This document shows, one piece after another, positions 1-64,000 of a stretch of DNA of 64,000 nucleotides. The notes under the pieces are model-generated. The model had not been told where the DNA came from. It ran no database searches and saw only the letters and a program-made list of their open reading frames with translations. The DNA is taken from assembly GCF_009914755.1 (NCBI RefSeq), contig NC_060926.1. One strand, given 5' to 3'. The number at the start of each line of letters is the position of its first letter. Positions within the stretch are counted from its first letter, which is position 1. Position numbers and translations under genes: made by a program. The DNA is from the human T2T-CHM13v2.0 reference genome, Homo sapiens.

Positions 1-263
1 ACCACTTATTCTCACTTATAAGTGGCAGCGAAACAGTGAGAATGCATGGACACAAAGAAGGGAACAGCAGGCACTGGGGCCTCCTTGAGGGTGAAGGTTT
101 GGAGGAGGAAAATGAGTGGAAAAAATCATTACTGGGTACCGGGCTTAATGCCTGGGCGATGAAATAATCTATACAACAAACCCCTGTGACACGAGTTTAC
201 CTATGTAACAAACCTGCACACACACCCCTGAACCTAAAATAAAAGTTAAAAACAAAAACAAAA
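1..263 (+). mobile_element. L1 3' end (older L1PA, approx. L1PA15/16-like) with A-rich tail
   Basis: Typical L1 3'UTR: ttctcacttataagtgg...acaacaaacccctgtgacacgagtttacctatgtaacaaacctgcac...cctaaaataaaagttaaaaacaaaaacaaaa. Confidence 0.85.
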
Positions 264-1339
264 GCAACCGTCTCTTGTCTTAGCTGACTGCACTCGTGGC
301 TGCTGTGGATCACTTCTCGTGATGTCCACGTGGCAAGCAATGGGTTTTCCATAGTGCCTATTGGGGCCTCTATTTTCTCAACCCAGATGGGAGTTGCAGA
401 TGTGAATACCAAGTATTTCAGCGTTAACTTTTCTCTTTTTGCTCTTAACAAACTAAGCTGCGCAGCCTTGAAACAGGAGTCGCCCTAACTTGGAATGATT
501 TTGAGACCCACAATCTTGTTTCCAGCATCAGATTCTAAATCAGTTGTTTTGAAAACGGCGGCTCCATTCTGTTGACTGTGAAGTTAGCGATTGTTCCTTT
601 AACGTGTAGCTCCTTCAGAACTAATGGGGGAATTCCATGCTTCCTGAATTTTTAACACACACCTGTGAAGGAATTGCTCTCCCTAGTTCAGCAGCTTTGG
701 GGGCACACAGGGTTGTACGGGGCACTCTGGAGTGATGTGGTTTGGAAGGGCTCAATTATTACCAAACAAGACAGAGAACGCTTCCCAAGAGTGTTCTCAG
801 ATGAGGATAACGATACAACTGACTTCATTTGCAAAGTGCTCTGGCGTCCAGGACACCATTTGCATCCTCACCGGACACATGCTCCATGTGTGCCAAGCAC
901 AGCCAGCGGCTCTCCCCTTTCACAGATGAGGCTGCTGAGGCAGAGCCAGGTGAGGGATGAGTCATGTGCTGGCTCAGCAACTGGTAAGTGCTGGAGGTGG
1001 GAGCGGGACCTGGGTCTGCCCAGCACCCACAAGCCCTTGCATGGACCAGGCGGCCGCCACACTGCCAGGGGAGATGGGATGCCTATTCCTTGACCTGTAC
1101 CGCTACCTGATCCGCTACCATCTTTCATCCCAGCAGGAAGAATGCTAAAACCATCACTGTCTTGCCCTCCAGAGCTCGGATCTCTGGCTTTCCTGACCTT
1201 CCCCTGGGGAAGCTGAGGGGCCTGCTGGTCACAGGACCCCTGGTGACCATGTTCAGGTCTGGCCAGAAAGAAGATGGGCATGGAAACTGGGGCAGTGTCA
1301 AGCGGAAGCTACTTCGTCCAGGAGGGATGAAAGGGACAG

Positions 1340-1450
1340 AGGCTGCTTCTCTTGGAGAAAAGAAGACTTGAGGCTGGTAAGTTTGCTGTTTTCAAACATG
1401 TGAAGGACTGCCATGGGGAAGAAAGGCAGGTTTTGCTATGTTTGGCCCTG
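1340..1450 (+). mobile_element. CR1/L3 LINE fragment
   Basis: ttggagaaaagaagacttgagg...gctgttttcaaacatgtgaaggactgccatg resembles the conserved CR1 ORF2 C-terminal segment; boundaries approximate. Confidence 0.55.
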
Positions 1451-1470
1451 AACGTAGAATGAAGGCTGTT

Positions 1471-1620
1471 CTTTCATTTCTTCCTTTATAAGACATTTAC
1501 AGAAGAGCTTGGTATGCCAGGCACTGTGCTAGGTGCCAGGGTCACAAAGAGTAATAATGCAGGGTCCCTGACCTCCAGGAGCCCACCTGTGGTAAGGGAG
1601 AGCAGACCTGAGGTTGAGGG
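1471..1620 (-). mobile_element. L2 3' fragment
   Basis: ttcattt...catttac...tatgccaggcactgtgctaggtgc...gtccctgacctccaggagc, the reverse-strand L2 3' signature; more degenerate L2 sequence probably continues to about 2700. Confidence 0.7.
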
Positions 1621-4004
1621 TGCTCCAAGGAAATCAGGGTGTCAGTGAGGGGCACCAATGACAGAAAGTGGGAGAAGTGGGCGGGTGGGGGGAACCAGGA
1701 ACGGAGACCGCAGACAGTGGTTAAAGCAGACAGGTCTTCCGAGATCTCCAGAAGATCAGATGGTCTGGAGAGGGGGAAGCACCCTTCCTGGGCCAGGAGC
1801 CAGGGCACAGGGTGAGGTATCCTCACCTGGGGCACATGGGGAGCACCTGGCACTTCTGGAAGGGGTCAGAAAAGTGCACGGCCATGCTACAGAGGTTGCT
1901 TGTATCCTGGAGGCTGTGGAAGTCCTGGAAAGGACTTTAATCAAGAATTTTGATCCTTTTTATGTTACAGAAAAATCCCTCTTGGGAGTGTGTAGAGGAG
2001 GATGTGGTGGGAGCTGTGCTGGCCTTGGGGAGCAGGCAGGTGTGGGCGGTGGGCACAGTGAGGACAAGGCCCAGGCAGGGAAGTGCTGCGGGGCTGCTGT
2101 GGGGAGAAGATGAGAGCCTGCAGCGGGGGATAGGCAGGGCAGGATGGGGAGGGCAGGACTGGCCAGCCTCAATGACAGTGGGTTGTGGGTTGCAGGAGGG
2201 GTCTCGATGCTAGATGCCCAGTGGATGGTAATGAGGGGGTCAGTGCCAGCTGCCATGAGCCCCTGGGCAGCAGGGCAGGCAGGGAGGGCTGCTGGGGCCA
2301 GAGAAGAGGAGAGAGGCAAGGGCAGAAAGGGCCTCCGAGGCCACAGCAATGGCAGTGGACGCCTCAAGAATGGATGGAAGGAATTCTCGAGTAAAGGGGG
2401 ACAGTAGATGAGGCCGGGAGAGGGTGACAGAGAGCCCGGGGCCACACAGGGAAGACGATGATAGAGGAGGAGGTCCGGGCTGCCAAGGGGCAGCAGCCGT
2501 GGATAGAAGGGATGGGTCTGGAGCGATAGCTAGCCTCGAAGCCAGGGGGCCAACGAGCAGGAGGGGGGCGGCCAGCGGTGGCCTGTGCTGGCCAGAGAGT
2601 TTGGTAATGAGGAGGTCACTGGTGGCCTTGGCGGGGAGTGGAGGGAACAGAGCCAGGTGACAGGGAGAGCTCCTTCACAAAGACGGGCAGACAGTAAGCC
2701 TGGGGAGGACGTGGCGCATGGGGTAGTCAGTGCCCAGGAAATGTCTGGGGATAGCGTGGGCTAGGGACAGAAGGCAGGAGGATGGGCTGGGAGGAGAAGG
2801 GCTCATCTTCCTTGCACCACAGACACTGGGGGATAGGGTGGCTGCTGCTGCAGGAAGTGTGCAGGCCAGACAAGAAATGTTGGCAGGCGCATCTGCTGGG
2901 AATAAAATCTGCCCTTAGAGTTTGTGGAAAAGCAGTGTTCTTTAGTAAAAATCTCAGAATATACTGAATGGCATAAACAACACCTCTTCTCCCTCCACCT
3001 AGAATCAACCGTTGAACACTTCCTGTCCTTACAGATCCTTTACGAAAATGGGATCTTGTTCAACACATACTGCTTTACGGGCTGCCTTGTTCATGTCATA
3101 TGAAAGTTATTTCTCCGTTATCATTTTAACAGGAAGCACCAGCATTACGGTTCTAATTAATCCCCTGGTTTTGAATGTATAGATGGTTTCCATCTTTTAC
3201 TACCCCAAATAGTACTTATTTAGGGCACCTGGCTGAGAATTTCCTTAGAATGACTGCCAGGAGAGGCTTCCAGGTGGAGGGGCCTGGACATTCTGTGCGT
3301 GTCGTTTTTATGCGTACTGTCACACTGCCCCCCCAGGGGTTCCATCTGTTTACACTCTCCCCAGGAATAAATGAGGGCTCTGGCTCTCTACACTCTTCTC
3401 CTCGACAAGTATTAATAGTAAAAAACTCTCTGCCAATTTGCTAATGAAAAATGGTATCCTTTGCTTTTCTAATTTTCATTTAGCTATGAAAAGGCTTCAT
3501 TTAAATTACCCACAGATAGTTTGAGGTCACGGACAATTACATTAATTAATTCGTAATTGAACTTTCCAGAGTTCTGTCGGGTAGTTCACGTCACCTGCCA
3601 GTAGAGGGCTCTTCGCTACTATCAAATATCACTAGAGGGTTTTTGTTGTGTGTCAATTATGAAATAAAGACAAATTTCCACCGTGTGCCTTTTCAAATTC
3701 TAGGAAGTTCTAGCAAACAACTAAAGACGTCTCTATCCACATGCATTTTATGGGCTTGATCTTTTGTATTTTCCAAAGAAACACTGTCAAACATTCACCA
3801 TCAGAATTAGATTCTCAGGGGATAATGGCTCAATTAAAACCTGTTTGTGTTTCGGCATGCATGGGTTATGAAGATGCTCTGCCCAGATGACCCCTGGACG
3901 TTTTGGAGGTTCTCTCTGAAAGGATCCTATTTTGCTTGCCAAGGAGAACTGCAGGAAAAAAAACAGCTACTATTTTTTTCAGCTGATGTGTCTCGGCTGA
4001 AACT

Positions 4005-4110
4005 CATTCATTCATTCATTCATCCCACACATATTTACGGAGCATCTGAGAGCTCTGTGGTGGGAAGCAGGGGTGTCTGGGAGTTGGGAGACACGGTCCC
4101 TGCCTGTGGA
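4005..4110 (-). mobile_element. L2 3' end fragment
   Basis: (cattc/attc)n tail followed by catatttacggagcatc...gacacggtccctgcc. Confidence 0.6.
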
Positions 4111-4535
4111 GGGTGCAGCTGCCTGTGTCTGAATGGGTGTCGCTGAGTGAGGTGCTGCGGGGTTAGGGGTTAGGGAGGGTGCAGGGGCGTAAGGCTTATT
4201 TGCAGGGGGAGGGGGCTCACTTTCCCATACTGTGGTCACTTGGATTCTGTTTAAATACTTCATATGACATTTTGGCCTGCATTTCCACTATTTAAAAATT
4301 ACATTTTAAGTTTCTATTTCCTTGTAATACCTTTTATGTACTTGCGGAGGTTACTTCAAGTCCTCACTGCAATTAGCTGGATATAAACCATAGATGATCA
4401 TCAAAAGAAGGGCAGAGGTATACTAGAATGAGAAGCCTGGCTGGGCTGGTAAACTGAGGCAAAGCAAAGAACTAGAGAGGAGCTGGGATGCAGGGGCTCA
4501 CAGGAAAGACTGGGCACAGTAACTAGGAGGGGACA

Positions 4536-4757
4536 TGCGTGTATGTGTCTGTGGTCAATGTGTGTGTGTGTCAATGTATGTGTGTGCATGTGCGTATGTT
4601 AGTATGAGGTATGTTAGTGTGCACATGTGTGCGTGTGCGTTAGTATGAGTGTTAGTGTGCACATGTGTGCGTGTGTGTGTATGAGTTTATGTTAGTGTGT
4701 ACATGTGTGCATGTGTGTGCATGTGTGTGAGTGTATTAGTGTGCATGTGTGTGTGTG
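4536..4757. repeat. Degenerate (TG)n microsatellite
   Basis: Alternating TG/CA/CG dinucleotides with recurring ttagtgtgcacatgtgtgc units. Confidence 0.9.
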
Positions 4758-6123
4758 GGGGGCAGGTTGGTGCTAGTAACAGGAACATGTTGATGCAATT
4801 AGTGCTTATCCAGACTGTGTTCAATGGGAAGGTGTTGGATGGTGGGGGGCGTCAGGCTTACAAACCACCTGAACTTAACTCTTGAAGCCCCGTCTCCTCC
4901 CCAGCCCACTGCCCACCACACTATGGCCAATGAATTCTCGCCAGGTGGAATGGACTCTAGCCAGCTTGGAGAAGCCTGTGTGCAAAGCCATTCTCAACTT
5001 CCCAAGGTACCTCCATCGCCCCCACCCCGAGTGTTTCTGGGTTGCCTAAACATTTTGAATGCTCGTGGCATCAAACCCTGGTCCCGCCTTGTCCACACTG
5101 CCTGATACACAACACCTGCGGATGCCACTCTGTGTTTTTGGTGATTGACAGCCTGCAGAGTGTGTTTCCACACCTGACTGACACACAGTGCCCGGGGCCT
5201 CCACAGCCTGATGCCCTCCCTGTGTGGGGTGCTCCCTGTCGTCACTGGACAGGTGGAGTGGGACATGTATCCCGGGTCCTGGAGAAGCCTGGCTCTCTTG
5301 TTGCCTTCCTCCTGGGAGTCCCCTTCCCACGGCAGCCTCTGACACAGCTGGACCCGGCTACATGGCCCACCCTGGTCTAGGGGCCTTTCTTTTGTGTTCT
5401 TTTTTCTCCTTCTTTCTTTGCAGGTGCATGTGTCTGAATTCCGAGAAGTTTCCTATGTGTCGGGGTCTAGGCTCCCTCCCCACCCTGGGCCCCTCCCGGG
5501 TGTCTGGTTTGACGTGGCCTCCCAGGACTGACACCGATGTTCCAGGCAGGGGAAACAATGGCAGAGGCCTCGTTGGCCGTACAGACGCCGGCATCCCCAC
5601 CCACAGTGGGTTTTGATGGACTCTGGGCGCTAGTGAGGTGTCTGTCTGTGTTCCTCACTGTAGCACATGGTCAGTGTGGCCCACTGTGGGGCGGGGAGAG
5701 TGGGGAGGCCCTGCCTATGTGGGAGCAGGCTATGTGGGCGCTCTCTGCACTTTCTCCTCCCTTTTGCCAGGAACCGAAAACTGCTCTGAAAAATAGTCTA
5801 TGTAAAAAAGAAAAGGTTCTGCAGCCTATGTGCATGTCGCTCCTCAGCCTGCAGCTGCGTCCGCACGCAGTGGAAGGTGAGCCTGGCCTCTTCATGGACG
5901 ACCCACTCAAGACTCAGGGCACTGGCCTCCCACCGTGTCCATACCCGAGGCTGCACTGGAGCCGCTAAATCCTGTGTCCCTCTCCCCATGTCCTTACTCC
6001 TCTCTTTCCTCTCCCCCTCCTTTTTGATTAGCCCTGTTTTAGAGGCCAGATGTAGGCCTTGGGTTATCCTTACTGATATTCACCTTGTAAAATGAGACTA
6101 ACATATGTATTACACTAATTGTA

Positions 6124-6125
<2 letters not shown>

Positions 6126-6170
<45 letters not shown>
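6126..6170. repeat. Compound (TC)n(TG)n microsatellite
   Basis: Seen directly in the sequence. Confidence 0.95.
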
Positions 6171-6553
6171 TTTAAATCAACCACAAATAGCAGCAATGTC
6201 TTTGTCTGGGTTATTAATCAGGAAGAGAAGTCTTCTTCTATGAGCTACAGAAACATACCTTTTATGAACTACAGAAATTGGCCAGGCACCTCTGCTGACA
6301 CCTGGACTAGCTGTCTACACCACCACACACCACATCTGGGCAAGAGCCCTTGGTGTGCTGCCATAAGGCTGCTGGCTGTGAGCCCACAGAGGAGCCGGGT
6401 GGATGGTACTGGGGCACAAGAGCATCGAGGGTCCCTTTTGTCCAGATGCTGCAGACCACTGTGGGCCACGTGTCCTACAGCTGACACTGCCTCGGCCCCG
6501 TTCTCCCAGGTCCTCACTCTAACTCAGCCCTCAGGGGCCAGGTCACCAAGCAG

Positions 6554-7298
6554 AGGGGAGGAAAGCAGAACCTAAGAATGTCCAGGGGCAGAGAGGGCCC
6601 TCGACCCAGATCCAGGGGGCCGCTGAAACATTCTCTGCTCCAGCCTCCTTCCCTGCGCCCTGCCCTGGCCTTCCCTTGCCTGTCTAATGAGAGGTCTGGA
6701 GGGCGGGGGCCATTCTCACTGGCAAGGCGGATACAGGAAGAAGCAGGATGGCCTTCAGTTGCTTCATCTTCTCACACTGGGATATTCCCAGCAGACCCGC
6801 TGGCCCAGGAATGGCCTTGCCCCTGTGTCTTGTGGAGGGCACATCCTCCCACAGGGTGGGGCATGCGGAGCCGATGCTTCCCCAGAGGCCAGCTGGGGGG
6901 CCACGCGACGGTCTTGGGGCCTGACCTAGCGTGAAATCCAGAGGTCAGACCTCTGGTTCTCTTGCATTTTTGTTGACATTCAGCACTCTGAGTGTCACTT
7001 TTCTCATCTGTAAAATGGGCACGTTAATTCCTACCTCATCAGAGCTTTCATGCAATTAAAAGAGAAAATATGTGTAAAACGCCTTAGCATGTGCCTGACT
7101 CCAGGGCGGAGGTCAGAAAAAGCCCTTCCCGCTCCGCTGTCCCCTGGTTTACTATTATACAGACTCAAGGAGACTGGTACCTGGGGGGTGGCGGGGGTGG
7201 TAGGCAACAGCCCTGCCTTATAACTTCTTTCACCTGTGAAATGTTTATTGCATGTTCATCATTTGTCAAATATTTATCAAATATTTATACTTTTTATA
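6554..7298 (+). repeat. Left arm of long inverted repeat (745 bp); contains a MIR fragment at about 6990-7095
   Basis: Reverse complement of 8863-9607 with 13 substitutions and no indels (compared by eye in 10-mers); MIR core ttctcatctgtaaaatggg...ctacctca. Confidence 0.97.
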
Positions 7299-8862
7299 AT
7301 ATGTATATTTATATATATATTCATATATATTTATATATTATATATTCATATATCATAAATATATATATTATATATATTCATATATTATATATCTATATAT
7401 TTATTCATATATTATATATCTATATATTCATATATATCTATATATTTTATATTCGTATATTATATATCTATATATTATATATTCGTATATTATATATCTA
7501 TATATTATATATTCGTATATTATATATCTATATATTATGTATTCATATATATCTGTATATTATATATTCATATATATCTATATATTATATATATTCATAT
7601 ATATTATAAATTATATTCATATAGTATATATCTATTATAAATGTATATTCATATAGTATATATCTATATATTATAAATATATATTCATATATTATATATT
7701 TATATATTATATATTCATATAGATCTATATATTATATATATTCATATATGAATATATATATTATATGTATATATATTATAAATATATTTATATAGTATAG
7801 ATATTATATAGTATATGCATATTTATATTATAAATAATTTACATAGTATATGTATATTTATAAATTATATATATTTACATATTACATGTATATTTATATA
7901 TTATAAATACATATTTACATATTATAAATATATTTATATATTATGAATATAATTTATATATTATTACATATTTACATATATGCATAGTTATATATTATAA
8001 ATATGCATTTATGTAAATATATATTTATAAATATATAAATATGCATATAATATGTAAATATATAATATATAAATTATATTCATAATACATAAATATATAT
8101 TTACAATATGTAAATATCTGATATGTAAATATGTATTTATAATATATAAATATACATATAATATGTAAATATATAAATATACATATACTATGTAAATATA
8201 TGTTATATATACATATACTATATAAATATAGAATATATAAATATACATATACTATATAAATATGTAATATATAAATATATACTATATAAATATACATATA
8301 CTATATAAATGTATTTATAATATATAAATATACATATACTATATAAATTCATATATGAATATATAATATATAAATATATATAATATATGAATATATACTC
8401 ATATATAAATATATATGAATATATATTTATAATATATAGATATAATATGAATATATATTTATAATATATAGATATATATTATATGAATATATATTTATAA
8501 TATATAGATATATACCATATGAATATATATTATACACTATATGAATATATATTTATAATATATAGATATATACTATATGAATATATAATATATATACTCT
8601 ATGAATATATAATATATACTATATGAATATATTATATACTGTATGAATATATAATATATAGATGTATACTATATGAATATATAATATATAGATATATATA
8701 CTATATGAATATATATAATATATAGATATATACTATATGAATATATATGATATATAGATATATACTATATGAATATATAATATATAGATATATATTTATG
8801 ATATATGAATATCATATATAAATATATATGATATATGAATATATATCATATATAAATATACA
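7299..8862. repeat. AT-rich (TA)n-derived low-complexity core, itself quasi-palindromic
   Basis: Almost all A/T. The left part uses tattcata/tatcta/tttacat motifs; the right part uses their reverse complements tatgaata/tagata/atgtaaa. Confidence 0.95.
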
Positions 8863-9607
8863 TATAAAAAGTATAAATATTTGATAAATATTTGACAAAT
8901 GATGAACATGCAATAAACATTTCACAGGTGAAAGAAGTTATAAGGCAGGGCTGTTGCCTACCACCCCCGCCACCCCCCAGGTACCAGTCTCCTTGAGTCT
9001 GTATAATAGTAAACCAGGGGACAGCGGAGCGGGAAGGGCTTTTTCTGATCTCTGCCCTGGAGTCAGGCACATGCTAAGGCGTTTTACACATACTTTCTCT
9101 TTTAACTGCATCAAAGCTCTGATGAGGTAGGAATTAACGTGCCCATTTTACAGATGAGAAAAGTGACACTCAGAGTGCTGAATGTCAACAAAAATGCAAG
9201 AGAACCAGAGGTCTGACCTCTGGATTTCACGCTAGGTCAGGCCCCAAGACCGTCACGTGGCCCCCCAGCTGGCCTCTGGGGAAGCATCGGCTCCGCATGC
9301 CCCACCCTGTGGGAGGATGTGCCCTCCACAAGACACAGGGGCAAGGCCATTCCTGGGCCAGCGGGTCTGCTGGGAATATCCCAGTGTGAGAAGATGAAGC
9401 AACTGAAGGCCATCCTGCTTCTTCCTGTATCCGCCTTGCCAGTGAGAATGGCCCCCGCCCTCCAGACCTCTCATTAGACAGGCAAGGGAAGGCCAGGGCA
9501 GGGCGCAGGGAAGGAGGCTGGAGCAGAGGACGCTTCAGCGGCCCCCTGGATCTGGGTCGAGGGTCCTCTCTGCCCCTGGAGGTTTTTAGGTTCTGCTTTC
9601 CTCCCCT
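8863..9607 (-). repeat. Right arm of long inverted repeat (745 bp)
   Basis: Reverse complement of 6554-7298; the ORF track also shows the same peptides on opposite strands (6687+ vs 9253-, 7091+ vs 8846-). Confidence 0.97.
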
Positions 9608-10609
9608 AGTAGACTATATATAGTAGACTATATATACTATATATATATAGTCTACAAGTAAATAGTCATTTACTTGTAGATACATTTCTTAAAAAGGAAA
9701 CGCTTCCCCTCACCCCTCACTCATTATTCTATTAGTTACTGTTTGTAAAATAAATCCTCCAAACACAATGATCACAAAATGGATTTGAATTTACAGTTGT
9801 GAAACAAATCGGAGACTCATTTTCCCTGCGTGCTTCCACGGTGCTGTGAGTGAGGCGAATGCCACCTGCCTGAAGTGAGAAATGACAAGCATTTCCCTGT
9901 AGTTGCATTGTTTACCCTCCCGAGATTAACTTGGTAACAGGACTTCTCTCTAGGAAGAATCCATGAGGAATCAGGCCCTTCTGTTATTTCACCTTCTCCT
10001 GCAAATGCCATGAACCATATTTTGCTGCTCTTGAGCCACAGCCCGTGTTCTGCAGCTCACACGGCACAGTCAGGCCCTCCAGCTTCCTGCCGTCAACGTA
10101 CCAGCACAAGCATCCTGTCCTGCTTGCCTTTGGTTAATTAAAAGCAAATACCTCTTTGCAGTGCAGATAGCTGCTCTGTCAGTCACACTGGGACACGGTG
10201 GCCTCACCGCACACAATTTTTAATTGATTGACTCCCACTCCTGAGACCTCTGGGTCTTTCATTAATCAGTTATATACACAAGAAAGGTGAAGTTTAATGA
10301 GGTGTGTGTCAGGCACTCTGACATGAAGTGGCCCAGGTGGGTGAATGTGGTGCTCCACATTTTAATAATTTTTGACACCCAGCATTTTGCAGTCCACACA
10401 ATGCCAGTTTGTGATAATTCTAATAAACGCAAAGATCGCTTATCTGGTATCAAGACAAAATCTCTCAGCAGCAGGAACAAAGACTTTCCTAGAGTGAGAA
10501 CAGAAAGATCACATCCTTGCTCTGTCCTAGATTCACACCAGGAGCTACTAAGCTGTTTGGTGAGTCAGAAAATGGATACTTAATTCAGCCATTCAGCCCT
10601 ATTTCAGTG

Positions 10610-10840
10610 AGCGGCCGTATAATGCAGTTTTGAAACTTGGAGGCTCTGGAGCCAGACTGTGTGAGATCCTATCATTGCACTGCAACCAGGAAAATTACTA
10701 AAATGATTTGTGCCTCAGTTTTCTTAACAGTAAAATGGGTATAATGAAAGTGTCTACCTCATAGAGTTGTTGTAAGGACTGAGTGAGTTAATACGTAGTG
10801 ATGTATGCAACAGTCTGGGATATATAGATGCTTACGAAAC
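10610..10840 (+). mobile_element. MIR SINE
   Basis: ggctctggagccagactg...tgtgcctcagttttcttaacagtaaaatgggtataat...ctacctcatagagttgttgtaaggactgagtgagttaata. Confidence 0.85.
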
Positions 10841-11209
10841 ACTAATATTTTTATATTTATGTGCTTCTGTCTGTTACTTGACAAATGTCAACAAAATTTG
10901 ATGTTTAGAATGAACAAATGCAGGTGTTCTTTTGGGCAAGAGGAAGGGTTCATTTTACCTTTCCTCTGAAGAACTTAGTGCTTACAACTTGGTAGTTAAG
11001 CACATGGAGGCCACAAGTCAGGCTGCCTGGCTTCAAATTCCAGCTCACCTTCAAATCATTGGCTAACTTTAGATGTGTGCTTGCGTGGGGAAAGATTCCA
11101 AGCTCAGTGAAAAGCAATAGATGAAAAACAGAGAACGCAGCACATTCCTCAGCTACTGCCAAGTCAGAGGAGCTTGGTAAACAGGATTTCCATTGAAACT
11201 CTGGAGTAA

Positions 11210-12620
11210 AGACCATATTCCAGGACTAAGAGATTTGCTTTGGACCACAGACGAAGTCAAAATAGACCCATATTAACAAAATGGAAAACGAAGTCTCTGC
11301 AAGTTCAAGCTGATCAGCCAGTAATTTAACTGCCTGCTAGAACAAAGCCCCGCTTGCTTCAGAGGCTCCACAACGTACCATCCACAATGTCTAATATACA
11401 ATAAGAATTATCAATCAGATGAAAAACAGAGAAATGTGACACATGGTCAAGGGAAAAGCAGTCAAATAGAAATAGGCCCCATGATGACCCCGTTTTGAAA
11501 TGAGCACATAAGGACTCTAAGGCAATTAAGTTCAAAGACTTGAAGGAAAAAGATGGTCATATGAAATGGGCGGATAGAGAACTACAGCAGAGAAATGAAA
11601 ACGAGTAATAAGCAAATGTAAGTGCTAGAACTGAAAAGCAAAAGATAAGAAGATCAGAAATAAAAAATAAGAAGATCAGAAAAAAGAAAATTTGTTGCCA
11701 GCAGATCTTCACTAAAATAAATGCTAAAGGAAGTTCTTCAGCTGAAAGGGAAATGATACCAGGTGAAAACTTAACTTGACAGAGACAAAGAGAGTACTAA
11801 AAATGGCAAATATATGGAGATGTATAAAAGAGTATATTTCTTCTCTCAATTTTTTAAAAAGACAAATGACCATGAAATGCAAAAATAACATTCTATTGTG
11901 GTATATATAACATTTATAGATGTAAAATGTATAATAAGAAAATGAAGGACAGAGATAATAAATGGATTATGTTGTCACAAGATTCTCATATTTTATGTAA
12001 AATACCATATTAATTCTACATAGACTGTGATAAGAATGACTACAGTAATCCGTAGGCCACCACTAAAAAAGAAAATAAAAAGAGACCAAAAAGAAGGCAG
12101 GAAAAGAGAAGTTGAATGAAAGAGGAATGAAACAAATGGAGAACAAATAGCAAAATGGTAGACTGAACTCAATCATCTAAATAATTGCATACAAAAATAA
12201 ACGGAGCAAATGCTCTAGTTAAATGACATATGTTGTCAGATTGAAGAAGAAAGCAAAACCCAACTATGTGCTATCCATAAGAAATGCACTTTAACTATAA
12301 AGACATAGACATATTGGAAATAAAACAGCATAAAAATATACCGTATACACTCAGCATAAGAAAGCTGATGTGGCTCCATTAGTATCAGACCAGGTAGATT
12401 TCAAGACATGGAGTATTTCCAGGACAAAAAGGGTCATTTCATAATGATAAAATAATCAACCAGGAAGGAAGACATAACAATCCTAAACGTGGATGTATCT
12501 CATAACAGTGCTTCAACATATATGAAGCAACTGACAGTACTACAGGGAGAAATACAGAAATGCATATAGTTGGAGAGCTCCTCAAAATTCTCAGAAATTT
12601 TGAAATACTAAAAAATATGA
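11210..12620 (+). mobile_element. Ancient L1M (ORF1 / ORF2-endonuclease remnants)
   Basis: A-rich degenerate L1 motifs (tttgttgccagcagatcttcacta...aatgctaaaggaagttcttcagctgaaggg; ccaactatgtgctatc...; gggtcatttcataatgataaa); boundaries approximate. Confidence 0.75.
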
Positions 12621-12674
12621 AATTAACCTAAACAATGAAATGAACCAATGAAAACAATAACCCAATGAAAGGTA

Positions 12675-13115
12675 CAGTTGACCCTTAAACAACACTCATT
12701 TGAACTGTGTGGGTGCATATATACACAGATTTTCTTCCATCTCTGCCACCCTTAAGACAGCAAGGCTAACTCCTCCTCTTCTTCCTCCTTCTCCTCAGCC
12801 TCCTCAATGTGAAGAAGACAAAGATGAAGACCTCTATGATGATCCACTTCCACTTAATGAATAGTAAATAGATTTTTCCTTCTTTATGGTTTTCTTAATA
12901 ACATTTTCTTTGCTCCAGCTGATTATAAGAATACAGTGTATAATACATACACCATACAAAATACGTGTTATTCAACTGTTTCTGTTATCAGGAAGACTTC
13001 CAGTCAACAGTAGGCTATTGGTAATTAGACTTTTAGGGAGTCAAAAGCTATACGTGGATTTTCAACTGCACAGGGGATTAGCGCCCCAACCCCTGTGTTG
13101 TTCAAGCATCAACTG
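12675..13115 (+). mobile_element. Tigger2a/MER28 non-autonomous Tc1/mariner DNA transposon
   Basis: TIRs cagttgacccttaaacaacac / gtgttgttcaagcatcaactg, flanked by TA target duplications at 12673-74 and 13116-17; 441 bp. Confidence 0.88.
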
Positions 13116-14029
13116 TAGGTAAATGACTTGAATATAAATTTCAAAAAAAAGTTGTACAATGACCATAAAGTGCATGAAAATGGTGGTTACACATTGTATA
13201 CTCTACAGTTTCCTCTCTGAACGCCTTCCTTACAAGCATGAGAGAAAAGGAGAGTGGGATGTCCTGAGTCGCTGCAGTGGGAGGGACCACGTGGCTAAGG
13301 GAAGAAATCCTACTGCTGTCGCTCCCTAGTTTTTTGGTGTATTAGCGTGACACTAAGGAGACATTCCTGTCCGTTTATCATTCCTGTAAACTGCCTCGTT
13401 GATGAGCATCTCTCATGCTTTACAGCCCCTTAGAAAGCAGATACAGAGCCAACACCTAGCCTCCAATATGGGACAGTGTTTGCCACCATGTAGGCTTTGA
13501 TACAGTAAAAGCTGGCATGGCAGCAACTGAAATGAATAGCATAAGGCTAACCTGGAGGTTCTCAACCAAGTAGAAATTAAATTTTGTAAAGCCTTGATAC
13601 TAAATATAAAATATCTGTATCAAAGTTCTTTCAAACGCATTCATTTTGTGATGATAAAATGGAGACCCAGGGAAGCTAGGAGCTTAGCTAAGATCACAGA
13701 GCTGCTCGGATCCTGTGATATCAGCACGTCTTTACATTACTCTGGTCGGCTTAGGTGCCTGCAGGCTTTTCCATCACACCTGTGTGAGGAGTGCACAGAA
13801 GCACAGAAGGTGCCATACCTTGGCAACCCATGTCATGTGAGGAAGAATCCAAATAATGCAAATATCTCTACCTGATGCCAATTATTACAGTGAGGTGGGC
13901 CGAGCAAAGAAATTGTGGGTTTAATTTTCAATGAGACATGAAAGCATTTCCAGAAGGGTTCCTGTGGCAGAGGGAGGGTGATTGGGATGGCACAGTAGGG
14001 TGCTTACGGAAAGAAAAAAGTTGTTTCTA

Positions 14030-14449
<420 letters not shown>

Positions 14450-17184
14450 TCAACTAGGATAACTCAAGGTCAAAACTGCATCGTGTGACTCCACTTTCTG
14501 CAACAGTGATAAAGGCGTCCAAAGCATTTCAAACCAGAGACACGCCTCCATCCCAGCTGGCTCTGTGACACCTTTAATTTGTAGGTCAGGGCTCGTGGTA
14601 GAGCCATAGGGTCTCTGCGGGTCCTTAATACCCTTCTTCTCCCCCTCTCCACATCAGTATTTCCCCTGAAATCATAATTTTAAAGAGCATTCCTGCAATA
14701 GCTTACCTCTGGCTTTTTTTTTTTTTTTTTGAGTGCTTTCTCTGCTTGTCGGCAGCAGCATTAAATTCTTTGAAAGCTTGGGAAGAGGAATGTGGAGACA
14801 TAGACGATAAGGTTGACTAAGTGTTTATTTCCTTGCACCCCTCTTGCCTACCATTTAGTGATTCTTGTGAGATCAAGGGAGGATGGAGATGCAGGCAGCA
14901 GCAGCCTGAACTTCTTTCTCCTGCCCTGGTTTCTAGCTGTCAGTAGCGGCAGAGTTAACCTGACGCTTGATAATGAAGTGACTTGAATTACTGGAGTCAT
15001 TCAGAGGTTCATGCCGTGTTCTCCACCACACTGTCAATTTCCTTAGTGCCCAGAAGGGGCCTCAGGTGTGGGTATTCTCCATTGCAGAGAACACAAGCAG
15101 AGCAGGTATTGGGCACAAAGCAACTAAAAAGTGAACGGGATTAAATTCTGGAAAGTGCTGTGATCAAATCATTTACTATCACGTTAGTTTGCGTTCTGTC
15201 ACTTAATGGGCTCTTTTTGATACTCTGTAAATGTCAGTATGATGATTATGCTTTTCTTTTTTCTTGTATAATTGAAAAGATACAGAAAATTTAAGTGATG
15301 ATTAGACACCTAATTTTTATGGTTACCTACCATTCTCCACATAAACTTGGAAAATAGTTTTGAGCAAATTCTCTTTACCACGTAACTCAATGAGCATGCC
15401 TTTTTTGTGGTTAGTAGGGGCTGCGGCAATCTAATGGGATAAAGGAGAGACTCTTTTTCCACAACAGGAGAGAGATGCCATTCATTTGCCCTGCGTTGGA
15501 CACCTGGGTATGGAAGGCTGCTCTGTGGTAGCCCTGGCTGGGAGCTAGTGTGGGGGTCCGTGGGAGTGGGGACTGTGGCGGGGAGTGACACAAATGTGGA
15601 AAAGACTCAGGATTTGCTGTGGAGAGTTCAGGCCAGGGGAGGAGCTGAACCTGAGTTGCCATAATGAGAACGGGAGGCAAGCAGTGAGAAGGTCCAGGAG
15701 AGCCACAGGGAGTTCAGAGAAGAAACTGCTCCCCGCGGAGGACTCAGGCTGGACTTCCAGGAGGAGGTGGCATCTGGGCCAGCCTCTGAGGAATGGGCAG
15801 AATGGTAGCATGCGGTGAGGGGGGTGTGTGGGCAGGCTTCATGTGGGGCCGGGAAGCCAGGCTGGCACAGGGAGGGGTGAGGAGCCAGCGGTCAGGGGCC
15901 CTGAAAGGTGGTCGGGGACTGCAGGTGCCAGGCGGGTGCTGGCTGAAGCCAGGGGGCCGGGAGAGGTTTCTGGGAGTGGTAGAGGAAGGAGAGAACAGTG
16001 CTGAGGACAGAGCCTTGGGTTGGGAGGGGGCAGCAGGAGGCAGAGGAGCAAGGGCAGGTGAGTGGACCCGGGAGAGTGTGTGGCAGTGACACAGGCAGTG
16101 GCCTTCCAGAGAAAGGGGGTGGTCACCAAGGTCACCCAGAGAGGTGAAAAGGTTGGTCCAGGGAGGCCTCTTCAACGGGGGCCTGGCTGACCTCAGGGAG
16201 GACAAAGGTGGACAGAGGGCCCAGGAGCTGACAGGACACACATGTGCCAGTGTCCACAGCTCTTCCTGCCCCTCTCGTAGAGTTACCAAGAGACACAGTA
16301 TGGTTCCAGTTTTCGCACCTGAGCCCTGTTCAACTTTCCGAGAATTAAGAGATAACAAGGAGGCCAGTGTTCTCTGTCCTCAACCCAGTTTAGCCCCTTC
16401 CTAGCCCTGTGACTCCAAGGAAGTGCCCCTGTATCTTGGAACAGCTTACGAATCACTAAAAGCTGGACCACGTCCACCTGGAGGGGTCTGGCAGGAGATG
16501 AAACAGTGGACACGGTTTCTGCTCTGTGAGCGTGCCCCCACCCTTCACTTCTCCCTGATCTCTACGTGGCAGTAATACCTCCAGGAGGGTGGGTGGATGC
16601 TGACCAGATACTTCCTGGGCTTCCTCTTCTCTAACAAGGTGGTTTCGGAGTCTAAGCCCTAGCCCCAGGCTGCAGCCGGTGTCTCCTGGCCAAGTATGTA
16701 AGCGGCCAGGAGATGTTCTCAAGGTCCTCTGCTGAGTGGCCAGGTTTTTAGTCTGGGCAGCCGCCACCATCAAGGTGATCTAAACAACTGGAGCCCCCAG
16801 ACATTCCTTTTTATGACAGGATGTTATTTTAATGTATGAAATGTAAATCAGCCTCCCAAAAGCTTAACTGTGCACACAATTCATCTGCCTAACGTTTCTA
16901 TGCATTCCAAACACTTGGCACACATGCCCTGTCATGAGAACAAATGCCCCAGCCAGCTCTGCTCTCCGGAGGACCTCATAGCCCTTTTGGACAGTAGGTT
17001 CCTCAGTGAGAAAGGGAGGGTGTGGGTGGGGTGCTTCCTGAGGGCCCTTCTGTGGTGTGTTCAAAGCCAGCTTGGAAACCACAGATACCACCTTGTATCC
17101 TTTGCAGCTGTGAAATACACCAACCTCATTAGGGAGGCGTTCCCTTCCAAACTTGTTGGCTCTTGGTTCTTTCTTTCTCTTTTA

Positions 17185-17536
17185 TTCCCTCCCTCCCTCC
17201 CTCTCCCTCTCCCTCCCTCCTTCCTCCTCCTCTCTCTCTTTCTCTCTCTCTCTCTTTCTCTCTTTCTTTCGATGGAGTTTCACTCTTGTCGCCCAGGCTG
17301 GAGTGCAATGGCGTGATCCCGGGTTCCAGCAATTTTCCAGCCTCAGCCTCCTGAGTAGCTGGGATTACAGGCACCTGCCACCACACCCGGCTATTTTTTT
17401 TTTTTTTTTTGTATTTTTAGCAGAGATGGGGTTTCACCATGTTGGCCAGGCTGCTCTCGAACTCGACCTCAGGTGATCTGCCCACACTGGCTTCCCAAAG
17501 TGCTGGGATTACATGCGTGAGCCACTATGCCTGGCT
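17185..17536 (-). mobile_element. AluS with CT-rich expanded tail and about 24-bp internal deletion
   Basis: Alu body about 17266-17536; gcgtgatc|ccgggttc lacks tcggctcactgcaacctccgcctc; (CT)-rich tail 17185-17265. Confidence 0.92.
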
Positions 17537-18610
17537 CACTGGTGCTTTCTGTCTTACTGCCTTCCATGATGCTTCATGGAAGTGTGAGGTCTCCTCTATT
17601 TTATTTCCATTGACACTTATACATTTATTCTGTTGACCACAAATTATGTTGCCCCTCAAATATGATATATTTGTTATATATAATATAAATTATGTGCTAT
17701 TATATATTATATAAAACATATATATTATATATATATAAATGTATATTAACCCCAAATTCCATTTACTACTTCTGACATCAATTTAGAAGAGGAATTAACT
17801 ATTTCTTGCCAATAGGCAAGTTCTGAAGTCTTAAGTTCTGAAGTCAAAGTGGAACAATAAGGGTTTGAACTACTCCCATCTCATTTTAAAGCAAATTAAA
17901 AACCCAGAAGGTAATTTCTATTTGAGAGTTGTTGTCAGAACTGAAACTCCTGGCTGGAGTTGCCATCCCTGCCCCTGGTGATTCAGGTCATACACATATC
18001 AAAGCCATAAAGAAAAAAAAAAAGAAAAAAGCGAACGTGAGCCGCAGATATCTGTGCTGTGGAGAGCCCATCTTTCCTGCATCGCCTGCACACCACAGAG
18101 CTCTAGTGTGTCTGTCTGAAAAAAGTCACAATTGAACCTCATTTAGCAGTGAGAGTAGACGTCGGTGAAAACTGGCAGGGCCTTAAAGGTGATCCTTTAG
18201 ATCCATGAAACACACTTGCACTGACTCCTGAAAGGCTGCCTCTGTTTAGGACCTAGTAATAGGAGCCTGTGGGTAAAAGGCAAGTGGTAGCCCTAGCCCG
18301 TTCTCTAATTTGATTAATCGTAATTGCAGGTACTTGCTTTGCCTATTATCTCCCCAGCTCATTGCCTGTATGTCCTTCAGCCCAGCACTGCTAAGCAGGC
18401 ACGCAGAGAGGGTGCAGAAGTGCTCTCCCTGGTAGTACTTTGTGTGCTGGTGGGTGCACTATCAAAATGAAACTGTGCCCACTCAGAATTCTCAGTAGGA
18501 AAAGTTAAGGAGCACTGTACTTTTGATGACAAACAGGAACACACTGTCCAAACCAGCAAGCGGTGCAAGCTGCTTTGGAAAAGGCACATCCGCGCACGCC
18601 GAGTCTTTAC

Positions 18611-18718
18611 CTAATGGCCAGATTCCGTACAATGTGATGAGCTGTCTGACATCCAGGAGGGAGGGCATGGGTTCTATGGACACCTGGCGAAGAGTAGTCC
18701 CCAGGTAGCTGTACTCAC
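18611..18718 (-). CDS. IQCA1: IQCA1 coding exon (108 nt): (G)[35 protein letters not shown](G)
   Basis: ttttctctccAG acceptor (18719-20), GTAAAG donor (18609-10), phase 1 to 1, in frame with both neighbours. Confidence 0.95.
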
Positions 18719-20374
18719 CTGGAGAGAAAAGAAACAGAGGAACAATAAATGGAAAACAGCGCTGGTCTGAGCTGCATAATTTTGGCATCTGCAAAACGAT
18801 CGGAGAATACAAATTGAACATTTCAGAGCAAAGAGAATCCTATTAGGAGAGTCATTATGAAGAACACATCTTTTCTCAGATAAAGGTTTGAAGAAAAGCT
18901 ATCCAGGCAAGAAAGCCCTGCTCTACTAGCTAGAGTAAACTGGGAATGATGTTGACTATTATATTAGCCTCCTAATACTTTCTAAAACAACATTTGAATA
19001 TAGAGTTATGTGAAATGGGACAAAGTGCTAAAAAGAAGGACACACAAAAAAGGCTGAAATATAGGGGGCTCTGCTTTATTTATATTCCAATAGATTATGT
19101 ATAACATTTGTGCAAACTTTATAAATAAGTTATTTAAGATCGATGTAGAATTTGTATTGGAGCAGTGTAAATCTGAGTGTAAAATGCAGTCATTTGAAAG
19201 GAAGGGTATGAGTCTAATTTAGGATAAATAGAAACATCTCCTTTTGAGGGTAATATTCATTTACATTTTTATCATTTTTAAGAGAGTACCAAAGGAATAA
19301 TGCAGAAATAAATCTTTACAGGTTTAATTAGAAGATATCAAAGGGCTTAATTGTAACTAGTCATAAATCTGAAGTGTTATTTTCTAACTAATTTAGATAA
19401 GGTCACCAAGAAAATTAGTTTGGCTGTCTCCATTTGTCATGAGGACGGACCTTTATAGGTTCATATGATTCTCTCTTGATCTGTATCTGAATCTGGAGTA
19501 AAAATATTCAATGAACGAATCACCATGTCTGGATTTTTTTCCCTGATGCTTTCTTCCTATAGCGAGTCCTGGTCCTGCAGAGCTTCGGATGCTACATGTG
19601 TACGGCAAGTACAATATGCACATTTATGTGTGTAGGAAACACTGAAAGTATCCCAAGCTTTTAAGTATTTTCAAATGCTAAGAAAATCAGAGTTAAAATT
19701 CAGACAGTGACCGCTGTTTTGTTGTGGGGCAGGGGGCAGCCTTTCAGAGCCTCCACATGAACAAAACGTCCTTGGCAAGGACAATGGGTATTGGTTGGGA
19801 GAATGAGTGATAATGAAAGCATCTATTATGGCTTCAGATACCACACTTTTTAATGAGCAGGTAATAAATAGAAGAGTGGTTAATTTAGCCTCCACTAGAA
19901 TAGAAAGAGATCCTGTAACAACTGTTAAATCCAGCGCTCATTGCCAGTAAACATGACATTCAAGGTGACAGGAAAGTGACCCCAATTTTCCTGCTTATCT
20001 AAACCCATATTAATCTCCAGATGCACCATATTTTCTAGAACATAACAGATCTTGTTTAAACAAATTATATTCAGTTGAATTAGTGGGTGTTGGTTCTAAC
20101 AGAGGCAAGGACACAAGTAGCCCCGGCTGCCTGCCAAGGTCTGAGACTCGCACTGAAAGCACATTCCTGTGTTTGCAGTGGCCCCACACAGAAGCCATGC
20201 CCCTTCCCATCCGTGCATTCGGAGCTCGGAAAGTCCAGCATTCCCGGCACAGACATCAGATCTTCCACAGGGGAGGGAAGAAGAAAGTGGCAGACGAAAA
20301 GGCATTTAGGATAGAGGGCGTGAAAATGCCAGGAAACCCAGATCAAGAGGGCAGAAAACCAAACAGCGGCTGCA

Positions 20375-20670
20375 CGACAGGTGGAATCGAATCCCCTTGC
20401 AATTCTAAGTGGAAGTCCTAATCCCCAGCATCTCAGAACGCGACCTTATTTGGAAATAGGGTTGTCGCAGATAGATTTCATTAAGATGAGGTCATTAGAG
20501 TGGACCCTAAATCCAACAGGACTGGTGTCCTTATAAAAAAGGAGAAATTTGGACACAGAGACAGACATGCACAGAGGCAGAACACCACGTGAAGATAAAA
20601 GCAGAGAGGGAGGTGATGGTTTTACACCAAGCATCACCGAAGATCGCCAGCCACACGCCAGGGGCAGCTG
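20375..20670 (+). mobile_element. MLT1 (MLT1B/C-like) MaLR LTR fragment
   Basis: gaagtcctaatcccc...gaccttatttggaaatagggt...attaagatgaggtcattagagtggaccctaaatccaa...gactggtgtccttataaaaa. Confidence 0.8.
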
Positions 20671-22475
20671 AATGCCGTGCAGGTGCAGCCTGGGGTGCTC
20701 CATCCAGCCACTTGCTTAATGTTTACAGCGATTTAGTGAGGCATTTGCTGTAATTACCTCATCCCATAGTAGTGGAAACTGAGGCACAGAAAGAGTAAGT
20801 AAAAGCCTGGCATCTTGGAGGGAGGCAGCCTCAGAAAGACGAGAGGAAGGAGAGATTCCTTGAGCCTGGGAGGAGAGACCGGTCAGTGGTCCCTGAGCAG
20901 CGGGCATCCAGCCCCAGGCCCTGGAGGTCTGGGGGGCCTTCATGGGCACCGGCCCCCAGAATTTCTCTGCAGCACCCTGGTGCTTCCTGGGAACTGGGGG
21001 CCTTGAGGATACCTAGGGCAGGGGTGGGGACTGGCAAGAAGGACTGAGTTTAAATCACCTTGGTAGTATAGGGGTTGTGAAGCCAAATTAAAGTGATATA
21101 AAGAAAATAAGGAACTTGCTATTTCTTGCACACCTGAGATTGTGGCAGGTGCTTGCTGCTGGGCACAGGGCCAGTTCTGGAGCAGGGTGGCCATGCAGGG
21201 GTGCAGCAAGCAGTGGGGTGGGTGGTGGGGGTGGGCTGGTGGGAGCCGAGGGCTGGGCCTGGAGGAAGGTGTTGTCCCCAGCTCTGCAGTGCAGGCTTCG
21301 CATCCTCTGGCTCTGTTCCTCCCCTTGTCTCCTGTAGCTCTTATCTGCTGTGATTCTAATGACTGTTGAGATTCTAATGACTGTTGGGAGTTCAATGGTG
21401 TTGAGGACAGAGTGGGATTACAAATCTCAAGACTAAAAAAAGCAACTTCGTGTCCAGCGGCTGAGCACGCTGGATCTGTGTAGAGCATTCCTGGCCTGGT
21501 GGAGACATCCATCCGGGCAACCACATTCTGCGTCCGGGGATCCCTGCTCCTGCCCTGCCTGGATGAAGGGCTGGGGAGGAACAGCCCACATCCACCCTCT
21601 CTCATCTTCTAGAAGCAGGAGAAATAAACGGCTCTGGGCACTCAGGCTTTGCAGTGCTGGCCTCTGGAGCAACGGAATAGGCAACAGAGGAACCCTCTGG
21701 GCCATGCCTCTGTTGTCAAGGTGTTAAAAAGGAACCAAGATAATAAATTCAAAACCAGGGAACCCAAGGGTGAGTGAGGGTGCCTGGGTCCTCATCTCGT
21801 TAATGCTCTTCTTAGACAAGATGACGAGGCATGACTTATCTGGGTGCTGAGAGCAGTGTGCTTTCCAGAGGCAGGGGGGCATTCCCAAGCCCCCTGAGTT
21901 TATGTGATCAGGAAGAAGCTCCCAGCTGTGCAAGAGCCCAGTACCCCTAAGGTAGGAAGTCTGCAATGCCGTGTTGTCAGCGCACACCGCTCTTATGCAT
22001 TGCACTCTCTCTCCTGAAGCCCTCACCTTGTCCTGGTTTTATGGGTATATAGAGAATGCTCACTACCAATCCTCGTGCCAAGGTGTCTCACGTCATTTTT
22101 GATTGTCAGTAGGTCATTCTTAGCAGATTCTTCAGGAAGGGCTCAGGGGGAAAACTGCTGAGTTCTTTCATGTTTATCAGTTTGTGTCCCATGTACTTGA
22201 AAATAAACTTGGCTGGGTACAAAATCCTAGGATCCTGCTTCCTTTCCCTGAGCATCTTATGTATGTCACTCCATTTACTTCTGGTGTAAAGCATTGCTGT
22301 GGAAAAGTCTGAGGGTAATCTAATTTTCTTTCCTTTCCAAGTCATATGATCTCTTTTACACAGATACCCAAAGGCACTTTTATTAGAATGTCTTCTTGAT
22401 CAATCTGAGTCAATATTCTCAGATAGACAGTGTGGTCTTTCGTTATGTGGTTTTAATGTTTTTTAAACGTCTAAA

Positions 22476-22991
<516 letters not shown>

Positions 22992-23041
22992 CTAAAAGAA
23001 ATGTTCATGAATTAAAATTATATATATTTATAAAATTAAAA

Positions 23042-23328
23042 TTTGAGACAAGGTCCTGCTCTTTCACCCAGGCTGGAATGCAGTGGTGTGATCTTGACTC
23101 ACTGCAACCTTGAATTCCTAGGCTCAAGCGCTCCTCCTGCCTCAGCCTGCTAAGTAGCTGGGACTACAGGTGTGTGTCACCATGCCTAGCTACTTTTTAT
23201 TTTTTATTTTGTAGAAAAAGGGTCTTGCTATGTTGCTAGGCTGATCTCAAATACTTGGTCTCAAGAGATCCTCCTGCCTCCGCCTCCCAGAGTGCTGAGA
23301 TTACACGTGTGAGCCACTGTGGCCGGCC
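23042..23328 (-). mobile_element. AluJ
   Basis: Complete dimer with J-type features (ctaggctcaagcgctcctcctgcc; ggtcttgctatgttgc). Confidence 0.9.
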
Positions 23329-23675
23329 AAAATTCTTTGCATTTTTTCTGTTCCTTTGCTTTGATTTTTTTCTTTAGGGACTCGTATTATCTGTATGTTG
23401 GATTTTCTTTGTCTGTCGTCAATATTTGATATGCTCTTTGAATTCTTTTAATATCCTTAATTTCTAATTTTACTTTAAAAATTTGCCTTTTTGCCTTTTA
23501 TTTCTAAAGCATTACTATTTTTATTTGCTCTTGTATTCATTATAATTTATTTTTTTCTAAAACATTTTCCCCTTTATTTATATTTATTGAGATTTGTCAC
23601 CTCATTTCTGGGTTTTACTCTTTCTATTTTATGCTGTTCTCACACGTCTTCTATAATTCTTTAATGTATATTAAC

Positions 23676-23967
23676 TTTTTTTTTTTTTTTTGCGACGGAG
23701 TCCCGCTCTGACCCCCAGGCTGCAGTGCATTGGCACAATCTTGGCTCACGCAACCTCCCTGGCTTCAAGCGATTCTCCTGCCTCAACCTCCTGAGTAGCT
23801 GGGATTACAGGTGTGTGCCATCACACCTGGCTAACTTTTGTAATTTTTGCAGAGATGGTGTTCCTCCATGTTGGCCAGGCTGGTCTGGAACTCCTGACCT
23901 CCAATGATCCGCCCACCTCAGTCTCCCAAAGTGCTGGAACTACAGGCATGAACCACCGCGCTTGACC
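23676..23967 (-). mobile_element. AluS
   Basis: Complete dimer with poly(T); TSD tgtatattaac on both sides. Confidence 0.93.
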
Positions 23968-24843
23968 TCTTACTGTATATTAACCTGTTTTGAAATAGGT
24001 TTCAGTATAGACCTGCTTTGTGGAGATGTCTTTTTGGGAAGTTAATGTTTTCTTATTCTTTTTTTCTTATGATAATTTTGCATGGGCATTGACCTTGAAC
24101 TTTTCCATTGCTCAAATTTATATGAGTGAATAGTCCAATACTTTTAGAAGGAAGTGTGGCGCAGGATAGCTTTTCCAGTTTCACAGAGCTCCCTCCTCTG
24201 TCGTCTTTATAGACGTTAAAAATGCGGTGGTTTGCTTTCTGAGATGTTCTGGCTCTGGTCCCCTCCCCTAATTTCTTCTGGGCCTTCTCTATGCTTCATC
24301 TTTACTTTTCCCATCCTGTTCAATTTTGATTTAATTCCCAAGAGTTTCTTTGTAGTATGGGCCCTGTGGAGGAAGGCACTGGGGTGGGTCACCGCCCCAG
24401 CTCCTTCACACTTTCTTATTCCGGTCCTTTACACTCATCTGCTATTGAGGTGGGCCAAACCCCTCCTAGTTTCAGCTTTGATTCTTACCTGGCCCACTGC
24501 ACATTACCTGGCCCATTGCTCTCTGGTTATTTTGGGGTCTCCTGTTCTCAGGTCCTTTGGTGTCCCTAAAGCTTGTACTTTGGGGCTCAATGGGGAAAAT
24601 TTGTCATTTAGTTTTGGTGCAAGTGTTGCCTGGGGGGTTTTGGTCTTGTTTTCTAGTTGCTCTATTTTACTATGTGGGGATTTGGGAAGATACACTGCCA
24701 TCTTTCAAGCTAAGGACCTTAACTGGGAAAAAATGAAAATATGGACAGGGGAAAAAATGAAAATATGGACAAGGTCAAAGTGTGCCAGATTTTGGTGGAT
24801 ATTTGACTACTTTGGTTAGATTGAGTCATTTTCACTTAGAGTC

Positions 24844-25610
<767 letters not shown>

Positions 25611-26139
25611 AAGTCACTCTTAAACGGCTGACTCCACCCACTTTGATCTTAGGCATCTTAAAGATGCTTCCTGGAAATTGACAGATCATTGAAAAAGTTC
25701 AGAAGGGATGAGAAATTAATAATTAGTTGAGAAGTCAGTCCGCACATAGGTAATGAGAATCTACCACATGCCAGGCACTGTACTCGGCACTAGGATCTTT
25801 TGTTCAGAAATCCAAACCATAAATAAGAGACAGTTCTGTTAAAAACAGCCATTTTAAAATATTAACAGAATTAACAAAACAGAATCAAGGTACAGGAGAA
25901 AATTCTCCAGCACTTGAAGAAGAAACACAGAAAGTAAAATAAATAGAAACCCAAAACATATCTTAATAAATATTCCAGCAAAATTCTTATGCTATTAGGA
26001 AATGTGAGGGCTCCTTTAAGCCCTCAAGAAGAAAACAAGGCTGTCTTGCAAAGGGATTAAAATAACCACCCTTTGATCAAAGGAGAATGCCAGCCTTCTT
26101 GCCCTCACAGACCAAAATTGGGTCAATGTAAATACCAGG

Positions 26140-26920
26140 ATGGATAATGATAGGGACAGACGATAATACATTGAATAAAAAAAGAATCCATGTGTCTACA
26201 CTGATAACGCAATTTTAAAAGATTCCACACTTCCTCACAGAAGAATGATATCTATTCAATGTAGAAGGAATGATAGAAAAATCTCCACTTTTACAACTGC
26301 TACAGCAATAACTGATGCAGATACAAAATCATCAGTGGGTGCTAAAACGCTGCCTGAGAGGCTGCTGGGAACAGAATCTCCACAGCCTCAAAATATCACC
26401 CCTTGGATTGATTGTTCATTAATTATAAAGGGAAAGATGATGCTTTACAGTGGAGAAATCCCGGGAACAGCACCTAAGCCACAGGATTAAACTTAACCTC
26501 ACCACTGATGGGACAAAGTGGCATTAAGTGCCCCCAGTGGGAAACACTGACAGGGAGACACCATCATTTTCCTGTCAAAATGTTTAACCTGAATCGAATA
26601 ATGAGAAAACCATGACACACATTCAATTGAGAGACAGTCTGTGCACAGCTCAGACTCTTCAAAAATGTCAGTGTTGTGAAAGATGGCGGAAGGCTGGGAA
26701 ACTGTTCCTGACGGAAGGAATTACGGGAGACAGAAGAGACACAACAATCACTTGCACCATCCTTGGCTGGATTTTGGATGGAGAAAGACAAGTATTTATA
26801 CAGGACATTATCAGGACAATTGGGAAAGCTGAAGGTTCACTGTATATTAGGTAACAGTATTGCATTTGATTTTCTGAGTGATTTTCCTTCTGTGGTTATG
26901 TAGGAGAATGTTGTCATTCA
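26140..26920 (+). mobile_element. Ancient L1MC/L1ME 3' region
   Basis: aaaatgtttaacctgaatcgaataatgagaaaac...ctcttcaaaaatgtcagtg...ggattttggatgga...aggacattatcaggacaattgg...tgtggttatgtaggagaatg; boundaries approximate. Confidence 0.7.
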
Positions 26921-27519
26921 TTGGGGGTAATTTCTTCATAAAAGTAAAACTAATAACTGCATTACGGTAGTACAGTTATGAGGAATTTTAAGCTTTAAGT
27001 GTGTTTTCAGGTCATCATGGTGTTTTTTAAAAATTTAGAGAAAACCATTAGGTGAGGCTGTGATAACAAATGTCCCCACCTCATTCCTCCCCAATATTTG
27101 TGTCTCTATTGGAAGGTATCTTTTGGAAAGAATTCCTCCAGTAAGGATTCTGTTGTGGAGGCCTTAGGTGCTGCCCCAGGTGCATTTTTTACAAGTGAAA
27201 TCATTAACAATTCCCCATTTCCTTAAATCAGATTATGCCAGAAAGAATGCACCAAGGAACCTTGCTAGTAGGTTAAAAACCTGCTTCTATTACGTTAGGG
27301 GAGAGAGCTGCAACCATTTTATTAAGAGAATCTGTTAGTCCACAGCATCCTCTTAGGTTATTTGAATCAATTCAATCCAACAAACATTTACCAGGAGCCA
27401 CCATCGGCCAGGTTTTGGCTTGAACAAAAATGTAAATAAAACATATTTCCGGCTGCTGGGATTTCAAAACACAAGAGGTGACACGTGACACATACATGTA
27501 TTATTCTCTGTGTACTCAC

Positions 27520-27602
27520 CAATGTAATCAGAGAGGTTGACTTTCAGAGCCTGGATCAGTAATCCTTCTTCCACCAGTTCCTTATACAGAGACTCGATGG
27601 TC
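27520..27602 (-). CDS. IQCA1: IQCA1 coding exon (83 nt): (R)[27 protein letters not shown](G)
   Basis: ttctccccAG acceptor (27603-04), GTGAGT donor (27518-19), phase 2 to 1; not shown in the ORF track. Confidence 0.95.
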
Positions 27603-28808
27603 CTGGGGAGAAAGCAGAGTGTCTGTTCCAGAGGCACACACACAGAAATCGGCGGTATTTCTATTAATGATCACATACGCGGAGAACTTAAACCAGATCT
27701 ATTTCAAAGTACATTTGTTCATATGCAAATAAAAGGATTTTTGAAGTGTTTCTACAATTTGGGGATAAATTAGGCTTTTTAAAAACAATACTTTCACTCA
27801 TCCATGTGTGTATCTGATGTTTCCCATTAATAAGAACGATATCTTTGGGCGTCTGGGACCAGCTCTAACTCCTGCAGTCTGCCCTTCCATCAGTCTTCAT
27901 GATGGCACAAATATGAATTAGAAATTACCCAATAATAGTAATGCAATGGACCTATAATTATATATTCGGCTAGCATCTTCAAGCTGTAGTACATCATTAA
28001 TCCTTTGTGAAATTTATGTTTCCTTTTAACCCAATTGCACAATTGTTTGAAAGAAACATCTACAAAGAACAAAGACTTATACTGAAGATAATTCTTATAT
28101 GGAAGATAAAACGTCTAAAGCAATGAGGGTGATGATTTTTTAGGAGGGTGTTATACTTTACAGAGTGTTTACAGATGTCAAAACCACTTCTCTAAAAGGA
28201 CCTTGAGCATATAGCCAGCACATTGGTAATTTATACTAATTGAGAAAAAAATGGACATAGTATCCCACATAACGGATGAAACTCCCAATGATACTTGCTG
28301 GGGTTTGGCTTGCAGAAATTAGATAGGTTAAACTCAAATATTATTCAGTATAATCCTTCGAGATGTTTTGTCTTTTCCTCTTCTTTATTCTCCCATCCTA
28401 CTCTGGTCTTTCTCTAAGTTGAGAATTGTAAATACAACTTTATTTAGACAGTTCTTCTGACTGTCCTGTGATCCAAGTTAGTGTGATTAAAAGATACCCA
28501 AGAATATCAGTTAGACCCAAGCCAAATACTATTCGGGGAAATGTTAATCCAATGACCCTAGTCTTTGGATGACTGGAGTTGTATTGCATCAAACATTTAA
28601 AGTAGTATGCCCTCTGCTGAAAGTTAAGAAATATTTAATTTAGTGGAATTTAGGATAGCAATATTTGACCCATATATATCAAGGAAGTATCAACTGTAGT
28701 GTTTTAACTTGAATACTTATTTAATATAAACAATATACGCATAAAATATTAACATAAATTTGAAGAAGATTCTCTAACAATCGAACAAATGATATTAAGA
28801 AGGTCTGA

Positions 28809-29109
28809 GGCTAGGTGTGATGGCTCACACCTGTAATCCTAGCACTTTGGGAGGCTAGGGTGGGCGGATCATTTGAAGTCAGGAGTTCAAGCCAGGCTGG
28901 CCAACATGGTGAAACCCCATCTCTAATAAAAATACAAAAAAATTAGCTGGGCCTGGTGGTGGGCAACTGTAATCCCAGCTACTCAGGAGGCTGAGGCAGG
29001 AGAATCGCTTGAACACCAGAGGCACAGGTTGCAGTGAGCTGAGATGGCGCAAGTTCTCTCCAGCCTGGGCGAAACAGCGAGACTCCGTCTCAAAAAAAAA
29101 AAAAAAAAA
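28809..29109 (+). mobile_element. AluS
   Basis: Complete dimer ending in an A-tail. Confidence 0.93.
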
Positions 29110-29628
29110 GCTAGAAGACACCGTGGCACAGTGTGTGAGCATGGGCTGCACCCTCCTCAAGGGATGGGACTCCGAGGCCCCTCTGCCCCCCAAATCTGCC
29201 CCAGGAGGTGCCGGTGTTTACGCATGGACAGATGTGTGCCTCCCCAGGAACTGGGGCACCTGAGACTCAAAACGCTGACCAGCTGCTTCTTCGGCAGCAG
29301 TCAGCCACAGCATCTCGACCTGGAACTGCTTCTCAAACAATGCAGCCTTGAGTGGAGAAACCTGCAGCCCCTCCCCCTATGGATGTCCCGTGACAGCCAT
29401 TTCTCTAGAGAGCAGAAACCCACACTCCCCCGACTGTGTTTCCAGGGGCTGCTTGCCAGGGCCGCGGCAGTGTTCTGGCCTCCCTGGAGGCCACAGATGC
29501 CCAGTGCCCCTCTGGGTGCTCTGCCCTCCTCTTCCCCCCGCAGAGAGCTCTAGGCAGGGCTTTCTCCCTCACTGAGCTTCCCTCCAACAGAGTTTGGGGA
29601 GAGTAATGCTGGGACACAGGGAGAAGCA

Positions 29629-30257
29629 GGAACCCCCAAACAGGGTAGCGACAGGACTAAGGGAAGCGGAGGGAACCCCCAAACAGAAGAGTGACAGGAC
29701 CAAGGGGAGGGAACCCCCAAACAGGGGAGCGACAGGACCAAGGGGAGGGAACCCCCAAACAGGGGAGCGACAGGACCAAGGGAGAGGGGAGGGAACCCCC
29801 AAACAGGGGAGCGACAGGACCAAGGGAGAGGGGAGGGAACCCCCAAACAGGGGAGCGACAGGACCAAGGGAGAGGGGAGGGAACCCCCAAACAGGGGAGC
29901 GACAGGACCAAGGGAGAGGGGAGGGAACCCCCAAACAGGGGAGCGACAGGACCAAGGGAGAGGGGAGGGAACCCCCAAACAGGGGAGCGACAGGACCAAG
30001 GGAGAGGGGAGGGAACCCCCAAACAGGGGAGCGACAGGACCAAGGGAGAGGGGAGGGAACCCCCAAACAGGGGAGCGACAGGACCAAGGGAGAGGGGAGG
30101 GAACCCCCAAACAGGGGAGCGACAGGACCAAGGGAGAGGGGAGGGAACCTCCAAACAGGGGAGCGACAGGACCAAGGGAGAGGGGAGGGAACCCCCAAAC
30201 AGGGGAGCGACAGGACCAAGGGAGAGGGGAGGGAACCCCCAACAGTGGAGCGACAGG
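29629..30257. repeat. 44-bp GC-rich VNTR (about 14.5 units)
   Basis: Unit gggaacccccaaacaggggagcgacaggaccaagggagagggga x11 at 29747-30230, with one C>T variant in the unit at 30143; preceded by two 38-bp units and one degenerate unit, and followed by a partial unit. Confidence 0.97.
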
Positions 30258-30897
30258 TGTTGATCCATTAATAAGACCTATGGGAAGAAAAATATACATT
30301 CAAAATTACTTCCCACATTATTAGGGATTTTAATTAAATTCCTTGATAATATTTGAAAACCTACGTACTATTTATTTTCAGTGTTAAAGTACTTTCAGGC
30401 CACTTCAAGTTAAAAATGAACACTTGAATTCATTCGTCCTGCACTGAAGCTGGGCCCATGAAGCTCTGAGAAAGGACACCGCCCTTCCTGAGACTGGGCC
30501 TCACTGCTCTCATTCCTTCCGCGGCAGGAGCAACGGCCTCAGCAGAGGCGCTCGGGCAGATTCCTGTCCTGTGAGAACTCAGAGTCTCCGTATTTCCTCA
30601 AATGCTTCACCAGGGTGTTATTTCTTAAACAAAAAACTTAAACAAAAAATTCCATGAATTTTAAAACTTAAAAAAATGTTATGACGTCAGAAGCCATGGG
30701 GGTCCAGGTTTGCCTTCTGGGCCACCCAGGCATCTTTCCAGTCTGGGATTTGTAGGGACTTAGAGGTGGCTCCCACCACTCCGGGACTGTGGAGGATGAA
30801 GAGGGCGTGGCATCACAGAGGGGGCGTACTCGGGGTTCCCTGTGCTGTTCTCTGGGGCTGCTCACGCGCATCACAACACAACGAGTCCATTCCTCAC

Positions 30898-30965
30898 CTG
30901 TCAGCTGTCAGATCTTTATCCTTCTTTGCCTTCTTCTCTTTCTTTTTGCCTTTCTTTCCTTTCTT
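30898..30965 (-). CDS. IQCA1: IQCA1 coding exon (68 nt; 65 nt if the second AG is used): KKGKKGKKKEKKAKKDKDLTAD(R)
   Basis: ccttttttt-ccaaAG|aAG tandem acceptor, GTGAGG donor (30896-97), phase 0 to 2, joining DK...TADR-TIES. Confidence 0.92.
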
Positions 30966-31325
30966 CTTTGGAAAAAAAGGAAATAACCAACAATTTAGTC
31001 AAAACAAGCAAGCAAATAAGTCCTAGAAATTAGCTAAGCACGTTGTTTTCTGGGGGTGGTGGGAGGTGGAAAGTTAATTGTGGTGGCGTGAACACAGAGC
31101 TGCCGTGTTTTCATGAACGTAGGGACTGGCCTGGAAAATCCCAAGTTGCTTATGTGGTGTGTCCTTGTGTGGACAGACGTGAGGTCCCCACTGTGGAACT
31201 TGCACAGGGCCAAATTCCAAACAGGGAAGAGCATTCTGACTTTCTGGGCTCTGGCTTGGTGTCCCACAAAGGATGAGAGTGCCGTGTGCACATACAGGAG
31301 TCAAGCTGTGCTCACCTTTGGTGCC

Positions 31326-31681
31326 TGATATAAGCTGAATGCTTGTGTTCCCCCAAAACTCATGAGTTGAAGCCTACCCCCAAGGTGCTGGTATTAAGAG
31401 ATGGGGCCTTTGGGAGGCAATTAGGTCACAAGGGTTCCACTCTCATGGAGAGGTCTGAGGGAGCTTGTTCACCCGTTCCACCATATGAAGACACAGCTAG
31501 GAGGAACCATCTTTGAAGTGGATAATGAGGCCTCACCAGACACAAAATCACCAGACTTCGAGTCCGCTGGTGTCTTGATCTTGGACTTCACAGCTCCCAG
31601 AACTATGAGCTATTAATTTCTGTTGTTTATAAATTACTCAGCCTAAGAACGTTGTTATAGCAGTCCAAACAGACTAAGGCA
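31326..31681 (+). mobile_element. MLT1A-type MaLR solo LTR
   Basis: tgatataagctgaatgcttgtgttccccc...gttatagcagtccaaacagactaaggca; TSD gtgcc/gtccc. Confidence 0.85.
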
Positions 31682-31914
31682 GTCCCAATCGCCTTTCACA
31701 GCTCCCAGAACTATGAGCTATTAATTTCTGTTGTTTATAAATTACTCAGCCTAAGAACGTTGTTATAGCAGTCCAAACAGACTAAGGCAGTACCCAATCG
31801 CCTTTCGCAGCTCCCAGAACTATGAGCTATTAATTTCTGTTGTTTATAAATTACTCAGCCTAAGAACGTTGTTATAGCAGTCCAAACAGACTAAGGCAGT
31901 CCCAATCACCTTTC
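31587..31914. repeat. Tandem triplication of a 108/109-bp unit (LTR 3' end plus flank)
   Basis: cagctcccagaactatgagc recurs at 31591, 31699 and 31808; copies are nearly identical. Confidence 0.96.
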
Positions 31915-32009
31915 TCTGTTGGCATCTAGCCCCACATCTGGAGCCCTCAGGGCCTGGCAACAGTCTACCTCTAGTTCCCAAGGGGCTTTGCACTCAGGTA
32001 CTTGTGACA

Positions 32010-33957
32010 GCCTAGAGAGACATGCTTCAAATGTGCTTATTTCATGTGCTTATTTGCCATCTGTACATCCTCTTCAGTGTGATGTCTCTTTATGTCTTTC
32101 ACTTGTTTTCTAATTGGGTTGCTTGTTTCTTAACTTCTGAGTTTTGAGAGTTCTTTATATGTTTATTGTTTCAGAGTTCTATATATGTCTAGTATATGAA
32201 TACTAGATCTTTGTCAGATATGTGGTTTGCAAATATTTCCTCCCAGTCTGTAGCTTGTCTTTTTATCCTCTTAACAGGGTCTTTCACAGAGCAATCATCT
32301 TTAGTTTTGATGAAGTCCAATATTTCCTTTTAAAAATTGTGTTTTGGATGCTAATTCTAAGAACTCTTTATCTAGCCTAGCCCCCAAAGTCTTCTCTTTT
32401 TGTTTTTCTAAAAGTTAAGTCTGTGACCCATTTTGAATTAATTTTTATATAATGTGTGAGACTTAGGTTGAGGTCCATTTCTTTTTGCTTATGGATCTCC
32501 AGTTACTCTGGCACTACTTATTCAAAAGTGTCTCTTTCCTCCTTTGAATTGCTTTTGCACCTTCATCAAAAGTCAGGTAGGCATGTTTGTGTGGGCCTAT
32601 TTCTAGGATCTCTGTCCTGTTCCACTGATCTATGTGTTTAGCTCTTTACCAATAGCATACAGTCTTGATTACTGTAGCAATATGATAAGCCTTAAAATTG
32701 AGTAAATTGGTCCTTCTCACTTTATTCTTCTTTTTCAAAATTGCTTTAGTTATTCTAGTTCCATTACCTTTCCATAAAAATTTTAGAATAAATTTGTCTA
32801 TGTCTACAAATTATATTTCTGGGATTTTGATAGAATTGCATTAATCCTATCCTATAAAAATATCCTAATGGACATTTTTACTATGTTGAGTCTTCCAATT
32901 CATGAATATGGTATGTCTGTCTATTCAGATCTGCTTTGATTTCTTTACTGGCATTGTGCAGTTTTAACATACAAGTCCTATACCTGTTTTGTTAGATTTA
33001 CACATATGTATTTCATTTTTTGAGTGATTTAAAAATCACATTCCATTTTAACTTTGGTGTCTATGTATTCATTGATGATATGTAGAAATATAATTGATTT
33101 TTGCATGTTTATCTTATATCCTGCACCCTTGCTGATGTAAGCTGATTTGGAGTTTGTAGATTCCTTGGGATTTTCCACAAGAAAATAATGTCATCTGTAA
33201 ACAAAACCTTTTAACCTTATAATAGTTTTAGATTTACAGAAAAATTACAAAAACAGTACAGAAATACCTCTCACATAATTTTCCATATTAACATCTTACA
33301 TCAAGTATGGGACATTTGTCACAACTAAGAAACCAACATTGGTATAATATTATCAATAAAAACCCGAAGTTTATTAGGTTTCCACTAATTTTTCCCTAAT
33401 ATCCTTTTGTTTTCCAGGATCCCAGGAAGGTTTTGGAGTACTGATCTAACGTCTTTATTTGTTATTGGTGTGTTGAAGCTTTCTATTTCTTCTAGATTTG
33501 GTCTTGGTAGGTTGTATATTTCTAAGAATGTATCCATTTCTTCTAGGTTGTCCAACTTATTAGCATATAATTGTTCATAACAGTCTCTTATGATCTTTTT
33601 CGTTTCTTTGACATTGGTTGTAATTTCCTCTGTTCTATTTCTGAAGGTATTTAAATCTCATCTTTTTCTTAGTCTAGCACAGAGTTTGTCAATTTTTAAA
33701 ATCCTTTCAGAAAACCAGCTCTTAGTTTTATCATTTTTTCCTATTGTCTATCTATTCTCTATTTCATGGATTTCTGCTCTAATCTTTGTTATTTCCTGTC
33801 TTGTGCTAGCTTTGGGTTTAATATTCTCCTCTTGATCTAGTTCCTTGAGGTATGTTGGTTATTTGAGATTGTTCTTTTTTAATGTAGGCATTTATTGTGA
33901 AAAACTTCCCTCTTAGTATTGCCTTTGCTACATCCTATAATTCTTGGTATGTTGTGT
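32010..33957 (-). mobile_element. Old L1M fragments (host of the young L1)
   Basis: Degenerate antisense L1 ORF2 motifs (ctttgtcagatatgtggtttgcaaatatt; ttgagtcttccaattcatgaatatgg); an L1MC-like 3' piece at about 33200-33420. Confidence 0.8.
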
Positions 33958-34210
33958 TGTCATTTTTTTTTTTTTTGTTTTGTTTTTAAAACAACTTTTT
34001 TTTTTATTATACTTTAAGTTTTAGGGTACATGTGCACATTGTGCAGGTTAGTTACATATGTATACATGTGCCATGCTGGTGCGCTGCACCCACTAACGCA
34101 TCATCTAGCATTAGGTATATCTCCCGATGCTATCCCTCCCCACTCCCCCCACCCCACAACAGTCCCCAGAGTGTGATATTCCCCTTCCTGTGTCCATGTG
34201 ATCTCATTGT

Positions 34211-38032
<3,822 letters not shown>

Positions 38033-38160
38033 TATGACGTTAGCTGGTTATTTTGCTCGTTAGTTGATGCAGTTTCTTCCTAGTCTCGATGGTCTTTACA
38101 TTTTGGCATGATTTTGCAGTGGCTGGTACCGGTTGTTCCTTTCCATGTTTAGTGCTTCCT

Positions 38161-39111
38161 TCAGGAGCTCTTGTAAGGCAGGCCTGGTGGTGACAAAATC
38201 TGCAGCATTTGCTTGTCTGTAAAGTATTTTATTTCTCCTTCACTTATGAAGCTTAGTTTGGCTGGATATGAAATTCTGGGTTGAAAATTCTTTTCTTTAA
38301 GAATGTTGAATATTGGCCCCCACTCTCTTCTCGCTTGTAGGGTTTCTGCCGAGAGATCAGCTGTTAGTCTGATGGGCTTCCCTTTGAGGGTAACCCGACC
38401 TTTCTCTCTGGCTGCCCTTAACATTTTTTCCTTCATTTCAACTTTGGTGAATCTCACGATTATGTGTCTTGGAGTTGCTCTTCTCGAGGAGTATCTTTGT
38501 GGCGTTCTCTGTATTTCCTGAATCTGAACGTTGACCTGCCTTGCTAGATTGGGGAAGTTCTCCTGGATAATATCCTGCAGAGTGTTTTCCAACTTGGTTC
38601 CATTCTCCCCATCACTTTCAGGTACACCAATCAGACGTAGATTTGGTCTTTTCACATAGTCCCATATTTCTTGGAGGCTTTGCTCATTTCTTTTTATTCT
38701 TTTTTCTCTAAACTTCCCTTCTCGCTTCATTTCATTCATTTCATCTTCCATTGCTGATACCCTTTCTTCCAGTTGATCGCATCGGCTCCTGAGGCTTCTG
38801 CACTCTTCACGTAGTTCTCGAGCCTTGGTTTTCAGCTCCATCAGCTCCTTTAAGCACTTCTCTGGATTGGTTATTCTAGTTATACATTCTTCTAAATTTT
38901 TTTCAAAGTTTTCAACTTCTTTGCCTTTGGTTTGAATGTCCTCCCGTAGCTCAGAGTAATTTGATCGTCTGAAGCCTTCTTCTCTCAGCTCGTCAAAGTC
39001 ATTCTCCATCCAGCTTTGTTCCATTGCTGGTGAGGAACTGCGTTCCTTTGGAGGAGGAGAGGCGCTCTGCTTTTTAGAGTTTCCAGTTTTTCTGTTCTGT
39101 TTTTTCCCCAT
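38161..39111 (-). pseudogene. L1 ORF1p, frameshifted near the C-terminus
   Basis: MGKKQNRKTGNSK...YFTDKQML then runs out of frame (QILSPPGLPYKSS). Confidence 0.93.
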
Positions 39112-40028
39112 CTTTGTGGTTTTATCTACTTTTGGTCTTTGATGATGGTGATGTACAGATGGGTTTTTGGTGTGGATGTCCTTTCTGTTTGTTAGTTTTC
39201 CTTCTAACAGAGAGGACCCTCAGCTGCAGGTCTATTTGAGTACCCAGCTGTGTGAGGTGTCAGTATGCCCCTGCTGGGGGGTGCCTCCCAGTTAGGCTGC
39301 TCGGGGGTCAGGGGTCAGGGACCCACTTGAGGAGGCAGTCTGCCCGTTCTCAGATCTCCAGCTGCCTGCTGGGAGAACCACTGCTCTCTTCAAAGCTGTC
39401 AGACAGGGACATTTAAGTCTGCAGAGGTTACTGCTGTCTTTTTGTTTGTCTGTGCCCCGCCCCCAGAGGTGGAGCCTACAGAGGCAGGCACGCCTCCTTG
39501 AGCTGTGGTGGGCTCCACCCAGTTCGAGCTTCCCGGCTGCTTTGTTTACCTAATCAAGCCTGGGCAATGGCGGGCGCCCCTCCCCCAGCCTCGCTGCCGC
39601 CTTGCAGTTTGATCTCAGACTGCTGTGCTAGCAACCAGCGAGACTCCATGGGCGTAGGACCCTCGGAGCCAGGTGCCGGATATAATCTCGTGGTGCACCG
39701 TTTTTTAAGCCCGTCGGAAAAGCGCAGTATTCGGGTGGGAGTGACCCAATTTTCCAGGTGCCGTCCGTCACCCCTTTCTTTGACTCAGAAAGGGAACTCC
39801 CTGACCCCTTGCGCTTCCCGAGTGAGGCAATGCCTCGCCCTGCTTCGGCTCGCGACCGGTGCGCGCACCCACTGACCTGTGCCCACTGTCTGGCACTCCC
39901 TAGTGAGATGAACCCGGTACCTCAGATGGAAATGCAGAAATCACCCGTCTTCTGCGTCGCTCACACTGGGAGCTGTAGGCCGGAGCTGTTCCTATTCGGC
40001 CATCTTGGCTCCTCTGCCTGTCATTTTT

Positions 40029-40930
40029 GTCTTGAGATATTTTCTAATTTCCCTGCGAATTTTTTTCTTTGACTCAATGGTTATTCAAGAGTGTGTTGTT
40101 TAATTTCCGCATATTTGTGAATTTTTCTGTATTCTTTTTGTTATTGATTTCTAGTTTCATTTCATTGCAGCTGGAAGTTACTTGGAATGTTTTCAATATT
40201 CTTATATTTATTAAGACTTGTTTTGTGACTTAGCATGTGATATATCCTGGAGAATGTTCCATGCATACTCGAGAAGAATGTGTATTCTGGTGCTGTTGGG
40301 TACAATAACTGTTAGGACTATCTGGTCCCTAGTATTATTCAAGTCTGCTGTTTCCTTATTGATTTTCTGTCTGGATGATACATTCATTACTGAGAGTGGG
40401 ATAGTGAGTTCTCCTACTATTATTGTATTGCTGTCTATTTCTCCCTTCAGATATGTTAATATTTACTTCATATATTTAGGTGCTTTGATTAAAGGTGTAT
40501 ATATAATTGTTATATCTTCCTATTGAATTGACCCTTTTATCATTAGTTAATGATCTTTTTGGTTTCTTGTGATAGTTTTTGATTTGACGTCTATTTTGTC
40601 TAAGTATAGCCATTTCTTCTCTCTTTTGCTTATTATTTGCATGAGATATCTTTTTTCCATCCCTTCACTTTCAGCCTATGTGTCCCTAAATCTGAAATGA
40701 ATCACATGTATATAGCATATAGTTGGATTTTTAAAATCCATTCAGTGACTCTGTATCTTTTGATTGGTGAGTTTAATCCATATACATCTGAAGTATTTTT
40801 TGAAAGGTAAGGACTTACTTTTGCCATTTTGTTAGGTTATTTCTATTTTGAGGTTCTTTTGTTCTTCTCTGAAGTTACAAGTTGCTGTGTAACTTAACGA
40901 TGTTTTGTAGTGATATACTTTGATTCTTTT
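40029..40930 (-). mobile_element. Continuation of the old L1M interrupted by the young L1
   Basis: Degenerate antisense L1 endonuclease region (ttgattttctgtctggatgat...tctcctactattattgtattg...aattgacccttttatcatt), collinear with 33420-33957. Confidence 0.8.
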
Positions 40931-42304
40931 CTGGTTCTGGGATCCAAAGACAGGCCCAACGCTGATTTTTGTGGGTGGGCCCACAAAAATAAAGCAGCAC
41001 AATGGTTGCAGTAAATGACTTGCTATTACTACACCACAAAAGTGGAGAAAGCTGCCATAGAAGCAAGGTGCACCCAGGGTTTGTGGGAGGCCCATGGTTC
41101 TGGGGTCCAAAGACAGGCCCAGTGCTGATTTTTGTGGGTGGGCCTGGTGTCAGGGTTTGTGGGAGGCCCATGGTACTGGGTTTCACTGGCCTGGTGCTGA
41201 GCTCCATGGTGAAGTCAGATGTTCACTTCTCTGTCCCTTTCTTCCAAGATAAAACTCATGGGTCTAGGAGATCTCTCTTGGCACTAGGCTGTGTGGGCTT
41301 TGGGGTGACATGGGTAAAGTGAAACTTTCATTCTTACTCTCTTCAGTGCATCTTTTTTTTTATGATTCTGTGCTCCACCCAGGTGCTGCAGCCTCTCACC
41401 TGAATCCCAGAGCTCTTGTGAAGTTACTTTCATCTATGGATGGTTATTAAATTGGTGTTTTCAGCTTACAGTGAAAGATCTTCAGAACACCAATTCAGTT
41501 GCCTTCAGGGTTAAACCATAATATCAACACAAAATGGATCAAGAGCCAGTCATCCTAAAAAGACCACATGCATGGCCCCTGATCTAGCAAAAGTAGTCAC
41601 AAATGCAGCTGAATGTGTGGAAACCTCTAAGAGAAAATGTGTGAATCACAGAAAGAGTGGCTCCAGTCATGGAACGTGGAGAAAGCTGCCACAGAAGCAA
41701 AGGCTGCCTATGCTCATGCCAGCACTGACAGGGAGAACTCTCCGCCCTCTACCTTGGGTATTCTGGCTCCAATGACAGGGCTGTCTCTGGAATGAAGGTA
41801 GAAGCAGGGGCCAAACTAAATGAACTTCAAATACCCTGATCTAACTAGCTACTCTAAACCACTGTGAGATGGATTGGTGGCAACTTACACTTCCAATTCA
41901 TCCAATTCCTTTCCCTATGATTCCCTCACTCACAAAAACCTGCTCATTACCATTGGCCTCCCTTATAGATCTATGTACAGGAACAGTTGGGGGCTGTTTG
42001 GGGAATGTGCTTTGGCTCTTTTGATAGTTCCCATTCTATCAGTGGGGCTTGGGTAATATGAATCTGCAACTGACCGGGGCTGGGGAGATGTTACTCTCAG
42101 ATGGTTGGGTTTATCCTATTTATGAATCCACAGGCCCAAAGGTTAAATGGTGGACCAATTAAATTTACCAAAGGCAGGCATGTTTCCCCGTGAGGTGTCC
42201 TGGCAACAGGCGGCCCTCCTGGACATGCCACAGCATGTCAGGGGCTGCTTTTCATGACTGAATCCGCTCCACCGCACCCCTCTGCAGGCTCCTTCCCCAC
42301 TCAC

Positions 42305-42400
42305 CTTGTCCTTTTTCTTTCCTGCTTTCACTGGGCGCTCCCTTTCTCTGTCCACAGCTAGCTTTAAGTTTTTAAGTTCCTGTCTCATCAACTCATCAAC
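42305..42400 (-). CDS. IQCA1: IQCA1 coding exon (96 nt): [32 protein letters not shown]
   Basis: ttctcctAG acceptor (42401-02), GTGAGT donor (42303-04), phase 0 to 0. Confidence 0.95.
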
Positions 42401-42572
42401 CTAGGAGAATACAAAACATACTACTTTTAAGTCACTTTGCATGTCTTGTGTTTTGTTTGTGAAGTTTAAAAATCCCTTAAATTATGGGGTAGGTCATTAG
42501 TAGGAAATTGTAAAGAAGCACAATGGTTGAAGTAAATGATTTGCTGTTACTACACCATAAACGTAGCTGTAC

Positions 42573-42679
42573 CTGTATCCTGATCTCTGACTGTAATTCT
42601 TTTCGTTTCTCCTCTTTGATCAGTTCTGGATCATAGTCCTGAGAGAAATTCCAAGACTCATCTTTTTTCATCCAGATTT
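42573..42679 (-). CDS. IQCA1: IQCA1 coding exon (107 nt): (E)[35 protein letters not shown]
   Basis: Long polypyrimidine tract then gtgtAG (42680-81), GTACAG donor (42571-72), phase 1 to 0. Confidence 0.94.
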
Positions 42680-44486
42680 CTACACTCCAGAAGGGTAAAG
42701 AAAAAGAAAAAGAAAAAATTTTAAAAAGATATAGGTTAATGAAATTTTAAAAAGACGTAGGTTAATTGTAAGTTATTGCAATATAAACATAAGCCTAACT
42801 TTATATGTTATTGCATAGGATAAAAGTTTGAATAAAATAAGCTGGACAGATGAGATTCATATATGTGCTTGTAAATGCACTAAAAAAAGAAAAAAAACTG
42901 CTGATGTAAAAATATTGAGTTTTAGTTTACTCAATATTTTTTAAGTGTGATACAATAGTATTCTACTGTATTATTATAATCATGTAAAAACAATATGTTA
43001 ATGCTGGGATTATACAATCACAGATGACCTTTTTTGTAATGTTTTATCTTACTTTTTTTCTTCAAATGATTCACTAAAATACGAAAGATTTTGTTGCCTG
43101 TTGAACTCTCCAGGAATTATCCCTTGCCTCCTATTACAAAACAGACAACACTAAACACACAAGTACCCAGTATTTCTCCCTAATTCAACAGCTAAATTTC
43201 TGAATTACTTTTTGGATGTTTTTGAAATCACACATATTTAAAATTTCCCTTTTGCCTCTTCCTGGTGGTTAGGAGGGTGGACCTGGAGAAACATGACCCT
43301 AGACAAAGTAAGAATAATTTCCCATCACTAAAATAAATGGAAATAGAGCTCCTTTCTCAGAAGGGAGGTTCCAAATGTATGCTGAGGTGTGGAATAGCTG
43401 GATCCTCGACGTGGGACTTGGAAGAGGTCTCCCATGGGAAGCCAAGACTTGTCATTTGGGGAAGGAGACATCTTTCTGGAATCTATGTCGAGAATGTAAA
43501 GGAAATTTGCTGGAATTTGTGAAGCTGACAACCGCCACCCAGTCTGGCCACTTCACTGGGAGCTGCCTTTAGGGTTCTGATGACCTTCAACCTAGGAAGG
43601 CAGCTGAGGACCCAGGGCACAGACAGAGGCTCCCAACCTCTAAGGGACAAGGGCTGCCCCTTGTGAAGACAGCAGAGGCTGCAGGCCTCCAAGGCAGGGG
43701 GTGGTGAATGAATGAGGGAGGCTTCTCAGCATGGCTTCCCTGACAAGCATGGCATGACCCACTGACCGAGAAGGGAGAGGGTGGTGCTCTAACTCTACAC
43801 TGGGAGGAAAGTCATAGTCACAGACAGAAGCACAAATCTGGCTGCTGGAGACCCAGAGCCATCAAACGTGAAGACCTAGCATAGAGAAGTTTCCCCAGAG
43901 AATTACATGGGCAAACTAATGGAAAGGAGGGGTTGAGTCTCTGAACAAACCACAGAGGACCAGGAACTGGCAAAAGGGATGGACAAGGAAAGGGGCAGGG
44001 ATAAGGTGCTGTGAGACCCGGGAAAAGCTAGACTCTCAGGAGAGGTGGGGAAAGCCTGGGGAGACTCTGAGGCAAACTCAGAACTGGTGAATAGGCAGGA
44101 CAATTGTCCCGAGGGTTCTGGCCACCTGCCACCTGCCTGGGGCAGCACAGCTTGGTGCAAGAGCCACTGTTTGTGGCCAGGTGGAACCCCTGCCCTACCA
44201 CCTACCAGCTGGTGACCTTAGCAGGGGATAGCCTTTGCAGAGACCATTCCCCTTTCTGAGAAATGAAAATAACCCCTTCCTCACGCTGATATGGTGATGG
44301 TAAATGGAATAAAATATATAAAGTTGTATGAATAAATTAATTTTTAATAAATATTTATATATAAATAAATATATACAGTTCCAGTTTAGCCCCAAATAGT
44401 TGCTGCCATCCCCCAGGAAGCAGAGCATCTCACAGGGTCTTAGCCTACCTCATTGACACTCTGTACCCCTCGAGGGGAGAGGATAA

Positions 44487-44962
<476 letters not shown>

Positions 44963-47900
44963 AGTGGGTTGGGTTCACAAGCTGCAGCTGCTGATACCAG
45001 AGGTGAGCACAGAAGGGGCAGAAGGGGTTGTCTGCCACACACGGCAGAGGCAGGTCCACCTGCCTTCCTGGACAGACTACGGCACGGATGGCTCAGCAGG
45101 TGTCTGAGCGGGGTGGGTGGTGGGGGTTCCAGCAGGACCCAGCAAGAGCTCTTGGCTGGCCTACCTCCTACCAGCAAACCGAAGGGCAGGGCTGTGTGTG
45201 TATTGCTGGCTGAGCACCGTCTCTGCCACAGAGATATGGAGGACCAGCCCGTGGTGGCGCAAGGTCAGTTGGGCAGGTTTTTGAAAATGATGCAGAAAAT
45301 GATGCAAATTTCTTTCAGAATGGCTAATGTGGGCTTACAAACAGACAGAAAATAAATCACAAAGGTGGTAAATTTTTCATAGGACCAATGCACTTAGGCG
45401 TCCTTCCCCAGACAGGGCAGTCTCATAAGAGGTGGCCCAGGGATTGGGGGCACAGCGCTGGGGGTGGGAAGGGGGCTCAGATGGGACTCTGAAGGTGACT
45501 GCAGAGGTGAGGCCAAAGTTCAAGGGGTGTCTTCATTCACACGGGGCAGGTGGCCAGCCCAAAACAGGTGTGACGACAAGAGGGGAGAAGAGGCGAAAAA
45601 GGCTGATGGGCTGGAGTGGGCCTACAGGAGGCAGCTGGGAAGCCTGGGCTGAACAACTCTCTTTACACATAATCCTTTCCAGTGAGAGCCAGCCCGAGAG
45701 CCAAGGTATAGAAAACAAGCATTGCATACATTGTCTAAAGCATCCCATTGGTGGAAGAGATACTTCATGTCACTAATATGTGGAAGTTCGTTCTTTGCTC
45801 TGCACTCCCTTAGATTTTGTGGTTAGCTTGTAGGAGGTATGTACTCCAAAGGCCCGGAGAGTTTACGACTCCTGCATTTGAAGTGAATTGCTCTTTTCTA
45901 GTAAATTTTCTGAAATGTACATAAGCTTAAACTGTGAAAAACTTCAAAATGTAGGAATAACACGTAGTGATAAAACATAGGAAAAGGAATCAATGCTTCC
46001 TTTTATGTGTTTAAAATTGTAAGCATTCTCCTTCGAAAATTCTAGAAAAGGTTTAAATGTGTCATAATGTGCTGTTTACTAATAATAATCCCCCTTGTAG
46101 GATTTCTAAATCTTCTGCAATAGCAGCACCTACCTGTTACATCAGGGCATTTTAAACAAAACAGCTTTGTTAGTAATGGGAAGCTACTTTTCTTTTTCAC
46201 TAGATTCACTAAAATCAGGAAATAATGTATTTAATAATAAAAGGAAGGCAGAATCTTTAACAGAAGGGAAACCATGACACGATTACTTATGTAGAAACAG
46301 TTGTACGGTAGAACACATTCTCATTCTGGAGTTGCAATTATATTTAAAATAAAACACTGCAGAGCCGTTTTGCCCATTTCCCCTCTAGATCGTTTAAATG
46401 GATTGAGTTTTCCACTGAAACTTTGCTTTTCTCATGACACTTTTGCGCAGGGCACTTTTCAATCCCTTCAAGAATTTCATGGACATTTATAAATGCAGGA
46501 AGCTATTCATGGCCCTCAAAGGGCAACAACTGCCCCACTCTCTCCTAGAGCGGAGAAAGAGCTTTTATCCTAAGAATGTGAAAAGCGAGGCCAAGGCAGT
46601 TTCACACGTGGGGGGGCAATGAAAGAGGGGCGGGGGGGGGGTTAATCTTAGTGATTAAAATGCTAATGTTTTATTTGAAGAGGAAAACCTTTGATTTTTA
46701 AGAAAAGAATTCTAAGAGGAAGACATTTAATTCCTTGAAGTTACCAAAGACCTGGCAGATAACAAGTCCAATGCCACAACATCCAACCAGGAAAATGACA
46801 CTACAGGCTTGCTTCTAGGAGGGACGCTGCTTGCTTTTTCAGTCTTAATGGAAACAGATATTACACAAAAGGCGTGGACAGTTTTCAGAGCTTTTGGGCC
46901 GGTCAGCAGGTTGCAAGAGTTGGCTTCCCATGGGAGCATTAGATTTCTCTAATGCTTAACGTTTGCTTGTATAGAAATAATACACATTGTTTTAAACAAA
47001 GTCAGAGTATTAAACAGATTATAATAAAAAACCTGTCCCACTCTATCTACCTGCTAATTACATTATCCAATGGCATTCTTTCCTATATTCATTTATTCAT
47101 TAAAAATACATAGGTCAAATTCAGTTATTACATTTTGACTTTATTGAGCCGATTATAGGCCAGGCACTGCTCTCAGAGCAGGTGGATAATGGAAGGCCCT
47201 GCCCTCAAGGACTTGGCATTGCACTGTGAGAAGCATCCGTGAACACACACTCACACCCAAGTGGTAAGTACAGCGAGCAAAGGGTGGGCGCGGGCAGAGG
47301 GGGACTGTCACTCCACAAGGGCCCTCAAGGAAGGGGCCTCACTGGCACTGAGGCCCAAAGGGACAAGCATTCTGAGCCAGAGGAACAGAAAGCATGAGTG
47401 CCGGAGGTGGAGCGTGCCCAGCCTGCTGGAGGAAGCGCAGTGGCCACAGGGGCGTGTGTAGCGATCTGGTTTCGTGGAAGCTCTTTCGGGTGGTTTCTGT
47501 GTTCTTTTCCTAGTGTCTATATAACATGCTCATATGCTACTTCTTGATTTATCCATGTCAGACATGAGCCCCTGACTTCCTGCCATGGGACAGCAGGCTT
47601 CTGCTCTCTGGCTCCTTTCTTCCTGTGCCCTCATTGTCTTTACATAGTCGTATCAGAAGAGAAGGGAGCCCTGCTTTCCACATCCTGGGGCACCTACTGT
47701 CTGAGTGTAAGTGAAGGACAGCTTTCAGATGCCCAGGGCAGCCACAACTCCCCTCTGTGAGTCCCTTCTTGGGACATCCTAGAGAATGAGCTCTACCAAA
47801 ATGAGGGAGAGGCAAGAAGTCAGCAAAGGCCAAGGAAGTCTCAAGGATCGCAGCTGAGACGGAGGGCTCCACAAAGGTGCTCTTCGGAAGAAAACAAATT

Positions 47901-48399
47901 AGTAAGTTACCTGGCATGTTTGAAGGTGTGGGAGTTATCTTATAGGTACATGCAGTACCAAACCAGTGAGGGTGGCTGTAAAGGCCAAATGATGATATGC
48001 AAAGCAGAGTCTTAGATGGGATGTTGTTGCAGACACATACCTGATGCCAGTGGACCCTAGCCAGGCCCACGGCCCCACTGTGTGGATGACAGTAACTCCC
48101 AGCAGGACCCACTGGATGTTGTTACTGTCATCCGAACTTACAGAAACTACTCAGTTTATGCCACTATCTCCACCCCATCCCACCACTGTAATCCCCAACA
48201 TATAAGCTCGTTGTTGGCAGGTGTTACCTTTATATCTCTGGGCTAGCACTGCACCTGACACCCTGGAAATGCTGAATGTTTGTTGAAGGAATATGCAAGT
48301 GAAAAGGTGTTTTTGATAGTGACTGCTCTGCACCATTAAGGAGTTGATGGATTCTTAAGCTTGGATGACAGCGGGGCTTCTACCAGTACCTGCCCATAC

Positions 48400-48510
48400 G
48401 AGGAGAGCAACATTTACCTCCCCCAGTTGTTGTGAATATTAAATGAGATGGGCATGGAAAAACTCCAAGCCTTGCACGTCTTAGGTACTTAATAAATGTT
48501 AGTTTTCCCT
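48400..48510 (+). mobile_element. MIR 3' fragment
   Basis: tacctcccccagttgttgtgaatattaaatgagat...taggtacttaataaatgttagtt. Confidence 0.65.
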
Positions 48511-49206
48511 TTTGACCTCCTTTCTTCCCAGTGAAAATGGATTGAGTTGCCAAATCCTGCCAGTGTCATCGTGTCCCCCAGGTTTCCCCTTTAGTTCAGC
48601 ATCTCATGCAGTGGGGTGCCCTTGCCACTAGTGGTATGTAAGAGAATTTTCAGTGGCACACAGACATTTTTATCTTATATCACTAGCATATCAAACCTAT
48701 GACCACATTCATATTGTTGCTTAGGATAAGGTGCAATTATTAAGGTGAAAGCCCTGAGTCAATTTAAAAATACATCTATTAAGTTAATAATATCCAGAGA
48801 AGACCAAGGTTGGGAAGGAGGCCACGAATGACTGCCATTTGGAAAGATTCCACTTCACATCCGGATTGCAACTTTCAGAAACTTCCACACTAGCACTAAT
48901 GACTGAGGTCACCTTGGCAGGTCACTGTGTTTGGATTTATCTTGAGGGCACAGTAGAACCACAGGAGTTCGGTAATAGTTCTAGGAAATTAAAATGCAAA
49001 TATCTGAAAGACCAGTTCCTACACTTGCGGATCCAGCCAGATGACAGCTATGCTCATCAGGCTGAACAACTGACAGAAAAATCGTGTGTCAGAATTGAGG
49101 CACACATCTTAGTTTAATAGGAATAAGACATTTGACTACACATACAGTATCAATTTTCTTAATTTAAGCAATCTAAAAATATGTTTCTTCCCTGCCACTA
49201 GCATGA

Positions 49207-49632
<426 letters not shown>

Positions 49633-49742
49633 TAGAGACAGGCAGAATGTCTCAGTTGTGAGTGGCATACAGCAGCCTCCCGTGATGGGGTTCCCAGCAC
49701 GTGCTGCTGTCTTGGTGACCATGCACGTTCTCCTAAACTGAC

Positions 49743-49818
49743 CTTTGTATGCGTTACATCCTTCCTTCATTGCAGGAAGAAAAAGACTTGGTGACATTTT
49801 CCATTTTTCGTCTTCTTC
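49743..49818 (-). CDS. IQCA1: IQCA1 coding exon (76 nt): [25 protein letters not shown](E)
   Basis: ttctgctttgaacAG acceptor (49819-20), GTCAGT donor (49741-42), phase 0 to 1, matching the next exon; not shown in the ORF track. Confidence 0.92.
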
Positions 49819-50093
49819 CTGTTCAAAGCAGAATATTTTCGTTAATCTCAGGCAAGACCGGGCAGCAAAAGACGCAGACGCTGTGATAACCGTGACGAGG
49901 GTCCATGCCGCGCAGGCCCAGTCCTGGTCCCCCTGGGCAGTGCCCCTCTGGCCCGTCTAAGTATGGAGTGCTGTGTCCACTGACCAGGCATGGGTGGTCC
50001 AGGCTCACCGAAGCATCCCCTGCTGATACCGGCTTTCTCTTCTCAGTGGCCTCCCCTGGGGTACCCCATGCCCTGAGTTTGATCCTGTCTTCT

Positions 50094-50346
50094 TTTTTGA
50101 TTAAAAAACTTTCTTTCTTTCTTTCTTTTTTTGAGATGGGGCTTAAACAATCCTCCTGCCTCAGCCTCCCCAGTAGCTGGGACTGCAGGTGTGCACCACC
50201 ACACCTGGCTAATTTTTAAATTTTTCTGTAGAGGTGGGGTTTTGCCATGTTGCCCAGGCTGGTCTTGAACTCCTAAGCTCAGGCAATCTGTCCCCCTCAG
50301 CCTCCCACAGTGTTGGGATTATAGGCCTGAGCCACCACACCCGGCC
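50094..50346 (-). mobile_element. AluJ with large internal deletion in the right arm
   Basis: ttgagatgggg|cttaaacaatcctcctgcc skips about 70 bp; TSD tgatcctgtcttct / tggtcctgtcttct. Confidence 0.88.
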
Positions 50347-51849
50347 TGGTCCTGTCTTCTCATGCTCTCACTCCTTCCTTGCTCTAAAGGCTGAGTTCCT
50401 AGCCTGAGTCCATCTGCCTCCCTCCTCCACGTTGCTGTAACCAGCCCTTGGAGCTACTCCGAGTCCTTTGCTGAGCTGTGCTGCTTGCCAGTTCTAGCAC
50501 CAGGGCTGTTCCTTCCTCTCGCTACCTGCCCCATCCTTGAGCCTGGAGCTGCAGCCTGACTCTGGGGCCCTGCTTCCTTCCCGGAGCCAGAGTCTAGCTA
50601 GCCTCCCTACCCTGGGCCCCCCACAGCAGAGAGAGCCTGGCCACCATCCTTGGCTCCTGCTGCTGACTCTGTGCACCAAGATGGGAGATTGCGGTGCTAC
50701 CCGCCGCCAGCCCAGGCCATAGCTCTGCTCTGAGCCCCAGCACAACACCCCCTCTGCCCCTCTGCCGCCAGGGTTCACCTGCGCCTAATAGTGAGAGCTA
50801 GGCCCTGCAAACCCTCATGTGATGTTTCTCTGCAATAATGTTGACACTGCCTCAATAGTCTGGTTTCCGATGACCACTATCATGGCTATTGCTACCCTTA
50901 GAGAGGGCGAAAGGAACAACGCTGGCCTCCATTTGGTCCTCGGGTTCCCGAAGCAGGCTCAGTACTCTCTATGCAGTGACAGGAGGGGCAGCAGTTGGGT
51001 GGCGCGGGCGTGCCTCCCCTGGGCTGCTTCCAGAGCATGCCCTGACTCTGGCACCTGATGGGCTCTTCCGTTTCTGGGCTCCAGGGTTGGGCTCCGGGAT
51101 GCGGTGGCCTGAACACGGTGCCCCCACAGTCCCTCGTGGTTGTGTAGTATCCATGCATCAGATCCAGAGGTATTTCTCCTCTCTCTCCCCATGGCCAAGC
51201 AATCACCAAACCCCACTGTTCTGCCGTGGAGGCTTTCCTGGGGTCTCCCTGCTTCTGCCTCCAGTCCCACTGCCCTGGCCCCTTGCTCCAAGGTTGGCTA
51301 ACGCAGGGTCACTCTCTTCTCTCCTGCTGGAAGGGGTCTGCAGCAGACCTGGCCTTACGACTTCCTTCCTTGGAAGCCCCACAGAGGCATTTGTCTTGGA
51401 GCTCCTGGGAGGCACCGTTCCCCACAGGACACAGTCCAAGCCCCTCAGCAGACCACACACAACCCCCACAGGTGTGGTCCCTCAGGAGTGCCCCCGCCCA
51501 CCTCTGGGGCCTTTGCCCTTGCCGCCTCCTGCCTCTGCCGTCACTGCAGAGATGCTGACAAGGCCACCCTCCCTGCACCTGCCATGCTCTTTGCCCTGCT
51601 GTCCTGTCCGCTTGGAAGGCCACCCTTGTCCTACACTTTCTGATGAATTCAGAGTCTGAACAGACCTCCCGTCCTCCTGAAATCCTCTCTGATGGCCTTC
51701 CTGCCCTTTTGACAGGATTGTCACTTCCTAAGAACAGCCCGCTTTTCCCACCAGACACAGCAGGCAGGAAGGACCCCGCCAGCCCTGGGGCCTGGCCACT
51801 TGGCCTGTGTGCGACATTTGCTGGATGAAACAAGAAGAGGGAAAGTATA

Positions 51850-52160
51850 GGCTCAATCCATGGATAAATGTGTAAATACAATGTGGTATTTCCATACAAT
51901 GAAATGTTGAACTCACCCACAGAAAGGAGCGAACACAGACACGGGCTACGGAGCGGAGGAAGCGTGAAGACCTAGGCTGAGAGCGTGAAGTCAGAACCAA
52001 AAGGCCTCACAGTGTATGATCCCGTTTATATGAAAACAGATAAACTCAGGGACAGAAAGCAGATCAGTGGTGCCAGGGGGTTGGTGCGGGGAAGAGAGGG
52101 GGGAAGGGGAGGGACTGTTTAATGGGTACGGGGTCTCCTTGGGGTTGATGAAAATGTCTC
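51850..52160 (+). mobile_element. L1MB-type 3' end
   Basis: aatgtggtatttccatacaatgaaat...gtatgatcccgtttatatgaaa...gacagaaagcagatcagtggtgccaggg...tttaatgggtacggggtctccttggggttgatgaaaatgt. Confidence 0.75.
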
Positions 52161-52694
52161 CACTGTCACGCTACTTCACTGCATCCCTCGTGATTTTTGC
52201 CAGATCTGAGAATCCCTGACCAGCAGAACCATCATTTCTTTAAAGACTCACTTAAACTTATGTTCTTTAAAGAGGCACTCTCTATTGCTGAGGTGAAACC
52301 ATAGTGGATACACTGGTTTCCCGATACACATGAGAATACAACACAACCATCGGAATAAAAGAGGCTGGGTGTGGAGCCATTGGACTCTCCCCAGTGCGTG
52401 CCCCAGGTGGCTGGGAAAGCCAGGGCTTCCTGGAATCCTCCCCAGCTCAGGGCTGGCAGCGGCTCTTGCTCCCAAGACAGTGCTGGGTTACACCCTGAGC
52501 AAAGGCACACTTGGTTGCCTCAGTTACTTTCTGAGGCAACTGTAGCTCTGATCAAGTCACCTCCTGGCTCAAGTGTCCCCAGGGGCTTCCCACAGCCCCC
52601 TGAGACCACGGGTTACCAGCTCACTCAGAGGACACACCTCCTGCCCCTGCTGACTCTCATCTGTGGTCTATTCCCCTGTGAATCCACCATGTCT

Positions 52695-52777
52695 TTTTTC
52701 AGCTTTGCATTTCAGCTTTGCATTTTTCAGCTTTGCATTTTGCTTTGAGTCCACTGTGTCTTTCAGCTTTGCATTTG
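52695..52777. repeat. Short tandem repeat (ttcagctttgcatt)n
   Basis: Three tandem copies plus a fourth after a re-duplicated tccac..gtctt prefix. Confidence 0.85.
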
Positions 52778-55099
52778 CTCAGGTCACCAGGAAGCAAGGA
52801 AGACGCAGGAAATGGGATCACAAGAGCTTCAGGGGAGGCCCGGGGTGCTCGGGAGAGGACTCTCACTTCATGGGGTGGGGGGGCATGGCAGGCTTGCCTG
52901 GAACCGCAGCCCATAAACCATGCAGGGGGAGCTGCAGCCAGCGGGGAACCAGGGAGAGAACCTGGACCCAGAAACACCAGGGGGCCCAAAGCCTATGACA
53001 CAGCTCACCCACCTTCCAGAGCGCACACTAAATCAAAGCTCTCTGGTAAGAAAGTCCCACCTACGACACAAGGCTTGGGTTAGCTACGCCCCATTCCTGG
53101 CTCCCAAGAGACCCAGGCATTAGAGAAAAGCCTGCAAGAGCAGCAAGAAAAAGACTAGTAGTGGATAAAGCAAGGCCTGGGAGGAAAGAGGGAGAATTCA
53201 TGAACGAAAGAGAAATTTAAAATCACTTTAATTAGTATATTTATCCTCAGATATATTATTTATCATCTGTCTGTCTGTCTGTCTCTCTCTTTCCAGGTAT
53301 CACTAAGGAGTCATACATCTTTATTACTTTTTCGTCAATGTTATTGTCTATTATTGCCATTTTTGTTTTGGATACTCAGATTGTTCTATGTTTGGTCTCT
53401 GGGAGCCCCTACACTGGTGAGGCTGTGCTCTTAGGGATGGATGAAGGCAAGGAAGAGGAGGAGGGGGAGGGGGAGGGCTCCAGGGAAGGAGACTGAGGTG
53501 TGACAAAGGGTTTCCAGCAGAAGGAACAGCATGTGTGAAGTCCAGATGGGGAGGCTGTGTCTCACAGGGATGGCTGAAGGAGGTTCGGCAGCCGTGAGGA
53601 CTGCGTGGGGCTGGGCAGACAGACATGAGGCTGGAGTGGCGGGAGAGAGAGAGAGGCAGAGAGAAGAGGGAGGAAAAGAGAGACAGGGGGACAGAGATGG
53701 AGACACAGAGAAAGAGGATGGCTCTTGAAAGGACCAAGAGCTGCAGGGAGCTTGGAGTTGGCTTATGAGCAGGGCAGCTACCCAGGAGCCTGGTGTGAAG
53801 GGAATGGCCCCTTGGGACATCACTCTGGCTGGAACTGGGGGTTGAGGGGTGGGGAGGAGGCTAGTTTGCATGCATATGTGATATCCATCTGTTATAGCAG
53901 AATCATAGTTTATGGCTTAAAAGTTTTGCTGGATGAATAGGTGTAACATGGTATTTAAAAAAAATTATATTTCTTTAGTTGGTGTGGCTGAACTTCATTT
54001 TATTTGCTTTTCATTTCCTAACTTTGTGGCCTTATCTTGATTTTTACAAATGAAAGTGCATGAGCCTACCTATTTACCTGTGAACCTTTCCTGAGCAGCT
54101 ACTAAGGGTGGGACTCACTAGATACTAGAACTGCACAGGGCCTGCCTCTGAGATCCTTGAGTCCTCCTGCCTCCCCGATCCTCGCTCGCTGTGCCTCGGG
54201 GCCCCGACTGCAACACACCACAGCCCCTCTTCCCCCGATGCCTTTTACTAGGTGGTTCCCAGGTCCAGGGCTTCCCTGTAACTGTCACACACACGTTTCC
54301 CCGAATAGAAACCAGGGGTCGCCTTCCCAGATCCCATCCCACCACTGTGGCTGGCCTTGCACACTCTGGCCCACTTCCTGAGGTGAGGAAGGCTAGCCAT
54401 GACCCGAGTTCTGATGCTCTCTTCCTCTACACAGGGTGGGTGGCCCACTCCACTGTCAGACAACTTTTTTGACTTAACCCAATGGAGAGTTAAAAAAAAA
54501 AAAAAAAAGAAAAAGAAAAAGAAAAGAAAAGAAAGAAAAAAGAAAAAAAATCCAATGCCCCAGCTCTGCCCTAGACCAATTATGCTCAATTAAGTGAGAA
54601 TTTCTTCCAAGGTGTGTGGATATTGGGAGTCGTTTTTTCCTAAAACCACCCCAGGCAGCTAGACTGAAGGCCATAGATTCATTGAAGTTGTCCTTCCATC
54701 AGCTGAGGCCCAGTTCCTGGAGCCTCAGGGAGTCTGCACCCTCTTCATGCCCTAAGTCTGCTCCAGATGAAGCCTTCCTGACTCCTATCCCCATCGCTCA
54801 AAAGAGATTTCCAGATTATTCGCCCTCCTGGCCATCTTCTGTGGACTGTTCTAGCTACCCAGGCTCCCAGTCAAGCAACGGTGCTGGTTTAATGGTCATG
54901 GTGGAGCCACGGCCGGTAACCTCCTTGGCCTTTGCGGCATGTGAAGGTGGCCTGCAGTTATGCCACTGTCTGGACATTCCCAGCACACCATGGGCCTGGA
55001 GTTAACAAAGTCCTCCTATCTTTTTAATGCATATACCATGTAGACAGATATCTCCTGCTTTGAAATTATATGAATGGTTTTTAGGTGTTTATTCGTAAT

Positions 55100-55465
55100 G
55101 ACTTGACCGGCTCAGGCTGCTATAAGAAAATAGTATACACTAAGTGCCTTATAAACAAAAGAAATGCATTTTTCACAGTTCCGGAAACTGGCAAGTCCTA
55201 GATCAAGGTGCAGATTCTGTGTCTGGTGGGGGCTGCTCTCTGCTTCAGAGACTGCACCTTCTAGCCATGTCTTCACTCCGCGGAAGGGGCAAAGCAGCTC
55301 TCTGGGGTCTCTTTCACAAAGGCACTAATCTCAATCACAGGGGCTCTGCCCTCAGGACCTAATCACCCTCAGAGGCCCCACCTCCTAACACCACCACATT
55401 GGTGATTAGCTTTCAATGTATGAATTTTTTGTAGGTGGGTGAACACAAAAATTCAGACCATGGCA
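55100..55465 (-). mobile_element. MLT1A0-type MaLR solo LTR
   Basis: ggctgctataag...ttataaacaaaagaaatgcatttttcacagttccgg...ggcactaatctcaatcac...attcagaccatggca. Confidence 0.8.
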
Positions 55466-56012
55466 CCCAACAAATGTAAATTTCTTACATTTGGCCCACC
55501 TAAGTGACTTCATGCTTCTGGAGGGGAGTGTTTATTCATGCCTCCGCCATTTTCCATCTCCATTGCTTTCCACACTTGCTGGCTGAACAAATAATGAACA
55601 GGTGGGAGGAGAAGTGCGTTCTCACCTGCAGACCGACCTCAGAGTTGAGTCACTGTAGTATCTGCCTTCTCTGCTTGGCCACACCAGCATGCCATGATCT
55701 GTGGTTTGTTGCATCCAACTTTCTTGCCTTTTTTTGCAAACTGAGCCATTTCCATGGCTCCAGTTTTCTGGGCCTTGCTTTCTCTGGGGCTCCTCAAATA
55801 TCACAGTTAGTAGTACTGAGACTTGACCTGCCCGGTCTCTGGGTACCGCTAAGATGCTCAACCGCACAGAAAGCTTCCTTTAGAGCAGACAGTTGCTTTC
55901 TCATCGGCCTCTCACTTTCTCTTCATGGCCCAATCAGTTATAAATCACTCAGGACAAAGCAGTTGTTAAGTGAAAATAAACTTATGGAGGCCTCTCGATT
56001 TGATTTAGACGA

Positions 56013-56336
56013 TAGTAGTCCTCCTTTCTCCAAGGAGGATACATTCCAAGACCCCAGTGCACACCTGAAGCCTCGGATCGTACCAACCACTACATACACT
56101 ATACTTTTTCCTATACAGAAACAGGCAGGTAGTGTATACAGCATGAACATGCTGGACAAAGGGATGATTCACGTCCATGGTGGGATGGGACAGGATGGTG
56201 TAAGACTTCATTCACACTGCGAAGAATGGTGCACAATTCAAAACTCAGGAATTTTCCATTTAATACTTATGGGTCACACTTGACCGTGGGTAACTGGAAC
56301 TGCGAAAAGTGAAACTGAGAATAAGGGGGGACTAGT
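56013..56336 (-). mobile_element. MER44A-like (Tigger7-derived) MITE
   Basis: TIR-like ends agtagtcctcctttctcc / gaataagggggactag; ttgaccgtgggtaactggaactgcgaaaagtgaaactg. Confidence 0.72.
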
Positions 56337-57054
56337 GCATATTTAAAAAGCTGGTTTATGGAAACTGACCATTTTTCGTAAGTTTCCGGCTACTGTGTGA
56401 ACTTTGTCCCTTACACAACACAGATAAATGCTGCATGGAGAACGTTTCTAAAGTTTCTTACTGAGAGTCAATGGGACATACTGAGAGATGCAGAGATGCA
56501 AATGCAAATGTTTCCAGAAGAGGCTTTGTTATCAAAATATCTTTGTGAAATTAGGAGGGCAGTCAGAGATAAACCGTGCGCCTTCTTCTTGCCCTCCCCA
56601 AATGTTAACTACTGCTATTATTTCCTGCCTGGCTTAAAGAGCGATTCAAATGCATGGAGGTTTTGTTGAAAATTTTCTATTGGTAAATATGTGCATCTGA
56701 AGTAGGCTGTTGAGGGATGGCTAACATCTCACACTGGTAGGGCTGTGGAAAAATTCAAATAGGGCTGCAACTGTTAGATTTTTTGAAATGAGGTTATATA
56801 TTTTGAAATACATCTGTTCTCAGCGGCTTTCAGATTACCTGCTCCTCCCCTCTGGGTCCGTATCCTGGGGTGGGGGAGAGGTCGACCAGCGATTTTGAAG
56901 AGGCTGACGATTTCCCACTGATCTGAGAGTGAAATAATAATCCCCTTCTCTAGATTCAGAAGTGAAAACCAACCCAGAAACTATAATGGCTGAACACTAT
57001 ATTTAAAAATTAATATGCACCAAACAACGTGATAGCTTATGCAACTAAACTTGA

Positions 57055-57373
<319 letters not shown>

Positions 57374-57689
57374 ACATCTCCACTATTTTTGAGCTTGCAT
57401 TTAGCTCGTCATTTTACTTTCTGCTCATGCATTTGCGACAGCACTAGGGAATCAACATTCCTCATGGCTTTGAGGGCTGCAGAGTGCTACTCTTTCCCCC
57501 ACAAAAGAAATACAAGAGATAGGAGAGAATCTACAGTGGGAAGTCTAAAAATGTACAGCTGTGTCCTAAATACATTTGTCACAAGTTTCTTTGATGGTAT
57601 CTGGGTTAATTTTTGTCGGAAAGAGCTTCTTGGTTATGAGTACGGTAGTAAGAAATAAACCACATTTCTCACATGGGCCATGCAAGCTG

Positions 57690-57992
57690 CCAGCTGGTTA
57701 CTGGCTCTCCAGTCCTCAGACTTGGGCTGGAGTCTACACCATGGGCCCTCAGCTCTCTGGCTTTTGAACTCTACCACCAGCTCTCCTGGGGCCCCCTCTT
57801 GTAGACGGCAGATGGTGGGACTTCTCAGGCTCCATAACCAAAGGAACCAATACCTTATAATGAATGAATCTTTCTCTATATAAATATAAAAGGGCACAGA
57901 AGATATCTATATATACACACACACACGGGCCACATGTACTTTTTATATATCGCTCTCCTATTGATTTTGTTTCTCTGGAGTGCCCTGACTAC
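57690..57992 (+). mobile_element. MLT2 (ERVL) LTR 3' part
   Basis: acggcagatggtgggacttctcaggctccataacc...ctcctattgattttgtttctctggagtgccctgactaca. Confidence 0.75.
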
Positions 57993-58107
57993 ACTTTCTT
58001 CTCAAGCCTTCTCCTCACCTCTGCTGCATCATTTCCCCCCTGTGATCCTCTCTCTCTTTAAAGAACCTCCTCACTGCCTCCATCATAGCCTTAGTTTTCA
58101 CTCCTCA

Positions 58108-59432
58108 TTTTTTTTTTTTCAGTGGAAAATAACTTTTAGTGAGACCTCAGCAGCTGCAAAATCTATTCCTGGCATTAAGCTCCGTCTTCTACTGCAATTT
58201 GGTCTTTCTTGAGTGGTTTCATGAATATTTTCCATGAATACTTTCTTCTCTTCCATGGTCTGGGAGCAGCCATGGCCAAACTTGGCAGTGGTGTCAATGA
58301 ACTTAAGGTCAGTCTTCTCCAGAGCCCGCTGTTTGGTCTCAGCCAGCAAAGACTTGTGGAGGGTGAGCACTCACTTCTTGGTTCCCACCACACATTCCTT
58401 CAGCATGACAAAGCCACTGGTCACTTCACCATATGGGACAAAGCCACCCAGAGAGTTGATATTCTTGTCAGGAAGGTCATGGTCAGTGGAGGCATTGTTC
58501 TTGATCAGTTTGTCGTCCTTGATAAGGTAGCCCTGGCCGATCTTAGAGATCAATCTTCTTGTGATCTCAGTGCGGTGATGGTAGCCTTTCTGCCCAGCAC
58601 GTGCCACAGAGAAGGCCACACAGGCAGGATGCCATGCCCCAATCCAGGCCACCTTGCGCAAGCCTCAGTGGGTCTTGCAGGGTAGCTTCTTGGTGTGTCA
58701 ATGACTTGTGACCCCTTTGTAGTCTTTGCCCTTGGTCACCTTGAAGACGTCAATCATCTCATCCTGCCCAAACACTTGGTTCACAGGTATGGGCTGCTCT
58801 AGCCTCTCCCGGCCCCAGTCCAGCTTCTTGGCCACGGTGCCTCTGTTCACCTGGATCTCCATCAGCGGGGCCTTCTTCTGGCGTGGAGGAAGCAGGTATA
58901 TGTGGGTGTGGCAGTGACATGGATGACTTGGCAGTGCTTCTTCATGCTGCTGAAGTCCTGCTCCAGCTGCTTCTTGCCATCCATATTCTGCCATTTCTTG
59001 CAGTAATTGGTAAAGGCCTCCTTCTTAGATTTATGCCAGTTGTTAGAGAAGTGCTTTTTGCACTCATCGCTGATGTACTGAGCGAAGATGGTCTTGAAGG
59101 TCTGGAGGCCTTGAGGTTTGAGGGGTTTCCACATAGCCCACAATGCCCATAGCCACCATGGCAGTGTCTCCACAATAGTCACAGCCTCTACCACCTCCTT
59201 CTTGTTCACGTTGGATCCTAGCCTGTTGACTTCTTGCACGATGTGGGTCATGCCAACCTTGTATCCCAGGAAGGCTGCGAAGTGGACCGGCTTGGAAGGG
59301 TCATCCTTAGGGCAGCTCTTCACCTTCCCACGATGCGTGCTGTGCACTTCCGAGGCAGGAAGCCGAGGGACCCATGTCTGGGAGTGGAGGACTTCTTGTG
59401 AGACATCACGCCATCACATCTTGCTGGTAGAG
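58108..59432 (-). pseudogene. RPL3P5: Full-length RPL3 processed pseudogene (probably RPL3P5; number from recall)
   Basis: Intronless. 5'UTR then ATG TCT CAC at 59406 ([20 protein letters not shown], cf. RPL3 [20 protein letters not shown]); [32 protein letters not shown] in shifted frames; stop at 58175; poly(A) 58108-19; TSD-like cctcattttt / cctaattttt. Confidence 0.93.
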
Positions 59433-59437
59433 CCTAA

Positions 59438-62393
<2,956 letters not shown>

Positions 62394-62409
62394 AAAAATT
62401 GTTTGTAGG

Positions 62410-62523
62410 GATGGGGGTCTCCCTATGTTGCCCAGGCTGGTCTCGAACTTCTGGATTCAAGTGATCCTTCCATCATGGCCTCCCCAAGTGCTGGATTATA
62501 GGCGTGGGCCACTGCGCCCAGCC
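62410..62523 (-). mobile_element. AluJ, 5' (left) arm; remainder of the split Alu
   Basis: gatgggggtctccctatgttgcccaggctggtctcgaac...ccactgcgcccagcc. Confidence 0.9.
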
Positions 62524-64000
62524 AATTCTCACTTCTCATGGCAGAGGGACTCAGGAGGCAGAAAGAAAACCTTCCTTTTATCCTTCCAGAAATTCCCAGT
62601 TGGAAGACTATATAGGAAGTTCATGGTGCTGGATTTCTTCCTGCCTTCCATGCTGTTCCCATCCCCCAGTTGGTTTTAGCTCTTCCTGCTGCCTCAATAT
62701 GTGGCTGTAATCCAGATTCTCCAGCCTCCATTCACATGAATTTTCCTATACCTCATCCGTGCCCCACCTTCAACTAGAGTTTTCCTGTGCAGGGATATGT
62801 CCTGATCCGCACCACTGGTCTTTATCTCTCCTGAGTTTGTCCTGAACTTCCAGCTGTTGAACCATAGACAATGGTTTGACTCAATAGCTCTAAAGCCAGC
62901 CGGTCCATCTGTTCTTAATCTTACCTCTGTTCCACTCAAGATACCTGGAGTTCACTTCAATTCCTTGGTCTCCTGTTTCTTCCACACGCTGTCAGCCAGG
63001 CAAGTCATCCTTTGTGGTATCTCTTGCATCCTTCGAGATGTCTCTTGCGTCTATTTCATCTTTTTATATCCAGTACTTTCACCCAAGGGCAGATCTTCAT
63101 CTGAGCATTTATTCATGTCTTCAAAAATAATTACTGCATAGCTCTTGAGTTCCAAGAGCTGTCAGAGATGCCGATCAGAGTTTGGGTCACTCTAGCTGCT
63201 GTAGGGGAATAGGCTGTAGAATGGCAGGAGAGGAGGTGGGGGCACTGGCTGGGAGGCTGGTATAGTTGCAGCTGTGAGAGGCAATGATGCCTCTTGGTCA
63301 GGTGGTTGCCGTGGAGATGGGGAGATGTGGGCAGACTTGGGCTGTGAGCGTAGGCTCCTGAAAGAGTCTCCTGCCATTCCATATCCCTCATGAAGCCTCC
63401 CCTGCCACTCTGGTGCCTAAGATCATCACTCTCCTTTGAGTCTGCAGTGCCTCCATTGGCCCTTTGCCTGTGTAACCAAATATATCCTTTCTCTAAGCAG
63501 TGATTTTTGAGCTTTTTATAAAAGGGACCTCTTGAAAACATGAAGAAAGTCCACACACCTTTTCCCCAGAGAATGTTCCTTCCCATGAAAGTTTACAAAC
63601 AACTGCAGGGTGTTTAACCATGGGGTCCCTGTTCCCTAGGCTAAGGACTCTATTATCTCTGTCACCCACAAGCCAACCTCTCACTTCTTTCCATCTTCTT
63701 CTCTTATTGTATTTCAGTGGGCACAGAAGATGCTCCAGACATACATTTCCTTGATGGCACCCTCATTCCTGATAACTTCCTTTGGAAATGCATGACATTC
63801 ACTTGTCCATTTTTGTAAAGTCATGCAAAATTTGGTTTGAAATGTTCTAAAATAACCTAAGAATGTGGTTGGCTTAATGGTTCAATTTGGAGCACCTCTT
63901 TGGGCCAAGGGATTGGAGAGGAGGAGCTGTGGTCAGAGTTAGGTCTGCTGGCACTGCAGATAAACAAATGTTTTCAATGTGAATTGTGCTGTATAAAGGT

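What the first reader, a model, noticed from the sequence alone, without database searches (positions are those of the whole stretch)
6554..9607. 3.05-kb intronic palindrome: 745-bp arms around a self-symmetric AT-rich core (PATRR-like)
Seen: 6554-7298 and 8863-9607 are reverse complements (732/745 identical, no indels). The 1.56-kb AT-rich centre is also mirror-polarised: tattcata/tatcta/tttacat on the left become tatgaata/tagata/atgtaaa on the right, switching at about 7980-8050. The whole 3 kb can therefore fold back. The arms are non-transposon GC-rich sequence plus an old MIR, so this is a recent inverted duplication and not a TIR element. Established: palindromic AT-rich repeats (e.g. 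11q23/22q11 PATRRs) and long (TA)n tracts extrude cruciforms and cause translocations and fragility. Inference: this is a candidate cruciform, fragile or recurrent micro-inversion site inside IQCA1; I do not recognise it as one of the classic PATRRs.
Basis: partly seen in the sequence, partly recalled or inferred. Interest (0 to 1): 0.85.

Follow-up and report, generated by a model that had tools for sequence, protein, structure and literature searches.

The report
AT-rich-centred 3-kb quasi-palindrome, DRC11 intron
A real 3-kb inverted duplication sits in an intron of the cilia and sperm gene DRC11 (IQCA1), built like the AT-rich palindromes that break chromosomes but too imperfect at its centre to count as one, and nothing yet shows that it is unstable.

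Summary
Arms 6554-7298 and 8863-9607 are reverse complements at 732 of 745 positions with no indels. This sequence has only these two copies in T2T-CHM13.

The 1,564-bp core (9% GC) is mirror-polarised, with the flip near 8010-8050. Its plain self-complementarity (about 78-80%) is no better than the match of one half to unrelated AT-rich tracts. Three things show the mirror relation is real: strand polarity, block order, and G/C landmarks (35 of 62 matched, against 0-26 of 62 in 20 comparators).

Best reading: a fold-back inverted duplication, millions of years old, that copied 745 bp of unique intron plus the adjoining half of a TA-rich minisatellite-like tract. The centre has since decayed by small indels.

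It shares the PATRR layout but fails the "nearly perfect, several hundred bp" criterion. It has no long (TA)n run (longest is 5 units).

Modelled full cruciform extrusion is costly (+647 kcal/mol for the core). Single-strand hairpins (z = -21.6) and a 745-bp dsRNA stem in the pre-mRNA are plausible.

Fragility, inversion and polymorphism remain untested. I rate it a new member of a known kind, of moderate interest.

The parts
6554..7298 (.). Left arm of the inverted duplication. It is 53% GC, single-copy sequence, and continuous in composition with the GC-rich left flank.
   Evidence: GC profile.
8863..9607 (.). Right arm, the reverse complement of the left arm (732 of 745, no indels).
6576..6632 (.). 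Cluster of 7 of the 13 arm mismatches within 57 bp, next to the outer junction. The mirror positions are 9529-9585.
   Evidence: The permutation p for a span this small is 0.001.
7049..7112 (.). Second cluster of 5 arm mismatches. The mirror positions are 9049-9112.
6986..7099 (.). Old interspersed-repeat fragment inside the arm (MIR by recall). The mirror copy is at 9062-9175.
   Evidence: Arm positions 433-546 hit 6 other loci at 75-87%. Alignment to two of them.
7299..8027 (+). Left half of the AT-rich core. It has an outer block rich in TATTCATA/TATCTA and an inner block rich in TTTACAT.
8028..8862 (-). Right half of the core. It carries the same motif blocks in reverse complement and mirrored order, and is 106 bp longer than the left half.
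8018..8037 (.). 20-nt perfect palindrome at the polarity switch. The predicted hairpin tip of the whole fold is at 8010-8015.
7733..7760 (.). 28-nt perfect palindrome around TTCATATATGAA at the boundary between the outer and inner blocks of the left half. Its mirror landmark, the same motif, is at 8347-8360.
   Evidence: The mirror landmark is read.
9607..9679 (.). AT-rich right flank. It holds a 14-bp unit repeated 3.3 times (9607-9651), a 16-nt perfect palindrome (9636-9651), and a hairpin with a 12-bp stem and 4-nt loop (9652-9679). It may be a remnant of the pre-duplication AT tract.
   Evidence: sequence. The remnant reading is inference.

Best explanation
This is a genuine single-locus quasi-palindrome made by one fold-back (template-switch) inverted duplication.

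Proposed origin: a TA-rich, minisatellite-like tract lay next to 745 bp of unique intronic sequence. Because such a tract is self-complementary, a broken or stalled 3' end could pair back on itself. It then copied back through the tract and the 745 bp, and rejoined at 9608. The result has the layout arm, tract, tract', arm'.

Since then the arms have diverged by 1.7%. The AT-rich centre, which mutates much faster by slippage, has decayed to about 78% with more than 50 small indels.

It encodes nothing. Its consequences are structural. On single-stranded DNA (lagging-strand template, resected ends) it can form long hairpins. In the DRC11 pre-mRNA the arms can form a 745-bp near-perfect double-stranded stem. 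Spontaneous extrusion of the whole 3 kb as a cruciform from duplex DNA is unlikely because the centre is imperfect.

Shown: the anatomy, the uniqueness of the arms, the mirror polarity and the predicted folds. Inferred: the fold-back mechanism, which arm is the original, the age, and any instability.
For: Arms:
- 732 of 745 complementary, no indels.
- Only two copies of the arm in 3.1 Gb of CHM13.

Core:
- It is the only one of 21 long AT-rich tracts whose halves correlate better in reverse complement (0.92) than directly (0.29).
- It is the only one with a single mid-point polarity flip. Of the 20 comparators, 14 have one polarity throughout and 6 are mixed.
- 35 of 62 G/C landmarks of the left half align to the reverse complement of the right half, against 0-26 of 62 for the 20 comparators in their best orientation. 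The alignment score is 775 against 606-745.
- The alignment is collinear and shares the TTCATATATGAA landmark in both halves.

Direction of the event:
- The left arm is continuous with a 60% GC flank, whereas the right arm abuts an AT-rich remnant.

The layout recurs:
- 4 of the 20 comparator loci have inverted arms of 134 bp or more at 95% or more directly abutting the tract. They form 2 independent families among the 18 independent loci.
- At C4:14.90 Mb the two arms are 95% alike but at most 83% like other copies of that repeat. That indicates a local duplication, not two separate insertions.

Folds:
- The central 1,000 nt fold at -251.5 kcal/mol, against -139.7 +/- 5.2 for 20 shuffles (z = -21.55).
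- In the fold of 3,254 nt, 729 of the 745 arm positions pair in register, and 587 of 752 left-core bases pair with the right core.

Published model:
- A fold-back model for human inverted duplications with a spacer is in print (PMC3907307, abstract read).
Against: - No outgroup or second haplotype could be examined, so the event, its direction and its age are not observed directly.
- Plain identity of the core halves is at background level. The mirror relation could in principle be two arrays of one motif family in opposite orientation.
- There is no microhomology at the outer junction.
- The 13 mismatches are strongly clustered (p = 0.001 and 6e-5). Simple clock-like divergence does not predict this.
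- Polarising 4 of the 5 sites in 7049-7112 with two old repeat copies puts changes on both arms, but those alignments are poor.
- The locus was not found in a published hg19 list of 197 long near-perfect inverted pairs in RefSeq pre-mRNAs, where it should qualify. hg19 may therefore represent it differently. The hg19 position I searched for is recalled; it fits the hg18 interval containing IQCA1 seen.
Confidence: 0.7

Rival explanations
1. An ancient palindrome whose arms are kept nearly identical by arm-to-arm gene conversion. On this view the true age is shown by the roughly 8-12% divergence inside the two mismatch clusters and by the decayed core. The long perfect stretches would be converted tracts.
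For: - Mismatches are patchy. Seven lie in 57 bp and five in 64 bp, separated by perfect runs of 273, 142 and 186 bp.
- The core is only about 78% alike.
- Changes appear on both arms in the second cluster (weak evidence).
Against: - 3 of the 13 mismatches are at CpG, and 11 of 13 are transitions, as in ordinary neutral decay at about 1-2%.
- AT-rich arrays change fast by slippage, so the state of the core is not a clock. In the acrocentric paralogues the spacing between conserved arms ranges from 617 to 1,625 bp.
- Clustered changes next to a junction also fit error-prone repair synthesis (recalled from the literature, not read here).
Confidence: 0.2
2. An active PATRR-type site. It would extrude a cruciform in vivo, break, and cause translocations, deletions or recurrent inversion of the core.
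For: - It has the PATRR layout: an AT-rich centre, non-AT-rich ends and an AT-rich flank (criteria from PMC4255720).
- It lies in an intron of an axonemal gene. The review passages read report that PATRR22 lies in a testis-expressed gene and that transcription is proposed to drive extrusion.
- A 3.4-kb AT-dinucleotide-rich sequence created a fragile site when integrated (PMC6765107, abstract). Quasi-palindromic AT-rich repeats are reported as fork-collapse sites (passage).
- In single-stranded DNA, inverted repeats up to 30 kb apart and at least 75% alike drive fold-backs in yeast (PMC10164571, abstract and Introduction).
Against: - The centre is not nearly perfect. It is 77.5-79% alike with 53 gap runs.
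- Modelled extrusion costs +647 kcal/mol for the core, against about +10 for the short perfect palindromes.
- In yeast, lengthening a spacer from 12 to 20 bp lowers Alu inverted-repeat recombination about 40-fold, and instability is lost at 75% homology.
- The longest (TA)n is 5 units.
- The longest perfectly identical arm stretch is 273 bp.
- The core (1.56 kb) is below the 3-kb class listed in PMC6765107.
- No paper links IQCA1 with palindrome, inversion or A-to-I editing, or PATRR with this part of 2q37.
Confidence: 0.12
3. Its main consequence is at the RNA level. In the DRC11 pre-mRNA (minus strand) the arms would form one of the longer near-perfect intramolecular double-stranded RNAs in a human gene, a substrate for ADAR editing and possibly for Dicer.
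For: - The stem is 745 bp with 732 Watson-Crick pairs, 5 G.U, 6 A.C and 2 other mismatches on the minus strand.
- It meets the published criteria (over 300 bp, over 96% identity) of a class of 197 human structures, some of them heavily edited (PMC7006430, passages and Table S8).
Against: - It is intronic, so any such RNA is nuclear and short-lived.
- In that study only 20 of the 197 structures were expressed above FPKM 0.01 on both arms.
- This locus is not in their table.
- No paper pairs IQCA1 with A-to-I.
- Rfam finds nothing.
Confidence: 0.1
4. An assembly artefact, such as a chimeric fold-back read, or alternatively a mobile element with long terminal inverted repeats.
For: - Palindromes can arise from library chimeras.
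- The locus is absent from an hg19-based list.
Against: - The arms differ at 13 sites, and the core halves differ by 106 bp and 53 gap runs. A fold-back chimera would be exact.
- There are only two arm copies genome-wide and no target-site duplication.
Confidence: 0.04

Closest known systems
PATRRs (palindromic AT-rich repeats: PATRR11, 22, 8, 17 and others)
   Same: It has an AT-rich centre flanked by relatively non-AT-rich ends, with a further AT-rich stretch on one flank. It is intronic, in a gene of the sperm and cilium axoneme. It is predicted to form a hairpin.
   Different: PATRRs are nearly perfect palindromes of about 200-600 bp, and PATRR8 arms are over 98% alike. Here the whole structure is 3,054 bp, only the GC-rich arms are 98% alike, and the AT-rich centre is about 78% alike with many indels. 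No translocation is known at this site. No chromosome 2 member appears in the review passages read.
Long, nearly perfect inverted duplicated sequences in human pre-mRNAs (Barak et al. 2020, Table S8: 197 structures over 300 bp and over 96% identity)
   Same: A 745-bp, 98.3% inverted pair lying inside one pre-mRNA meets their criteria. The rows I read include pairs of similar or larger size and similar spacing, for example 1,138 bp with 582 bp between the arms, and 898 bp with 679 bp between.
   Different: This locus is not in their hg19 table. Their catalogue does not consider what lies between the arms, whereas here the spacer is itself a mirror-polarised AT-rich tract.
AT-dinucleotide-rich flexibility sequences of common fragile sites (FRA16C, FRA16D) and AT-rich minisatellites of rare fragile sites
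   Same: The core is a very AT-rich, imperfectly repetitive tract (9% GC; periods of about 15-19 bp by TRF) that folds into branched or hairpin structures when single-stranded.
   Different: The core is 1.56 kb. The tested fragment was 3.4 kb, and the genome list covers tracts of 3 kb or more. There is no long perfect (TA)n. Whether the site lies in a fragile band was not established.
Fold-back inverted duplications with a spacer (Hermetz et al. 2014)
   Same: Inverted and non-inverted copies are separated by a spacer, with short inverted sequences at the fold-back point (abstract).
   Different: Those cases are megabase-scale, pathogenic, de novo and terminal. This one is 0.75 kb, interstitial and, by inference, fixed or old.

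Membership tests
PATRR | A nearly perfect palindrome several hundred base pairs long | tested here: not met
   The criterion is from PMC4255720. Here the structure is 3,054 bp. The arms match at 98%, but the central 1,564 bp are 77.5-79% self-complementary with 53 gap runs.
PATRR | [quoted passage not shown] | tested here: met
   The core is 9% GC and the arms are 53% GC, rising to about 60% in their outer parts.
PATRR | Another AT-rich region flanking the palindrome | tested here: met
   The 9600-9799 window is 30.5% GC. It holds a 14-bp AT-rich unit repeated 3.3 times and two short palindromes at 9607-9679. This is on the right side only.
PATRR | A breakpoint of constitutional translocations, or hypervariable alleles | not testable with these tools
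   No haplotype or breakpoint data are available here. Full-text searches for IQCA1 with palindrome, PATRR with 2q37, and IQCA1 with inversion gave nothing relevant.
Long near-perfect inverted duplicated sequence in a pre-mRNA (Barak 2020) | Both arms inside one pre-mRNA, longer than 300 bp, and more than 96% identical | tested here: met
   745 bp at 98.3%. Both arms lie in one DRC11 intron according to the supplied annotation.
Long AT-dinucleotide-rich sequence associated with fragile sites (Irony-Tur Sinai 2019) | An AT-dinucleotide-rich tract of 3,000 bp or more | tested here: not met
   The core is 1,564 bp. By a 100-bp, under-20%-GC criterion the tract is 1,727 bp. The TwistFlex program was not run.
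Expanded (TA)n microsatellite (WRN-dependent breakage) | A long uninterrupted (TA)n run | tested here: not met
   The longest run is 5 units (10 nt) at 7310. TRF period 2 gives only 64% matches. The length needed for breakage is recalled, not read.
DNA transposon or MITE with terminal inverted repeats | Multiple genomic copies and a target-site duplication | tested here: not met
   There are two arm copies only, both at this locus. The flanking 10-mers are not alike.

The most novel reading that the evidence does not exclude
Long TA-rich minisatellite-like tracts may recurrently seed fold-back duplication of their unique flanks, producing a scattered class of PATRR-like quasi-palindromes.

This locus would be the cleanest and youngest example in a gene. 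Three independent cases were seen among 19 independent AT-rich tracts sampled: this one, C4:14.90 Mb, and an acrocentric family whose cores range from 617 to 1,625 bp.

On this reading the site is length- or orientation-polymorphic in people, is poorly represented in the clone-based references, and breaks under replication stress or in the male germ line.
Probability: 0.15. Interest if true: 0.6.

Novelty: new member of a known kind. Interest (0 to 1): 0.35.

Why it matters
If the site proved unstable, it would add a chromosome 2 member to the short list of AT-rich palindromes that break human chromosomes. It would sit in a gene expressed where such breaks are thought to arise. It would also show that complete long-read genomes still hide such sites.

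As it stands, it is a well-defined candidate and a worked example. It shows that near-background identity in AT-rich sequence can mask or mimic symmetry, so polarity and G/C landmarks, checked against other AT-rich tracts, are the right test.

The comparator set also suggests that inverted flank duplications around AT-rich tracts are not rare. That is worth a genome-wide count.

Tried and rejected
- Extension of the arms: none found. The ungapped check is; the word-7 blastn of 2-kb flanks gave no hit.
- Rfam on 6000-10200, both strands: 0 matches.
- Identity as proof of core symmetry: rejected. The left half matched 40 scored places of 4,374 candidates elsewhere at 72-82%.
The class estimate therefore rests on 20 loci chosen for likeness to this core, which is a biased sample.
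- Polarising arm mismatches with two old repeat copies. Two sites (7055, 7068) look derived on the right arm and two (7108, 7112) on the left. The copies are only about 75% alike and one site is a CpG, so this decides nothing.
- The locus in Barak et al. Table S8. I searched number prefixes 2363-2366 and 2368-2375 and read the rows from 97.4% to 98.9% identity. It was not found. The hg19 position is recalled; it fits the hg18 interval seen.
- Supplement of PMC6765107: the held text was 109 characters, so its tables S1 and S3 could not be seen. Whether 2q37 carries a listed AT-rich tract or fragile site stays open.
- Papers PMC2818517 (PATRR17 in primates) and PMC6407864 (fork collapse at structure-forming repeats) are not held.
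- A supercoiling balance for extrusion was considered but left out, because it would rest on recalled constants.
Full report
**Observation**

6554-7298 and 8863-9607 are reverse complements over 745 nt, with 1,564 nt between them. There are 13 mismatches and no indels. The pairing stops sharply at both outer ends. No other inverted repeat of 150 nt or more lies within 20 kb anywhere in the 64-kb window.

A search of the window's own 3.1-Gb genome found this arm sequence only at these two places. In addition there were six weak hits (75-87%, 45-111 bp) to arm positions 433-546. That is what an old interspersed repeat gives. The name MIR is my recollection and was not tested.

The flanking 10-mers are unlike each other, so there is no target-site duplication. 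This is therefore a local inverted duplication of unique sequence, not a mobile element.

**The centre**

The core 7299-8862 is 9% GC. Its longest pure (TA)n run is five units.

- The named motifs flip between the halves. TATTCATA/TATGAATA is 13:2 on the left and 1:17 on the right; GTATA/TATAC is 14:0 and 1:24.
- The 6-mer spectra of the halves correlate 0.92 in reverse complement and 0.23 directly.
- The polarity changes once, between 150-nt windows starting at 7892 and 7967. A 20-nt perfect palindrome lies at 8018-8037.

One result argues for caution. The left half of the core aligns to many other AT-rich loci of the genome at 72-82% (4,374 candidates, 40 scored). This is as good as its 77% match to the reverse complement of its own right half.

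I therefore fetched 20 of those loci as controls.
- Identity does not separate the mirror partner (80%) from the controls (78-82%).
- G/C landmarks do. 35 of 62 match for the partner, against 0-26 of 62 for the controls. The alignment score is 775 against 606-745.
- None of the 20 controls has halves that agree better in reverse complement than directly.
- Fourteen controls have one polarity throughout and six are mixed. None shows the single mid-point flip.
- The alignment of the two halves is collinear. Both carry the same TTCATATATGAA palindrome at the boundary between an outer and an inner motif block. There are 124 gap columns in the left half and 18 in the right.

The centre is thus a decayed mirror image, not a near-perfect one.

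**Origin (inference)**

The left arm continues a flank of about 60% GC. The right arm abuts a short AT-rich stretch with a 14-bp repeat and two small hairpins.

The simplest history is this. An AT-rich tract lay between the present left arm and 9608. A 3' end in that self-complementary tract folded back, copied the tract and 745 bp of flank, and rejoined at 9608. Fold-back with a spacer is an established model for human inverted duplications (PMC3907307, abstract read).

The arm divergence of 1.7% corresponds, with recalled substitution rates of 0.5-1 x 10^-9 per site per year, to roughly 9-17 million years. Without the outer cluster the estimate is 4-9 million years. So 'recent' means around or before the split between humans and the African apes.

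The mismatches are clustered. Seven lie in 57 bp next to the outer junction and five in 64 bp (permutation p = 0.001 and 6e-5). This fits either error-prone synthesis at the event or an older palindrome partly homogenised by gene conversion. I could not decide between these. The two old repeat copies used as an outgroup were too diverged.

**The layout recurs**

Four of the 20 control loci have inverted arms directly abutting their AT-rich tract. They belong to two independent families.
- At C4:14.90 Mb the arms are 426 bp and 95% alike, but at most 83% like other copies of that repeat. The pair therefore arose by local duplication.
- In an acrocentric family, 134-bp arms (95-98% alike) occur as inverted pairs at four loci, with 617 to 1,625 bp between them. 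They occur singly at two other loci.

The sample was chosen for likeness to this core, so the frequency is only indicative.

**What it can do**

As a single strand the central 1,000 nt fold into one long hairpin at -251.5 kcal/mol. Twenty shuffles gave -139.7 +/- 5.2 (z = -21.55).

In a fold of 3,254 nt, 729 of the 745 arm positions pair in register.

As a duplex, exchanging the double helix for two hairpins costs:
- about +10 kcal/mol for the 20- and 28-nt perfect palindromes;
- +647 kcal/mol for the core;
- +765 kcal/mol for the whole structure.
These figures come from a nearest-neighbour model with no supercoiling term.

Yeast work read in the Introduction of PMC10164571 states three things:
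- Lengthening a spacer from 12 to 20 bp lowers Alu inverted-repeat recombination about 40-fold.
- Instability is lost at 75% homology.
- In single-stranded DNA, repeats up to 30 kb apart and at least 75% alike still fold back.

Whole-structure cruciform extrusion is therefore unlikely. Hairpins at stalled forks or resected ends are plausible.

A 3.4-kb AT-dinucleotide-rich sequence can by itself create a fragile site (PMC6765107, abstract). That paper's genome list covers tracts of 3 kb or more, about twice the length of this core.

On the minus strand, which is the sense strand of DRC11, the arms give a 745-bp RNA stem with 5 G.U, 6 A.C and 2 other mismatches.

**Comparison with what is known**

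Translocation-related PATRRs share three features (PMC4255720, passage):
- a nearly perfect palindrome of several hundred bp;
- an AT-rich centre with non-AT-rich ends;
- a flanking AT-rich region.

This locus meets the second and third and fails the first. It resembles a PATRR in layout but should not be filed as one.

The review passages I read list PATRRs on chromosomes 11, 22, 8, 17, 3, 4, 1 and 9 (PMC7999016).

The locus does meet the criteria of the 197 long near-perfect inverted pairs in human pre-mRNAs (PMC7006430). Several of those are as long and as closely spaced, so its size is not exceptional.

It is not in that hg19 table. This may mean that hg19 represents the locus differently. 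The hg19 position I searched is recalled.

Full-text searches for IQCA1 with palindrome, inversion or A-to-I, and for PATRR with 2q37, found nothing on this site.

**Verdict**

Its interpretation as a cruciform or fragile site is possible but unsupported, and in part disfavoured by the imperfect centre.

I rate it a new member of a known kind, with interest 0.35. The decisive data are other human haplotypes, ape orthologues and break maps, none of which were available here.

Noticed in passing
window 9607-9679: Directly outside the right arm lie a 14-bp AT-rich unit repeated 3.3 times, a 16-nt perfect palindrome (9636-9651), and a hairpin with a 12-bp stem and 4-nt loop (9652-9679). This may be the remnant of the AT tract that existed before the duplication.
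   Followed up: partly
window 6150-6735 and 6191-6537: According to the supplied annotation, the last exon of lncRNA LOC105373945 ends at 6537, 17 bp before the left arm. A RefSeq enhancer (6150-6735) covers the outer 182 bp of the left arm. The right arm therefore carries an inverted second copy of that part at 9426-9607.
   Followed up: no
L017 (G000:C4:14899700-14909600), arms 1888-2311 and 6116-6537: This is a second case of the same layout. Arms of 426 bp, 95.3% alike, abut a 3.9-kb AT-rich tract of 4.8% GC. The arms are a copy of an interspersed repeat, and are much closer to each other than to any other copy (at most 83%).
   Followed up: partly
L011, L013, L016 (G000:C21:8.007 Mb, C13:10.98 Mb, C22:6.458 Mb) and C22:11.223 Mb: This is a family in acrocentric short-arm duplications. 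Inverted 134-bp arms (95-98% alike) enclose one-polarity AT-rich arrays. The distance between the arms is 617, 1,173, 1,523 and 1,625 bp in the four paralogues. Single arms lie at C20:26.23 Mb and C3:75.99 Mb.
   Followed up: partly
L001-L020: Long AT-rich tracts of 0.9-7 kb and 3-11% GC, all 78-82% alike to this core half in a semi-global alignment, are scattered over many chromosomes. Most are tandem arrays of a single polarity.
   Followed up: partly
window 6126-6154: A perfect (TC) dinucleotide repeat of 14.5 units lies 400 bp upstream of the left arm.
   Followed up: no

What the first reader, a model, noticed from the sequence alone, without database searches (positions are those of the whole stretch)
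18611..27525. Splicing regenerates an identical 5' splice site: candidate in-frame recursive-splicing exon in IQCA1
Seen: the donor after exon 27520-27602 is ATTG|GTGAGTACAcag, and the next exon (18718 downward) begins ccAG|GTGAGTACAgct. The first 9 nt of the intron and of the downstream exon are identical, so after ligation the mRNA again reads ATTG|GTGAGTACA, a consensus GTGAGT donor. The exon's own donor is TAG|GTAAAG. The exon is 108 nt and phase 1-1, so re-splicing would remove 36 aa cleanly just upstream of the Walker-A exon. Established: AG|GT 'RS-exons' exist, and the exon junction complex suppresses their re-splicing. Inference: EJC-gated isoform control; the 10-bp direct repeat (GGTGAGTACA) could also record intron origin. 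It also makes short-anchor junction reads ambiguous.
Basis: partly seen in the sequence, partly recalled or inferred. Interest (0 to 1): 0.7.

Follow-up and report, generated by a model that had tools for sequence, protein, structure and literature searches.

The report
Re-splice-prone exon in DRC11
A conserved coding exon of the human cilia gene DRC11 (IQCA1) begins with the same nine bases as the intron before it, so splicing rebuilds a usable splice signal; this arrangement is real but belongs to a common, already described class, and nothing here shows it is used for regulation.

Summary
On the minus strand, exon 27602..27520 ends ACATTG|gtgagtaca. The next exon (18718..18611) starts ccag|GTGAGTACA, is 108 nt long, is phase 1-1, and ends TAG|gtaaag. 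Skipping it keeps the frame.

It fits the sequence definition of a 'putative RS-exon' (Blazquez 2018: 3.6% of human exons, mostly constitutive, repressed by the exon junction complex). It also has the profile they describe for EJC-sensitive exons: the best acceptor and one of the weakest donors in the window.

The exact 9-nt identity looks coincidental:
- The exon side is fixed by Gly-Glu-Tyr codons conserved from ctenophores to man.
- The intron side differs in 17 of 17 ORFs from other mammals.
- The human paralogue IQCA1L shares the intron position but not the repeat.

So the 'record of intron origin' idea is not supported.

The 36 residues are the second most conserved 36-residue window of the protein and lie inside the AAA+ domain span, just before Walker A. 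A skipped product is therefore probably defective. Only 3 of 225 full-length models (two orangutans, one mole-rat) lack exactly this exon. Gibbons and marmoset have Asp for Glu, which would weaken the rebuilt donor.

Verdict: an ordinary new member of a known class. Whether re-splicing actually occurs is untested.

The parts
27520..27602 (-). Upstream coding exon (83 nt, phase 2 to 1), ending ACATTG. An EJC would be deposited on it after the first splicing step.
   Evidence: hub annotation NM_024726.5.
27511..27520 (-). Copy 1 of GGTGAGTACA: the last exon base plus the first 9 intron bases (donor TTG|GTGAGTAC).
   Evidence: U1 pairing -10.6 kcal/mol, third strongest of the 7 donors in the window.
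18719..27519 (-). Intron of 8,801 nt between the two exons. It contains several copies of a dispersed repeat family around 23000-25500 (Alu-like by recall) and has no terminal inverted repeats.
18719..18745 (-). Acceptor with the best pyrimidine tract of the 7 in the window (19 of 20 pyrimidines at -23..-4, C at -3).
18710..18719 (-). Copy 2 of GGTGAGTACA: the last intron base plus the first 9 exon bases, which are codons (G)GT GAG TAC A = Gly-Glu-Tyr-Ser.
18611..18718 (-). Candidate RS-exon, 108 nt, phase 1-1. It encodes about residues 521-556 of human DRC11: a highly conserved motif plus the helix before strand beta-1 of the AAA+ domain.
18602..18613 (-). The exon's own donor, TAG|GTAAAGACT. 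It is weak (U1 pairing -6.7 kcal/mol, 6 of 9 consensus positions).
14395..18610 (-). Downstream intron of 4,216 nt. A re-splice from 18718 would remove it together with the exon.
14195..14394 (-). Walker-A exon (GPSGVGKK), the acceptor exon of the predicted 27520-to-14394 junction.

Best explanation
Exon 18718..18611 is a normal, constitutive, strongly conserved coding exon of DRC11/IQCA1. By sequence it also belongs to the known class of annotated 'putative RS-exons'.

Shown:
- After ligation to exon 27602..27520 the junction again reads TTG|GTGAGT, the very donor 9-mer just used.
- The exon combines a strong acceptor, a weak donor of its own and a strong rebuilt donor.

Inferred:
- As for most of the ~6,800 human exons of this class, the EJC deposited by the first splicing step keeps the rebuilt donor silent, and the exon is included.
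- If repression fails, re-splicing from 18718 to the acceptor at 14395 would give an in-frame mRNA lacking 36 codons.
- That product lacks the second most conserved 36-residue window of the protein and the helix leading into the P-loop strand, so it is most likely a defective by-product, not a regulated isoform.

The exact 9-10 nt identity is a coincidence of two separate constraints. The exon side is largely dictated by conserved Gly-Glu-Tyr(-Ser) codons (G|GN GAR TAY); GTGAGT needs only the synonymous choices GGT and GAG. The intron side is a donor variant specific to the lineage leading to man.
For: - Sequence, phase and frame.
- Class definition and size (3.6% of human exons, n = 6,837; 93.8% constitutive; 21.7% of genes carry at least one): Blazquez 2018, section read.
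[quoted passage not shown] Here the acceptor is the best of 7 (19/20 pyrimidines), the own donor pairs with U1 at -6.7 kcal/mol, and the rebuilt donor pairs at -10.6 (range of the 7 annotated donors -6.2 to -11.8).
- Protein constraint on the exon start: of 221 full-length models that contain the exon, Gly is present in 221, and the first four residues are GEYS in 178, GDYS in 25 and other in 18. G-E-Y is present from ctenophore, coral, bivalves and lamprey to mammals.
- Intron side not conserved: 17 of 17 non-human genomic ORFs over the upstream exon read ...DY[IM]G then K (15) or N (2) and V (15) or A (2), never E-Y. Exact 27-residue matches tie some of them to gerbil, guinea pig and ruminant proteins.
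- The human paralogue IQCA1L has the same 108-nt phase 1-1 exon and intron position but reads ACATAG|gtgagaccc ... ccacag|GTGACTTCC, only 6 of 9 identical.
- The exon matters to the protein: 10 of 36 columns are invariant against 42 of 798 elsewhere (Fisher p = 3e-5), and only 1 of 799 windows of 36 residues is more conserved. It lies within the span aligned to spastin, FIGL1, katanin and Vps4 AAA domains (model 486-515 to about 800, Z 20-22), directly before strand 571-575 and the P-loop 576-583.
- The exon is present in 221 of 225 full-length models.
Against: - No RNA data of any kind were available, so both the inclusion level in human ciliated tissue and EJC dependence are inferred.
- MaxEntScan could not be run, so the class threshold (5.52) was met only by proxy.
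- Three predicted isoforms (Pongo abelii X5, Pongo pygmaeus X4, Fukomys damarensis X2) lack exactly this exon. Skipping may therefore occur at detectable levels in vivo, which leaves room for a used isoform.
- Both human paralogues keep GGT at the fourfold-degenerate Gly site. That could hint at constraint on the T, but it could equally reflect the AG|GT acceptor context.
- The first half of the exon-encoded segment is modelled with low confidence (pLDDT under 50 at 524-542), so its structural role is not established.
Confidence: 0.75

Rival explanations
1. One reading: the rebuilt donor is used on purpose. EJC occupancy gates re-splicing, so that ciliated cells make a second, in-frame DRC11 isoform lacking 36 residues before Walker A.
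For: - Skipping is in frame, so the mRNA would escape nonsense-mediated decay.
- The exon has the EJC-sensitive architecture.
- 3 of 225 full-length models from two orangutans and a mole-rat lack exactly this exon.
Against: - The removed piece is the second most conserved 36-residue window of the protein and sits inside the AAA+ domain span.
- 221 of 225 models keep it.
- Gibbons (all 10 gibbon models listed) and marmoset have Asp instead of Glu. A GAY codon puts a pyrimidine at +5 of the rebuilt donor, so the signal is not maintained even within primates.
- The gene appears in none of the recursive-splicing supplements that could be searched.
Confidence: 0.1
2. The rebuilt donor is never used. 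Whatever skipping exists (the orangutan and mole-rat models) is ordinary one-step exon skipping, caused by the exon's weak own donor failing exon definition.
For: - The own donor TAG|GTAAAG is among the weakest in the window (-6.7 kcal/mol, 6 of 9 consensus positions).
- The mature mRNA cannot distinguish the two routes.
- Blazquez 2018 note that many RS-exons are insensitive to EJC loss (section read).
Against: - The acceptor is the strongest in the window, and the exon is included in 221 of 225 models, so exon definition works.
- In reporters, a strong rebuilt donor that can outcompete the downstream donor favours re-splicing (section read).
Confidence: 0.12
3. The 10-nt direct repeat is a footprint of how the intron arose or moved. 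Either it is a target-site or staggered-break duplication at insertion, or it marks a 10-nt intron slide, because corals carry their intron exactly 10 nt downstream (AG|C in the Ser codon).
For: - The intron is not universal. About 50 genomic ORFs nearest to bivalves, flukes and brachiopod- or annelid-like proteins have the two exons fused while both flanking introns are in place. 12 ORFs nearest to coral and other early-branching animals have an intron 10 nt downstream.
- The human intron starts with a copy of 9 of the 10 bases that lie between the two positions.
- Direct repeats of 4-12 bp at new introns are documented in Daphnia (passages) and claimed more widely (abstract).
Against: - 17 of 17 ORFs from other mammals have a different intron start.
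- The intron is at this site in ray-finned fishes, in the second fish paralogue and in human IQCA1L, so it predates that duplication. IQCA1L shows no extended repeat.
- There is no similarity beyond the 10-mer and there are no terminal inverted repeats.
- Six of the nine intron bases are donor consensus, and the exon bases are fixed by codons.
Confidence: 0.04

Closest known systems
Annotated, mostly constitutive RS-exons repressed by the exon junction complex (Blazquez et al. 2018, Mol Cell; examples KPNA1, aCADM2, AP1G2, MRPS5)
   Same: [quoted passage not shown] It has a strong acceptor and a weak own donor. Inclusion is the default.
   Different: No EJC knock-down, PRPF8 iCLIP or lariat evidence exists for this exon in anything I could search. 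The rebuilt donor equals the upstream donor over 9 intron/exon bases instead of the 6 that the score uses. The gene is cilia-specific (recalled) and therefore probably silent in the cell lines used.
Intronic recursive splice sites / ratchet points with cryptic RS-exons in very long introns (Sibley 2015, Duff 2015; known to me only through Blazquez 2018 and recall)
   Same: The same chemistry: an AG|GT junction that regenerates a 5' splice site after the first ligation.
   Different: Those sites lie deep inside very long introns and serve stepwise intron removal. Their RS-exons are cryptic and usually discarded. Here the exon is coding and conserved, and the introns are 8.8 and 4.2 kb long.
New introns flanked by short direct repeats from staggered double-strand-break repair (Daphnia neointrons, Genome Biol Evol 2014; Rogers and Bendich 2025)
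   Same: A 10-nt direct repeat sits at the two intron borders, with one copy left in the exon.
   Different: Those are recent gains. This intron is shared by both vertebrate paralogues and by ray-finned fishes, and the intron copy of the repeat is absent in other mammals.
Near-intron pairs / intron sliding (recalled literature, e.g. Lehmann et al. 2010; not read here)
   Same: Two intron positions 10 nt apart in one conserved exon in different animal lineages.
   Different: Here the positions are inferred from read-through ORFs on unnamed contigs, not from annotated gene structures, and no intermediate state is known.

Membership tests
Putative RS-exon (Blazquez et al. 2018) | An annotated internal exon whose junction with the preceding exon recreates a GT-type 5' splice site | tested here: met
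   the junction reads TTG|GTGAGTACA, identical over -3..+6 to the annotated donor of exon 27602..27520.
Putative RS-exon (Blazquez et al. 2018) | MaxEntScan score of the rebuilt site at or above 5.52 (the score reached by 90% of canonical human donors) | not testable with these tools
   No MaxEnt scorer is available, and no paper in the library holds this 9-mer together with MaxEntScan. Proxies: it is the same 9-mer as a donor in use; it matches 7 of 9 consensus positions; U1 pairing is -10.6 kcal/mol, third of the 7 donors in the window.
EJC-sensitive subclass of RS-exons | Stronger 3' splice site and weaker own 5' splice site than insensitive RS-exons | tested here: met
   Best pyrimidine tract of 7 acceptors (19/20). 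Own donor -6.7 kcal/mol, within the weak group of the window. The comparison is within this window only.
EJC-sensitive subclass of RS-exons | The upstream intron is removed before the downstream one | not testable with these tools
   This needs paired-end nascent or total RNA-seq.
Experimentally supported RS-exon | More skipping after EIF4A3/RBM8A/MAGOH depletion, PRPF8 crosslinks upstream of the exon-exon junction, or lariats starting at the exon's first base | not testable with these tools
   IQCA1/DRC11 is absent from the 5 held supplement files of Blazquez 2018 (Table S6 part 1 of 3 read) and from the 4 files of the 2023 lariat study. The full list of 6,837 exons and the knock-down tables are not among the held files.
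Intronic recursive splice site of long introns (ratchet point) | Lies inside a very long intron and is followed by a cryptic, normally discarded RS-exon | tested here: not met
   The exon is coding, conserved and annotated. The flanking introns are 8,801 and 4,216 nt long.
Intron gained with a target-site or staggered-break duplication | A direct repeat at both intron borders that is shared by orthologues or is longer in older lineages | tested here: not met
   The repeat is present in human, but 0 of 17 other genomic ORFs read G-E-Y into the intron. The human paralogue shows 6 of 9 identical.
AAA+ ATPase domain (meiotic clade-like) of DRC11 | The exon-encoded residues lie within the structurally conserved ATPase domain | tested here: met
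   Pfam AAA begins at 572 in P0022, 15 residues after the exon ends. Structural alignments to spastin, FIGL1, katanin and Vps4 start at model residues 486-515 and end near 800 (Z 20-22, rmsd 3.2-4.4, 238-282 aligned). The ranges give first and last aligned residues only.

The most novel reading that the evidence does not exclude
The rebuilt donor is really used. In ciliated tissue or testis, incomplete EJC repression lets the spliceosome re-splice from 18718 to 14394. This gives an in-frame DRC11 that lacks the conserved pre-Walker-A motif and helix. It would be an ATPase-disabled structural subunit that still assembles into the nexin-dynein regulatory complex and tunes it. The predicted exon-less isoforms of orangutans and a mole-rat would be its trace, and the Glu-to-Asp change in gibbons and marmoset would be a natural loss of the switch.
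Probability: 0.1. Interest if true: 0.55.

Novelty: new member of a known kind. Interest (0 to 1): 0.25.

Why it matters
It matters modestly.
- It is a clean, testable example of an annotated RS-exon in a cilia-motility gene. The rebuilt donor is literally the donor just used, so any difference in use between the two must come from context (EJC, exon definition) and not from the site itself. That makes it a convenient minigene.
- It shows how a conserved protein motif (Gly-Glu-Tyr behind a phase-1 intron) can impose a near-perfect donor on an exon start.
- Practically, reads that reach 9 bases or fewer beyond 27520 cannot separate spliced from unspliced RNA.
- The side observation is a small case for students of intron evolution: this intron is absent in bivalve- and fluke-like genomes and sits 10 nt away in corals.

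Tried and rejected
- **MaxEntScan score.** No scorer is available, and no paper holds the 9-mer TTGGTGAGT together with MaxEntScan. I used U1 duplex energies and consensus counts instead.
- **DNA of this exon from other vertebrates** (to test the wobble T and the GAG codon). Scans of genome contigs and viral contigs with an alignment of the exon found no relative (55 and 18 pattern hits, none confirmed). No vertebrate genome other than the window's own is held. The synonymous-site test stays open.
- **The search for homologous proteins with the 35-residue exon.** I used the representative search, which accepts it, and the 66-residue Walker-A exon instead.
- **Extended similarity around the repeat.** None was found.
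- **Terminal inverted repeats or other transposon marks at the intron ends.** None was found. The only inverted pair touching the intron start (27496-27511 with 26156-26171; 16 nt, 88%) has its partner 1.3 kb inside the intron and looks like chance.
- **Literature.**
  - IQCA1 with 'recursive splicing': 0 papers.
  - IQCA1 with 'exon skipping': 1 paper. It lists a TCGA exon-skip event in IQCA1 (id 58093) without saying which exon.
  - Zhang 2018, supplement file 10: 3 IQCA1 rows, of which 2 were shown. Both are motif-based intronic candidates in 21-kb IQCA1 introns, not this exon. Files 13-15 of that paper were not searched.
- **The 2026 preprint on recursive-splicing features.** I saw only its outline, and it is not relevant to this exon.
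- **Paralogue's upstream exon.** It was not found with the human 27-residue query. It was found by reading ORFs in locus L002.


Full report
**1. The observation**

Read on the minus strand, exon 27602..27520 ends ...GATTACATTG and the intron begins gtgagtacacag. The next exon is preceded by ...ttgttcctctgtttcttttctctccag, begins GTGAGTACAGCT at 18718, and ends ...TGGCCATTAG|gtaaagac at 18611.

The first nine bases of the intron and of the exon are identical. With the preceding G this is the 10-mer GGTGAGTACA, which occurs nowhere else in the window (2 matches, 0.03 expected).

The exon is 108 nt long and phase 1-1. The seven exons of the window give an open frame of 245 residues, and without this exon the frame stays open at 209 residues. 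The following exon carries the Walker A motif GPSGVGKK.

Similarity does not extend beyond the 10-mer: 11 of 60 bases match on one side and 15 of 51 on the other, and local alignments of the 150-nt flanks are no better than shuffles.

**2. What class this belongs to**

Blazquez et al. [quoted passage not shown] I read the abstract, the Results sections on prevalence, mechanism, physiological use and evolution, and the method section on exon categories.
- At their threshold, 3.6% of human exons (6,837) qualify.
- 21.7% of genes have at least one.
- 93.8% of them are constitutive.
- The EJC deposited by the first splicing step blocks spliceosome assembly on the rebuilt site.

With 19 exons in this gene (hub annotation), one such exon is close to expectation.

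Positions -3 to -1 of a rebuilt site always come from the upstream exon. The rebuilt 9-mer therefore equals the upstream donor whenever the exon's first six bases equal the intron's first six. By my rough estimate (recalled hexamer frequencies) that holds for a few hundred human exons, and three further identical bases for a handful.

**3. Strength and architecture**

No MaxEnt scorer was available (one search found no published value), so I used proxies.
- Pairing with the 5' end of U1 is -10.6 kcal/mol for the rebuilt site, the same as the upstream donor by identity. It is -6.7 for the exon's own donor TAG|GTAAAG. The seven annotated donors of the window range from -6.2 to -11.8.
- The acceptor has 19 of 20 pyrimidines at -23..-4, the best of the seven.
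- Three of the seven exons start with GT, but only this one rebuilds a strong site.

Strong acceptor plus weak own donor is what Blazquez et al. describe for RS-exons that are sensitive to EJC loss. They also show that a strong rebuilt site favours re-splicing. By sequence, then, this is a good candidate. Nothing more can be said without RNA data.

**4. What the exon encodes**

- It matches residues 522-556 of human DRC11 in the axoneme structure 8J07, the bovine chain in 9FQR, and more weakly (E = 0.09) the Chlamydomonas chain in 8GLV.
- DRC11 is the AAA+ subunit of the proximal lobe of the nexin-dynein regulatory complex linker (passages of Ghanaeian et al. 2023).
- In an alignment of 28 full-length orthologues from ctenophore to macaque, 10 of the 36 removed columns are invariant against 42 of 798 elsewhere. 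Only one of 799 windows of 36 residues is more conserved.
- An AlphaFold model of the macaque protein, which is identical to human over this exon, has mean pLDDT 67.8. It gives a low-confidence stretch (524-542), then a helix (545-558) leading into strand 571-575 and the P-loop 576-583.
- Structural alignments to spastin, fidgetin-like 1, katanin and Vps4 AAA domains span model residues from 486-515 to about 800 (Z 20-22). Pfam's AAA model starts at 572.

Removing the exon would thus cut out a core-proximal, highly conserved part of the ATPase domain. A functional isoform is possible but not the likely outcome.

**5. Does skipping occur?**

I located both flanking exons in 225 of the 236 fetched proteins of 400 residues or more.
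- 221 contain the exon.
- One (sturgeon, flagged as contaminated by its source) has an insertion.
- Three join ...LSDYIG directly to SAAVHEK...: Pongo abelii isoform X5, Pongo pygmaeus X4 and Fukomys damarensis X2.

These are predicted models. They suggest that the junction is seen in some RNA data, but they cannot show by which route it forms.

On the other side, all ten gibbon models and marmoset have Asp in place of Glu. A GAY codon puts a pyrimidine at +5 of the rebuilt donor, so the signal is not maintained even within primates.

The gene does not appear in any recursive-splicing data I could search. The full exon list and the knock-down tables of Blazquez et al. are not among the held files, and three files of Zhang 2018 were not searched.

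**6. Is the repeat a record of intron origin?**

*The exon copy is explained by the protein.* Gly is invariant, and Glu/Asp-Tyr/Phe is nearly so, across animals. The exon must therefore start G-N-G-A-R-T-A-Y, and GTGAGT needs only the synonymous choices GGT and GAG.

*The intron copy is not old.* A search with the human genomic ORF across the upstream exon returned 17 short ORFs from unspliced DNA of other species. All 17 read K or N, then V or A, and mostly H after ...DY[IM]G, which means GT-AAN-G[TC]N-CAY. Human reads E-Y-T. Exact matches of the 27 exon residues tie some of them to gerbil, guinea pig and ruminant proteins, that is, both main branches of placental mammals. So the human state is derived.

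*The intron itself is old.* ORFs that read from a pyrimidine tract into G-[ED]-Y-S-Y-L-G are nearest (34-35 of 35 residues) to mammals, a bird, turtle or gecko, teleosts and gar, and also to the second fish paralogue. The human paralogue IQCA1L on chromosome 7 has the same 108-nt phase 1-1 exon behind a 152-nt intron. It reads ACATAG|gtgagaccc ... ccacag|GTGACTTCC, sharing 6 of 9 bases.

The repeat is therefore best seen as coincidence.

**7. A side result on intron positions**

This rests on my hand classification of the 110 hits, from the output.
- **31 hits** show the intron at the human site. Two of these have uncertain affinity: P0214, and P0217, whose nearest named proteins are a brachiopod and a coral at 29 of 35.
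- **50 hits** are short ORFs in which the upstream exon runs straight into this exon. The acceptor before ...R-TIESLY and the donor after ...PL-G are both still visible as read-through. They are nearest to bivalves (35 of 35), a fluke (35 of 35), and brachiopod- and annelid-like proteins.
- **12 hits** start their homology only at S-Y-L-G, after residues that fit ...YAG|Y. This means an intron in the Ser codon exactly 10 nt downstream. They are nearest to Acropora (32 of 32) and other early-branching animals.
- **17 hits** are spliced or ambiguous models.

Retrocopies are excluded for the fused form, because both flanking introns are present.

The human intron happens to begin with 9 of the 10 bases that lie between the two positions, and a repeat of that kind would in principle allow both splice sites to shift together. 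I keep this as a low-probability rival, because the intron copy is missing in other mammals and in the paralogue.

**8. Verdict**

- The interpretation as an RS-exon candidate is right at the level of sequence, and the exon even has the sensitive architecture. But it is one more member of a large, published class, and its use is unshown.
- The product would probably be defective, and the 'intron origin' idea is contradicted.
- Interest is low to moderate. The useful follow-ups are junction counts in ciliated tissue, a two-version minigene with a synonymous GT mutation, and a look at the vertebrate alignment.

Noticed in passing
window 18719-27519 (the intron), compared with proteins P0121-P0229: The intron position is not universal. 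About 50 unspliced ORFs nearest to bivalves, flukes and brachiopod- or annelid-like proteins have the two human exons fused, with both flanking introns kept. 12 ORFs nearest to coral and other early-branching animals have an intron exactly 10 nt downstream, in the Ser codon (AG|Y). Vertebrates (both paralogues) have it at the human site.
   Followed up: partly
P0217 (112 aa) and P0214 (182 aa): Two ORFs with the intron apparently at the human site are not clearly vertebrate: P0217 is nearest to brachiopod and coral at 29 of 35, and P0214 is nearest to lamprey at 28 of 35. If P0217 is an invertebrate, the site is either older than vertebrates or was hit twice.
   Followed up: no
P0038, P0039, P0068: Predicted isoforms of two orangutans and the Damaraland mole-rat lack exactly the 36 residues of exon 18718..18611. 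Other models of Pongo abelii and of the mole-rat include the exon.
   Followed up: partly
Exon start, codon 18716-18714 (GAG); P0015, P0017-20, P0023-27, P0070: Gibbons (three genera) and marmoset have Asp instead of Glu at the second codon of the exon. This would put a pyrimidine at +5 of the rebuilt donor.
   Followed up: partly
L002 (G000:C7:152365857-152368952), locus positions 1494-1754, minus strand: The human paralogue IQCA1L has the same 108-nt phase 1-1 exon behind a 152-nt intron. It also starts with GT (GTGACT), but its own donor is strong (CTTG|gtgaga).
   Followed up: yes
P0057, P0058 (Marmota isoforms X8/X9): These models join an upstream exon ending ...DVYK directly to GEYSYLG, so they skip several exons upstream of this one while keeping the split Gly codon.
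   Followed up: no
P0075 (Cricetulus, 1446 aa) and P0317 (Acipenser, 885 aa): These gene models are named, or carry domains of, ankyrin repeat and SOCS box protein 18 and also contain the DRC11 AAA region. ASB18 is the neighbouring gene in human as well, so they are probably read-through or merged annotations.
   Followed up: no
window 42305-42679: Exons 42573-42679 and 42305-42400 are separated by an intron of only 172 nt. Exon 42305-42400 also begins with GT (GTTGAT) but rebuilds only a weak site (-5.6 kcal/mol). The antisense lncRNA IQCA1-AS1 overlaps here.
   Followed up: no
P0002, P0003, P0040, P0044, P0046, P0049, P0081 and many of P0121-P0246: The public protein collections hold many short 'proteins' that are ORFs called on unspliced vertebrate or invertebrate DNA. 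They are useless as proteins, but they show intron positions and the first codons of introns.
   Followed up: yes
IQCA1 introns outside this finding (hg19 chr2:237327914-237349682 and 237374353-237395471): Zhang et al. 2018, supplement file 10, lists motif-based candidate intronic recursive sites in two 21-kb IQCA1 introns. A third row was not read.
   Followed up: no
window 27496-27511 and 26156-26171: A 16-nt inverted repeat (88%) has one arm right behind the donor of exon 27602..27520 and the other arm 1.3 kb inside the intron. It is probably chance.
   Followed up: no
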